From NCBI GenBank assembly GCA_018649885.1, contig JABIHA010000068.1:62001-109368 (forward strand): DNA of 47,368 nt. The letters run 5' to 3'. Every line of letters starts with the position of its first letter. Position 1 is the first letter of the stretch. The notes beneath the pieces were generated by a model. The model saw only the letters and a program-made list of their open reading frames with translations. It made no database searches and was not told the origin of the DNA. The position numbers were made by a program, and so were the translations under genes. The DNA comes from Bacteriovoracaceae bacterium (GTDB lineage Bacteria > Bdellovibrionota > Bacteriovoracia > Bacteriovoracales > Bacteriovoracaceae). Positions 1 to 47,368 of the stretch are shown one piece after another.

Positions 1-533
1 GTATCAAATACAAAGACATCCATATTTGCACCACACTTTTCTTTTATCCTATTAACATATGTCCTTCTTTTGCAAGACCTTCCATCGAGAGACGATGGAT
101 CAAGCTCTCTAAAGGAAGTGCTTATATCAATCCAAACCTCTAACTTAGAAAAGCTTTTTTTGATATTTTTAGCTTGCCCACAAAACATATCAAAATAATA
201 ATTTTTATCACAACTGATCATGTCGGTATCAACTGAAGATACATACTTGTTATTTTTTTTCTGTTTTTTCTCTATCTTAATTTCTTTTTTAAGGTTTTTA
301 TTGGGATTAGGATACAAACCTATATTTGGATCAAAGCATTGGTCACCATAAGGGATACAAACATTTTGTGCCAACTTCTCACTGTAAACAGGCTCATCAC
401 CATTGAAATGCTTCTCAAGTAATCCCATTTCATCAGGCATTAAAAACCACACTTCAATATGCTTAGGAATTGCAAAACTAGAAAAGCTAACAATAGAGCA
501 GGTTATAAGCACAAAAAATTTCAATAAATGCAT
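1..533 (-). CDS. Secreted hypothetical protein, possibly vWA-like; 3' end runs off the window
   Basis: Not in the ORF track; translated by hand from ATG at 533: MHLLKFFVLITCSIVSFSSFAIPKHIEVWF... with no stop to base 1. Has a signal peptide, several Cys, and LEVWIDISTS, a MIDAS-like DxSxS motif after a beta strand. Starts 10 bp after the XRE gene stop. Confidence 0.75.
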   Translation of the reverse strand, partial: MHLLKFFVLITCSIVSFSSFAIPKHIEVWFLMPDEMGLLEKHFNGDEPVYSEKLAQNVCIPYGDQCFDPNIGLYPNPNKNLKKEIKIEKKQKKNNKYVSSVDTDMISCDKNYYFDMFCGQAKNIKKSFSKLEVWIDISTSFRELDPSSLDGRSCKRRTYVNRIKEKCGANMDVFVFD

Positions 534-543
534 TGTGCAATTT

Positions 544-1146
544 TTAGAATTCCACACCCTTTTGCCTAAAATATCTAAATAGTGAATTACCAACATCAAC
601 AACTAAATCCTTTCCTTCTACATCCAGTTCAAGAAAATCACTTAGGTAAGCCTTTTGCCTTGGAGTAAGTCTTTCCAGCTTATCCCTTAGAGTAGTTGGA
701 TTATTTCTAGCTCCATCATCGGCCCTAAAGGGAATGCTTCTGGTCTTCCCACCAATTTTCACCTTGGCGGTTGTAGTTCGTTCAGCAGTTCCAAGCGAAG
801 AGAAGACATCATTAAACTCATCTTCCTCCTCTTCATTATCGGAAGATGGAGGTGGTTCCATAGGACCATCTTTATAGAACTGAATGAGTCTTTTAAATTG
901 CTCGGTGGAATCCTCTTCGATGAAATCAATAATCTCGTGCAACGGAATATTTAACCTTGCAACAATCTTTGCAATGAATTGCTCGTCGAGTTCCCTGGTT
1001 TTCCTGTTCAAAAAGCGCGACATGGTGGAAATTCCCACCCCAACCAAATTGGCCAAGTCCTTTTGTGAAAGGGCTCCTCGTACTTGCATATACTTACGAA
1101 TTACACCTAGAAAATCGTCTAAATAATCTCTATTGAAGCGAACCAT
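544..1146 (-). CDS. XRE-family helix-turn-helix transcriptional regulator with C-terminal extension
   Basis: LSQKDLANLVGVGISTMSRFLNRK is a typical HTH_3 motif; CAGGAGG Shine-Dalgarno upstream; acidic linker then a C-terminal domain. Confidence 0.9.
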   Translation of the reverse strand: MVRFNRDYLDDFLGVIRKYMQVRGALSQKDLANLVGVGISTMSRFLNRKTRELDEQFIAKIVARLNIPLHEIIDFIEEDSTEQFKRLIQFYKDGPMEPPPSSDNEEEEDEFNDVFSSLGTAERTTTAKVKIGGKTRSIPFRADDGARNNPTTLRDKLERLTPRQKAYLSDFLELDVEGKDLVVDVGNSLFRYFRQKGVEF

Positions 1147-1164
1147 GTTAACCTCCTGAATTGC

Positions 1165-1191
1165 TTGTCGGAACGAAATTATATTTCTTGA
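1165..1191 (-). promoter_or_regulatory. Putative sigma28 (FliA)-type promoter of the XRE gene
   Basis: Minus strand TCAA-N15-TCCGACAA versus consensus TAAA-N15-GCCGATAA, just upstream of the RBS. Confidence 0.6.
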
Positions 1192-1215
1192 TGCAATTTA
1201 TTTTCTTGACGCAAT
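1184..1215. repeat. Two 14-bp direct repeats, candidate operators
   Basis: TTTCTTGATGCAAT (1184-1197) and TTTCTTGACGCAAT (1202-1215), 18-bp period, each with a TTG-N3-CAA dyad and each overlapping one -35 box. Confidence 0.6.
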
Positions 1216-1234
1216 GGGTCAGACTTGCTATTCT
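1206..1234 (+). promoter_or_regulatory. sigma70-type promoter with extended -10
   Basis: TTGACG-17 nt-TATTCT, with TG at the extended -10 position. Confidence 0.75.
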
Positions 1235-1267
1235 GGGATTGTTGACACGCAGCCTAGGAGGCCACAA

Positions 1268-1696
1268 GTGAAAAGTACAACACTCAAGCACTTCTCAACT
1301 CAACCCCTAGTAAAGCCACACGAGGTCTACATGACCGTTCAATGTGAAGCTCTAAGTGATTGTATTCTTAAGGGAAAGATTATTTCCGGTTCCCTCCTCT
1401 CTCGCACAACTTTTTCGCGGGTGACTTTCGAAGGCTGCGTGTTCTTCGCCTCTGAAATAGAAGGATGTGAATTTGCAGGATGCAACTTTGTAAATTGTGA
1501 AATCCAATTTACTAACATCCAAGGATCTACTTTTGAAGCATGCAATTTTGAAAATTGCGATTGGGAATTATCAGAAGTTAAAAATTGCAATTTCTCAAGT
1601 ACTGGAATGGATTCCACTACTACTATTACCCTAGGAAAGGGAACAAACAGCATGGAAGCCTGCTTTATCGGCAACGGAATTGCTCAAGCAGCATAA
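1268..1696 (+). CDS. Pentapeptide-repeat protein
   Basis: Five-residue periodicity (TTFSR VTFEG CVFFA SEIEG CEFAG CNFVN...). Start moved to GTG 1268 because AGGAGG precedes it and ATG 1214 lies inside the promoter. Confidence 0.85.
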   Translation: MKSTTLKHFSTQPLVKPHEVYMTVQCEALSDCILKGKIISGSLLSRTTFSRVTFEGCVFFASEIEGCEFAGCNFVNCEIQFTNIQGSTFEACNFENCDWELSEVKNCNFSSTGMDSTTTITLGKGTNSMEACFIGNGIAQAA

Positions 1697-1758
1697 TCAA
1701 CCAAGATGGTTGCGGGCTGGAAGCCCAGGGCAAGAAGCCCTTTGGTCATGGAGACCAG

Positions 1759-1922
1759 CAAGGATGAAGAGAATTGAGCAGGAAGCTCACCCAAGGATGA
1801 ACAAAATTGAGCAAGAAGCTCACCAAGGATGAACAAAATTAAGCAAGAAGCTCACCAAGGATGAAGAGAATTGAGCAGGAAGCTCAGCCAAGGATGAAGA
1901 AAATTGAGCAGGAGGCTCACCC
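1759..1922 (+). repeat. Five tandem 32-33-bp units
   Basis: Units start at 1759, 1792, 1824, 1856 and 1889; consensus CAAGGATGAASARAATTGAGCARGAAGCTCAC(C). Confidence 0.95.
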
Positions 1923-2118
1923 GCATGCGGGCACTAAATAATGAAAAAGATTAAAAATATACCCGGAACAAGGACACCGCAAACTACTCAACCTACCTCA
2001 AGGAGTGGACTTCCGGATTCAAATCAATCACGCGAGGTGGGTAACATATCTAAAACCTGATTAAGTGCAAGGATGTGCTCAGGTCTGATCAAACCCTGGA
2101 GAATTTCTCTACGGTCTT

Positions 2119-2149
2119 AAAGCCCTCGGTTATGCCGGGGTTTTCCTTT
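2119..2149 (+). terminator. Rho-independent terminator
   Basis: AAAGCCCTCGGT-TAT-GCCGGGGTTTT hairpin followed by CCTTT. Confidence 0.8.
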
Positions 2150-2340
2150 GATTTCGACTAAACAAATTTTATTTAGATATCATGCTGACTTAATTCACAT
2201 CCTGCCACTGGATTTCAACGCATCTGCAACATAAATGAGTGTAATTATTACTCTCTCACCAGCAATTCGTTTAAGTTTTAGATTCCTTATGAAATAAGCA
2301 AAAAACAACAAATAAAGAAGACTAATTGGGAGCCAACTAC

Positions 2341-5262
2341 TTGAACAAGCTTTGCCGACTATCTCTTTTATGGACCTTGCTCATATTTTCAATTGGAGCA
2401 AAGGCCACAATCCCATTGTTTACTGAGGTCGAAAACGAGCTCTCCTACTGGAGCGAGCAGATTTGCAAGCAAGATTCATTTCCAGCAAATGTGGAGTGGA
2501 TTAAATACCATGTAGCAGACCCCGTTCCGCAGTACCAAGTTGAGAGATTCTTCACATACCTTGAAAAGCTCAATAACCTAGTCACGAAAGAGGTCAATAA
2601 ACCTATTGAAAAGAGGCTTTTACCCAGTACAGAATTTCTCTCCTACATTCAGGGCAATATTGATTATGAGGATTACAAATTTGCCTATGAGACTGGAATC
2701 GAAACCTTTATCGATCTTCCTCAAACCCTAGGTGAACAACTAGATATTATTTTAGGACATTTAATTGAAGTCTATGGTCCCAGCCAATTTTCGTTGGCCA
2801 TTAGCCAAGTTTCAGAGCTTGTCACTTTAAGGGGGACTTCAACTAACCACAGAAAGTATGTGGCGGTAATGAATTACTATGAGCTATTAGAAAGAGGGAT
2901 CAAATGTCTTAGTAAACAAGATATTCGCTATGATCAGTTTTATTTTATTCGAGGCGCAAGCAGATTAAACTTATTTAAAATCAACATATACCCAGATGCC
3001 CTTACAGATGATCTCAGAAATACACTCTCTGTGGAGCCTAGAATAAAGATAAGTACCAAAAGTAGTGACGGTTCCACAGAAAACCAAATGATAGGAAAAA
3101 TCAAAATAGGAACGGCCTCAATTCATAGGGCCGAGACTTTCGGTTACCTTTCACAATACGGATCATTTTCATATGAAGCTGCACTTCTGATGCTACATAA
3201 AAAAATTATGGACCGAAGAAAACAAAGAGGTGAATACGTAACCTATGCAGGGGAGTACACTGAAAAAAGAGATCTTTATAATTACAATATGGCCAAGTAC
3301 GACCAAAAATTAACACTACGGCTCGTAAAAAGAGGATATCTCTCCCAACTATTAATTCACTCCTATGTTTTTAAACTTCTCCATCGAAACCCGGCAACTA
3401 AAAGAGTCATGCTTCCTGTAAACGGTTGCTACAATGATTATATTCAAAAACAAGAAGGTTTTTTAGGATTTAAATTTAAGAAACAAAGACCTGCCCACCC
3501 AGGAAAACTTCTTACCCTTGAATCCCTTGCTAATGATTTAACAGAATTTTCCATAGAGAAAAGAAAAACCGGTAATCAAAATGATTCCAATGAAAATGAT
3601 ATTTTAGGTGAGAAGACCTGGGAAATTAGAAAGAGATACCACTCTGATATAGTTGCAACTGCTTACAAAATGCACCAGCTTAAAAACTATATTAAAAAGG
3701 CCAATAAGTTGTGGTGGTGGATCTTTGCAACCCGGCAATGCATAAACCCTTCAGAAACCCCATCTAGAGATGATATTTGCGCCACAGTCTATGAACAAAG
3801 AAAGATTGCTCTTGATAAGCTAAAAGCCGATATCGAACTTTTAAAAGAATCCCTCTCCCTTGCTGGCTCAATTTATCCAGAGCTCACAATTAAAAACCAT
3901 GCAGAAGTTGAACTATACAACCAGCTCGTTAACTACGAGCTAAGTGAATATACTATTGACTACACTAAGTTTACTGAAAGTAAGCTACTCACAAAAGGTT
4001 TAGCTGAATCTGAAATTCATAGAATTGAAGAAAATGGTGAAAAAATCTATCAATACTATAGTGTGGAACACTTCGTCCCATCACACAAACTCAAACAAAT
4101 AGAAGACACACTGACAAAAGCCATCCGTACTAATCAAAGACAAATGTCAGTTGTTTGTTCAATGAGCTCGCTTAAGGAACTCAAAAAACTCACATCAAGT
4201 ACAATGGTCTACTACAATAGAGTTGATCCAGAAATTAAATCTTATATCCAAAATAATCTTAAGGATCTGAGCAAATACCAAAAGAAAGCTTTAATGAAGA
4301 GAATTGATAACGCTTTTGAAGGTGCAGTTTCTGCAAAACAGAAATCAGACAAAACCAAAGAAGGCGCATACGCAGTAGGAGTTTTGGCCGGCTCAGCTGT
4401 ATTAATTGGAGGGACACTATTTTTTGCACCTCCCGCTGCACTTGTGGCACTTGCAGGTATTGCACTAGCTGGAAGTGAATCATATTATTACTTCAAGCAT
4501 ATTGTGCCTAAATATGAATACGCCAAAAGAGAATACCAAGCTTCAAACTCACTTGATTTGAGGCATATATTTCACGATATAGATGCAACCTATATGGATA
4601 AATTGCTATCGGACCCAGTTCCTCTAGGAAGCCATGATCGGTATGCCGAAATGGTGAAAGAGCATAAGTGGGAGAAAGCTTTTTATTACGGAGGCCTTGC
4701 CATTGATGTTTTTGTTCCAGGCCTCAAGGGCGGAACAAAGGCCTTTGCAAAAACAGTAAAGGCAGCAAGGTACTCAATGCTTTTACTGAGATCCACCAGA
4801 CTTGGGAGCAGGGTCTACAAGACAGCAAGAATCTCACTCAGCGGACAAAAATGGATCTCACTAAGACGCTTTTGGATTGCTTCAGGTATATCCTCAATTG
4901 CCCTTATGAAAGGGCACACAAGTGAAGAAGATTCGAAAAAGGCATATTACGCCACTTCTGCACATATGCTCGATAATTTTCCCATCGAAGATTGGATAAA
5001 ATATAAAATGAAATTTTTAGAGCCGATTGTAAAGACAAATGGATTTGCATATTTATTCGAAAAAGATGAAGCATACGAAATTCAAAAGTATTCTGAAATG
5101 AACAGTGCACAATTTAGAGAGAAATTACAAAGTATCATGAGGGAATTCCAAACCCAGGCAGGAATTAATTACACGATTAAGTCTCAAAGTGGACAAGTGC
5201 AAGTAATTTCTTATGATGACCTCATTGTAACAGAAACGAATATTAGGGGAGAGAATGACTAA
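2341..5262 (+). CDS. Large secreted hypothetical protein with internal hydrophobic Gly/Ala hairpin
   Basis: ~970-aa ORF; GGGAG precedes TTG 2341 (track start 2326); signal peptide ...SIGAKA; hydrophobic segment AVGVLAGSAVLIGGTLFFAPPAALVALAGIALAG. Confidence 0.8.
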   Translation: MNKLCRLSLLWTLLIFSIGAKATIPLFTEVENELSYWSEQICKQDSFPANVEWIKYHVADPVPQYQVERFFTYLEKLNNLVTKEVNKPIEKRLLPSTEFLSYIQGNIDYEDYKFAYETGIETFIDLPQTLGEQLDIILGHLIEVYGPSQFSLAISQVSELVTLRGTSTNHRKYVAVMNYYELLERGIKCLSKQDIRYDQFYFIRGASRLNLFKINIYPDALTDDLRNTLSVEPRIKISTKSSDGSTENQMIGKIKIGTASIHRAETFGYLSQYGSFSYEAALLMLHKKIMDRRKQRGEYVTYAGEYTEKRDLYNYNMAKYDQKLTLRLVKRGYLSQLLIHSYVFKLLHRNPATKRVMLPVNGCYNDYIQKQEGFLGFKFKKQRPAHPGKLLTLESLANDLTEFSIEKRKTGNQNDSNENDILGEKTWEIRKRYHSDIVATAYKMHQLKNYIKKANKLWWWIFATRQCINPSETPSRDDICATVYEQRKIALDKLKADIELLKESLSLAGSIYPELTIKNHAEVELYNQLVNYELSEYTIDYTKFTESKLLTKGLAESEIHRIEENGEKIYQYYSVEHFVPSHKLKQIEDTLTKAIRTNQRQMSVVCSMSSLKELKKLTSSTMVYYNRVDPEIKSYIQNNLKDLSKYQKKALMKRIDNAFEGAVSAKQKSDKTKEGAYAVGVLAGSAVLIGGTLFFAPPAALVALAGIALAGSESYYYFKHIVPKYEYAKREYQASNSLDLRHIFHDIDATYMDKLLSDPVPLGSHDRYAEMVKEHKWEKAFYYGGLAIDVFVPGLKGGTKAFAKTVKAARYSMLLLRSTRLGSRVYKTARISLSGQKWISLRRFWIASGISSIALMKGHTSEEDSKKAYYATSAHMLDNFPIEDWIKYKMKFLEPIVKTNGFAYLFEKDEAYEIQKYSEMNSAQFREKLQSIMREFQTQAGINYTIKSQSGQVQVISYDDLIVTETNIRGEND

Positions 5263-7924
5263 ATTTCTACGGGCCATGATATTATGCATGTGTTGCTCAC
5301 TATTCTTTTCCAATGTCTATGCGACTCCGGTGTCAGCATTAAGACATCTTGATGAAGTTGTATCTGCATTTAAGCATGTAGATAATGTCGATAGTTTTTC
5401 TGAATTTTTAAAAGTGGGAAGAAGATCGGGCAGAATAGTCAATTTGCCAGAGCATATTGAAACTTTTGCTGATCTTGCTAGATACATAGACGATATTGCT
5501 GAAACCGGCTCAGATGCTCCAAAAGTCAAACAAGCAAAAAAAATGCTCGAAGAAATTGCCATAGAAATGGGAGAAAACCCAAATGCATGGAGAAAAATGG
5601 TTAGCTCACGGGCCATTGAAAGACAACTTGCACGCTCGAGCGAAGTTCTCGCCGAAGCTTCAGACACTTCAAGAAGTAATAGATGGGGAAGGAAAAAAGG
5701 TAGAGGAGCAAGACCTGCTGCTGATGTGGCCAGGAGAGCTCTTTCTTCACCAGAAGATTCTATTATTACTAAATTTTTAGATGCTGCAACTGATGGCTCT
5801 CTTTCAAGAAGAGGACTAGTAGTTACCCCCAATACAAAATTTTCAAAAGAAGTGTTAAGCTCCATGCTAGATTTGGCTGCACGCCAAAGATATACCATAG
5901 AAGAAACACTGGAAGCTTTTACCAACCCAGGAAAACTAAAACTTCTCATTCAAAAAGGATTTGAGGCCAAAAGGGTCAGAATCCTAAAAGCAGCTGGCGA
6001 TATTCCCCATGGAAATCCCCACAGGGCAACTCTTCTTGCTAAGCTAGATGAACTTGCATCGGCGGAGTCTGCAGCTCTGAGAAGAGTTGACGAATTTCTT
6101 CCAAGCTCCCCTGATAAACTGGCGGAAGAATTTGGAAGTGGCCTTTCTGCTCTCAGGAAAAAAATGGGTCTTGAAAAGCGTGGAGCAAGAAGAGTACTCG
6201 GAAGGGCCGGCCAAAAAGTTGTCCACAGCGTTTTAAGAGTTGATAGAAGAGCTGCTGAGATTATAACTGAACTCGTTGAGGGAACTCAAAAGAGAATGGT
6301 TCAAAGCTTACAAGGGCGAAAACTTGTAACTCGGGCAGTAGATGGAAGTCTTGAAACAGTTGAGCTTACAGAAAGTAATATTAAGAAAATAGTAAAAACT
6401 CTTGAAGGTGCAGAAGATGCACAGCTAGATAAGTTTTTAAGAATGACTGATGCTGACTTAGGAGGTCTTCCTCTTGCCAAAAGACTTGAGTATCTATCAA
6501 GCGTAGAAGATCTTATCACTGAGTATCGCCATGGCATGCAGCAAACATTCGAAACACCTATTGATGAATTAGTTCAATATTCTAAAAATCTAAAAAGAAC
6601 GCTTGAAGAGATGAGCTCACTTAGGTCAGCTTCAAGTCACAGCATCGCTCCCTCACAAGTTGATGAGTTATTTGATGGAAGTGGAAGGTGGGCCGGTTAT
6701 CTTCACCAAATGCAAAGAAGATCAGAAGTGGTTGATGAAATCAGTGGAGCTATTTTTTCTCCTTCAAAGCTAACTTCAAAAGTCATGCGCCAAAAGCACG
6801 TCTCAAGAATAATCGAAAATAATTGGATATTAAGAGAGCTCTATGAACCATTAGAGTCTGCAGCGAGTAGGGTTGATGATGTTGGTGTAATATACGACGA
6901 CACTGTAGCCGTTTTAAAAAATGGTGTACTTGAAAATCCAGGATCCTATGGCGACATTGTGAGAAAGTTTGGAAGCCAGCTTTCTTTGCGCGAACTAAAG
7001 GCCCTTAAAACTCAGCAGTACTCACTCGCAGGAATGAGAAGATCTGCAATCGACATGGTACATCCAGAGACTCTTGCAAATGGAGTCAGAAGATTTAGAC
7101 TAAAATCTGTGGATGTTTTAATACTCGGAACGGCTTTTAGCTTTATTGGATACTTTACAAAACTATATTTCATCAATCCCAACGCCGCTAGCCTGGTTGA
7201 AATTATTGTCGACTACAAAAAGAAATTCTTTGGAATGGAAGCAGAAACTTTTGAGCTGGCCATGATGGTTGATATGAATGACAGGATTGTTCGTGATATT
7301 ATTTCAAATGGTCAACATAAACTAGATGAAAGAGTTTCTGATATCGATCTATTAACAACAGAAATTCGTGATCTTAAAATGAGTTTGATTCCACTTAAAA
7401 CAGAAAAAGCCAAAATTTACCTTGCCTCTCCTGAAGTTAAAAAAATTGTTGAAAGCGGTAGTGGTGAAGCCGGAGAGCTTAGTGAATTAGTCTTTATAAT
7501 TGATGATATTGACAGGCAACTTGCAGCGAGAGAAAAACTCCTTCAAGAAAAATCTGATATTATGTATGCAGAGCTTGCTGGTATCGGATCATACTTTCAT
7601 CAATACTCCGAATATTGGTCCAAATATGCTCAATACCTTGCTACTAAAGGTCTTATTGCTATAAAAGTAGACCTCAACCAAAGTACAGGCGTCTATAAAT
7701 CCATAAGACTTGAATACAGTGTCGACTACCAAGAAGAGCCCATCATCTATAATTACGATGTTGAATTGCACAAAAGATTTATAAGCCTTTTGGAAATAAA
7801 TAATGATTTCTCAATGGGGATCGTCAGAACAAAATTAAATTGGGCAGTTTTAATTTCAGAAATGGATCCAAGTATTTCAGACAAGGATCTAATAAAGCAG
7901 CTCACTATTCGATATGACCAATAA
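5255..7924 (+). CDS. Large exported hypothetical helical protein with one internal transmembrane segment
   Basis: 889 aa; GGGGAG RBS; 8-bp overlap with the upstream gene; signal peptide ...SNVYA; TM-like VLILGTAFSFIGYFTKLYFI followed by coiled-coil-like sequence. Confidence 0.8.
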   Translation: MTKFLRAMILCMCCSLFFSNVYATPVSALRHLDEVVSAFKHVDNVDSFSEFLKVGRRSGRIVNLPEHIETFADLARYIDDIAETGSDAPKVKQAKKMLEEIAIEMGENPNAWRKMVSSRAIERQLARSSEVLAEASDTSRSNRWGRKKGRGARPAADVARRALSSPEDSIITKFLDAATDGSLSRRGLVVTPNTKFSKEVLSSMLDLAARQRYTIEETLEAFTNPGKLKLLIQKGFEAKRVRILKAAGDIPHGNPHRATLLAKLDELASAESAALRRVDEFLPSSPDKLAEEFGSGLSALRKKMGLEKRGARRVLGRAGQKVVHSVLRVDRRAAEIITELVEGTQKRMVQSLQGRKLVTRAVDGSLETVELTESNIKKIVKTLEGAEDAQLDKFLRMTDADLGGLPLAKRLEYLSSVEDLITEYRHGMQQTFETPIDELVQYSKNLKRTLEEMSSLRSASSHSIAPSQVDELFDGSGRWAGYLHQMQRRSEVVDEISGAIFSPSKLTSKVMRQKHVSRIIENNWILRELYEPLESAASRVDDVGVIYDDTVAVLKNGVLENPGSYGDIVRKFGSQLSLRELKALKTQQYSLAGMRRSAIDMVHPETLANGVRRFRLKSVDVLILGTAFSFIGYFTKLYFINPNAASLVEIIVDYKKKFFGMEAETFELAMMVDMNDRIVRDIISNGQHKLDERVSDIDLLTTEIRDLKMSLIPLKTEKAKIYLASPEVKKIVESGSGEAGELSELVFIIDDIDRQLAAREKLLQEKSDIMYAELAGIGSYFHQYSEYWSKYAQYLATKGLIAIKVDLNQSTGVYKSIRLEYSVDYQEEPIIYNYDVELHKRFISLLEINNDFSMGIVRTKLNWAVLISEMDPSISDKDLIKQLTIRYDQ

Positions 7925-7927
7925 GTA

Positions 7928-8764
7928 TCATCCAAATTTAAGTGATATATCTACCGATGGTGCATCGTATGTTATTTTCCCGATGCTAATTCCATCGACA
8001 CCACTAATAAGATAATTTTTGATGTTTTCCAGGTTTATTCCACCTGAAACTTCAAAAGTCATAGAATCTCTTTTTAGGGAGATCGCTTCAGAGACTTGTT
8101 CAGGGGAAAAGTTATCGAGCATAACATGCTTCACTCCAAGAGATATGGCCTCTTCAAGTTCACTGGTATTATGAATCTCTACAACAATAGAATTATAAAA
8201 AGAGCCCATCTTGTTAAAAAATTCAAGAGCGTCTTTTAAACTTCCAAAAAAGCTTTTGTGATTATCTTTGATCATCCAGGTATCAGTCTGCCCCATTCGA
8301 TGATTATATCCACCTCCAACTCTCACAGCATATTTTTCTAGAAATCTCAGACCTGGTGTCGTTTTTCTAGTATCGAGAATTTTGATTCCAGAGGCCTCGG
8401 CAATTTTCACAAATTTATTAGTGTATGTAGAAACAGATGAAGATCTTTGAAGTAAGTTAAGAGCAAGTCTTTCACCTGAGAGCGCCACATTGAATGGAAG
8501 CTCAAACTCGATCATTTCATTTTCACTTTTTGAAATTTTTCGTCCTTCCCAGTCGGAAGCATCGACGATTGAAAAATTTTCTCCTATAAGTTCTGAGAAA
8601 ACTGATTCGACAAAGGGAAGCCCCGAGAGAATTAGATCATCCTTCAATTTAAGTTGGCATTTCACATTTCGAGTTGGAAGAGATTGGTTGTAGAAAATAT
8701 TTCTCGAGAAATCATCTTCTTCAAAAAATTTGTTAACCACTTGTCTCAACGAGAGATTCTTCAT
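7928..8764 (-). CDS. nadC: Nicotinate-nucleotide diphosphorylase (quinolinate phosphoribosyltransferase)
   Basis: Motifs ERLALNLLQ, DTRKTTPGLR, NHRMG, IKDNH, MLDNF, EVSGGI. Confidence 0.97.
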   Translation of the reverse strand: MKNLSLRQVVNKFFEEDDFSRNIFYNQSLPTRNVKCQLKLKDDLILSGLPFVESVFSELIGENFSIVDASDWEGRKISKSENEMIEFELPFNVALSGERLALNLLQRSSSVSTYTNKFVKIAEASGIKILDTRKTTPGLRFLEKYAVRVGGGYNHRMGQTDTWMIKDNHKSFFGSLKDALEFFNKMGSFYNSIVVEIHNTSELEEAISLGVKHVMLDNFSPEQVSEAISLKRDSMTFEVSGGINLENIKNYLISGVDGISIGKITYDAPSVDISLKFG

Positions 8765-9802
8765 ATGACACCTCTAGGTAAAAAAAGCTCTAAGATTTCG
8801 CTCTTCTTGTTTGTGCTTAGTGTTATCTCACTACTCTATCTGAAAGGCTTTCAAAACTATAGCTACACCTATTCAAAAAACTATAGAGCAAAACTAAATT
8901 ACCCTATCAAATCGTGGATTTCACCAAAAAAAAACCAAAATCACGCTTTTTATTACGCAGTGATAACTGGAAAAAAGAGATATTTGGCCCGAGAGCTTAG
9001 ATCAAAAGTTCGCCTTCTAGGCCTTTCCCATATTTTTACCCCTTCAGGGCTACATGTAGGCTCTCTTCTATCAATTTTATCTCCGCTCAAATGGTTTAAA
9101 ATCCCCAAAAGAGGGCTTATTGAGTTGCTTTTCCTAACTTTTGTTTGGCTTTTTTCTCACTTTCTATTCAGGGCCAATGCGGCCAAAAGAATATGTATCC
9201 TCTATAGCATTTTTCGATTTCCTCCCCTCAAGTCCCTTAGCTTATCTCACGTCTTGGCCCTCAGCTTTTTATTAGACCTTCTCCTCGGTGGATTTGTAAG
9301 CTCTCCTTTTAGTTTCTTTCTAAGCCTTTTATTTATCGCCATTATTTTCTATTCCATTGATACTCGTTCGAACCGTGGAGATTTAGCTCTACGTTTTTTT
9401 TCAGCTCAATACTTTGTAGCCTTTATTTTTAATGGTGAGACCTCTTGGCTGAATATTTTATTTACTCCACTACTTACGGTACTTTTCACACTGGTATTTC
9501 CCTGTGTAACGCTTATGAAAGTTCTAGGCTGGAATGAGGGCTTTAATTATTTATTGTCACTCAATATTAAAGTGATCGAGGAAAGTTTTGATTATGCTCA
9601 ATCTTTTGGACGAACAAGTCCTGCGCTTACTACATCGCTCTTATTATTATTCGTTTCATTTAGGAGATTCACATATAAAAAAAAGATATTGGTGGTTTTG
9701 TGCTGGCTAATGATTCAACCAGCACAAATTCACCATAAAATTGATAGAATTAAGTTTAGAAGTTATCCAAAAGTAATTAAGCCGACTTTATTTCGACCTT
9801 AA
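8765..9802 (+). CDS. comEC: ComEC/Rec2-family competence membrane protein (membrane domain only)
   Basis: GLSHIFTPSGLH competence-domain motif, many TM segments, SFFLS and NILFTPL motifs; start uncertain. Confidence 0.75.
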   Translation: MTPLGKKSSKISLFLFVLSVISLLYLKGFQNYSYTYSKNYRAKLNYPIKSWISPKKNQNHAFYYAVITGKKRYLARELRSKVRLLGLSHIFTPSGLHVGSLLSILSPLKWFKIPKRGLIELLFLTFVWLFSHFLFRANAAKRICILYSIFRFPPLKSLSLSHVLALSFLLDLLLGGFVSSPFSFFLSLLFIAIIFYSIDTRSNRGDLALRFFSAQYFVAFIFNGETSWLNILFTPLLTVLFTLVFPCVTLMKVLGWNEGFNYLLSLNIKVIEESFDYAQSFGRTSPALTTSLLLLFVSFRRFTYKKKILVVLCWLMIQPAQIHHKIDRIKFRSYPKVIKPTLFRP

Positions 9803-11069
9803 ATTTACCTTTTAGTAATTCAAAAGTTTTTTCTTCTCTGATGGCATATTTTAAATTTTTCAAAATATTTGGATCACTTGAGTATTGTTCTTTTACTTGC
9901 TCAACAGTTAACCCAGCATGAGTACTAATTTCAGCTACTTTATCATCGACGTCTTGCTCACTAACCTCTAGTGAAAACTCATTTCCAAGTTTATCTAAAA
10001 TTAAGCCCGATCTAACCTGAAAAATTGCTTTTTGAGTAATATCATCACTCCACTTTGTGAAGTAGTCCTTAACCATTTGATCAGTAAAGCCTTGCTGTCT
10101 TAAATTTTGATCAAAGTCTCTTTGAACAGCTTGTTCTTGTTGTGCAATCATCGCACTAGGAACATCAAAACTATTATCTTCAACAAATTTATTCAAAATC
10201 TCTTGGTGAAGTTTTTCTTTAGTCGCCCTATCTTTTTGAAAAGTAATTTGTTCTTCGTTTTTAGTTTCAAAATCTTTAACAGACTCAAACCCAAATTCTT
10301 TTGCAAGCTCATCCGTTAATTCAGGTGTTTTCTTTTCTTTGATTTCGAGTAGTTCGGTCTCAAAAGTTACCTTTGCACTCTTTAATGACTCTTCATGATA
10401 ATCTTCTGGGAAAGTTAACACTATATCTTTCTTATCCCCAGCTTTCATACCAACCATTCCATCTTCAAAACCAGGAATAAATTGATTTGATCCAATTTCA
10501 AGAAGATGCTCTTCACCTTTCATATTTTCAGGTCTCTCACCATCTTCTTTCACACCTTGAAAGTTACAAACTGCAGTCAGTCCAACTTCTAAGGCACGGT
10601 CTTTATCAGTAACTTCAGTCATTTCTGACTTAGATCCAAGATATCGACCTTTAAGCTCATCGAGGTCACTTTGCTGAAATCCAGGGTTGTCCTGAGTAAA
10701 GCTGTATCCGCTATAATCTTTTATTTCAAAGCTAGGAAATGTTTCAACTGTAGCCTCAAAGCTAACTTTTTTATCTTCAAATTTTGTGTTGGCAAACTTT
10801 GGATAACCAACAGCTTTGAGATCCTCTTCTTTAATAGCATCAAAAAATTGAGCAGAAATAAATTCATGAAGGGCTTCATTTTCGACTTGAGGTCCATATA
10901 ATTTTTGAACAATATTAAGTGGGGCCTTACCTTTTCTAAATCCTTTAAGGCTCACTTCTTTTTGCTTTTTCTTAAGTGTGGAGTTGATTTCCTCTGAAAG
11001 ATCTACAGAGTCAAAATTAAATAGAAGTTTCTTGGTACATCCATTAATGGACTCAACAGTATAGCTCAT
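9777..11069 (-). CDS. tig: Trigger factor
   Basis: GFRKGKAP ribosome-binding motif; FKBP domain FIPGFEDG...FPEDYH. Confidence 0.97.
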   Translation of the reverse strand: MSYTVESINGCTKKLLFNFDSVDLSEEINSTLKKKQKEVSLKGFRKGKAPLNIVQKLYGPQVENEALHEFISAQFFDAIKEEDLKAVGYPKFANTKFEDKKVSFEATVETFPSFEIKDYSGYSFTQDNPGFQQSDLDELKGRYLGSKSEMTEVTDKDRALEVGLTAVCNFQGVKEDGERPENMKGEEHLLEIGSNQFIPGFEDGMVGMKAGDKKDIVLTFPEDYHEESLKSAKVTFETELLEIKEKKTPELTDELAKEFGFESVKDFETKNEEQITFQKDRATKEKLHQEILNKFVEDNSFDVPSAMIAQQEQAVQRDFDQNLRQQGFTDQMVKDYFTKWSDDITQKAIFQVRSGLILDKLGNEFSLEVSEQDVDDKVAEISTHAGLTVEQVKEQYSSDPNILKNLKYAIREEKTFELLKGKFKVEIKSA

Positions 11070-11099
11070 CTAACTTATCCTTTTTTATATGTATTTTAA

Positions 11100-11279
11100 T
11101 ACCAACTGCAATAATTAATTACGGGAGATTGGATGTCAGTTTTGCCAAGATTACATTTTTGTGAGGAAGAAAAACCGCAGGTGTGCCCAAGGGCACATCG
11201 AGGATTTTTCGACTGAACAAAAATGTAAGATTGGTGAAAGTGGCATCCAAGATCCTGTAATTAATTTTTGTAGTTGGTA
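11100..11279. mobile_element. 180-bp imperfect palindromic element, MITE/ERIC/RPE-like
   Basis: TA-CCAACTGCAATAATTAATTACGGGA...TCCTGTAATTAATTTTTGTAGTTGG-TA; arms pair almost throughout around the apex TGTGCCC-AA-GGGCACA. Confidence 0.65.
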
Positions 11280-11356
11280 TAACGTGCATTGGTAGCTCTC
11301 AGAGCACAAAAAGTCAATACCATGCGGGGCGCAATCCAGGGTCAATTTCAGTTTTT

Positions 11357-12112
11357 TTAGTATTCGACGTGGTTTAGATACAACCCACAAGCAGGTGCAA
11401 CAGCTGAGAGCTTTTTATCCATTTTTTGACTCAATGCTTTTTCAAGATCAGAAGTAGTGATTTTTTTGGAGCCAACGGCCAGAACAGCTCCCGCCATAAG
11501 CCTCACCATCTGTTTTAAAAAGCCTGAACCTCTTACCTCAATTTTGTAAAATACGACCCCATATGGCTCAGAGGTGTGCTGAGAAAGGCCCATTTTAAAG
11601 ATCTCTCTGACAGTTGAATTAACCGGAGTTCCTGTGCAAAAAAAGTTCACAAAATCATGCTTGCCAATAAAACACTGACAGGCCTTTTCCATCAATCCGG
11701 TGTCCAACTGATAGGATGTATTGTGCATCAAATCTTTTAGAAGGGGGTTCGCTGTCTCAAGATTTGTAAATAGGTAGTGGTAATCTTTGGAAAGAGCACT
11801 GTGAATAGGGTGGAAAGTCTCATCACAGCAATTTGTTTCAAGGATCCTGATATCTGTTGGAAGTAGTGAGTTTAATGCCTTAGTAAGAGAATTCGGCTCA
11901 ATTTGAAGTGGTATTTGCATTCTAAATACTTGCCCATTTGCATGAACACCTGCATCAGTTCTCCCAGACCCCACTGATTTCACATCATCTGACTTACATA
12001 TCTGTGTAAGAGCTTTATTAATTTCACCTTGGATTGTTTTTTCACTTTTTTGAATCTGCCAACCACTGTAGGCAGATCCCTTGTAGCAAACTTTTGCTTT
12101 ATAGATATTCAT
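11357..12112 (-). CDS. truA: tRNA pseudouridine(38-40) synthase
   Basis: YKGSAYSGWQ, GSGRTDAGVHA, GFLKQMVR, APACGLYL. Confidence 0.97.
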   Translation of the reverse strand: MNIYKAKVCYKGSAYSGWQIQKSEKTIQGEINKALTQICKSDDVKSVGSGRTDAGVHANGQVFRMQIPLQIEPNSLTKALNSLLPTDIRILETNCCDETFHPIHSALSKDYHYLFTNLETANPLLKDLMHNTSYQLDTGLMEKACQCFIGKHDFVNFFCTGTPVNSTVREIFKMGLSQHTSEPYGVVFYKIEVRGSGFLKQMVRLMAGAVLAVGSKKITTSDLEKALSQKMDKKLSAVAPACGLYLNHVEY

Positions 12113-13117
12113 TTAGAAAAACTCAAATGTCATACCGCCACCAAAACTTGTACCTGAAACACTTGAGCCAGCTTCTTTAAAATTAGAATAATTTTGATAC
12201 CTAATTCCAAAAGTTAAATAATTTTTTGTAATATCATAATCAGAAAGCATAAGGTGTCCAAAACGTGAAAGTACTTTGTTTAAATTAAAGCCCATATTTC
12301 CTTCAAAAAAGAATCCTGGACTCATCTGTGTTAGTGATTTTCTCTTATCTGATTTTTCTAGATCAGTTCTATGCTGAATAATCCCTAAAACTGAAGGACC
12401 GGCCATCGCTCCAAATTTAACCCAAGAGTTAAAGTGAACCTCTGCAACTGCTGCTATATCTAATGGAATAGTCCATAAGTAAAAGTAAGCATCACTCAAC
12501 TCTCCACCAGGGAAAACTCCTTTACCACGATTGTATCCAACCCCAGTTCCAAGCCCCCACCCAAGATAGAGTTTATCTCGATATAAAAAGCGACTATAAT
12601 TTATTTTTAGTGCAGGTGCTATATCCGAGCGGCTTGTCTCGTAAGCAGATCTTCCTCCTGCCCTAAAAATTGTATTAAATCCACCTGCCTTACTTTTATA
12701 GGTATAATCATCAGCATAGAACATTAGTGAAAAATTCTTATTTCCAATTTTGGTGGCCTTATCAATAATTTCCTTATTACTAACTTTTAGGTAATGGTCT
12801 TTATCAGCAAATTCTCCAGGAAGCTTCTGTTCAATGGACTTAACTTCATCCTCGTTCGTAATCTTTGGAGAAAAATTTCTTTGTTCAGTTCCAACATGCG
12901 ATTTTGAGTAATAGTCTTCCTTAACCTCTGCTCCATCTAATAGACCTTCCGACTCTTCAACTATAAAAGCTGAGTCTTCCTCCTTGGAATCAACATCTTT
13001 TTCCAATTGATCGATATAATCTTCGGGTAGCTGATCACCTAAATATTGATCAGAAAAACACTGAACTGGATTAAGAAGAAAAATAAAAAATAAGGTGCAT
13101 GAAAATAAATTACGCAT
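12113..13117 (-). CDS. Putative outer-membrane beta-barrel protein
   Basis: Signal peptide from MRNLFS (ATG 13117 overlaps the pssA stop), acidic N-terminal region, amphipathic strands, C-terminal GMTFEFF beta-signal. Confidence 0.65.
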   Translation of the reverse strand: MRNLFSCTLFFIFLLNPVQCFSDQYLGDQLPEDYIDQLEKDVDSKEEDSAFIVEESEGLLDGAEVKEDYYSKSHVGTEQRNFSPKITNEDEVKSIEQKLPGEFADKDHYLKVSNKEIIDKATKIGNKNFSLMFYADDYTYKSKAGGFNTIFRAGGRSAYETSRSDIAPALKINYSRFLYRDKLYLGWGLGTGVGYNRGKGVFPGGELSDAYFYLWTIPLDIAAVAEVHFNSWVKFGAMAGPSVLGIIQHRTDLEKSDKRKSLTQMSPGFFFEGNMGFNLNKVLSRFGHLMLSDYDITKNYLTFGIRYQNYSNFKEAGSSVSGTSFGGGMTFEFF

Positions 13118-13853
13118 GATCTTCCTCATTTTTCCAATTAAAGACATCTTGAAATTTCGATTTATGGGTTAAGTAATAAAGGATTGAGCCGAATACATAA
13201 ACTGTAATGATAACTGCTATCATTATTTCTTCATATACTAAGATTAAGGCCAGCAAACACATAATAAAAAACAGGGTTTGCTTTTTATGTTTCTGTACCC
13301 AATCAGATTTTTTAAATGAAGGAAAAGGAATATTGGTAACCATTAATATTGCATACAAAAAGATATACCCAAGGCCCAAGTAATTGAACTTTAAAATAAA
13401 TTCAAATTCAACAGATAGTAGTGTCAGCCCAATAATACCAAGAGCTGCTGTGGGTATGGGTAAACCTTGAAAATAGTTACTATTCACCTTTTCAATATTT
13501 GCATTAAACCTAGCAAGCCTTAAAGCTCCACATAACAAGAACAGAAAAGTTAGAACCATTCCAAGTCTTCCAAATCCTGTCAAAAATCGATAATAAAATA
13601 GTAGTGCAGGCGCCATCCCAAACGAGATAAGATCACTCATAGAATCAAACTGTTCGCCAAAAGCACTTTCAGTTCCAGTAAGCCTTGCAACCCTTCCATC
13701 CACCATATCAAAAATGGCACCCAATAAAAGAAAGTAGCTTCCTTTTTGAAACTCTCCTTTCATGGTCAACATGATACAAATAAACCCACACGCCATATTC
13801 AAGGCAGTAAAGGTATTAGGTAAAAAATATGAAATTCTTTTGCTGTCTGTCAT
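13110..13853 (-). CDS. pssA: CDP-diacylglycerol--serine O-phosphatidyltransferase
   Basis: LPNTFT, DMVDGRVAR...FGEQFDSMSD, LRLARFN, FQGLPIP. Confidence 0.95.
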   Translation of the reverse strand: MTDSKRISYFLPNTFTALNMACGFICIMLTMKGEFQKGSYFLLLGAIFDMVDGRVARLTGTESAFGEQFDSMSDLISFGMAPALLFYYRFLTGFGRLGMVLTFLFLLCGALRLARFNANIEKVNSNYFQGLPIPTAALGIIGLTLLSVEFEFILKFNYLGLGYIFLYAILMVTNIPFPSFKKSDWVQKHKKQTLFFIMCLLALILVYEEIMIAVIITVYVFGSILYYLTHKSKFQDVFNWKNEEDHA

Positions 13854-14548
13854 TACACTTCTATCCCTGCTCTAGTTTTTAGGCCCGCTAAAAAAGTCTG
13901 CGAATTATCGACACTCGACCCACTTTCTATTATGACATCATATTCTGGCATTAAGTACATCAGAAGCGTTCCACCCAATGGGAATTGACCGAAATTTGCT
14001 CCCATCTTTCCTCTATCTCCCGAACTTACCCACAATCTCGGACTTCCACCCATGTGGCATTTGACCATTTGAAGGCCCACGAGATTACCGTTTCTTCCTG
14101 TTAGTTTTACCAATATTCCTTTAAATTTAGTCAGCTGTTCACTGGCTGCCTTGAACTCATTATAGCGGTAAAAAGACTTTCCCTTTGTTTCGATTATTTC
14201 AGCGACTTCACAATTAAAGGGTAGGTTGAGCCCAGATTCGACTCCTATAGGTATCCTCATCTGAACTTCAGTAAGATTGTCTCCAAATATTGGATGATTA
14301 ACCCCGGCCCTTACTCCTGAAATTTGTCCATTTATGGGTGATAGGAGTGTTACCTCCTCTCTTTTTAAAAGTTCTTTATAGACTGAGCGGTTCTTCCTAA
14401 AAAGGAAAAACATGAGGGCCCATGACAGTAAAACAACAAGTCCGAGTGCTACTGACGCAAATAGCCAGGTCATCATAACTGAGACGAAGGCCATAAAAAA
14501 ATAGTCTAAACCTAGATAATTTCGAAACATATCTTTTGAATTTATCAC
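13853..14548 (-). CDS. Phosphatidylserine decarboxylase-like protein, catalytically degenerate
   Basis: TM N-terminus, LLSPINGQI and FGQFPLGGT; overlaps the pssA start by 1 bp, as in psd-pssA operons. Confidence 0.7.
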   Translation of the reverse strand: MINSKDMFRNYLGLDYFFMAFVSVMMTWLFASVALGLVVLLSWALMFFLFRKNRSVYKELLKREEVTLLSPINGQISGVRAGVNHPIFGDNLTEVQMRIPIGVESGLNLPFNCEVAEIIETKGKSFYRYNEFKAASEQLTKFKGILVKLTGRNGNLVGLQMVKCHMGGSPRLWVSSGDRGKMGANFGQFPLGGTLLMYLMPEYDVIIESGSSVDNSQTFLAGLKTRAGIEV

Positions 14549-14587
14549 AAAATTGATGGAAACCTAAGAGCGCCAAGCGCATGAAAA

Positions 14588-15208
14588 CTAATAAATCAGT
14601 GACTTCTTAAAATCTTTGTCTGCTGCTCTGTAGTACAAGATGGGTTTATTTACTGTCTTTTCTACCAAGGTAGTAAAAAAAGAGCTGCAATCATCATCTA
14701 ATAGACTATCAATGTCGCAAATCTCATCAGCTTCCAACTCAAACTTCGCACCATGAGTAAAAAGAGGTGGTCTCCCCCTTTCCACATAAAAAAGTGATAA
14801 TTCATTTTCAGCACAAATACCGGACACACACTCTCCGCCATCTTTCCAATAAGAGTAGAAAATCTCACCCTTGAAGGCCTTCGAAAGCCACATGCCACTA
14901 TTTGGATGGTAAAACTTTGCAAGATCCATTTGGTGGTAGGAGTATTTTTGTATTCCCTGCCAATCAAGTAGTTCGGAAATAAGCGTGCTCACTCTTAATC
15001 CAGTGTATGATCCGGGACCAGAAACATAAATAACTCCTGAAAGTGAATCTAGTTTACAACTATTTTTTGTGAGCAATTGATTAATTGTAGTATGAATGGC
15101 ACTTGCTGATTTTGTTGAGTCCAAGTGCCTTGTCTCAACCCATTTACAGGAGCTATCCAGGAGCCCCACAGTGAGTAAATATGTTGAATCAATGAACAAG
15201 TAAGACAT
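14588..15208 (-). CDS. tsaB: tRNA threonylcarbamoyladenosine biosynthesis protein TsaB
   Basis: LFIDST and GPGSYTGLRV motifs. Confidence 0.9.
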   Translation of the reverse strand: MSYLFIDSTYLLTVGLLDSSCKWVETRHLDSTKSASAIHTTINQLLTKNSCKLDSLSGVIYVSGPGSYTGLRVSTLISELLDWQGIQKYSYHQMDLAKFYHPNSGMWLSKAFKGEIFYSYWKDGGECVSGICAENELSLFYVERGRPPLFTHGAKFELEADEICDIDSLLDDDCSSFFTTLVEKTVNKPILYYRAADKDFKKSLIY

Positions 15209-15216
15209 GAGCTCTT

Positions 15217-16788
15217 TTAAAAGAAAACTCTATATATGTCATTAGCAAAAGCTGCGAAAATTAACAGCAAAATCATTGAAAGGCCAAATTGCTGAGCTAT
15301 TTCCATCTTTCTTCTAGACAGCGGGCCTCTATTAAATATCTCTATAAAAATAAAAAAGATGTGCCCACCATCGAGTACCGGAATAGGAAAGAGATTAATG
15401 ACACCTAAATTGACAGAGATCAGGGCCATTAGATTAAAAAAGTAGGATAAACTCACATAGAATGAGTCAGCAGCAGCTTTTCCAATAGCAATTGGTCCGC
15501 CTAAATTTTTCAATGAGGCTGATCCCGTTATTAATTTTTTAAAGCTCGATACGGTTTTTATGATGGAGTCCCAAGTCCTGCCAAAGGCCAGATAAAAACT
15601 CTCGAAAAATCCTTTTGAACCAGAATTAACTAATTTCGGGGGAACATACTTCACTGAGCTGTAAACGCCCATGGCCTTTACCTTTCTCCCAGCAACTTCT
15701 CTTACCTCAGGAGTTAGATCAACATTTTTCAAAACCCCATCGCTATAATAGCTAATATTTATACTCTCATGGTCTTTTAGGTCCTGAAGCTTAGTTCTAA
15801 GATCAGAAAACCCAAAAAGAGGCTTTCCGCCCATCCCAACGATAATCTCATCTTTTTTCAAATTTGATTTTTCAGCTGGAGACTCAGTAACGATGCTTTT
15901 AATTTGCAGGTCAGCAGGAAAGAGCTGGTTGTCGAAAAAATATTGATAGAACTGAACGTCAGAAACTTCTGGCCTGGAAAAATGTAACTCTTTTGCGAAG
16001 TTAACAGTAGGAGCATCATCCCCATTCATTTCAGTTACGGGATAAACGAAGAATGACTTCACAGAGCTTGCTGCCAACTCTTCAATTGAGTTCTCCCAGT
16101 TCAGCTCTCCCTTCTTATTAGTCACCACAAAGTAGCGACTGTCTTTACTAACAAAAAGCGGTCTTCGGAAAACCCTTTCAAGCTCTGAAAATTCTTTAGA
16201 AAAAATCTTAAATGGAATTCCTATGGCGAAGAGGTGGCTTCCACCATCTCTTTTGACTGTGATTGATTTAATTATTTCATCTTCACCCTGCATCGGGAAA
16301 TCTAAAATTGAATTAACATTTGTACCGTTAACTTTGATTATATGGTCTGCAGTTCTAAATCCTTGTTTGTGAAAATAAGACTGCTCTGAAATATATCCAA
16401 ATTTTGCATTGGGAACTTTTTCACCAGTCATAAGTAGAGCAGCAAATAAAAAATAGGTGAAAACAAAATTTGCTAAAGGTCCTCCAAACACAATCCAAAA
16501 TCGTGCCCACTTCCCTTTGTGATTAAAAGCATATTTTTTATCTTCTTCTGAAATCTTTTCTTTTCCGTAAGGGTCTTCCCCAAACATTTTCACATACCCA
16601 CCTAGCGGGAAAAGAGAAAAGGCATATTCAGTCTCGCCAATTTTTTTCTTAAAAAGTTTCGGTCCAAAGCCAAGTGAAAAAACTTCTACCCTTACTCCAA
16701 AAAGTCTTGCAAACAGAAAATGCCCTAATTCGTGAAAGAAAATAATGGGACATAAGAAAACAATAAAAATAATAAACTTCTCAATCAT
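15217..16788 (-). CDS. rseP: RIP metalloprotease RseP with PDZ domains
   Basis: HELGH, PLGGYVKM, NLFPIPVLDGG. Confidence 0.96.
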   Translation of the reverse strand: MIEKFIIFIVFLCPIIFFHELGHFLFARLFGVRVEVFSLGFGPKLFKKKIGETEYAFSLFPLGGYVKMFGEDPYGKEKISEEDKKYAFNHKGKWARFWIVFGGPLANFVFTYFLFAALLMTGEKVPNAKFGYISEQSYFHKQGFRTADHIIKVNGTNVNSILDFPMQGEDEIIKSITVKRDGGSHLFAIGIPFKIFSKEFSELERVFRRPLFVSKDSRYFVVTNKKGELNWENSIEELAASSVKSFFVYPVTEMNGDDAPTVNFAKELHFSRPEVSDVQFYQYFFDNQLFPADLQIKSIVTESPAEKSNLKKDEIIVGMGGKPLFGFSDLRTKLQDLKDHESINISYYSDGVLKNVDLTPEVREVAGRKVKAMGVYSSVKYVPPKLVNSGSKGFFESFYLAFGRTWDSIIKTVSSFKKLITGSASLKNLGGPIAIGKAAADSFYVSLSYFFNLMALISVNLGVINLFPIPVLDGGHIFFIFIEIFNRGPLSRRKMEIAQQFGLSMILLLIFAAFANDIYRVFF

Positions 16789-16800
16789 GGCGATTCCATT

Positions 16801-17622
16801 TTAGTAATAAAAGTAACTTAACGTGATAGCAAAAAACGGTGAAACGAATAAAATGCTATCTAACCTATCATACACGCCACCATGGCCAGGAATCAAAGAA
16901 GAACTATCTTTCAAATTAAATTGTCTCTTAAGCTTAGATTGGACTAAATCACCCAGTTGGGAGATCGCAGCAAGAGCTGCAATAGCGAAGCAAAATGGTA
17001 CGGTTACTGGCTTAATTAGAAAGTGCCAGGCCGGCGCCGCCAGAAGTGTGGCAAAAAATATTCCACCAAAAAAACCTTCGATCGTCTTATTGGGACTCAC
17101 TGTTGGCATTAGCTTGTGCTTGCCAAAATTTTTGCCCACGATCCATGCCCCAGAATCCATTCCTCCGGTAATTAAAATTAGAACCGCAAAAAGGGATTTA
17201 AATTTTTGGTAATGAAATAAGCTACTAAGCCCCATAAAGAAAACTAAGCTAAATAGTCCTGCAAAAAGAGGAATTTTATCGGACATATACTCGAAAAATG
17301 AGCTCTCTTTTTTATCTCTGAGTAGAAAAAATAGTAAGAGAATATCAATAAATAGGGCCAAATTAATCAAAATACCAGATAGGTCGGGTGCTTTATCCAT
17401 GAAATTCAGGTAAATATAAGGCGCAGAAAAAGTCGCTTGCGCCAGCACATACTGCACGTGAATTCGTGGCTTCCTAAAAAAATTAACAAAGAGCTCGTCT
17501 ACTACTAAGAAACCAAAGATAAAAACTAAGCCTAAGCTCACTTTTTCACCCTGAAGAAGACAGGCAATAACTATTGCAACGATAACAATGGCTGAAACAA
17601 CTCTCTTCACTGTATTAGACAT
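16801..17622 (-). CDS. cdsA: Phosphatidate cytidylyltransferase
   Basis: SPNKTIEG, GDLVQSKLKR, KDSSSLIPGHGGVYDRLDS; start reassigned to MSNTVKRVV, just after the uppS stop. Confidence 0.95.
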   Translation of the reverse strand: MSNTVKRVVSAIVIVAIVIACLLQGEKVSLGLVFIFGFLVVDELFVNFFRKPRIHVQYVLAQATFSAPYIYLNFMDKAPDLSGILINLALFIDILLLFFLLRDKKESSFFEYMSDKIPLFAGLFSLVFFMGLSSLFHYQKFKSLFAVLILITGGMDSGAWIVGKNFGKHKLMPTVSPNKTIEGFFGGIFFATLLAAPAWHFLIKPVTVPFCFAIAALAAISQLGDLVQSKLKRQFNLKDSSSLIPGHGGVYDRLDSILFVSPFFAITLSYFYY

Positions 17623-17629
17623 AAGGCAT

Positions 17630-18388
17630 TTACTCTTGCTTAGTTTGGGAAATGTGATTTTGGTGCTCTTTGGCCAGCTTTTTAGACAATTCAAAACTGT
17701 CAGTTGAGCTAACTGCTCCAAACCTTCTTTCTCGATTGGAAAAACCATTAATAATTTCTTTAAACTCTTGTGTTGAAAAATCAGGCCACTTGGTTGGCGT
17801 AAAAAAAAGCTCTGCATATGCAGTTTGCCAGAGCAAAAAATTAGAAATCCTATGATCTCCACCAGTCCTGATTAGAAAATCGACATCACCTAAATCTGGA
17901 TACTCCATGTGAGATGACAGAATCTCTTCTGTTAAAGTTTCACCTGGGTGATCCTGATTAAAGCGATTAACGGCTTCGACTATTTCTTTTCTGCCTCCAT
18001 AGTTGAATGCAAAAGTTAGCTTTAGTCCTGTATTAGATTTAGTGTCATTAATAAGTCCCGATATTAAAGATTTAGTATCCTCAGGAAGATTAGTAATGGA
18101 TCCTATTATTCTAAATTGAATGCCATTTTTTGTTATGCGCTCTCTTTCTCTAATAACAAATTTTTTCAGTAGTTTGAAAAGTGTTCTGACTTCAAAACCT
18201 GGTCGATTCCAGTTTTCGGTAGAAAATGCAAAGAGTGTTAGACACTCAATCCCAAGGTTTTCAGCTTCCTCTACAATATCCGGTACTCTAAATGAGCCCC
18301 TAGTATGCCCCCAGACTCTTGGACGAAGACGACCTTGGGCCCATCGTCCATTTCCATCCATTATAATTGCAACATGTCTTGGAGTCAT
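17630..18388 (-). CDS. uppS: Undecaprenyl diphosphate synthase
   Basis: HVAIIMDGNGRWA, FSTENWNR, IRTGGDHRISNFLLWQ. Confidence 0.97.
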   Translation of the reverse strand: MTPRHVAIIMDGNGRWAQGRLRPRVWGHTRGSFRVPDIVEEAENLGIECLTLFAFSTENWNRPGFEVRTLFKLLKKFVIRERERITKNGIQFRIIGSITNLPEDTKSLISGLINDTKSNTGLKLTFAFNYGGRKEIVEAVNRFNQDHPGETLTEEILSSHMEYPDLGDVDFLIRTGGDHRISNFLLWQTAYAELFFTPTKWPDFSTQEFKEIINGFSNRERRFGAVSSTDSFELSKKLAKEHQNHISQTKQE

Positions 18389-18395
18389 AAATACA

Positions 18396-18953
18396 CTAAA
18401 CTGTTAAAAGCTCATCCTCTTTAAGTTTTACTGTTTCATCTACTCTCTTTATATAGCCATCAGTAAAATCTTGAATTTCTTTTTGGAGTTTTTTTGAATC
18501 ATCCTCAGAGATCGACTTACCTTTTTCAGCTTTTTTTACTTTTTCGTTTTGATCTCTTCTAAGATTTCTAATTTGAACTTTTGTATCTTCGCCCATTTTT
18601 TTCACATGCTTAACAAGATCTTTTCTCTTTTCTTCTGTCAAAGCTGGAAAGGGTATTCTTATAAGATTCCCATCATTAGAAGGAGTCAAACCAAGGTTTG
18701 CCCCCAGGATAGCTTTTTCAATTTCTGAGATTAAATTTTTATCAAAAGGCTGTATTTGTAAAAGTCTTGCTTCTGGAGTGCTTATTTGTCCAACTTGCTT
18801 AACTGGAGTTGGATTTCCATAGTAATCCACACTTACACCATCAAGGACATTTGCAGATGCTCTTCCAGTTCTAACTTTGGTGAGTTGTTGCCTAAGTCCA
18901 TTAATTGCACTATCGCTTGAATCATCCATTTCAGATTTAATTTCATCAATCAT
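18396..18953 (-). CDS. frr: Ribosome recycling factor
   Basis: VRTGRAS, VDYYG, LTEEKRKDL. Confidence 0.97.
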   Translation of the reverse strand: MIDEIKSEMDDSSDSAINGLRQQLTKVRTGRASANVLDGVSVDYYGNPTPVKQVGQISTPEARLLQIQPFDKNLISEIEKAILGANLGLTPSNDGNLIRIPFPALTEEKRKDLVKHVKKMGEDTKVQIRNLRRDQNEKVKKAEKGKSISEDDSKKLQKEIQDFTDGYIKRVDETVKLKEDELLTV

Positions 18954-18960
18954 ATCTACC

Positions 18961-19674
18961 TCATTTTTTTTTGGTAACTAGTGTGCCTATTTTTTCGCCT
19001 GAAGTGACTTTTAAAATATTTCCATTTGTATTTAAATCAAAAACAATTATATCAATTTCATTATCCATACACAGTGTAACTGCCGTGGAGTCCATTACCT
19101 TTATGCCTTTATTTAATACTTCTATATAATTTAGCTCATCAAATTTTATGGCACCACTATTTGTCATGGGATCTTTATCGTAGATTCCATCTACTTTAGT
19201 GGCCTTCAAGATAACGTCAGCATCTATTTCATTTGCCCTGAGAGCTGCTGCAGTATCTGTGGTAAAGTAAGGATTACCAGTCCCTGCTGCAAAAATGACC
19301 ACTCTTCCTTTTTCAAGGTGTCTCATGGCCCTTCTTCTAATGTACGGTTCAGCGATTTCAGCCATTTCGATAGCTGACATAACTCTTGTAAAAACGCCTT
19401 TTCTTTCAAGTGCATCTTGCAACGCAAGTGAGTTAATCACTGTGGCCAGCATGCCCATATGATCAGATGTTGTCCTATCCATCCCTCTTGTTGCACCTGC
19501 AACACCTCTGTGAATGTTGCCGCCACCAATGACGATGCCAACTTCCACACCTTTTTCCTGAATTTCTTGAACTTGAGCTGCTAGACTTTCAAGGATGGTT
19601 CCGCATACTCCACCACCTAAATCACCTGCCAAGGCTTCGCCTGACAGCTTTAATAGTATTCTCTTATATTTCAT
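18961..19674 (-). CDS. pyrH: UMP kinase
   Basis: [27 protein letters not shown]. Confidence 0.98.
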
Positions 19675-19689
19675 TCACCAGCCTTGTTC

Positions 19690-19716
19690 AAAAAAAAGGG
19701 GACCTTCTGGTCCCCT
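19690..19716 (-). terminator. Rho-independent terminator after rpsB-tsf
   Basis: AGGGGACC-AGAA-GGTCCCCT followed by a T run on the minus strand. Confidence 0.9.
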
Positions 19717-19728
19717 ATTGGTCATAAT

Positions 19729-20376
19729 TTAAGATTTTGTCATCTTGGCAACTTCTGTTGCTAGATCATCTTCCCGTTTCTCAATACCCTCACCGAGGTT
19801 GTATTTAACAAAACGTCTGATGCTAATTTTTTCACCAATTTTTAAAGTTAGCTCATTTAAAAGCTGCTCGATAGTCTGGTCAGGATCTTTAACAAATGGC
19901 TGCTCTAAAAGACAAACTTCTCTAGAAAGTTTTGCTAATTTTCCTTGTACGATTTTTGGAATCATTTTTTCAGGCTTACCTTGTTCAATTAACTGAGCAG
20001 TATAAATTTCAGCTTCTCTATTTTTAAAGCCTTCATCCATATCATCAGATCTAATGAATTTTGGGTCTGAAGCAGCAATGTGCATACAAATATCTTTTAC
20101 AAATTGCTTAAAATCTTCGTTTTTAGCAACGAAGTCTGTTTCGCAATTAATTTCACACATAACGCCAATTCTACCACTATGAACATAGGTCCCAACGATT
20201 CCTTCAGCAGCAACACGACTTTGTTTTTTAGCAACAGCTGCTAGACCTTTTTTTCTTAAAAAATCTACCGCTTTTTCAAAGTCACCACTAGTTTCGCCAA
20301 GTGCTTTCTTGCAATCCATCATTCCAGCACCAGTTTGCTCTCTCAATTTTTTAACATCAGCTGCAGTAATACTCAT
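19729..20376 (-). CDS. tsf: Elongation factor Ts (short form)
   Basis: [26 protein letters not shown]. Confidence 0.98.
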
Positions 20377-20420
20377 ATCTATTTCCTCATATCAGTCGTT
20401 CGTAAGTTAAATATCAAAAA

Positions 20421-21206
20421 CTACTCTTTATCAGCAGCTTTTAAGTCGATATCTTTTTCATATTTTTGGAGGATTTCTGTTTCAAGATTAGAATCTCTTT
20501 TTGGAGCATCTTTATCTCCTCTAGTATTTTTAGATCCAGCACTTACAGAGCTCGCAAAATAGTCAGCAAATAACCCAATAGACTTAATCGCATCATCATT
20601 GCCAGGAACAACATAATCAATTCCAGTTGGATCACAATTTGTGTCAGTGATAGCTACAACAGGAATTCCAAGTTTTTTAGCCTCTAAAATAGCTGTTTTT
20701 TCAATGTTAGGATCAACGATAACAACTGCTCCAGGAACTTTTCTCATATCTTTGATTCCGCCAAGATCTCTCTCAAGCTTAATCACATCTTTATCAATTT
20801 TAGATTGCTCTTTTTTGGTCAATAAATTGAAGTCGCCATTTTCTTTCATTTTTTCAACTTTTCTAATTTTATCAATTGAAAGAGTAATGGTTTTAAAATT
20901 TGTTAGCATTCCACCTAGCCATCTGTGAGTTACGTGAAAAGCGCCACAGCTTTCGGCAGCTTTTTTTATAATTTCTGATGCTTGCCTCTTAGTGGCTACA
21001 AACAAAATGGGTTTTCCTTGTGAAGCCGTTCTTTTAAGAAAGTCATGTGCTTTTCTTGCAAGTGGAAGTGTCTGGCCTAAATCCAATACGTAAATCCCAT
21101 TTCTCTCGCCAAATATGTACTTTTTCATTTTTGGGTTCCATCTGTGGGTTTGATGTCCAAAGTGAACACCTGCTTCAAGCATGTCTTTCATGTTTAAATC
21201 ACTCAT
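20421..21206 (-). CDS. rpsB: 30S ribosomal protein S2
   Basis: EAGVHFGH, RWLGGMLTNF, DTNCDP, PGNDD. Confidence 0.98.
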   Translation of the reverse strand: MSDLNMKDMLEAGVHFGHQTHRWNPKMKKYIFGERNGIYVLDLGQTLPLARKAHDFLKRTASQGKPILFVATKRQASEIIKKAAESCGAFHVTHRWLGGMLTNFKTITLSIDKIRKVEKMKENGDFNLLTKKEQSKIDKDVIKLERDLGGIKDMRKVPGAVVIVDPNIEKTAILEAKKLGIPVVAITDTNCDPTGIDYVVPGNDDAIKSIGLFADYFASSVSAGSKNTRGDKDAPKRDSNLETEILQKYEKDIDLKAADKE

Positions 21207-21320
21207 TTCTAATACTCCTAGTGATGGTTAGTCGAATCACCCTATCTATAGTTACCTACAGACCACCAATTATCAGGGTGAATGAACGTTAGTTTCCCCG
21301 GTGATGGGGGATATCCAAAT
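21207..21320 (-). promoter_or_regulatory. Structured rpsB leader, possible S2 autoregulatory element
   Basis: Minus-strand helices TCACCCT...AGGGTGA and TCCCC...GGGGA; function inferred from position only. Confidence 0.35.
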
Positions 21321-21430
21321 AAGTGCTAAGGTGTAGCACACAGGGCAGAATTCATCAAGATTTTAGTCATTTCGGTAGTGGTATCACGGCCTGGAATTGG
21401 TTATCTGACGCACATCAAATTAAGAACAAT

Positions 21431-23656
21431 TTAGATTGAACCCATAAGTACTTGTCTGGGTTTTGAACCTTGCTGTGGCCCAACAACTCCCTTACTTTCC
21501 ATAAGCTCAATGAGGTTGGCCGCCCGATTATATCCAATTCGAAGTCTTCTTTGAAGCATCGAAGCACTTGCTGTTCTGTACTCGCACACAATTTTCACAG
21601 CATCTTTGTATAGCGGGTCCACGGCGGCACCATCCATATCTCGGTCTATGCCTCCACCGGGTCCGGCTTCTAGCTCTCCACCATTTTCAATAAATTCCAT
21701 AGCATCCTGGTAATAATCCTGGGGAAGACTTATAAGCTTGGCCACAAGAGTTTCAATTTCATTTTCATCAACATAGGCAGAGTGGACTCTTTTCATCTCA
21801 ATACCATGCTTATAAAGCATGTCGCCCCTACCTAGCAGCTTTTCTGCTCCCATGGAATTTAAGATAGTCCTGGAATCAATTGACGCAGTCACCCTAAAAC
21901 TGACCCTAGTAGGAAAATTGGCCTTAATTAACCCCGTTATGACATCAACAGAAGGTCTTTGAGTGGCAATTATTAAATGGATACCACAAGCTCGAGCCTT
22001 TGCAGCAAGGCGGCATATATTTGTTTCAATGTCTTTTCCTTTCTTGGTTAGGACTAAATCTGCAAACTCATCCACAATGATCACAATGAAAGGGAGCTCT
22101 AAAGCGTTGCCTCTACCTTCATAAAGGTGCTTCACTTTCGCTATCACTTCTTCGTCGACCTCTTTAATTTTTTCATTATAACGTTCGAGGCTTCTCACTC
22201 CCAATTCTTTTAAAAGCGTATACCTTCTCTCCATTTCTTCAATGGCCCACAGTAGTGATAAAGAGGCCATGGAAGCTTCAGTAATGACTGGCAAAATAAG
22301 GTGAGGCAAGTCCGCATAGAGCGCAAGCTCAAGTTGTTTAGGATCAATAAGAATAAGTCTCAATTTATCTGGAGAATTTCTAACTAATAAAGAAACTAAC
22401 AAGGTATTGATAAAGACAGATTTACCAGCGCCAGTGGCACCTGCAACAAGCATGTGTGGCATGGCAGGGAGATCAATAACAAAGGGATCCCCAAAAGCAT
22501 CTTTTCCCATGGCAATAGGTAGCTTTAAATCACTACCTGTAAACTCTTCAACATCTAAAACTTCGTCTAGATAAATTATTTCCCTTGGGCTTCTCGGAAT
22601 CTCGATCCCAATAGTGTGCTTTCCCTTCATAGGGTAAACCATCCTAATGGGAGTTCCTTTTAAGGCGAGTGAAAGATCTTCAGTAATCCTTGTAACCTTT
22701 GATACTTTTACACCTGCACCCAACTCAAGCTCAAAGGTATCAACAACAGGACCCTTTAAGATATTGATGATATTGCCTTCAATTCGAAAATCGGAGAGCT
22801 TGTCTTCAATCCTTTCAATAATTTCTTCAAAATATTTATTACTGGGACCAGAACTCTTACTGGTATGATCTTTTCTGCCAACACAGGCAATAAGATCACT
22901 TGGCTCAAATACTGGCGATGTGTTTTGGCTAGCAGTTTTTTTAGGTTTTAAAACAGTGTTTGTTTTTGGTTTCTCTTCTGGTTCAATTTTCGTGGTATCG
23001 AGATTTAAATTCGTACCAACATCTTTTTTTATTTCTTTTTTATCACGCTTTAATTTATCCCCAACAATATTTTGAAGTTTGGCGAATTTTTCACTTGGCT
23101 TTTCAATAGATATTTTCTTGTTAATCCCATTGCCTATATTTTCTCTGTAATGGTTCCAAGTGCCCCGAATTTTTTGCAAAGAACCTTGCAGTAGTACCAA
23201 AGTATCTTTCAGAGAAGACCTTAAGCCGAGAGCAAAACTAACTAGCGCTGAGATTATTAAAATAAAAACCAATCCCAAAGTAGAGACGTGTTTTGATAGG
23301 ATTAATTGTAATCCCTCGCCTAAAAAGCCAGGAAAGAAAATCATAAATGCTGAAATAAATAATGTGCTTAAGGAAAAAACTACAAGAAAATCAAACCGAG
23401 ACTCTTTTCTCGAAAATAAAAATGAATACAAAACTACAAGAGTTGCTAGAAGAGAAACCAACCAAGGTCCAGTGTATTGGCCAACAATCGCAAGTATAGA
23501 GGTCAAGTAGTAAGCAATAAAACCAGGATCAGAGTTTGCTGAATTTATTGTGTACAAATGATCTGGTAAGTTTTCGCTATAAAAAAAATAAATGAAACTT
23601 GTAATCGTGAGAAAGGAAAGGCTTATAAGTTGAAATCTAATGATTTTTAGCTGCAT
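21431..23656 (-). CDS. ftsK: DNA translocase FtsK
   Basis: N-terminal TMs, GATGAGKS Walker A, IVDEFAD, ATQRPS, gamma domain LQRRLRIGYNRAA. Confidence 0.97.
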   Translation of the reverse strand: MQLKIIRFQLISLSFLTITSFIYFFYSENLPDHLYTINSANSDPGFIAYYLTSILAIVGQYTGPWLVSLLATLVVLYSFLFSRKESRFDFLVVFSLSTLFISAFMIFFPGFLGEGLQLILSKHVSTLGLVFILIISALVSFALGLRSSLKDTLVLLQGSLQKIRGTWNHYRENIGNGINKKISIEKPSEKFAKLQNIVGDKLKRDKKEIKKDVGTNLNLDTTKIEPEEKPKTNTVLKPKKTASQNTSPVFEPSDLIACVGRKDHTSKSSGPSNKYFEEIIERIEDKLSDFRIEGNIINILKGPVVDTFELELGAGVKVSKVTRITEDLSLALKGTPIRMVYPMKGKHTIGIEIPRSPREIIYLDEVLDVEEFTGSDLKLPIAMGKDAFGDPFVIDLPAMPHMLVAGATGAGKSVFINTLLVSLLVRNSPDKLRLILIDPKQLELALYADLPHLILPVITEASMASLSLLWAIEEMERRYTLLKELGVRSLERYNEKIKEVDEEVIAKVKHLYEGRGNALELPFIVIIVDEFADLVLTKKGKDIETNICRLAAKARACGIHLIIATQRPSVDVITGLIKANFPTRVSFRVTASIDSRTILNSMGAEKLLGRGDMLYKHGIEMKRVHSAYVDENEIETLVAKLISLPQDYYQDAMEFIENGGELEAGPGGGIDRDMDGAAVDPLYKDAVKIVCEYRTASASMLQRRLRIGYNRAANLIELMESKGVVGPQQGSKPRQVLMGSI

Positions 23657-23709
23657 ACCTATATTCTAATCTTTTAGATTTCCAGAGGCAACCAGTATAA
23701 ATTAAAAAA

Positions 23710-24708
23710 TCAAGCTACTTTTTGAGTGGTATTTTGAAATTTTGGTAAAATAATAACAAATTTGGTATTAGGGCTGTCACAATCAATGAAAAACTCTCCC
23801 CCATGATGATCAATTATAGTTTTTGAAATACTCATTCCAAGCCCAGTTCCTTCTCCAACACTTTTAGTTGTAAAGAATGGCTCAAATATTTTCGCACTGA
23901 CATCTTCGGTTATTCCGCTGCCACTGTCTGTTACGGAAATATGAATGAACCCAGATTTATCGATAATCTCCAGCTTAACCCACTTATTATCTATTTCCTC
24001 AAGTGCATCAATTGAGTTAGTAATTAAATTTGTTAAAACTTGCCCCAAAAGTACTTGTTTGCATTCAACAATATGCTCTTCTTCCAAACCAATAATTTGG
24101 AAACTAATCGTTTTCAAGTGAAGGCGACTCATTACCAGACTGTGAACATCAGAAATAATTGTCTCCAGCTGAACTTTTTCAAATGGATCCATAGAGCCAT
24201 CACGAGAAAGTGATTTTAACCCCCTAACGATTCTTGATATTCTATGAACAGACCCAATGCACTTATCGATTCTCTCTAGCGCCTTATCCTTTGAGAAGTC
24301 TCCATTCACTATTGCCTTTCTAATTTGCATTAGAAATCCCTTAATGATGGCCAAGGGATTATTAATTTCATGCCCCACTCCAGCGGCTAGCTCACCAACG
24401 CTTGCAAGCCTTGCAGAGTTCTCGCTCCTTTGCTTTTGCAAAATAATTTCTTGATTGGCCTTTTCAATATTCCTTTTTTGATGCCTAAGCCTTACGAATA
24501 AAAACCCAATACAAGCAAATATAGAAGGAAGACCAAAAGCTGCAAATATAAGAACTCTCTGACTCTTTACCACCCATAATATACTTTCTGAATTAAAGGG
24601 AAGTTCAAGCTCATTTATATCAAGTGCAACAAAAATAAAGGGAATGAACACCCCAATAAGAGTCCAAATAAATACAGGAAACAGAAGTTCGTTTGCTATC
24701 TTCTTCAA
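23710..24708 (-). CDS. Two-TM sensor histidine kinase (NtrB-like)
   Basis: HEINNPL H-box, NSIDA, DSGSG, FFTTK, GTGLG. Confidence 0.93.
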   Translation of the reverse strand: MKKIANELLFPVFIWTLIGVFIPFIFVALDINELELPFNSESILWVVKSQRVLIFAAFGLPSIFACIGFLFVRLRHQKRNIEKANQEIILQKQRSENSARLASVGELAAGVGHEINNPLAIIKGFLMQIRKAIVNGDFSKDKALERIDKCIGSVHRISRIVRGLKSLSRDGSMDPFEKVQLETIISDVHSLVMSRLHLKTISFQIIGLEEEHIVECKQVLLGQVLTNLITNSIDALEEIDNKWVKLEIIDKSGFIHISVTDSGSGITEDVSAKIFEPFFTTKSVGEGTGLGMSISKTIIDHHGGEFFIDCDSPNTKFVIILPKFQNTTQKVA

Positions 24709-24739
24709 AATACCTCTCGGCCACTAAATTTCAGTAGAA

Positions 24740-24767
24740 TTATCGGATAAGTTTCGACCAATATTTA
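24740..24767 (-). promoter_or_regulatory. Putative sigma28-type promoter
   Basis: TAAA-N16-TCCGATAA upstream of the kinase. Confidence 0.5.
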
Positions 24768-24780
24768 AAGGAGATTTTAG

Positions 24781-24828
24781 AGAATTTAAGAATTTAAGAA
24801 TTTAAGAATTTAAGGATTTAAGGATTAA
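24781..24828. repeat. Octamer tandem repeat
   Basis: (AGAATTTA)x4, AGGATTTA, AGGATTAA. Confidence 0.95.
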
Positions 24829-26246
24829 AACCTGAGTACAAGCTGCGAGTATATAATATCTTTATTTTGCTCATTGGAAACATACGAAAAGCTTGAAAAA
24901 GTACTCTCTTCATAGGTTTTAAAGTACCCTAGCCGGATTTTTGCTAAGTATTTGTGAATATTGTAATTTAGATAAGCGTGATAGCCCTTACCTAAAGTTG
25001 TGTAAAATGATGTGGGATTAGGGGCCCTTAGTGCAGTAGGCATTAAACCGTGATTTTGCTTTAAATATTCAAGACCTAGGTTTATTTTTTCTAAAAATGT
25101 ATAGCGACCACCTATCAGTACCCCAGTAGCTTCCTCATCATTAGAATAAATAAAGCCACCTAAATCAACCTCGGTTCCAACTCCAAACCCAGGAACACTG
25201 GAGTGGTCTTCAACCACAACAGCAGTTAAGCTGCCTCTTTTATCAAACCAGGATTTTTTGAATGTTGAATAAAAATCAAAGTTTGACCCAAAAGGTCTAT
25301 TAAGTTCCATGTGGGCCACAAAAACATTTACTTGCGCTAAATCTCGCGAAGTTGAACCAATTTCATACACATTTCTATCCATAAAATAAGGACTACTTAA
25401 AGCCCCTCTAAAAGTGTCTGTTAATAAACCCCTCGCCTCTACAGACTTCATTCTAGAAAATTTCGCATGAAAACCTTGGAGAAAAAATTTGAAATCCTCA
25501 ATAAAAGGAATTTTATGGGTCCCATACTCTAGAGTTAGAAAATAACCCCCACCCATTTCGGTAGCGTTATTTCGAAAAATTCTCTCGTTACCAGAAGAGG
25601 TTGGCGTGTAAAAATATTTAGTATCTTCATTTCCAAAAGGGCTAAAGATACCTCTTAAAACGAGCCTATCACTAAAATTAAATGTCTTATTAATCTTCCA
25701 AGTGATTGCAGCACCATCTAGAGGAACACTGTAGCTTAAAAGAGGGTAAGTACCCAATCTTTCATCACCAGACTGATATTCAGCGGGAGGTCCAAGCTGA
25801 GTTGGAAGCCTGCCCACAGAGATTTTCAACATATTCTTGAAGACAGAGTAGTCAAAATAAGCTTTTTCGACCCAAAGGTACGACCCTTTTAAGGAAGCCT
25901 GACCATCTTCCGTAACAACGCTTGGAATAACAAAGTTGTTATTCCAATTATAACCAGCACCAATAGTTGTATAAATTTGCCATCTTGGAAGAGGGCTTGC
26001 AAAAGATTTAAGTCTAAACTCTGTGATATAGCTTTGTTCAACATTTCGGTAAGGAGCTTGATTTGATCTATCAACTCTCTCCCACTGAACGACATTATCT
26101 AACTGACCACTTAAGTGAATTTTATCTCTTTGAGTATGTATTTCAACATCAAGCAATCGGCTCTCAATGTCGTCTAAGCGCTGACTCTCAGAGGCATGGC
26201 TGACTGAAAAAATAAGTAAAATTTTCGCAATGGCTGGTAACATCAC
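24825..26246 (-). CDS. Outer-membrane beta-barrel/porin, DUF3373-like
   Basis: Signal peptide, short coiled coil (RLDDIESRLLDVE), WVEKAYFDY, SVGRLPT, C-terminal QLVLRF; family name from recall. Confidence 0.65.
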   Translation of the reverse strand: MMLPAIAKILLIFSVSHASESQRLDDIESRLLDVEIHTQRDKIHLSGQLDNVVQWERVDRSNQAPYRNVEQSYITEFRLKSFASPLPRWQIYTTIGAGYNWNNNFVIPSVVTEDGQASLKGSYLWVEKAYFDYSVFKNMLKISVGRLPTQLGPPAEYQSGDERLGTYPLLSYSVPLDGAAITWKINKTFNFSDRLVLRGIFSPFGNEDTKYFYTPTSSGNERIFRNNATEMGGGYFLTLEYGTHKIPFIEDFKFFLQGFHAKFSRMKSVEARGLLTDTFRGALSSPYFMDRNVYEIGSTSRDLAQVNVFVAHMELNRPFGSNFDFYSTFKKSWFDKRGSLTAVVVEDHSSVPGFGVGTEVDLGGFIYSNDEEATGVLIGGRYTFLEKINLGLEYLKQNHGLMPTALRAPNPTSFYTTLGKGYHAYLNYNIHKYLAKIRLGYFKTYEESTFSSFSYVSNEQNKDIIYSQLVLRF

Positions 26247-26555
26247 TTATTCCCCAACAACCGTTCCACGGTTTTCACTCTCTAAATTAGTAAATAGCCC
26301 TACAATTTTTGAACAAGAGCTTTCCTTTTCTTTACACTGCGCCGTTAAGGCTTTTAAAAATTTATCTTCACATGGGTTAGAACCACTGTGCTTAGACTTA
26401 ATTAGTAGTAAAAGAATTTTTTTTGATTTCATTGGTGAAAACTCACCACAGATATCTGTCATTCCCAGCACAAATTGTTGCGGAAACCCTGCGATTGAAT
26501 CAACTGACAGTGTAGAAACCACTATGAATAATAGTAATAACTTTTTTATGTTCAT
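26247..26555 (-). CDS. Small secreted four-Cys protein
   Basis: Signal peptide MNIKKLLLLFIVV...SIA; abuts the porin start. Confidence 0.65.
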   Translation of the reverse strand: MNIKKLLLLFIVVSTLSVDSIAGFPQQFVLGMTDICGEFSPMKSKKILLLLIKSKHSGSNPCEDKFLKALTAQCKEKESSCSKIVGLFTNLESENRGTVVGE

Positions 26556-26684
26556 TTATAATTTCCGTGTATTTAAGACATCATATAACTTTTATTTAGA
26601 TTTACCATCTAAAAATTAACCGATAAAATAAATCAAGTTTAAATTAGCAATGAATAAGCTCTAAAATATATAACTTAAATTAAG

Positions 26685-26711
26685 TAAGTTTTTCTTAATA
26701 AGTTCCGAATT
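26685..26711 (+). promoter_or_regulatory. Putative sigma28-type promoter
   Basis: TAAG-N15-TCCGAATT. Confidence 0.35.
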
Positions 26712-26754
26712 GAGAATACAGATAATTGATTTAAGAGGGTCATTAGTGTTGGAA

Positions 26755-28095
26755 ATGAAAAAACCATCAGTATTAATAGTTGAAGATGAAGAGGATATAA
26801 GAGAGCTGATTATCATCATACTTGAGAGCTACTTTGACCTCGACTTTATTGAAGCTTCAAATTCCCAGGAGGGTATCTCTAGGCTTGAAGGCGGAGTTGA
26901 ACCAACTATAATTTTTTGTGATTACAATATGCCTGGAGGTAATGGCGACCAGGTTTTCAAATTCAATAAAGATCATGCCAATGTTCCCTTCATTTTAATT
27001 TCAACTGACTCTCCAAGTGATCACCATGAACTCGCTGGCTTTTATGAAATAAATAAGGGAAACGAGTATATTGAAAAACCATTCGATTCTGAACGTATAG
27101 TTCAAAATATAGGCCAATTTTTATCAAATGAGCAAGTCGAGAAAATAGAGTTTCAAAGAATCTCTATTAACCGTGTTCAAAAATATAATCGCCAAAATGA
27201 AGCACTATATTTAAGGCTTAGTGAAAATAAATTTGTAAAGATAATAGATAAAGGTAGCCCTCTGTCAGATAGTGAGTTGCAAAAGTATCGTGATAAATCA
27301 GTAGAGTTCTTTTTTCTTGAAAAAGAGGCCCACAAAAGAATGTTGCAAGGCTCACTTAAGAAAATGATTAAAAAAATTGCTGGTGCCAACAACAAAAATG
27401 AATTAATTCAAATACAATTTGAGTCTGTTGTGGAAATTCAAAATGCAGTCAAATCTCTTGGCGTTGATGAAGTCTCAATTGAGCTAGCAGATAAAATCAC
27501 AGAATCAGTGATGAATGAAGTGAGTCAAGTGAGTAAAATTGAAACTCTTGCAAAAGAGTTGAATGCCGATATTAACACCTATAAAAGTTCACTTGCTCAT
27601 ATTATCAATTATCTATCAGCAGGCTTTTGTGAACATTATGACTGCCCAAAAGAAGACACTGTTAAGACGCTCATCAAGGCATCAATTTTTTGCAATATTT
27701 CACTTGATGATGACGGACTTGCTTCATTTTGCCACCTCTCGAAAGATGTTTTAAGTTTACTGGAATTTGAAGACAGAAAGATAGTCAAAGATCATATCAA
27801 AAAATCAGTTAAAATTCTAAATGAGGGAGAAAACCAGATTAAAGACGTTTCAAAAATCATAGAATGTCATCATGAGAAACCAGATGGGAGTGGTCATCCC
27901 AAGGGCCTAAACTCTAGGTCCTTAACGCCAATCCAATGTGCTTTTATTCTAATACACGATTTTGCAGATGTGATAATCAGAGAAAAAAACCCTGATGACA
28001 TAAGCGCTCTTAAAATCTTTGAAAAGCTAGGAGAAAAATACACTATTAACAACTTTGAACAACCTTACCTGGCGTTAAAAAAGGCCCTCGAGTAA
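26755..28095 (+). CDS. Response regulator with degenerate HD-GYP domain
   Basis: Receiver domain VLIVEDE...FCDYNMP...EKPF; C-terminal HHEKPDGSGHPKGL; start taken at MKKPS. Confidence 0.85.
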   Translation: MKKPSVLIVEDEEDIRELIIIILESYFDLDFIEASNSQEGISRLEGGVEPTIIFCDYNMPGGNGDQVFKFNKDHANVPFILISTDSPSDHHELAGFYEINKGNEYIEKPFDSERIVQNIGQFLSNEQVEKIEFQRISINRVQKYNRQNEALYLRLSENKFVKIIDKGSPLSDSELQKYRDKSVEFFFLEKEAHKRMLQGSLKKMIKKIAGANNKNELIQIQFESVVEIQNAVKSLGVDEVSIELADKITESVMNEVSQVSKIETLAKELNADINTYKSSLAHIINYLSAGFCEHYDCPKEDTVKTLIKASIFCNISLDDDGLASFCHLSKDVLSLLEFEDRKIVKDHIKKSVKILNEGENQIKDVSKIIECHHEKPDGSGHPKGLNSRSLTPIQCAFILIHDFADVIIREKNPDDISALKIFEKLGEKYTINNFEQPYLALKKALE

Positions 28096-29526
28096 TCACA
28101 AAGTTTTTAAATATTCTAAAATTGCAAGCCTTTGATCTTTACTTAATTCTTTTCCCATATCATGTCCGGAGTTCCCCTTACCGAGGACTGCCGTATTCAC
28201 ATAGAATCTTTTTTTCCAATTACTTAATTTCTTGGGGATTTTTTTAACTTCATCAAATTTCTTCCCAATTTTAACTAAATCATACACACCATGATTCTTC
28301 CAAATATCAGGTCTTTCCTCTGGGAAAAGAACTCCATATAGAGTCGGCACTGATCCATTATGAAAATAAGGGCCCGTTGCCCAAACTCCATTGAGAGCAG
28401 GCGCTATAAAGCCTTTTCTTTCAACCCATAGATCAAGTTTTCCATAATCTCCAATCCAACTATTCTTAAAAACTTTTAAAAATTTATTTGATGGTGTTAA
28501 TTTGAGCCTTGCTGAATCAGTACCAACTTTCTCATGATCAATAACTTTTTCTGGATATCTTTGAGAAGCACCATACTTTCCATGACATTTAGCACATGTC
28601 TTAATGAACAACTTCTCTCCCTTAATAGAAAGGGACGCATTTACAGTTCCTGGATACTTTGGAGGAGCAGGAAGTGATCTTATATAAGACAAAATATTGA
28701 CAAATTTTCCATCCCAAGAGCGTATTAAATCGCCACTATTTTCAGGAGCAAGGGTAAGACCCATTAAACTTTTTTTATGTATTGGTGAATTTCCATCCCA
28801 ATACATTCTCTTTTTTCTTTTTATATTCCACCAAGGTGGTACATCCTCATCAAAATTATAAATTCGCCCTACATTATTAATTATCAAACTTCTGTCTAGG
28901 TGCTTATTTCTAATCATCATATTATAAGCAACAATGCAGGCTGCATTATTGGCGCCCTTTACTCTTCCAAAGGGATAACAAGGAGTGACCTTCAAAGAAG
29001 CTGCTGCTGCAATTTTTCCTACTCTAAGTTTCATGGTATCTTCTACAAAGCTTGAAATATCTACTTCAGAGTTTGGCTGACCTATAAATGGTTTGCCGTT
29101 AATATTACCAGCGTGACATAGAAAACAATTTGGGCTCCAAATCTCTTTTCCCTTCTTAGTCCTCCGTACAAACTGCATGGGAGCATCCCCGTTATCATAA
29201 GATGCTTCCATGAATCCATATCTAGCTAAATTTACTTTTTTAATTCCCTCTGGAGATTTTGAAAGATAATCAATCAAATCACGCCGTGACATAACTTTAA
29301 GATTCAGACCGTGCGAAATGCTTTGGTCAATTAAGTCTTTTAAATCTTCTTTATCCCAAGTGGTGAATAGTTTGAGGTATTCTGCTTTGGATAGTGTGAG
29401 GAGTGGGAACCTTTGAAAGGGAGTTTCAACAATATCCCTTAATCCAGGATGGGCATAGCTAGCTGCATATCCCGTTGAAAATCCAAAAGCTAGAAATAAT
29501 ATTGTGAGACCAACAATAATCTTCAT
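28096..29526 (-). CDS. Exported di-heme c-type cytochrome, RoxA/cytochrome c peroxidase-like
   Basis: Signal peptide, CFLCH and CAKCH, DVPPWW, VGTDSAR, WATGPYFHNGSVPTL, GNSGH, LEYLKTL. Confidence 0.85.
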   Translation of the reverse strand: MKIIVGLTILFLAFGFSTGYAASYAHPGLRDIVETPFQRFPLLTLSKAEYLKLFTTWDKEDLKDLIDQSISHGLNLKVMSRRDLIDYLSKSPEGIKKVNLARYGFMEASYDNGDAPMQFVRRTKKGKEIWSPNCFLCHAGNINGKPFIGQPNSEVDISSFVEDTMKLRVGKIAAAASLKVTPCYPFGRVKGANNAACIVAYNMMIRNKHLDRSLIINNVGRIYNFDEDVPPWWNIKRKKRMYWDGNSPIHKKSLMGLTLAPENSGDLIRSWDGKFVNILSYIRSLPAPPKYPGTVNASLSIKGEKLFIKTCAKCHGKYGASQRYPEKVIDHEKVGTDSARLKLTPSNKFLKVFKNSWIGDYGKLDLWVERKGFIAPALNGVWATGPYFHNGSVPTLYGVLFPEERPDIWKNHGVYDLVKIGKKFDEVKKIPKKLSNWKKRFYVNTAVLGKGNSGHDMGKELSKDQRLAILEYLKTL

Positions 29527-29648
29527 TTATATACCCTTTGTAACATCCCCTAAATACTAGTGCCCTTTTACCTGGCATGCCAAATAGAAAAGATATAGGT
29601 GTTAGAAAAAGTTAACTACCCTGGAAAATGAAAAGTATCTAAACCTTT

Positions 29649-29675
29649 TAATTTTATTAACTTAAAAGCCGAGAA
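29649..29675 (+). promoter_or_regulatory. Putative sigma28-type promoter
   Basis: TAAT-N15-GCCGAGAA, 25 bp before the ATG. Confidence 0.5.
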
Positions 29676-29700
29676 GACTGTTAACAACGGAACAATACCA

Positions 29701-30912
29701 ATGAAATCAAAGTTAGCACCAAAACTATTCCTTCAACTTGCTGTAAGTATAGTTGTGCTAATTACATTGATAGAAGTGACTCTTTTGTATTTTTCCTACA
29801 AAAAAAGAGAGTCTGACTTAAACTTTCTCAATCACGATATAGTTGAAAGAGTTTACAAAAATTCTTCTATCAAAATTGATCCTCCTTTTAGTCAAGCATA
29901 TATTAAAAAAGACCTCTACAAATTTTCAAAAAATGTTACGTGGCTAACAATACTGATAATTGCATTCGTTTCAGCAGGAACACTTTTGATTTTTCAATTA
30001 ATTGCGGGGAAGTACATTGCTAAGCTTATTTACTTAAATAATAATTCTGAGAAGAATGGTGAAATTCGCTATAAAGAAGAGGAAATTCCAAATAATGAAA
30101 TCGGGGATTTAATCAAAAGTCGAGAGTTACTACTAGATACAATTGAAGACTATCAAGCAAATATTCAACAAAAACTAAGTGAAGCTAAATCAAGGCTCGA
30201 GCAATCTGCAAAAATGAATATGATTGGAGAGCTTTCATCTTCAATAGCACACGATATTAACAATCCACTAACAACAATATCAATACACCTTGCAACTATT
30301 GAAAAAAGGGTTAATAAAAACCATATAGACTTAGAAACACTCAATAATTCAATCAGTAAAAGTAGGCTTGCACTCGATCGAATCATCAAGCTAGTAAAAA
30401 GAATGAATTCATTTAATCGATCAGAGAAAAGAGAAGATGCTCATCTATGTTTAACTCAGATAGTTGATAATGCGATGGTTTTAATAGCCAATAAAGTCAA
30501 CAAATTCAAAGCGGAAGTAGTACTGAGCTTTCCAAAAGACATTCCCCATGTCAGTGGTGACTCTACTTCTCTTGAACAAGTTATTATGAATCTAATCTCT
30601 AATACATGCGATGCTATGGAGAATTCAAAAGAAAGAAAAATTTATATCAAGGCCCACGCTGCTGAAGATGAAAATGTAATTTTATCAATAACTGATACAG
30701 GCGAAGGGATTAGTAGTGAAAATATTAAGCATTTATTCCAAGCATTCTTCACTACAAAAAAAGATGGCAATGGAACAGGCTTGGGACTATCAATTTGCAG
30801 ACAAATAATTAATGATCACGATGGAATATTAGAAGTTAAATCTGAGCTCGGTATTGGGACGACTTTTTCAATTAATTTACCAAAGGCAAAAAAACAAGTA
30901 AATGCAGCCTAA
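29701..30912 (+). CDS. Membrane sensor histidine kinase with HAMP-like linker
   Basis: Two TMs, NEIGDL, AHDINNPL, DTGEG, FFTTK, GTGLG. Confidence 0.93.
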   Translation: MKSKLAPKLFLQLAVSIVVLITLIEVTLLYFSYKKRESDLNFLNHDIVERVYKNSSIKIDPPFSQAYIKKDLYKFSKNVTWLTILIIAFVSAGTLLIFQLIAGKYIAKLIYLNNNSEKNGEIRYKEEEIPNNEIGDLIKSRELLLDTIEDYQANIQQKLSEAKSRLEQSAKMNMIGELSSSIAHDINNPLTTISIHLATIEKRVNKNHIDLETLNNSISKSRLALDRIIKLVKRMNSFNRSEKREDAHLCLTQIVDNAMVLIANKVNKFKAEVVLSFPKDIPHVSGDSTSLEQVIMNLISNTCDAMENSKERKIYIKAHAAEDENVILSITDTGEGISSENIKHLFQAFFTTKKDGNGTGLGLSICRQIINDHDGILEVKSELGIGTTFSINLPKAKKQVNAA

Positions 30913-30927
30913 GATGTTTGATCACCT

Positions 30928-31593
30928 TTACAGGGAAATAAAAACATCTTCCTTACTATCACACTCACCTTGATATCTTATATACGGTTTCTTTTTGTCG
31001 TGAACAATAGTGCATTTTTTAAGAGTAACTTTCAGCTCTTCTTCTTCAAAGTCAAGTTCAGTCTTATCTATTTTACAGCCAAATTTTTCATTAGAGGTTT
31101 TTAAACAACTATAGAGAAATACCTCTTCAGGATCAGAGTCTCTTTCAATTTCCCACACGCTTAAACTTGAAGTGGCAGACCTACGAGGCAAATACAACAC
31201 CTCAGTCTTATTTAAAGTTAGATAGATTGCATCATCATAAAACTGGACGAAACTTCGGTTTTTAGGGGATGTACTATAGCCAAAATCATAGGGGCCATTA
31301 AAATGCTCTCCATCATCATAGCTCACAAACGCCATGACTTTAGAAGGTGCACTTCCTGCATAGGCTTTATAACCAATAATCAGAAGCGAGTGGTCATGTG
31401 AAAAAACATTTTGAATATTGAAGCGTTTAACATTGTTGTCAAAAATAAGCTCCCTGTCATTTCCATTCACTCTAAAAACTCTTTGATTTAAACCTAGTGA
31501 ATGACTCCTTGGCTCGATTGTATAGTCAGCACTTGCCGTAAAACTTACAAGTGTGGCAGCGAGTGTGAACAGTAAAACGGTAGCGATTTTCAT
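30928..31593 (-). CDS. Secreted hypothetical protein with one Asp-box (BNR) motif
   Basis: Signal peptide ...TASA; FVSYDDGEHF matches SxDxGxxW/F. Confidence 0.7.
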   Translation of the reverse strand: MKIATVLLFTLAATLVSFTASADYTIEPRSHSLGLNQRVFRVNGNDRELIFDNNVKRFNIQNVFSHDHSLLIIGYKAYAGSAPSKVMAFVSYDDGEHFNGPYDFGYSTSPKNRSFVQFYDDAIYLTLNKTEVLYLPRRSATSSLSVWEIERDSDPEEVFLYSCLKTSNEKFGCKIDKTELDFEEEELKVTLKKCTIVHDKKKPYIRYQGECDSKEDVFISL

Positions 31594-31678
31594 AAGATAT
31601 AAATAAATCGAAATACACCTATATAGGAAGAGAAGTTATAAATTTTACCGAAGAAAAACCACCTAAATAACCCGACGC

Positions 31679-31693
31679 GCAATTTGGGTGCCA
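31679..31693 (-). promoter_or_regulatory. sigma54 -24/-12 promoter
   Basis: TGGCAC-CCAAA-TTGC, an exact TGGCAC-N5-TTGC match, 85 bp upstream of the 31593 start. Confidence 0.65.
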
Positions 31694-31903
31694 AAACGAT
31701 ACTCTCGCAAAAATCAACTGTTAGGTTACTTCGGATAATTAAAATTTAATTAAACAATATTAAATAGATAGCGCTATTCAAGAACAACTCGCAATGTCAG
31801 AAACCAAGACTTTCGCCCCCATGTGTTGATTTCATTTTGACCAATTGAAAAAATTTTCCCAAGGTGTTCCTAGAACTTGAAACATTTACATAAAGGAGCA
31901 CTT

Positions 31904-32677
31904 ATGAATTTAAATGTTTTTACAAAAATGATCATGACCTTTGTATTAGCAATGGGAATGTTGTCTTCTAACTTAGAAGCAAAAGGCAGAAAAGCGCGGC
32001 CAGGTAAAAGAGGCCCAAGTCACCGTCCCGCAAGACCTCACCGGCCTTCAAGACCTAGTCATCGTCCTGCAAGACCACGTCCATCAAGACCGAGTCACCG
32101 TCCTGCAAGACCTCACCGTCCTTCAAGACCACATCACCGTCCTGCAAGACCACACCGTCCTTCAAGACCACATCACCGTCCTGCAAGAACACACCGTCCT
32201 TCAAGACCACATCACCGTCCTGCAAGAAACCATCACCACAGAAAACATGTGAGAGGTCCATGGAGAAGAGTTGCACACTCAAGGCCAGGAAGACATCACA
32301 GAAATTTCAGAGTAATTGGTCATCACCATGCAAGATATGCAAGGCCTCATTACTACTGGAGAAATGTACCTAGACACCACTACTACAGAAGCTGGTTAAT
32401 GTGGTCAGTAGACGTAAATATCTACGTCAATGGTTACTATGCTTTTAATAACTACCCTTACTATGTATTTAACGGTTACAGGCATCGTTACTCATCAGTA
32501 GATCTATGTGATTACGATCTAGTTGATAGCTACAGTGATACTATAGAGAAAACTTTTTACGGCCTTTCTTGTAAAAGAGCATATGACAAATGTGCCTTTG
32601 AAAGAACTATCTTTAACGAAAGTGAAAGAGACTACCGTTACTTTTGTGCAGAAAAATTTGACAACTCATACCTATAA
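31904..32677 (+). CDS. Secreted His/Arg/Pro-repeat protein with C-terminal four-Cys domain
   Basis: AAGGAG RBS, signal peptide ...NLEA, HRPARPHRPSRP(S/H) repeats, Tyr-rich C-terminus. Confidence 0.85.
   Translation: MNLNVFTKMIMTFVLAMGMLSSNLEAKGRKARPGKRGPSHRPARPHRPSRPSHRPARPRPSRPSHRPARPHRPSRPHHRPARPHRPSRPHHRPARTHRPSRPHHRPARNHHHRKHVRGPWRRVAHSRPGRHHRNFRVIGHHHARYARPHYYWRNVPRHHYYRSWLMWSVDVNIYVNGYYAFNNYPYYVFNGYRHRYSSVDLCDYDLVDSYSDTIEKTFYGLSCKRAYDKCAFERTIFNESERDYRYFCAEKFDNSYL
32021..32227 (+). repeat. In-frame coding tandem repeat, 39-bp units (one of 36 bp)
   Basis: Units at 32021, 32060, 32096, 32135, 32174 and a partial one at 32213; CACCGTCCTGCAAGACCWCACCGTCCTTCAAGACCACAT. Confidence 0.95.
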
Positions 32678-32687
32678 TTAATTTAAC

Positions 32688-32712
32688 TTTGGGCCCAACT
32701 CTTGGGCCCAAA
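32688..32712. terminator. Hairpin after the His/Arg/Pro gene
   Basis: TTTGGGCCCAA-CTC-TTGGGCCCAAA; no clear T tract on the + strand. Confidence 0.5.
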
Positions 32713-32754
32713 GCCCCTCTACTCTAACCAACTAAATTTATCTCCTTCTTTGTG

Positions 32755-32795
32755 TTGATCATAGTCATGCAATTTTTGTGAGCTTGGACTATAAT
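32755..32795 (+). promoter_or_regulatory. FNR/CRP-type box with class II promoter
   Basis: TTGAT-CATA-GTCAT (32755-32768) and TATAAT (32790-32795). Confidence 0.75.
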
Positions 32796-32824
32796 CAGGT
32801 CTCTATATTAACTAGGAGCATAAA

Positions 32825-33244
32825 ATGATAGCAAATGACCTCGAAATTTCTAAGTTAATGACTGCAGATATTTTCACATTAAATGAAAGTGATACCGTTG
32901 ATATAGCCGAAGAGGTAATGGGATGGCGAACGATTAGGCATATACCCATTGTTGATGACGATCAAAGATTAGTAGGCCTCTTAACTCACAGGGATATTCT
33001 CAAGTGCTCAATTTCAATGATTGCTGGCATTTCCAAGGAAACCCAAAGAAAGCTCAATCACGTTATTAAAATAAAAGAAGTAATGAACACCGAACCTAGA
33101 TCAATTCCTCAAAATACCTTAGTGAGAGATGCTGCAAAAATATTAGTCGAAAATAAATTTGGGTGCCTTCCCATTGTCGACGGAGAAAAACTTGTAGGTA
33201 TTGTAACAGAAGCAGACTTCGTAAAAGCTTTTATTAAGGATTGA
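32825..33244 (+). CDS. CBS-pair domain protein
   Basis: IRHIPIVD...LVGLLTHRD; GCLPIVD...LVGIVTEAD. Confidence 0.93.
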   Translation: MIANDLEISKLMTADIFTLNESDTVDIAEEVMGWRTIRHIPIVDDDQRLVGLLTHRDILKCSISMIAGISKETQRKLNHVIKIKEVMNTEPRSIPQNTLVRDAAKILVENKFGCLPIVDGEKLVGIVTEADFVKAFIKD

Positions 33245-33249
33245 TTTTT

Positions 33250-33609
33250 CTAGACCAGTGGAAAATTTGCTAAAACGCTCCCCAGCCCGCCTTGAATATT
33301 TTTAATTTCAACAAGGGAGCTCTTATTGAGCACTATGCATTTTGATCCTGGGAAAATTTTTAAAGAGTATTTAAAGGGAAGTTCTTCTACTAGTTCGTGT
33401 AACCCAACTATACAAAAATTTTCTACAAGAAGACTCTCGTAATTCCGTTGCAACTCCATCTTTCCATCTAGGAAAACAAAAGAAACCTTAGGTACATGAC
33501 CTTTGTATATTAGCATTTCTTCTTTGCTGTAATGGTTCAACTCACCGAAGTCTTTGATTTTCTCTACTTCGATTTCTGTAAGGGATAAAATGTTGGCTTT
33601 TTTCTTCAT
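33250..33609 (-). CDS. Small cNMP-binding-fold (Crp N-terminal-like) protein
   Basis: LIYKGH...FVFLDGKMEL...IVGLHEL pattern; start ATG 33609 chosen from promoter geometry (track start 33618). Confidence 0.65.
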   Translation of the reverse strand: MKKKANILSLTEIEVEKIKDFGELNHYSKEEMLIYKGHVPKVSFVFLDGKMELQRNYESLLVENFCIVGLHELVEELPFKYSLKIFPGSKCIVLNKSSLVEIKNIQGGLGSVLANFPLV

Positions 33610-33616
33610 GGGAGCC

Positions 33617-33657
33617 ATTCTACCCAGAACGGCTCTTTAATACATGACGTATATCAG
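33617..33657 (-). promoter_or_regulatory. FNR/CRP-type box with class II promoter
   Basis: Minus strand CTGAT-ATAC-GTCAT (33657-33644) and TAGAAT (33622-33617). Confidence 0.65.
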
Positions 33658-33660
33658 GCT

Positions 33661-34377
33661 TTAATATGAAAGTCGCGCAAACTCTAAGAGTTTTTCCTCA
33701 TTTGTGATAATTATATTCTTACCTTCCTGAGTTACAACGCCCTCTTCCTTCAACTCTGAGATGCATCGAATAAGTGTTTCAGTAGCAGTGCCAATAAAGG
33801 AAGCCATCTCTTCCCTAGTTAGCTTCAACTGGATCTTCCAACCGATTTCAGTTTCAGTACCATGGCTTTCTTTTAAAAGTAAAAGAAGCTCGGCAACTCT
33901 CTCAAAAACACTTTTTTGTGAAATTGAAGCTACTTTTTTCTCACACGCCCCTAAATCCCTTCCAAGCTTTTCAATTAAGTGAGAAGCGACGCTAGGCTGG
34001 TTTTGGACAACTTTTAAAATATATTTCTTATCTAAAAAACACACAATTGTATCTTCGAGAGCAATAGCTGTGGCACTGTAAAACTGATTCGTAAAAATAC
34101 TTCTGTGACCTAAAACATCACCATCAGTGGCAAGACGAACTATATTCTCTTTGCCATCTAGACCCATTTTCGTCACTTTGATATTTCCTTTACTGATACA
34201 GTAAAGTCCATAGGGAGGATTACCTTCAACGAATAAAGTCTGCCCTTTTTTATAAACATTAGTTATCTTGTGACAGCTGAGATCGTTCAGAGCTTCAGAA
34301 TCAACACCACAGAAAATGCCCTCAGTTCGAGATGAACAATCATTGCAATGTTGAGGGATATCATGTTTTTTTGCCAT
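33661..34377 (-). CDS. Crp/Fnr-family regulator with N-terminal Cys cluster
   Basis: CNDC-x8-C, cNMP fold, internal VCF Cys, HTH LTREEMASFIGTATETLIR. Confidence 0.93.
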   Translation of the reverse strand: MAKKHDIPQHCNDCSSRTEGIFCGVDSEALNDLSCHKITNVYKKGQTLFVEGNPPYGLYCISKGNIKVTKMGLDGKENIVRLATDGDVLGHRSIFTNQFYSATAIALEDTIVCFLDKKYILKVVQNQPSVASHLIEKLGRDLGACEKKVASISQKSVFERVAELLLLLKESHGTETEIGWKIQLKLTREEMASFIGTATETLIRCISELKEEGVVTQEGKNIIITNEEKLLEFARLSY

Positions 34378-34397
34378 GTTTTGCTCCTAGTACGTGC

Positions 34398-34466
34398 AGA
34401 ATATCACTAAAATGGTCAAATTATATGATACAGATCATACTTTTGCCTCTAATATGTCTGTATTTT
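34398..34466. promoter_or_regulatory. FNR-type box shared by divergent promoters
   Basis: ATGAT-ACAG-ATCAT (34425-34438) with TATTCT on - (34403-34398) and TATTTT on + (34461-34466). Confidence 0.7.
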
Positions 34467-34496
34467 AAACTTCTAACCTATTCAAAATATGTATGT

Positions 34497-35843
34497 ATGA
34501 AATTGCTAGACAAATATAACCAACAACTACCTCGATACACAAGCTTTCCTGCACATCCGCACTGGAATGGTTCTCCTACCACCGTACAGTGGATGAACCA
34601 GTTACAGGAGACATCTAGGGAAAACAATAACTTAGAGATATATATTCATATACCTTATTGTGAGAGCCTTTGTCGCTTCTGTGCCTGTAATAAAAAAATC
34701 ACTAAAAATAAGGAGATTTCTAAAATTTATATAGATGCCTTACTTAAAGAATGGAAGCATTACACTGACCAAAACCTTGATTTTCAGACCACTGGTATAC
34801 ACCTTGGTGGGGGTACTCCCACATTTTTGTCTCCAGGGGAGCTAGATTTACTATTTACAGAACTTTCAAAAACCATGAAGTTTGCTCCCAAATTCAAAGG
34901 CTCTATTGAAATCGACCCCAGAGTTACAGTTCCAGGTCATCTAGAGGTTTTTGAAAAACATAATTTTAACCATATTTCACTCGGAATTCAGGACTTTGAT
35001 TTAGCCGTCCAAGAAAATATTAGTCGAATTCAACCACTGGAATTAGTAGCAGATCTTGTTTCAAAAATTAGAAGCCGAGATGGCATTTTTTTAAATTTTG
35101 ATTTAATCCACGGACTACCTGGACAAACACCAGAGACCATTCGAGACACATTCGATAAAGTCATTGACCTGGGCCCAGACACTATCGCCTACTACAGCTA
35201 TGCTAGAGTTCCCTGGAAATCGAAGGCCCAGAGTCTACTCGAGAAATTAAAAATTCCTACAGGGGAAGAGAAGAAAGAATTATTTGATATTGGAAAACAA
35301 GCTCTTTTAGCAAATGGATTTAAGGAGTTGGGTTTTGATCACTTTGCTAAACCAGAATCTGAGCTATACAAATCTAAACAAAGTGGAACTCTCAAAAGAA
35401 ATTTTATGGGCTATACGGTCAGCAATGCAGAGATGCTCATAGGCCTCGGTTGCTCATCTATCTCTTACTCAGGACTAGGCTATGTCCAAAATGAGAAAAA
35501 CCCTGACACTTACATGGAACAAATCCAAAAAGGTGAAATGCCCTTCATTACAGGACATACTCACAGTGAACTAGATATAGAAATCTATAAAAACATTCAA
35601 GAATTGATGTGCAATGGGAGATCTGATCTCACTGAGACACTTAGTAAAATGAGCACTAATCTATCTGGAACAGTACTCGCAGAACTTAATGATATGAAAA
35701 CTGACGGCATCCTAGACATAAACAATGGTGTTGTCGAAGTTAAAGAAATTGGCATCCCCTATGTCCGAAATATCTGTAAAGCATTAGATTACAACCTTAA
35801 GGATAAGAAGACGCCTAAAAATCAGTTTAGTAGCACAATCTAA
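34497..35843 (+). CDS. hemN: Oxygen-independent coproporphyrinogen III oxidase
   Basis: PRYTSFP, YIHIPYCESLCRFCAC radical SAM motif, GGGTP, RNFMGYT; start MKLLDKY. Confidence 0.95.
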   Translation: MKLLDKYNQQLPRYTSFPAHPHWNGSPTTVQWMNQLQETSRENNNLEIYIHIPYCESLCRFCACNKKITKNKEISKIYIDALLKEWKHYTDQNLDFQTTGIHLGGGTPTFLSPGELDLLFTELSKTMKFAPKFKGSIEIDPRVTVPGHLEVFEKHNFNHISLGIQDFDLAVQENISRIQPLELVADLVSKIRSRDGIFLNFDLIHGLPGQTPETIRDTFDKVIDLGPDTIAYYSYARVPWKSKAQSLLEKLKIPTGEEKKELFDIGKQALLANGFKELGFDHFAKPESELYKSKQSGTLKRNFMGYTVSNAEMLIGLGCSSISYSGLGYVQNEKNPDTYMEQIQKGEMPFITGHTHSELDIEIYKNIQELMCNGRSDLTETLSKMSTNLSGTVLAELNDMKTDGILDINNGVVEVKEIGIPYVRNICKALDYNLKDKKTPKNQFSSTI

Positions 35844-35858
35844 AAAATTTATTGAAAC

Positions 35859-36155
35859 TTATTTTATAGATTCTAAATAGGCACCCAAATCAGCCATCTG
35901 CTCTGGAGTAAGCTTTCTAACAAAAGGCAGCATTGGAGGGTTCTTTCTCTTCTTTGTTTTAAAAGCTATAAGTTGAGTCACAATGTACCAACTGTGCTGA
36001 CCTGCTAACCTTGGAGCTTTTTGGCTTTTTTTACCTTCAGCTTTTTTACCATGACATGCAACGCACTTCTTAAATAGCTTTGCACCTTTTGCTGCGTCTT
36101 GCCCAAAAACGGGGAGGGCCATTGTAAATACTAGCATTCCTAAAATTAATTTCAC
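35859..36155 (-). CDS. Class I cytochrome c (c553/c4-like)
   Basis: Signal peptide, CVACHG, PRLAGQ, distal Met. Confidence 0.93.
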   Translation of the reverse strand: MKLILGMLVFTMALPVFGQDAAKGAKLFKKCVACHGKKAEGKKSQKAPRLAGQHSWYIVTQLIAFKTKKRKNPPMLPFVRKLTPEQMADLGAYLESIK

Positions 36156-36399
36156 CTAATCTTTCCTTTGAGAAATCATTACCAACACTGCTAAATATAA
36201 TCAGAATATGAAAATAATGCTAACAAAATCCAACAGACACTGCAAAAAAAATGGTCCTAGAAATTCAGCTTTTAGTTGCTTGTAAATAGGTCATATCGCT
36301 AATTTTCACCATAAAATTATCGACTCTACTCGGTGACTTTCTGACTCTGACGGGCAAAAAAAGACTAGGCCCTGAGCTATTACATTGCGAAATACATTC

Positions 36400-37290
36400 C
36401 TAGCTATCCCAAAGCCATGCAGCCCCTCTAACTCCACTAGAGTCTCCGTACTTCGCCTTTAATAGTTTAGTTTGAAGTGAATCGGAAAATGCCCATCCCT
36501 CAATCAAGGAAGGCACATTTTTATACAACGAGGTTAAGTTGGAAAGGCCCCCCCCAAGAACAACTACATCTGGATCAACTATATTAATCATGTGGGCCAA
36601 AGCTTTAGCTAGCATAAGCTCATAGTTTTTCAGCACTCTCAAGCACACAACATCACCAGACTCTGCAAGATCAGCTAACACACTTGCTTCTATCTCTTTC
36701 CCGGCCAATTCAAAGTAACTTTTTTCAAGTGCAGGTCCGGAGAGGTAACTCTCTATGCAGTTTTTCTTTCCGCAGTAACATTGACGAACAGGACCGCTAT
36801 CGCTCCAAGGAAGAGGATTATGTCCCCACTCCCCAGAGATGGAATTGCATCCAACGATAGCTTTTTTACCAATCACTAACCCTCCTCCAACACCAGTTCC
36901 AAGTATTACACCAAAAACGATATCTCCATCTTTAGCTGCTCCATCCACTGCTTCAGAAAGGGCAAAACAATTTGCATCATTTGCTATCCTTATGGGTTTT
37001 TTAATTGCCTGTTCGAGATCTTTATCGAAAGGCTTCCCAATAAGACATGTGGTATTGGCATTTTTTACAAGTCCTGTTGCTGGAGAAATAGTGCCTGGAA
37101 TTCCAATGCCCACCGTAAATTCGACACCTATTTCTTTTGCACAAACTTCAACTAACTCTTGTATGGATTTAATAATTTCAAAATAATTACTTGAAGGTGT
37201 TTTAACCCTCTTCTTGAAAACCTCTACATTTTGTTGGTCAAATGCTCGTATTTCAATTTTAGTACCACCTAGGTCTATTCCTATTTTCAT
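36400..37290 (-). CDS. ROK-family sugar kinase (Mak/fructokinase-like)
   Basis: GIDLGGTK, ANDANC, GEWGH, CYCGKKNCIE. Confidence 0.93.
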   Translation of the reverse strand: MKIGIDLGGTKIEIRAFDQQNVEVFKKRVKTPSSNYFEIIKSIQELVEVCAKEIGVEFTVGIGIPGTISPATGLVKNANTTCLIGKPFDKDLEQAIKKPIRIANDANCFALSEAVDGAAKDGDIVFGVILGTGVGGGLVIGKKAIVGCNSISGEWGHNPLPWSDSGPVRQCYCGKKNCIESYLSGPALEKSYFELAGKEIEASVLADLAESGDVVCLRVLKNYELMLAKALAHMINIVDPDVVVLGGGLSNLTSLYKNVPSLIEGWAFSDSLQTKLLKAKYGDSSGVRGAAWLWDS

Positions 37291-37400
37291 ATGTCTCTCG
37301 TTCAGTAAACTAGCAAGTTATGAGGGTATCAAATTAAATTCATTAAAAACTATTTATATGGTTATAATACTGATGGGCATACTCATTTGGAATATAGAAT

Positions 37401-38285
37401 ATGATGAAAAACCTAGCACTTTTAACAATCTTTTTAACTCTTAGCCTAAGTGCTAAGAAGAGCGAAATAGTAGCAAGTGTAGGAAGTTACAATATCACCA
37501 ATAAGATGGTGGCATTGCGTGAAAAAGTTGCTGAAATTTACTATCCAGATAAAAAGCAAAAAGTTGGATTAATTCAACTTATCAAAGCTTATACAACTGC
37601 CCAAATCCTAGAAAATGAGGGAGTGAAAATCACACAAAGTGATTTAAAGAAAGAAGCCAAAAGAATTGATGAAAATACAAAAAATACAAAGATTTTAAAT
37701 CAAATTAAATCAATATTTGGAAAAAAGACCGAAAGCTACTACCAAGTATTCATACTGCCAAATCTTGCTAAAAGAGTCATTCAGCCTTTTGTTTTTAAAG
37801 CGGATAAAAAATTCGTGCAAAAAGGTTTTAAGAAGGCCGATAACTTTTTACAAAAATGCAGAACCAATCTTAAAAAATGCTCAACTTTTTACCATCATCC
37901 TGATTATAAAGTAGAGTTATTAAGATACTTTACACCTCTTGGTGAATTTTATAGCGAGAATGAAAAGCAGCAGTCAGTTGGAAGTGCCAGCGTGGCAGTA
38001 AATCCAAAGACAAGAGAAGAGAGGTTGGCCCAGGAAGAAGTTTTAAAGAAGCTGAATGCCAAAACCCAAAAGAAGAAAGCATTAAATTCAAGCATTTTAA
38101 TCAAGTTAAAAAAACATGAATTGTATCCTACGATAATTGAGCTACCTAATATTTGGAGAATCCTCCAGTATCAAAAGAAAATTGGTCAGAATTATTATTT
38201 TCTATCCTACACCTTTAAAAAACCATCCTTTAGTGAGTGGTACCAAGAAAAAAAGAAAAAGGTCAAAATTAATAGATATATATAA
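37401..38285 (+). CDS. Basic exported hypothetical protein, SurA/PrsA N-domain-like
   Basis: Signal peptide, IVASVGSYNIT, GVKITQSDL; Lys-rich. Confidence 0.55.
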   Translation: MMKNLALLTIFLTLSLSAKKSEIVASVGSYNITNKMVALREKVAEIYYPDKKQKVGLIQLIKAYTTAQILENEGVKITQSDLKKEAKRIDENTKNTKILNQIKSIFGKKTESYYQVFILPNLAKRVIQPFVFKADKKFVQKGFKKADNFLQKCRTNLKKCSTFYHHPDYKVELLRYFTPLGEFYSENEKQQSVGSASVAVNPKTREERLAQEEVLKKLNAKTQKKKALNSSILIKLKKHELYPTIIELPNIWRILQYQKKIGQNYYFLSYTFKKPSFSEWYQEKKKKVKINRYI

Positions 38286-38367
38286 AGAAGAAAACTTTTC
38301 TCTCCTAGTCCGGTATTCAAAAACTAAGATAAAATAGTATTGATAAAACAGTGGTTATAAAACTTAT

Positions 38368-39231
38368 ATGAAAAAATATCTTTTTGCCATTCTCATAGTA
38401 TTGTCTTCGACCCTTTGGGGTTCAAGCATTGTGGTTGTAAGAAAGAGCAAAGCCTTAATCTATGCTGACTACAAGAAAAAGACTCCTATAGGCTATGTGA
38501 GAAGGGGCTTAATGCTCAGGGTTGGAGAAGTTCCTAGGAATATTGAAACCATGTACCCTGTTCTTGTTTCAGGAAGAATCGCTTATATACATATTGAAGA
38601 TATCTATCTACCAGATGAAATAGAAGAGGCATCAAATAGAAAATATTATGTTAGCAGAACCTTGCATGATGCCTATGAAGTTAGAAGAATTGAGGATGGA
38701 AGCCTAATTTCAGCAAATATCGGCCCTTTTATGGCCGGGTCAGATATTCAAACTATTGCCCAGAATCTAGGTTCATCAAGCGCCAACAGTAAGCTAGGTT
38801 TAGATGTAGATGCTGGGTTAGAGTGGAGAATAGATAGACAGTATGGGTTTTATACAGGCATTAAATACATGCACATATCATATGAAAAAATAAATTTCAC
38901 CACACTTGGGGCAAAAGCCGGTTTAGATTTTCATATTTATAATCAAATAAAATACTTCTTCAAATTCAATTTTTCTGCTTTTCTATCTGCCTATGGAAGA
39001 TCCAAATACCGAACACCAGATAGTAATTGGAGTTCTACAAAAGGGACAACCTATGGCGTTGATACTAACTTTAGCTACAACCACAGTCTCGACAAAAACC
39101 TCGGTCTAAGATGGACCATAGGTTATCAACATTACCTTGTGAAAAAAATCGGTGGTAGTATACCTGGACAAAGTGATTTTAGTATTTCAGGTCCCTACGC
39201 GAGCCTTGGAGTTTACTGGGAGTTTTACTAA
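38368..39231 (+). CDS. Putative outer-membrane beta-barrel with N-terminal SH3-like domain
   Basis: Signal peptide, PIGYVRRG...RIAYI, C-terminal SGPYASLGVYWEFY. Confidence 0.6.
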   Translation: MKKYLFAILIVLSSTLWGSSIVVVRKSKALIYADYKKKTPIGYVRRGLMLRVGEVPRNIETMYPVLVSGRIAYIHIEDIYLPDEIEEASNRKYYVSRTLHDAYEVRRIEDGSLISANIGPFMAGSDIQTIAQNLGSSSANSKLGLDVDAGLEWRIDRQYGFYTGIKYMHISYEKINFTTLGAKAGLDFHIYNQIKYFFKFNFSAFLSAYGRSKYRTPDSNWSSTKGTTYGVDTNFSYNHSLDKNLGLRWTIGYQHYLVKKIGGSIPGQSDFSISGPYASLGVYWEFY

Positions 39232-39234
39232 CTC

Positions 39235-40425
39235 TTGGACAATATTTCTAATATTTACGATGTCATTATTATAGGAGCTGGAGCATCTGGATTAATGACA
39301 GCAACTATCGCTGCCAGGAGAGGATTAAACGTTCTTGTTCTCGAAAAAAATAAGTCTGCTGGTAAAAAGGTTTTAGTTTCCGGAGGAGGAAAGTGTAATT
39401 TCACAAATTTAAATGTTTCTTCAATTGATTTTCATTCGAGTAATCCACATTTTTGCAAGTCAGCCCTATCTCAATACACTCAATATGATTTTATAGACTG
39501 GGTCGAATCATTAGAAATTCCATACGAGGAGCGAACTCATGGACAACTCTTTACTCTGAAAGGTGCAAAAGATATTTTAAATTTGTTGATTTATGAATCA
39601 GCACAGGAAAATTACTCTATCAAATGCAATGAATCTATAAAAAGAGTTAAACGCGTTGGTGACATCTTTATCGTTGAAAATAGTAAAGGAGAGATTTACC
39701 AGTCCCACTCACTCGTAATCGCAACAGGAGGAATCAGCTTCCCTAAACTAGGAGCAAGTGATTTTGGATATAAGCTCGCTAAAAGCTTTGGCCATTCAAT
39801 AACTCCTCTTACAGAGGCATTAGTTGCTTTAAAAATAAAAAAACCTAACTTTGGAAAGCTTTCAGGGATTTCAATAGAAGCTTCAAGCACCATTAATTCT
39901 CATACCTATACAGATGACCTGCTCTTCACACACCGTGGACTCTCGGGACCCTTAATGCTAAAAACATCTCTATTTTTAGATGAAAAAATGGAATTTACAC
40001 TAAACTTAAGTCCGCACAAGGACCTAAGAGAAGAACTTAGTTCTAATCAAAACACACGCACCAATATCAAACCTCTGTTAAATAAATTCTTCCCAAAAAG
40101 GCTTTCTGAATTTCTCATTCAAAACTTTTGGAATGGAAGCGAAAAAATAGCAGAGTCAAAGTCAGAAAACCTTCAAAATTTTACAAATTGCATTCATTCC
40201 TTGGTGATAAAAGATTGCACAACTGAGGGATACGACAGAGCTGAAGTGACCAAAGGTGGGGTCAGCGTAGACGAAATAAGCTCAAAAACAATGGAAAGCA
40301 AAATTTGTCCAAGCCTTTTCTTCGTTGGTGAGGTTTGCGATGTCACAGGTAATCTTGGAGGCTATAATTTTCAATGGGCCTGGTCTTCGGGATATGTAGC
40401 AGGCTCTAATATTTCCAAAAAATAA
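39235..40425 (+). CDS. HI0933/YhiN (BaiN)-family flavoprotein
   Basis: IIGAGASG, SGGGKCNFTN, LLFTHRGLSGP, VTKGGV, GGYNFQWAWSSG. Confidence 0.95.
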   Translation: MDNISNIYDVIIIGAGASGLMTATIAARRGLNVLVLEKNKSAGKKVLVSGGGKCNFTNLNVSSIDFHSSNPHFCKSALSQYTQYDFIDWVESLEIPYEERTHGQLFTLKGAKDILNLLIYESAQENYSIKCNESIKRVKRVGDIFIVENSKGEIYQSHSLVIATGGISFPKLGASDFGYKLAKSFGHSITPLTEALVALKIKKPNFGKLSGISIEASSTINSHTYTDDLLFTHRGLSGPLMLKTSLFLDEKMEFTLNLSPHKDLREELSSNQNTRTNIKPLLNKFFPKRLSEFLIQNFWNGSEKIAESKSENLQNFTNCIHSLVIKDCTTEGYDRAEVTKGGVSVDEISSKTMESKICPSLFFVGEVCDVTGNLGGYNFQWAWSSGYVAGSNISKK

Positions 40426-40430
40426 AAATG

Positions 40431-40461
40431 GTGCTCACACACTATAAAGATGTGTGAGCAC
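40431..40461. terminator. Probable bidirectional terminator between convergent genes
   Basis: GTGCTCACACA-N9-TGTGTGAGCAC with A/T-rich flanks. Confidence 0.7.
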
Positions 40462-40468
40462 ATATTTC

Positions 40469-41776
40469 TTAAGCTGCTTTTTTCTTATTCAATCTTTTAT
40501 TTAAATCAACATAGGAATACTCATTTTCGCCGTTATAAATTTGACGAGGTCTACCAATCCTAGATTTTGGATCTTCATTCATTTCTTTCCAATGGGCAAT
40601 CCATCCTGGCAATCTTCCGAGAGCAAACATTACAGTAAACATATTCACAGGAATATTGATGGCCGAGTATATTATTCCGCTGTAGAAATCAACATTGGGA
40701 TAGAGTTTTCTGTCCACGAAATATTGATCATTGAGCGCTGAATGTTCAAGCTCTTTTGCAATATTTAAAAGAGGGTTATCAACTCCCATTTTTTCTAAAA
40801 CTTTATCACATGCTCCTTTAATGATTTTTGCACGCGGATCAAAGTTTTTATAAACTCTGTGACCAAAACCCATCAATCTAAAACTGGAGTTTTTATCTTT
40901 AGCAAGATCAATGAATTTTTGAACATTCCCTCCATCGAGGTGAATTTGATTTAACATTTCCATAACGGCCTGATTCGCACCACCGTGCAGTGGACCCCAA
41001 AGAGCACTAATTCCACCTGAAATAGAGGCAAATAGATTGGCTTCAGAGGAACCAATTAATCTAACCGCAGAAGTACTACAGTTTTGTTCATGATCAGCAT
41101 GCAAAATAAGAAGTAGATTAAGGGCCTCTACTACCTCTGAAGGCACTTCATATTTTTCGGATGGCACTGAAAACATCATATTTAAAAAGTTAGAGCAGTA
41201 ATCTAAATCATTTCTTGGATATACCCTTGGCTGATTAATTGATGTTTTATATGAGTAGGAGGCTATAGTTGGAAGCATTCCTAATAACTTGATAATTACC
41301 TGATCTACGTCATGAGAATTCTTAGGATCTAAATATTCCTGATAAAATGTAGACATTGCGCTAATAGCAGAGCTTAGCACACCCATTGGATGAGCATCTC
41401 TTGGAAAAGCATCAAATAGCTTTGATAGATCTTCTTTAATTAATGTGTGGTGTTTTATTTCTGACTCCCAGGACAAAAGCTCCTGTTCAGTTGGTAAATT
41501 TCCATAAATAAGCAGGTAGGCGACTTCTATGAAAGAAGAATTTTTCGCTAAGTCCTCAATGGAAATCCCTCTATATCTAAGTATTCCTTTCTCACCATCT
41601 AAAAAAGTTATGGCACTAGTACCTGAAGAAGTATTGGCAAACCCATTATCAAGAGTGATTAAACCAGAGCTGCTTCTTAATTTCGAAATATCAATACCAA
41701 CTTCACCTTCAGTTCCCTCTACAACAGGGCACTCCACTTCCTTGTCACCATAAATTATTTTTGCTGATTTGCTCAT
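40469..41776 (-). CDS. gltA: Citrate synthase (type II)
   Basis: HADHEQNCST, GPLHGGAN, GFGHRVYKNFDPR, YPNVDFYSG. Confidence 0.98.
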   Translation of the reverse strand: MSKSAKIIYGDKEVECPVVEGTEGEVGIDISKLRSSSGLITLDNGFANTSSGTSAITFLDGEKGILRYRGISIEDLAKNSSFIEVAYLLIYGNLPTEQELLSWESEIKHHTLIKEDLSKLFDAFPRDAHPMGVLSSAISAMSTFYQEYLDPKNSHDVDQVIIKLLGMLPTIASYSYKTSINQPRVYPRNDLDYCSNFLNMMFSVPSEKYEVPSEVVEALNLLLILHADHEQNCSTSAVRLIGSSEANLFASISGGISALWGPLHGGANQAVMEMLNQIHLDGGNVQKFIDLAKDKNSSFRLMGFGHRVYKNFDPRAKIIKGACDKVLEKMGVDNPLLNIAKELEHSALNDQYFVDRKLYPNVDFYSGIIYSAINIPVNMFTVMFALGRLPGWIAHWKEMNEDPKSRIGRPRQIYNGENEYSYVDLNKRLNKKKAA

Positions 41777-41817
41777 ATCAACTCTCTCCCGTTTTTTAAA
41801 TTTTTAGCACCCCCCTT

Positions 41818-41845
41818 CTATCGGTATTTCACAATAGATTCTTGA
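41818..41845 (-). promoter_or_regulatory. Putative sigma28-type promoter of gltA
   Basis: TCAA-N16-ACCGATAG. Confidence 0.45.
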
Positions 41846-42023
41846 GCAAACACCTCAACTATCTCTGTCTTATCAATAATTTACAGCTATTCGTTAGGGC
41901 AGCTGTATAAATACAACTTAGTGTGTATTGGTCATAAAGAGTAAATAAATATTACCCTTCAAATCCATCTTAAAATGCAATATAGTTTTTCATACAATCA
42001 AAAAATTTAGACTGGAGGGGAAC

Positions 42024-43805
42024 TTGTCCACTATATTACATCGCCTACAAAGCTGGGCCTCTGAAGAACCAAATTCTATTTCAATGAGATACAAAAAAAA
42101 TGGACATTGGACAGACGTTACGGCCAAAGAATACCGTGACCATGTCTTTTACCTGGCCCTCTACCTAGAATCAATTGGGTTCACAAGCTCAGATACCAGC
42201 GCCATACTTTCTTACAATAAGCCTGAATGGGTCGAGATGGACTTAGCGCCTCTTTTGATTGGAGGAAAATCTGCAGGCCTTTATCCCAACGCAAGCTTTA
42301 AGGATGTTGATTATATTTTAAACCTTACAGAGGCGAAAGTTCTCGCCGTCCAAAATGAAGAATATTTTAACAAGCTAAAAGATGAAAATCAGAAGTTAAG
42401 TATCCCAGCGTCTTTAGAGAAAATCATTGTTTTTGAAGGAAGCAGTGACTTCTCTCCCCTTGCCATAAGCATTAAAGATGCGCTTGCTGAAGGAAAAAAG
42501 ATCTCAGCAAACAAAGATATTACTGATTATCTGTCAAAACTAAATCCAAAAGATGGCGCCTTTATGATTTTCACTTCGGGAACGACAGGGAACCCCAAGG
42601 GAGCCATTTTAAGTCATGATAACCTAGTCTTTACTACAGATCTTTCAATTAAATTTTGGGAATTGCCTTTCAAACAAGGTAAGTGTTTTTCTTTTCTCCC
42701 TCTATGTCACATTGCCGAAAAAATGCAAAATGTGGGAGTAGGAGTCTGCAATCGATACACAATTAGCTACTGTTCAGGATTTGATTCAATAGCAGCCGAA
42801 TTACCAGATGTAAGACCAACCGTACTATTATGCGTCCCCAGGCTCTGGGAAAAAATGATGGAAGGTGTGAATTCAAAAATCTCCCAAGCCACAGGCGTAA
42901 AAAAAGTACTTGCTGACTGGGCCTTTGCAGTAGGAAGTAGAGTGGCCCAGGCAAAATATGCGAAGAAAACACCGAACCCACTTGACCTAGTTCAACTACA
43001 CTTCGCCAATAAACTAGTCCTTGGAAAAATTAAAGAAAAACTCGGACTCGACCTAGTTGAGATGGCTGCTTCCGGAGCTGCGGCACTTAACCCTGAGGTA
43101 GCAAAATTCTTTAGAATTCTGGGTATCGAAATTAGAGAAGTATTTGGCCAAACTGAATCCACAGGGGTTATTTGCATGACCCAAGTAGGAGAAGACTCAC
43201 TCGGTACAGTAGGTAAGGCTGTCCCCGGCTTAGATTTCAAAATAGCAGATGATGGAGAAATCCTCAGTCGCGGAAGAAGTGTCTTTGTTGGATACCTAAA
43301 AAATGATGAGGCCACAAAAGAAGCTGTTGATAGCGAAGGATGGCTTCACACAGGAGACCTTGGCGTCGTTAACGATCGAGGCCTAGTGGTGATCAGAGGT
43401 AGAAAAAAAGAAATCATGAAAAGCTCTGGTGGAAAAATGGTGGCTCCTCTACCCATTGAAGAAAACCTCAAAATCAGCTCTATCATCAGTCAAGTTTGTA
43501 TGGTGGGTGACGGTAAAAAATATTTCTCCGCACTAATCACTTTAAATGAAGACCTCGTTAATAAAATTGAAAGTGAAAAATTAGAGATTAAAGAAAGTGT
43601 CTTACAAGACAAAAATATTTTAAATCAAGTCTCCGAGTGCATCGACCAAGTCAACAAAAGCTTGGCAAACTACGAGCAAATTAAATATTTTAGAGTGCTC
43701 CCAAAAGAGTTCTCTGTTGAAAATGGTGAGATGACTCCAACACTAAAAATGAAACGTGCCATAATCGAAAAAAACTTTGAAAATGTAATCAACTCCATGT
43801 ATTAA
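42024..43805 (+). CDS. Long-chain fatty acid--CoA ligase (FAA1-type)
   Basis: FTSGTTGNPKG, FLPLCH, FGQTE, GWLHTGD, TPTLKMKR; GGAGG RBS. Confidence 0.95.
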   Translation: MSTILHRLQSWASEEPNSISMRYKKNGHWTDVTAKEYRDHVFYLALYLESIGFTSSDTSAILSYNKPEWVEMDLAPLLIGGKSAGLYPNASFKDVDYILNLTEAKVLAVQNEEYFNKLKDENQKLSIPASLEKIIVFEGSSDFSPLAISIKDALAEGKKISANKDITDYLSKLNPKDGAFMIFTSGTTGNPKGAILSHDNLVFTTDLSIKFWELPFKQGKCFSFLPLCHIAEKMQNVGVGVCNRYTISYCSGFDSIAAELPDVRPTVLLCVPRLWEKMMEGVNSKISQATGVKKVLADWAFAVGSRVAQAKYAKKTPNPLDLVQLHFANKLVLGKIKEKLGLDLVEMAASGAAALNPEVAKFFRILGIEIREVFGQTESTGVICMTQVGEDSLGTVGKAVPGLDFKIADDGEILSRGRSVFVGYLKNDEATKEAVDSEGWLHTGDLGVVNDRGLVVIRGRKKEIMKSSGGKMVAPLPIEENLKISSIISQVCMVGDGKKYFSALITLNEDLVNKIESEKLEIKESVLQDKNILNQVSECIDQVNKSLANYEQIKYFRVLPKEFSVENGEMTPTLKMKRAIIEKNFENVINSMY

Positions 43806-43817
43806 CGCTTGTACGTG

Positions 43818-43844
43818 TCAATAGTTGCCTGTGGCAACTATTGA
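43818..43844. terminator. Perfect 12-bp hairpin between convergent genes
   Basis: TCAATAGTTGCC-TGT-GGCAACTATTGA; no T tract. Confidence 0.5.
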
Positions 43845-43906
43845 TTCGTCGCTTGTCCATGTGAATGTCCCCGCAGTGATAACGGCGAAGCCAGCCAGGC
43901 CCCCAA

Positions 43907-45163
43907 CTACTTGGCCAACCCCTTCTCAACCCAATCACTACAACCCATCTCTTCAATTAACCGTGCTCTAAATTTTCCAGAATGTGACAGCATACATTCA
44001 AGTACATCTGTCCAAATTGGATGCTCTTTATCTCCGGGAATTGTGCAATATTCATTTGGCACAATTTCAGGATAAAATCTGATCGCTTTGACATCATTCA
44101 AATGGTAGGTCATTTCTGCAAAAATTTCCTCCATATTTGATGATACACAAGCCACATCACAGTCAGATTTTCTTTGCTCCGCAATTTTAATTGCACATTG
44201 AGTGAGATTACTATTGGACATTTGTTGATTCATTAACTCTGTGTAGAATGCCTTCATCTCATCATTAAATTCACAATATTTTTTGTTGTCATTATCGTAT
44301 GTATCATCAATGGAGCGCAATGCTCCAGCCCTTACTAAGGGAGTTTTTGTACTATCTCTTGAAAATTGTTCAGCCCAAACAAAGGAACAAATATGTCCGA
44401 ACTCATGATAAATTGTAGAGTTTGTGGTATGCCACGCTCTTCCATCTTTTAAAACATACGGAGACAACTTTACCCAGAGATATGTATCAGCACTACCTTG
44501 CTTTTTAGTGCATTCATCATTTGCATCGATATCACTTGGTGGTTCACAAATATAAGCTTCAGCAGATCCAAATCTTGTTAAACAATCCGAATTGTCACCA
44601 CAACAATAGCCTCCCACTTCTGCCTGGATAATTTTTGCCTTAGCAAGAAAAATCTCCTTTTCATCCTCACTTGCTAAAACGTAAGCAGGCTTATTAACCT
44701 CCTCCATAAAGCGTATTGAATGCTGAGGATAGCTCTCTTCGTACACATCTTCACTGCTATCACCACAAACATCAAGATCAGACCTCTTAGATTTATTAGA
44801 ATCCCATTTGTTCCAAAAAAATTCACACATCTGCAAAGGCCTTCTTTTAGTAAATTGATATTCAAATGTCTCTAAGGGTCTCTGTTCAGCAAGATGGTAC
44901 GTAAACGAAGAGCCAAATGAATCGATAGAGTAGCCAAAGACTTGATAACAAAGAAATTCTTTATCGCTTTGCTCCCCATCTTTAGCTCCGCAAGTAGGAG
45001 GAAGTAATGCCTTTAATAAATCTCTTTCGAATTTACCAAAGCTAGCAGTCAATCGCTGTTCTTCATTTTCAACCTGTTGAACTAAATTAAGAAACCTACC
45101 AGCATCTGCTGAATAAATGATAAAAAATGAATATAATGCGGTGGCGACCAACCCTAGTCTCAT
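43907..45163 (-). CDS. Secreted Cys-rich putative zinc metallopeptidase
   Basis: Signal peptide, TIYHEFGH, downstream MEEIFAE, many Cys. Confidence 0.75.
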   Translation of the reverse strand: MRLGLVATALYSFFIIYSADAGRFLNLVQQVENEEQRLTASFGKFERDLLKALLPPTCGAKDGEQSDKEFLCYQVFGYSIDSFGSSFTYHLAEQRPLETFEYQFTKRRPLQMCEFFWNKWDSNKSKRSDLDVCGDSSEDVYEESYPQHSIRFMEEVNKPAYVLASEDEKEIFLAKAKIIQAEVGGYCCGDNSDCLTRFGSAEAYICEPPSDIDANDECTKKQGSADTYLWVKLSPYVLKDGRAWHTTNSTIYHEFGHICSFVWAEQFSRDSTKTPLVRAGALRSIDDTYDNDNKKYCEFNDEMKAFYTELMNQQMSNSNLTQCAIKIAEQRKSDCDVACVSSNMEEIFAEMTYHLNDVKAIRFYPEIVPNEYCTIPGDKEHPIWTDVLECMLSHSGKFRARLIEEMGCSDWVEKGLAK

Positions 45164-45257
45164 ACCTAATTCATCGGAAAGTATTCACCATCAACAAAAC
45201 TGACATCCTGATAAAAAGTGAATGAGGAAAAATATATAAGACTATTTTGATAGGACA

Positions 45258-47003
45258 TTAAATATGTTCGAGAATATATACAAAAAGACCATTAGTTCCA
45301 TTCCCCAACAGCTTGCTGTGAGAGACGACCCTAAGGGATTTCACCTCATGCTTGTATAGAACTTTATAGTCACTAATAAGACCCATTACATTGGTATTTT
45401 CACCCAGTGCTCTATTGGCCTGTCTCGAAACACTATCAAAAGTTAAAGAACGCATATTTGTCAGTTGATCAGCGAAGAGAATTCTCTGTGCTTTTGTTTC
45501 TGGATTTCGACTCCAACCACCTGAACCACAAATTCTAAATACCGGAACTAGATTTGTAATGGACCTCATTAATGACAAATTATATGTACAATTGCCCTGA
45601 ACAACAAAATCAACATGGTATTTCTTTATAAGTTTTTCAAAGTAAGCCGTCTCAAATTGGTCTTTTCGCTTATCTTTTTGCTCACCATACCCAGATGCAA
45701 AACTAACTGTGAGAAGTAGACTCCATCCCAAACAAATAAAATATCTATTTTTATGGGAAACCTGCAACTTTTCAAAAACTAAGCCTACCCCCTCAATGAT
45801 TAGAAAGATGATCATTGGAAGCAGCATCAACAAATGCCTTGTAGGACTCAAAGTCAATTTCTGGGCCAAAATAAAAATTGCCCAAGTCCCAAATGTAGCA
45901 GTGAACAAGAGGGCGTAAGAATTTTTTCTAATACTCTCAAACTTAAAAAATCGGTAGCAAGCTAATCCAATTAAAAAATAATAAAATAGAGAAATAACTA
46001 TTTGAAGAGGATTGCTTTCCGGGAGAACACCCAAGTTACCATTTAAAACATGAAAGATATTAAGCACGAAAAATTTAAATGGATAAAATACCTTTGAAAA
46101 GAGACCTTCAACATTTGAGATATTAAATAAGAACTGTCCTTCATTACCCACATTCCAATTAACTCCTGCACTATGAAGATGAAGGTACTTAGTATAAACC
46201 CGGAAAAATATTGCACATAGAAAAAGCCCTGAAACAATATTAAACTTCAAAACGGTTTTTAGATCATTTGATTTTTCACTCATATCTTTATAAAAACTAG
46301 CCACCCAAAAAGCTGGCATGAATAATATACTTTGATATTGAAACCAGCACAGTGCTCCCAATACAATTCCTTGGAAACATGCCTTTTTTAGACTCAGTGA
46401 ATGATTTTTTACCCTATCGTTAAATAGAAAAAGAATAATGAGTGCACATAGTAGCCCGACTGCATAAGATTCCATTTGAGCCGAATAAATAACACTCAAC
46501 CAAGAAAAAGAGAGCATTGAGACAGAAACAAACGAATAGTAGAGCTCATCTTCATTAAAATATTTCCTCGTCACAAGAAAGAGCAGAAAAATTGATAAAA
46601 TGCCAAAAACAAGAGAGGGAAATCTACCCCAGAATAAATTGTCCCTATAACTATTGTCTGAATTTAGAAAAAATGATGTGAAAAAAAATTGAGCGGGTGC
46701 ATAAGTCCAGTGTAGCCCAATCCGTTTCTGCGCATACAAGGCATTATTTACTTCTGAAAATACTGATAAAAGCCCAACACTATCCAACCCACGGTAAATT
46801 TTAAACTTGGTACTACTATAAAGTGGATCACTTAAATTATTAATCTGTCTTACTTTTTCATCATGTTGATAATTCTTCGGCAAAATTGTAACAGCAACAC
46901 CGATATCATCCACATGAGCAAAATGGATTTTTGCAAGAGAGTACCTATAGTAAGATGCAAGAGTGATAATACAAAAAATGAATATCGTGCCAAATTTCTT
47001 CAA
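45258..47003 (-). CDS. GT-C fold membrane glycosyltransferase (ArnT/PMT-like)
   Basis: HVDD after TM1, YAPAQF, GRFPSLVFG, many TMs; TTG start after AGGA (track start 47030). Confidence 0.8.
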   Translation of the reverse strand: MKKFGTIFIFCIITLASYYRYSLAKIHFAHVDDIGVAVTILPKNYQHDEKVRQINNLSDPLYSSTKFKIYRGLDSVGLLSVFSEVNNALYAQKRIGLHWTYAPAQFFFTSFFLNSDNSYRDNLFWGRFPSLVFGILSIFLLFLVTRKYFNEDELYYSFVSVSMLSFSWLSVIYSAQMESYAVGLLCALIILFLFNDRVKNHSLSLKKACFQGIVLGALCWFQYQSILFMPAFWVASFYKDMSEKSNDLKTVLKFNIVSGLFLCAIFFRVYTKYLHLHSAGVNWNVGNEGQFLFNISNVEGLFSKVFYPFKFFVLNIFHVLNGNLGVLPESNPLQIVISLFYYFLIGLACYRFFKFESIRKNSYALLFTATFGTWAIFILAQKLTLSPTRHLLMLLPMIIFLIIEGVGLVFEKLQVSHKNRYFICLGWSLLLTVSFASGYGEQKDKRKDQFETAYFEKLIKKYHVDFVVQGNCTYNLSLMRSITNLVPVFRICGSGGWSRNPETKAQRILFADQLTNMRSLTFDSVSRQANRALGENTNVMGLISDYKVLYKHEVKSLRVVSHSKLLGNGTNGLFVYILEHI

Positions 47004-47034
47004 GTTCCTACACCTTTTAGAGATAAGCAATTAT

Positions 47035-47341
47035 ACCTCCAGCATCAAAAGAGTCCAGCGGACTCTTTTGATGATGAGAGGCATGTGAAAGAGGAGGACT
47101 CCCCAGTCCTCCGGGAATCAAGCACCAAAACTCCCAACACCTCTAAACCCAGAATCCGAAAAAACTATACCCCCCAACACCGCAGTCCCTCCGTGCCACC
47201 AACTAAGAACCTTCCCTAAAAAAAACCAAAAAAAATAATTGGTGCACCTCCAGCAGCAAAAAAGTCCAGCGGACTATTTTGATGATGAGAGGTATGTGAC
47301 TGAGGCAGACTCCCCAGTCTGCCGGGAATCAAGCAACAAAA
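47035..47341. repeat. Two 96-bp structured direct repeats, 211-bp period
   Basis: Copies at 47035-47130 and 47246-47341, each containing two hairpins. Confidence 0.9.
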
Positions 47342-47368
47342 ACCGAGGACTTATTTCAAAAATTAACC

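Follow-up and report, generated by a model that had tools for sequence, protein, structure and literature searches.

A divergent XRE regulator and pentapeptide-repeat gene pair conserved in the Bacteriovoracaceae, with a putative CsrA-binding repeat array downstream in one genome

The divergent pairing of an XRE regulator gene with a pentapeptide-repeat gene is a real switch and a family-wide trait of the Bacteriovoracaceae, present at 79 of 80 loci from genomes and 76 of 80 from metagenomes, with all five misses cut by contig ends. We analysed it in a stretch of 47,368 nucleotides from a Bacteriovoracaceae bacterium (assembly GCA_018649885.1, contig JABIHA010000068.1, positions 62,001 to 109,368), referred to below as the window. 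An earlier sequence-only reading of this DNA had proposed that the XRE protein gates a CsrA-sequestering RNA, or sponge, and links it to the predatory cycle. The synteny that it predicted is borne out for the two genes, but not for the GGA-rich 3' region, to which no relative has a comparable array. The strong support for the switch comes from its promoter and operator core, conserved in 79 of 80 loci, and not from single-genome statistics, which are modest; promoter-like sites on their own stand out weakly from chance (14 observed, 8.4 +/- 2.8 expected). The best explanation, to which we give an even chance, is a local, autoregulated XRE repressor switch joined to a 3' RNA with CsrA sites, the array of which would probably titrate CsrA. 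As that reading had supposed, no previous description of the module was found in the literature covered, most subscription journals being outside that coverage.

Of 24 family genomes 19 yielded the regulator, against none of 16 others; by profile it turned up in 23 of 26 members of the family and, outside it, gave a single weak match, to the HTH alone, among 124 genomes. The XRE profile gave 54 matches at E <= 1e-10 among 1.84 billion representatives. A single copy of the pentapeptide gene is present in 129 of 150 Bacteriovoracaceae genomes, nearly all named relatives come from Bacteriovoracaceae or Halobacteriovoraceae records, and a single-protein metagenome scan returned no close relatives, the best identity elsewhere being about 62%. 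Co-loss of the module with csrA or fliA was considered and rejected, since module-less genomes keep csrA (over cut-off) in 19 of 20 cases and fliA likewise in 19 of 20.

The XRE gene (544-1146, minus strand, 200 aa) lies behind the Shine-Dalgarno sequence AGGAGG at 1152-1157 of the same strand. The pentapeptide gene (1268-1696, plus strand, 142 aa) most likely starts at GTG 1268, behind AGGAGG at 1256-1261 within a weak hairpin (fold z +0.9, not significant), rather than at ATG 1214, and with this start the gap between the two genes is exactly the 121 bp originally given. The intergenic core, alignable in 79 of 80 loci, contains on the minus strand the sigma28/FliA-type promoter that had been proposed, TCAAG-N15-CCGACA at 1166-1191 (-35 TCAAG at 1191-1187, -10 CCGACA at 1171-1166). 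The sigma28 motif recurs in 71 of 79 loci, with a spacer of 15 in 65, and closely resembles the attack-phase consensus of Bdellovibrio bacteriovorus, given for FliA as TTAAG-N16-CCGATA in the available text of PMC3627812; judged by the pattern TTAAG/TAAAG-N15-16-CCGATA and by the fliA gene in the genome (273 bits against a cut-off of 190), the promoter belongs to the FliA-dependent type. A clear sigma28 promoter is missing in four relatives (L046, L047, L051 and L070). On the plus strand lies a sigma70-type promoter, TTGACG (1206-1211)-N17-TG-n-TATTCT (1229-1234), spanning 1206-1234. Its -10 box is kept in 76 of 79 loci, with a spacer of 17 in 75, but the description of it as an extended -10 promoter does not carry over to the family, as the TG occurs in only 17 of the 76 relatives.

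Conservation beyond the promoter hexamers takes the form of a dyad, ATTKC-N5-GMAAT. Two 14-bp repeats had been reported at 1184-1197 and 1202-1215, with a period of 18 bp and one over each -35 box; their positions stand, but these direct repeats are better read as palindromic operators, accompanied by a weaker, putative third site over the sigma28 -10, both points having been overlooked. Operator-like site B, the pseudo-palindrome overlying the sigma28 -35 (1183-1197, PWM score 15.3 of a maximum 16.8), has arm positions C5, G11, A13 and A14 invariant in 79 of 79 loci; operator-like site C (1201-1215, PWM 13.0), the centre of which is the sigma70 -35, keeps GCAA after TTGAC in 73-77 of 79 loci per position; and the weaker operator-like site A (1160-1174, PWM 11.0) has a score partly confounded with the sigma28 -10 box that it overlies. 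In L046, L047 and L051 site B has changed in its central 5 bp, as have the sigma28 boxes, while the palindrome arms are kept, which marks the arms as the conserved unit. These three loci form a subclade that has no sigma28 promoter and near-perfect operator palindromes, and they offer a natural test case.

Scanning the whole genome with the operator PWM gave 791 matches and nine close pairs, of which only two are intergenic, both at this locus; as the sole intergenic tandem cluster of sites lies here, XRE control looks local. A genome-wide XRE regulon was rejected on the same data, 139 of the 791 matches being intergenic, which is about what the 16% non-coding share would give, with no second intergenic tandem, though single sites may exist. 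Judged from the position of the sites and their co-conservation with the regulator gene, XRE very probably binds the palindromes, and it is likely to act there as a repressor and not as an activator.

The regulator carries an N-terminal HTH of the XRE/Cro-C1 class (Pfam HTH_26 at 9e-6, and HTH_3). Alignment and structural model divide it into the HTH (about 1-93), an acidic disordered linker and, at about 153-196, a conserved helical domain at the C-terminus, and the recognition region is near-invariant in the alignment (Q28, K29, S40, T41, S43 and R44). The protein is family-specific, with a C-terminal domain that has no named homologue; this domain being helical, and no S24 peptidase match being found in Pfam up to E 0.1, it does not belong to the self-cleaving LexA/cI type. 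A predicted complex of the XRE and pentapeptide proteins scored 0.27 against a mark of 0.32, which speaks neither for nor against an interaction. In one genome (G162:C14:20307-20849) the XRE orthologue gives two separate matches, one to the HTH part and one to the C-terminal part. With the autoregulated XRE switches represented by the C-proteins of restriction systems, SinR, lambda cI and DdrO, the module has in common the XRE HTH, a conserved C-terminal domain distinct from it, and several dyads spread over divergent promoters; it differs from them in the family-specific nature of that domain, the absence of an S24 peptidase match, the sigma28/sigma70 promoter pair, the pentapeptide partner and the finding of no wider regulon.

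The pentapeptide protein has the expected five-residue repeats forming a right-handed beta-helix (Pfam Pentapeptide_4, 4e-12); it is cysteine-rich and is modelled as a single such helix with disordered ends (pLDDT 83), the tail closing in Ala-Ala. This degron-like end, overlooked earlier, is conserved: Ala-Ala closes the protein in 46 of 77 loci from genomes and 34 of 65 from metagenomes, compared with 46 among the 4427 ORFs of this genome, and Ala or Ala-Cys is the C-terminus in 73 of 77 genome loci. Terminal Ala-Ala is necessary but not sufficient in E. coli ClpXP degrons (PMC10862746), and its presence here suggests that ClpXP probably degrades the protein and makes it short-lived.

Downstream of the pentapeptide gene, on the plus strand, folding predicts four short hairpins (1698-1758), two with GGA loops (at 1719 and 1750, P(unpaired) 1.0 for each GGA) and two with AAGA loops. 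They are followed at 1759-1921 by five tandem copies of a 32-bp unit (32-33 nt each, TRF score 252), made up of CAAGGAUG and the hairpin UGAGC-A(G/A)GAA-GCUCA. The GGA-hairpin array first described is thus present, but two of its five units, like two of the 5' hairpins, have AAGA and not GGA in the loop. Beyond it lie a conserved RNA motif (1990-2043, with a stem at 1991-1999/2034-2042 and a large loop starting AAGGA, as indicated by covariation and an RNA model), a second GGA hairpin with an AAGGAU loop (2056-2083, by folding) and a terminator-like hairpin with a U tail (2124-2149), which is the only terminator-like site on the plus strand within 1-3500, in agreement with the single terminator claimed. 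Nine array sites fit the Campylobacter jejuni CsrA motif (C/A)A(A/T)GGA (PMC4894983). Five loop GGA sites have P(unpaired) of at least 0.84. It is quite probable that CsrA would bind the array. Counting against the best explanation, the CAAGGAUG sites are predicted to be partly paired (0.03-0.54), and the fold of the array as a whole is no more stable than that of shuffled sequence (z -1.36). Plain GGA is not enriched (17 against 12.9 +/- 2.4 in shuffles, a count reached by 63 of 1000); [AC]AGGA/A[CT]GGA is enriched (12 against 4.4 +/- 2.0, 2 of 1000 shuffles), by a margin inflated because the tandem copies are not independent. A coding role for the array was rejected, as stops break all three plus-strand frames.

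Seawater RNA run X1 contains an identical contig of 521 nt spanning 1268-1788 and another spanning 1759-1885, and runs X2 and X3, from other studies, contain pieces of the CDS. The proposed transcript running from CDS into array gains support from the first contig, which bridges both, and the X1 contigs fit one CDS-array transcript, while themselves revealing neither strand, start or ends, level, life phase nor a single transcript. The bridging contig favours a 3' tail over a stand-alone RNA, for which the only promoter-like site found is a 9/12 match at 1668-1697. The lack of a contig over the XRE gene or 1886-2149 carries no evidential weight.

No copies of the array were found elsewhere in this genome, and no relative has a comparable one, the window having nine motifs in the first 230 nt against a maximum of five (72 genome and 58 metagenome loci). 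The 3' regions of the 74 complete loci fall into 27 with a stem closing an AHGGA-starting loop, 10 with plain GGA hairpins, 30 with a peptide ORF and seven with none of these, so that 37 of 74 relatives (the 30 with the peptide and the seven others) have no GGA RNA under these classes. The classes follow the XRE tree, itself a quick version, in which the window is placed with the stem-bearing loci, but not strongly supported there. Among 37 rows picked by sequence alone (36 loci and the window), 27 pair over at least 6 bp with the downstream arm of the same row, compared with 13.5% when arms are crossed between rows. MAFFT left the 3' arms unaligned in 28 rows, and covariation was scored on 16 of the 27 stem-bearing rows, of similar loop length; here 89% of cells are paired against 68% when shuffled, with double changes at six of eight pairs, these pair counts leaning towards the stem because the rows were cut around it, and pair-type measures in the same 16 rows show no excess over shuffles. 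An RNA model built without the window recovers 1990-2043 at E 4.5e-5 and matches 22 of 60 family genomes, 20 of the matches lying directly behind the pentapeptide gene, although its training rows may overlap those genomes. In most stem-bearing relatives a counterpart of the 2056-2083 hairpin follows the stem (by eye). A pseudoknot between 1963-1968 and 2011-2016 is a weakly supported possibility (own-pair score 14.8 against 12.4 +/- 2.5 for cross pairs). Rfam gave no match to the RNA, the best being RsmY at 18.3 bits against a cut-off of 57. The array is best described as the product of a tandem expansion, placed ahead of an older RNA motif with two sites, and the expansion is not conserved in the family.

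Two features of these 3' regions may be recorded in their own right. The ORF that replaces the GGA RNA in one clade (L058, L067 and L102 among them; 30 of 74 loci) encodes a conserved, hydrophobic peptide of 26 aa with its own ribosome site, and this peptide was absent from the genome of the window when sought there. A C-rich single-stranded stretch (CCCUACC-like), seen by eye just before the terminator in many loci from L027 to L106 and in all 3' classes, could be an anti-Shine-Dalgarno seed.

The genome has a single-copy csrA (E 5e-25), as the sponge proposal requires, lying between flgL and fliW; the gene upstream of flgL we take to be flgK. No activator of the UvrY/GacA type scored over its cut-off in this 92% complete genome (best NF007018, 57.5 against 280, over the receiver part only), which agrees with the suggestion that the switch works without one. 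Overlooked earlier was that this CsrA, of 76 aa, is of the FliW type, with fliW adjoining csrA and with the C-terminal extension and Asn55 that are described for FliW-bound CsrA (PMC13407953); FliW normally does the CsrA-controlling job that a decoy RNA would do. By eye, GGA hairpins occur in six of seven flagellin leaders, and one leader in this genome (G000:C35) shares with the array hairpin the AGGAA loop and four of the five stem pairs, the leader's minimum-energy fold being one without the AGGAA hairpin. Intergenic ANGGA hairpins are mildly enriched (0.0054 against 0.0018-0.0049 for eight control loops).

Several other repeats and GGA clusters were noted in the same genome. At G000:C72:29640-29745 on the plus strand (L117:2140-2247) about six GGA sites form a compact cluster that ends in a GGCC-AAGGAU-GGCC hairpin and U tail. 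The cluster follows a weak FliA-like motif and two small lipoprotein-like genes; it is a candidate second sponge or 3' element, and similar clusters stand behind similar genes in L125, L127 and L128. An intergenic tandem repeat of about 29 bp in about 17 copies, mostly with AUGGA, adjoins an HNH-like ORF on the opposite strand (G000:C62:11450-11950; L119:1450-1950), and an apparently non-coding, GGAGGA-rich repeat of about 11 nt lies near 18610-18675 on the minus strand of G000:C19.

In the switch that we favour, the FliA-type promoter would transcribe the XRE gene, and XRE dimers would occupy sites B and C, 18 bp apart, together with the weaker site A, turning the opposite sigma70 promoter off and at the same time limiting XRE's own synthesis. 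When XRE falls, the plus-strand transcript would deliver a short-lived pentapeptide protein with a ClpXP-type tail and a 3' RNA with CsrA sites. In about half of the family this tail would hold two to four sites, while in this genome it would have grown by tandem duplication to about 13, and the expanded array would probably titrate the FliW-type CsrA away from the flagellin leaders. That such titration matters in vivo we put at a little under an even chance. As the conserved purpose of the switch the sponge fails, with no comparable array in relatives and the peptide ORF in its place in 30 of 74; it is plausible as a lineage-specific add-on, and the full chain, in which XRE gates a predation-linked sponge, is possible for this lineage and is not a family-wide function.

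It is somewhat doubtful that the switch follows the attack/growth cycle. The same promoter consensus serves the FliA attack-phase regulon of B. bacteriovorus, where FliA drives two regulators too, but these are annotated in the available text of PMC3627812 as MerR (Bd0931, 930 bp) and NtrC (Bd1891), not XRE. As XRE orthologues they were rejected because annotations and length misfit, the comparison being by description only. Outside the family, the genomes sampled did not yield the module, B. bacteriovorus being outside the sequence search, and so the attack-phase link is one of analogy only. Published work implicates CsrA in predation by that species, and little is understood of how CsrA is controlled there (PMC13443453). 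A more elaborate version strikes us as unlikely: FliW and a dedicated multi-site RNA decoy would both control CsrA in a delayed feedback loop, FliA would act through XRE to repress the pentapeptide-decoy transcript, freed CsrA would repress flagellin translation, and a fall of FliA inside prey would reset the circuit, the array being a CsrB-like sponge that arose de novo by amplification of the two-site motif.

By anatomy the RNA would be a CsrB-type decoy, though by Rfam or UvrY control it is no member of the CsrB/Rsm family. Like CsrB/CsrC and RsmX/Y/Z of the Gammaproteobacteria, it carries numerous ANGGA motifs, some in short hairpins and some in single-stranded linkers, and ends in an intrinsic terminator, in a genome with csrA; unlike them, it would form part of the 3' region of an mRNA, has no Rfam match and no UvrY/GacA found beside it, meets a FliW-type CsrA and is under predicted XRE-repressor control. 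The C. jejuni flaA mRNA is comparable as an mRNA-borne CsrA antagonist (putative here) in a FliW-bearing cell with the (C/A)A(A/T)GGA motif, but there the sites are a pair of hairpins in the leader of a CsrA target (PMC4894983, in the text available), whereas here they are amplified 3' of a non-flagellar gene. The flgL-csrA-fliW order, the CsrA extension and Asn55, and the GGA-bearing flagellin leaders recall the CsrA-FliW-flagellin partner switch of Bacillus subtilis, C. jejuni and Geobacter, for which the available portions of the cited sources report no CsrB-type RNAs. According to a 2020 review, joint action of FliW and sRNAs on CsrA in any species was still to be determined (PMC7652899), and a second calls the two mechanisms mutually exclusive (PMC7366521). 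The locus offers a concrete RNA, protein and target set for testing such co-control, a small form of the RNA being present in cultured relatives; its novelty is limited in that C. jejuni flaA mRNA is already known to titrate CsrA beside FliW. Apart from the sponge, the circuit itself is nearly family-wide, its operator is defined, and the structured RNA motif that goes with it is new.

The alternative that survives best, though we consider it rather unlikely, is that the GGA sites act in cis, with CsrA on the 3' tail governing how stable the pentapeptide mRNA is or how it decays, the array then being a slippage expansion of that element with no effect in trans. The conserved element holds only two to four sites, GGA hairpin clusters also stand behind unrelated genes (G000:C72, L125, L127 and L128), and eight of 30 intergenic ANGGA hairpins lie only 3' of a gene, all of which would suit this view; about 13 sites at 13-19 nt spacing exceed the needs of one mRNA end, however, and as few as two sites can suffice for an abundant mRNA to titrate CsrA (PMC4894983).

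Less likely still is a stress switch unrelated to predation, in which XRE restrains a Qnr/MfpA-like topoisomerase protector or growth-arrest factor that proteolysis clears, the 3' cargo (RNA or 26-aa peptide) being secondary. The degron-like end of the pentapeptide protein and the swappable 3' cargo speak for the stress switch, as do the likeness of the HTH to SinR, C-protein, DdrO and HipB-like folds (all at E > 0.01; DdrO, C-proteins and HipB being the relevant ones) and that of the pentapeptide protein to MfpA, EfsQnr and AlbG. The latter fold is common to all pentapeptide proteins, however, and with identities of only 10-17% the modelled likeness to Qnr/MfpA would hold at fold level only; moreover, no operator clusters were found at other genes, and the conserved FliA promoter would be left unexplained.

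It is quite improbable that the array is a neutral tandem repeat containing GGA by chance. The 90% likeness of its units marks the expansion as recent, and this, its restriction to one genome, the degenerate AAGA loops and the other intergenic repeats at C62 and C19 speak for a neutral origin. Against neutrality, the array precedes the conserved, covarying AHGGA motif, every unit puts GGA in a loop, and GGA is strand-biased, 17 on the plus strand to two on the minus. That another factor binds the sites, or that XRE activates the plus-strand promoter much as C-proteins and lambda cI activate from adjacent sites, is the least probable reading, given that the centre of site C is the sigma70 -35 and that the sites stand beside this gene only.

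Elsewhere in the window, two large overlapping plus-strand ORFs (2326-5262 and 5255-7924; 978 and 889 aa) have N-terminal hydrophobic leaders and match no Pfam family over cut-off, and a 39-bp tandem repeat of 5.5 copies lies at 32015-32237 within an ORF of 266 aa.

Follow-up and report, generated by a model that had tools for sequence, protein, structure and literature searches.

The 3' untranslated region (UTR) of a pentapeptide-repeat gene in a Bacteriovoracaceae genome carries what, on comparative sequence evidence, is a real, conserved and previously uncatalogued structured RNA, and a probable CsrA antagonist. It lies at positions 1697-2149 on the plus strand of a 47,368-nt stretch of DNA, hereafter the window, to which all coordinates refer. 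The reading we prefer, with a probability of about 0.58, is that this RNA would titrate CsrA and compete for it with the flagellin leaders, alongside the protein FliW. By analogy, it is best read as an element that works like the RsmW RNA of Pseudomonas aeruginosa, placed in a 3' UTR and unrelated to the CsrB/Rsm family.

Features of the array

A preliminary description had reported about 17 GGA motifs in about 450 nt, beginning directly after a stop codon and ending in a terminator, and this outline holds. The first base of the region follows the TAA of the plus-strand pentapeptide-repeat ORF; 17 GGA were counted on the plus strand and 2 on the minus strand; and the 3' end is an intrinsic terminator at about 2120-2149 (+). 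Plain GGA is not significantly enriched (17 against a shuffle mean of 13.1, with 154 of 2000 dinucleotide shuffles attaining 17), and the excess of ANGGA, of which there are nine, is marginal (78/2000). The excess of CANGGA is clear: nine are present against a shuffle mean of 1.1, and none of 2000 dinucleotide shuffles attains nine. Among 400-nt intervals of the 5.4-Mb host genome, the region ranks second for CANGGA density.

The four 5' hairpins and five tandem units described earlier are both present. The hairpins are short and occupy 1698-1758 (+); two of them have GGA in the loop (1719 and 1750), predicted to be unpaired with a probability of 0.92-0.97. The units, of 33, 32, 32, 33 and 33 nt, fill 1759-1921 (+) with starts at 1759, 1792, 1824, 1856 and 1889, and each joins a CAAGGAUG linker to a hairpin whose loop is AGGA or AAGA. 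Their lengths break the reading frame, and AGA replaces GGA in two of the four 5'-hairpin loops and two of the five unit loops. In local folds, predicted unpaired probabilities are 0.83-0.98 for the six loop GGAs, 0.48-0.75 for the five unit-linker GGAs and 0.34 for other G; taken as a whole, the region folds with no unusual stability (z -1.45). An AU-rich linker at 1932-1962 (+), for which no fold is predicted, is a candidate RNase E/G cleavage site. The 3' part had been described as a branched domain. Both of the stems named for it exist, but the one formed by ACCTACCTC and GAGGTGGGT is half of a pseudoknot, crossing a helix between CCGGAA (1963-1968) and TTCCGG (2011-2016).

A seawater metatranscriptome, found through matching this stretch itself, holds 59% of the sampled words of the stretch, bearing in mind that an RNA library can hold DNA. 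Two of its contigs match without a difference, one covering 1268-1788 at a depth of 75.6 and reaching 92 nt past the stop codon, the other covering 1759-1885 at a depth of 37.5; they give no strand, ends, level or proof of a single transcript. The RNA contigs start at 1268, the GTG start codon of the pentapeptide gene, and the flanking genes in 1-6000 have no matching contig in the same metatranscriptome. Most of the array is real sequence, and the bridging of coding sequence (CDS) and array by a contig, itself without strand or ends, hints at read-through transcription from the one into the other, in agreement with the 3'-UTR location first proposed. No contig in four of the 11 RNA runs listed covers 1886-2149, which includes the pseudoknot, a gap that is uninformative either way. 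Of these four runs, two each gave one short contig inside the CDS, and another contains a relative's sequence.

A conserved pseudoknot core

A search for related loci with a single HTH protein, the product of the gene divergent from the pentapeptide gene, returned none, and an alignment query was used instead. We took 120 loci (20 including the host genome, and 100 among the matches listed), of which 113 were left after seven had been dropped because the contig ended. Most relatives with a name carry the label Bacteriovoracaceae, Halobacteriovorax, Bacteriovorax or Peredibacter, which identifies the family as Bacteriovoracaceae (Bdellovibrionota).

At least 52 of the 113 loci have an H-type pseudoknot after the orthologous pentapeptide gene. 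In the window it spans 1963-2042 (+), with stems P1 (1963-1968/2011-2016) and P2 (1991-1999/2034-2042) and the junction AAGGA at 2000-2004; an additional CAAGGA lies within it at 1969-1974. The core runs from the pseudoknot with its 5-nt ANGGA junction to a hairpin with ANGGA in the loop and then to the terminator. The first ANGGA is held between crossing stems: the bases 5' of it have their partners 20-40 nt downstream (P2), and those 3' of it have theirs upstream (P1). P1 in the relatives usually consists of two helices with a 3-nt bulge between them, and that of the window is shorter than usual. The second hairpin (2055-2084, +; GGA at 2071) is conserved in the family, a second ANGGA being found in 43 of the 52 pseudoknot loci and, in 31, within the loop of a minimum-free-energy (MFE) hairpin.

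Scoring by script found a pseudoknot with an ANGGA junction at 42 of the 113 loci, against a mean of 4.8 (maximum 9) in shuffles with ANGGA replanted. Of these 42 script matches one was removed and one repositioned, and the set of 52 was reached from 40 script hits by adding bulged cases by eye. In sequence-only alignments, judged against controls that do not take out kinship, the pairing of P2 reaches 82% and includes 69 double changes (0 of 500 shuffles; 37-51% in slid controls), and that of the full 28-pair structure reaches 72% (33-45% when slid). P2 occurs as 18 different 6-mers, and at least six pairs form in 88% of own stems versus 10% of swapped ones; the energy of P1 is -9.2 kcal/mol with its own partner and -5.0 kcal/mol when swapped. 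The N of the junction ANGGA is variable (A32/T12/C5/G3), and its other positions are fixed. RNAalifold retrieved P2 only, because pseudoknots lie outside its output and the alignment was built on sequence alone; in that alignment hairpin 2 has a poorly matched inner stem (56% paired). Under nested folding a competing hairpin is predicted to pair the window's junction GGA, leaving it 0.3 unpaired, and in 55 relatives only 34 of 94 ANGGA are more than 0.5 unpaired.

A covariance model of P2 and hairpin 2, trained on 32 rows, left P1 out for a held-out test. It matched 65 of 149 other family genomes at E ≤0.05 and 52 at E ≤0.001, training genomes included, and found one strong place in the host genome, where the element is single-copy. 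Among 80 named loci it gave 26 matches, some from Halobacteriovorax-labelled records. Fifteen of the 18 non-training matches that were fetched lie just after a pentapeptide stop codon, and in the 14 new matches that were scored the unmodelled P1 had an energy of -10.7 kcal/mol versus -6.5±2.5 kcal/mol when swapped, the own partner being best in 6 of 14. The pseudoknot element is restricted to the family within the genomes searched. The covarying pseudoknot is a structured RNA motif that is new and not in Rfam 15; no Rfam family reached its gathering score in the window or in the loci of 20 relatives. Two of 120 genomes of other families matched the model at E of about 0.04-0.05, which we took as chance, and three weak in-family matches away from the gene (L223, L229, L230) are without the consensus.

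Distribution of the sites and expansion in the host genome

Across 110 loci with full N-free sequence, host genome excluded, the first 170 nt after the stop codon hold 109 CANGGA, against 20.8±4.8 in shuffled sequence; the opposite strand has 8 and the interval +300-470 has 15. Over the whole host genome, the 170 nt following a stop codon contain 0.12 on average. Some CANGGA in relatives are Shine-Dalgarno (SD) sequences of a small ORF (23 loci), and plain GGA is not enriched (359 vs 344). Fixed 170-nt lengths were used because our own terminator finder was too strict, finding 68 of 113 and missing the terminator of the window itself.

The distance from stop codon to junction is 24-54 nt in 51 other pseudoknot loci and 303 nt in the window, and the CANGGA in 460 nt number five or fewer in every relative, compared with nine in the window. 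On these two comparisons the 5' array, including the four hairpins, is an insertion seen only in the host genome among the genomes examined.

By a rough rule, the 113 loci divide into at least 52 with the pseudoknot, 16 with plain ANGGA hairpins, 11 with one site, 23 with a small ORF and 11 with none. The plain hairpins occupy the same place in another clade. A quick, midpoint-rooted tree of the HTH protein gathers 51 of the 52 pseudoknot rows into a single group with weak support (84), to which 15 of the 16 hairpin rows do not belong; deep support in this tree is weak and we therefore claim no order of events. The 34 of 113 loci that, by our rule, have a small ORF or no site, although CsrA is nearly universal (encoded in 144 of 145 good genomes and in 226 of all 237 genomes of the family), indicate that the element is dispensable in some lineages.

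The small hydrophobic ORF, of about 23-28 aa, stands in place of the pseudoknot at 23 of the 113 loci (e.g., L053, L059, L083, L114, L118-L121). It has its own SD, ends in AYGI or similar and is conserved in sequence across one clade, and is likely to encode an unannotated small membrane protein. Lineages without GGA sites (L023, L025, L027, L062, L016, L074) have a short UTR made up of a CUCUCUCC tract and a terminator; the tract resembles an anti-SD seed.

The pentapeptide gene and its probable divergent regulator

The upstream gene (1268-1696, +) encodes a pentapeptide-repeat protein of 142 aa (Pfam Pentapeptide_4/_3) and has a GTG start after AGGAGG at 1256-1261. Atlas look-alikes of the protein comprise pentapeptide-repeat clusters only. 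It ends in -AA; a C-terminal AA is found in 66 of the 113 orthologues, and the C-terminus nearly always has small residues with Ala. This ending, which we take to resemble a ClpXP degradation tag, suggests by analogy that the protein is short-lived.

Divergent from it is an XRE/Cro-type HTH gene (544-1146, -; Pfam HTH_26/HTH_3), present in 196 of 237 Bacteriovoracaceae genomes. The operator/promoter between them (1185-1234, +) has two direct repeats of TTCTTGAYGCAA (1185-1196 and 1203-1214), 18 nt apart and overlying the -35 box TTGACG (1206-1211), with GTC in the spacer and a -10 box TATTCT (1229-1234). The full pattern is found in 83 of the 113 loci, and the host genome has no second full copy. 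Such a single, very highly conserved operator suggests a dedicated HTH-pentapeptide switch, and the HTH protein is likely to regulate the promoter that it shares with the pentapeptide gene.

CsrA, FliW and the proposed mechanism

The host genome has one csrA, adjoining fliW, and its CsrA has a C-terminal extension, with R44 and N55 read from the sequence. Three flagellin-like genes, chosen by pattern, have ANGGA in their leaders, one of them in a TCAC-AAGGA-GTGA hairpin, which fits the use of ANGGA by CsrA in this host. RNase E/G is encoded and RNase J probably so. Hfq was not found in the host genome, which is 92% complete, with PF17209 (control positive in 5 of 14), which was used because PF01423 has no match in E. 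coli. The earlier proposal of a candidate CsrA-binding element in the 3' UTR fits well with CsrA being encoded, ANGGA in the flagellin leaders, the CANGGA-rich orthologous 3' UTRs and the contig that bridges CDS and array.

We propose that the conserved sigma-70-type promoter would transcribe the pentapeptide gene and its 3' UTR as far as the terminator, and that the 3' UTR would bind CsrA. The two sites common to the family, in the pseudoknot junction and the hairpin loop, would suffice for one CsrA dimer. In the host genome, tandem duplication would have added about eleven GGA sites and turned this into a CsrB-sized, multi-dimer sponge of about 15 sites. When the locus is on, the RNA, either as the full-length molecule or after RNase E/G cleavage in the AU-rich linker, would pull CsrA off the flagellin leaders and other targets, and this titration would run beside the FliW partner switch. 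CsrA binding, titration in trans, processing and control by the HTH protein are what we infer. Weighing against the proposal are the ordinary frequency of plain GGA in the region and in relatives, the many sites that are paired under nested folding, and the loci with a small ORF or no site.

According to a 2020 review, it 'remains to be determined' whether any species uses FliW and sRNAs together on CsrA (PMC7652899, as worded in an excerpt). The locus would, if the proposal is true, answer the question of whether both FliW and RNA antagonists bear on CsrA within one species. It gives a concrete RNA candidate in a group of marine predatory bacteria thought to control CsrA by a protein partner only. 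The pseudoknot junction would also be a new structural context for a putative CsrA site. CsrA has been implicated in Bdellovibrio predation (as cited in an excerpt of PMC13443453), so an RNA antagonist could join the control of motility and life cycle in predatory bacteria. We see an even chance that the wider interpretation is right, namely that these loci form an undescribed Bdellovibrionota family of CsrA-antagonist RNAs, with a pseudoknot-junction site in the 3' UTR of a short-lived protein's gene and acting in the same cell as FliW, and that tandem duplication has here enlarged their two-site clamp to a sponge on the scale of CsrB, in which the CsrB design would be seen arising independently and still in progress.

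Comparison with known CsrA antagonists

The region resembles CsrB and RsmX/Y/Z (Rfam clan CL00106) in its repeated CAGGA-type motifs in loops and linkers, including the nine CANGGA and the six highly unpaired loop GGAs, in its length of 450 nt, in its intrinsic terminator and in having a cognate csrA in the same genome. It differs in that its conserved core is a pseudoknot and its host encodes FliW. Membership of the CsrB/Rsm family fails: the best Rfam match, a weak likeness to RsmY, scores 18.3 bits against a gathering score of 57. An independent UvrY/GacA promoter of the CsrB type was also not found at the locus, where a GacA-box-like pattern (motif as in an excerpt of PMC4950607, a Pseudomonas paper) is absent from 1-2400, no conserved internal promoter was found in the 52 loci and the contig crosses the stop codon. 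The view that the array has no separate promoter stands except for one weak sigma-70-like match (9/12) at 1668-1697, overlapping the stop; in 165 nt around the stop, a strict sigma-70/28/54 pattern occurs in 0 of the 52 pseudoknot-class loci.

RsmW of P. aeruginosa is a multi-GGA RNA in the 3' UTR of the small gene PA4570, apparently co-transcribed with it as there is no intervening terminator; it binds RsmA and is excised, probably by RNase E (excerpts of PMC4950607 and PMC13622538). A 3'-UTR location in itself is already precedented by RsmW. The element described here likewise lies in a small gene's 3' UTR with no terminator between, but it differs in the host gene, the phylum, the FliW-type CsrA and the presentation of its site by a pseudoknot. 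For RsmW, binding and processing have been demonstrated, whereas the present element is known from sequence and an RNA contig.

Other known systems are less similar in placement or in the proteins involved. The dual-function flaA mRNA of Campylobacter reportedly acts through its 5' leader, in contrast to the 3' UTR here. McaS and GadY are Hfq-dependent and enterobacterial, and differ in this from the present element, Hfq not having been found in its host genome. They are dual sRNAs that combine base-pairing with CsrA binding and have at least two GGA motifs (an excerpt of PMC7652899); two or more GGA motifs and a possible seed occur here too. A CrcZ-like Hfq/Crc sponge was considered and rejected on the same Hfq result from the 92% complete genome.

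The csrA gene beside fliW, the N55 extension and the ANGGA flagellin leaders resemble the CsrA-FliW-flagellin switch of B. subtilis, C. jejuni and G. sulfurreducens. FliW species of this type are described in an excerpt of PMC13407953 as being without CsrB-type sRNAs, and FliW is strongly anti-correlated with BarA-UvrY, the system transcribing CsrB (an excerpt of PMC4682653). The CsrA of B. bacteriovorus represses the B. subtilis hag leader (an excerpt of PMC13443453). Unverified CsrA-sRNA predictions exist for Geobacter and Oceanobacillus, and Bdellovibrio and Bacteriovorax do not figure in the main text of that report as excerpted (PMC5568370). The literature on CsrA, FliW and sRNA in Bdellovibrionota judged from listings, yielded no description of the element; supplementary prediction tables or further papers might list the locus.

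Alternative explanations

An unlikely but serviceable alternative is a 3'-UTR element that acts in cis, with CsrA clamping pseudoknot and hairpin and setting the stability or fate of the pentapeptide mRNA, and no titration in trans; the pseudoknot may also act as a nuclease block. Most relatives have only two sites (exactly two ANGGA in 44 of 110), which fits a cis role equally with a sponge, and the element is single-copy and always tied to the pentapeptide gene; RNase E/G and probably RNase J are encoded. However, the approximately 15 sites here and the 3-5 ANGGA in 30 of 110 relatives exceed what a cis switch needs, and an abundant multi-site RNA would be expected to titrate CsrA anyway.

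Quite improbable is a base-pairing sRNA derived from the 3' UTR, whose C/U-rich, anti-SD-like seed ahead of the terminator would pair with target mRNAs while CsrA, in this Hfq-less lineage, would serve as chaperone. Of 112 relatives, 39 do have CCTACC within the first 200 nt, compared with 0 for the opposite strand and 2 for sequence further downstream, C/U-rich tracts persist where GGA sites are missing, and the failure to find Hfq in the 92% complete genome is in keeping with it. But the CCTACC of the window is buried in stem P2 (1991-1999) instead of lying free ahead of the terminator, and the expansion brought GGA sites and no seed.

We give little credence to a core that binds a protein or ligand other than CsrA, the 5' repeats being a neutral slippage expansion. 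CsrA sites are usually described in hairpin loops, a context unlike the junction site here; the literature on CsrA and pseudoknots, judged from titles and abstract openings, has no description of a junction-type site, and GGA has been lost from the loop in two of five units. Against this, the same fixed A-N-G-G-A with a free N recurs not only at both sites of the core but also in the repeats, the hairpin-only clade and the flagellin leaders.

A downstream-gene leader or riboswitch, a type III toxin-antitoxin array or a coding repeat is largely refuted by the variable downstream context: tandem units of about 33 nt, a pseudoknot and a terminator before a same-strand ORF (2326-5262) give the outline of a type III antitoxin array, but the long ORF that follows runs on the other strand in 29 of the 52 loci, which argues against a leader, and on the same strand in 16 of 52, with unrelated sequences (crude ORF calls), the 978-aa downstream ORF has no Pfam hit, Rfam gave no match, the pseudoknot is not inside the repeats and the unit lengths break the frame. 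A ToxN search gave 0 matches, its control also giving 0 everywhere.

Other features of the window and genome

The densest CANGGA interval of the host genome is on contig C62 (11420-11860), where a 30-nt unit is repeated about 14 times, with 10 CATGGA on the plus strand, between a plus-strand ORF and a convergent HNH-like gene. Most of its GGAs are predicted to be paired, and this repeat is probably unrelated to the UTR array. In the window, two large ORFs of 978 and 889 aa without Pfam hits (2326-7924) separate the locus from nadC (7928-8764); in many relatives a convergent gene, presumably nadB-like, directly follows the UTR. A further ORF of 266 aa (31877-32677) has numerous Arg-Pro-His-rich tandem repeats ahead of an aromatic-rich domain.
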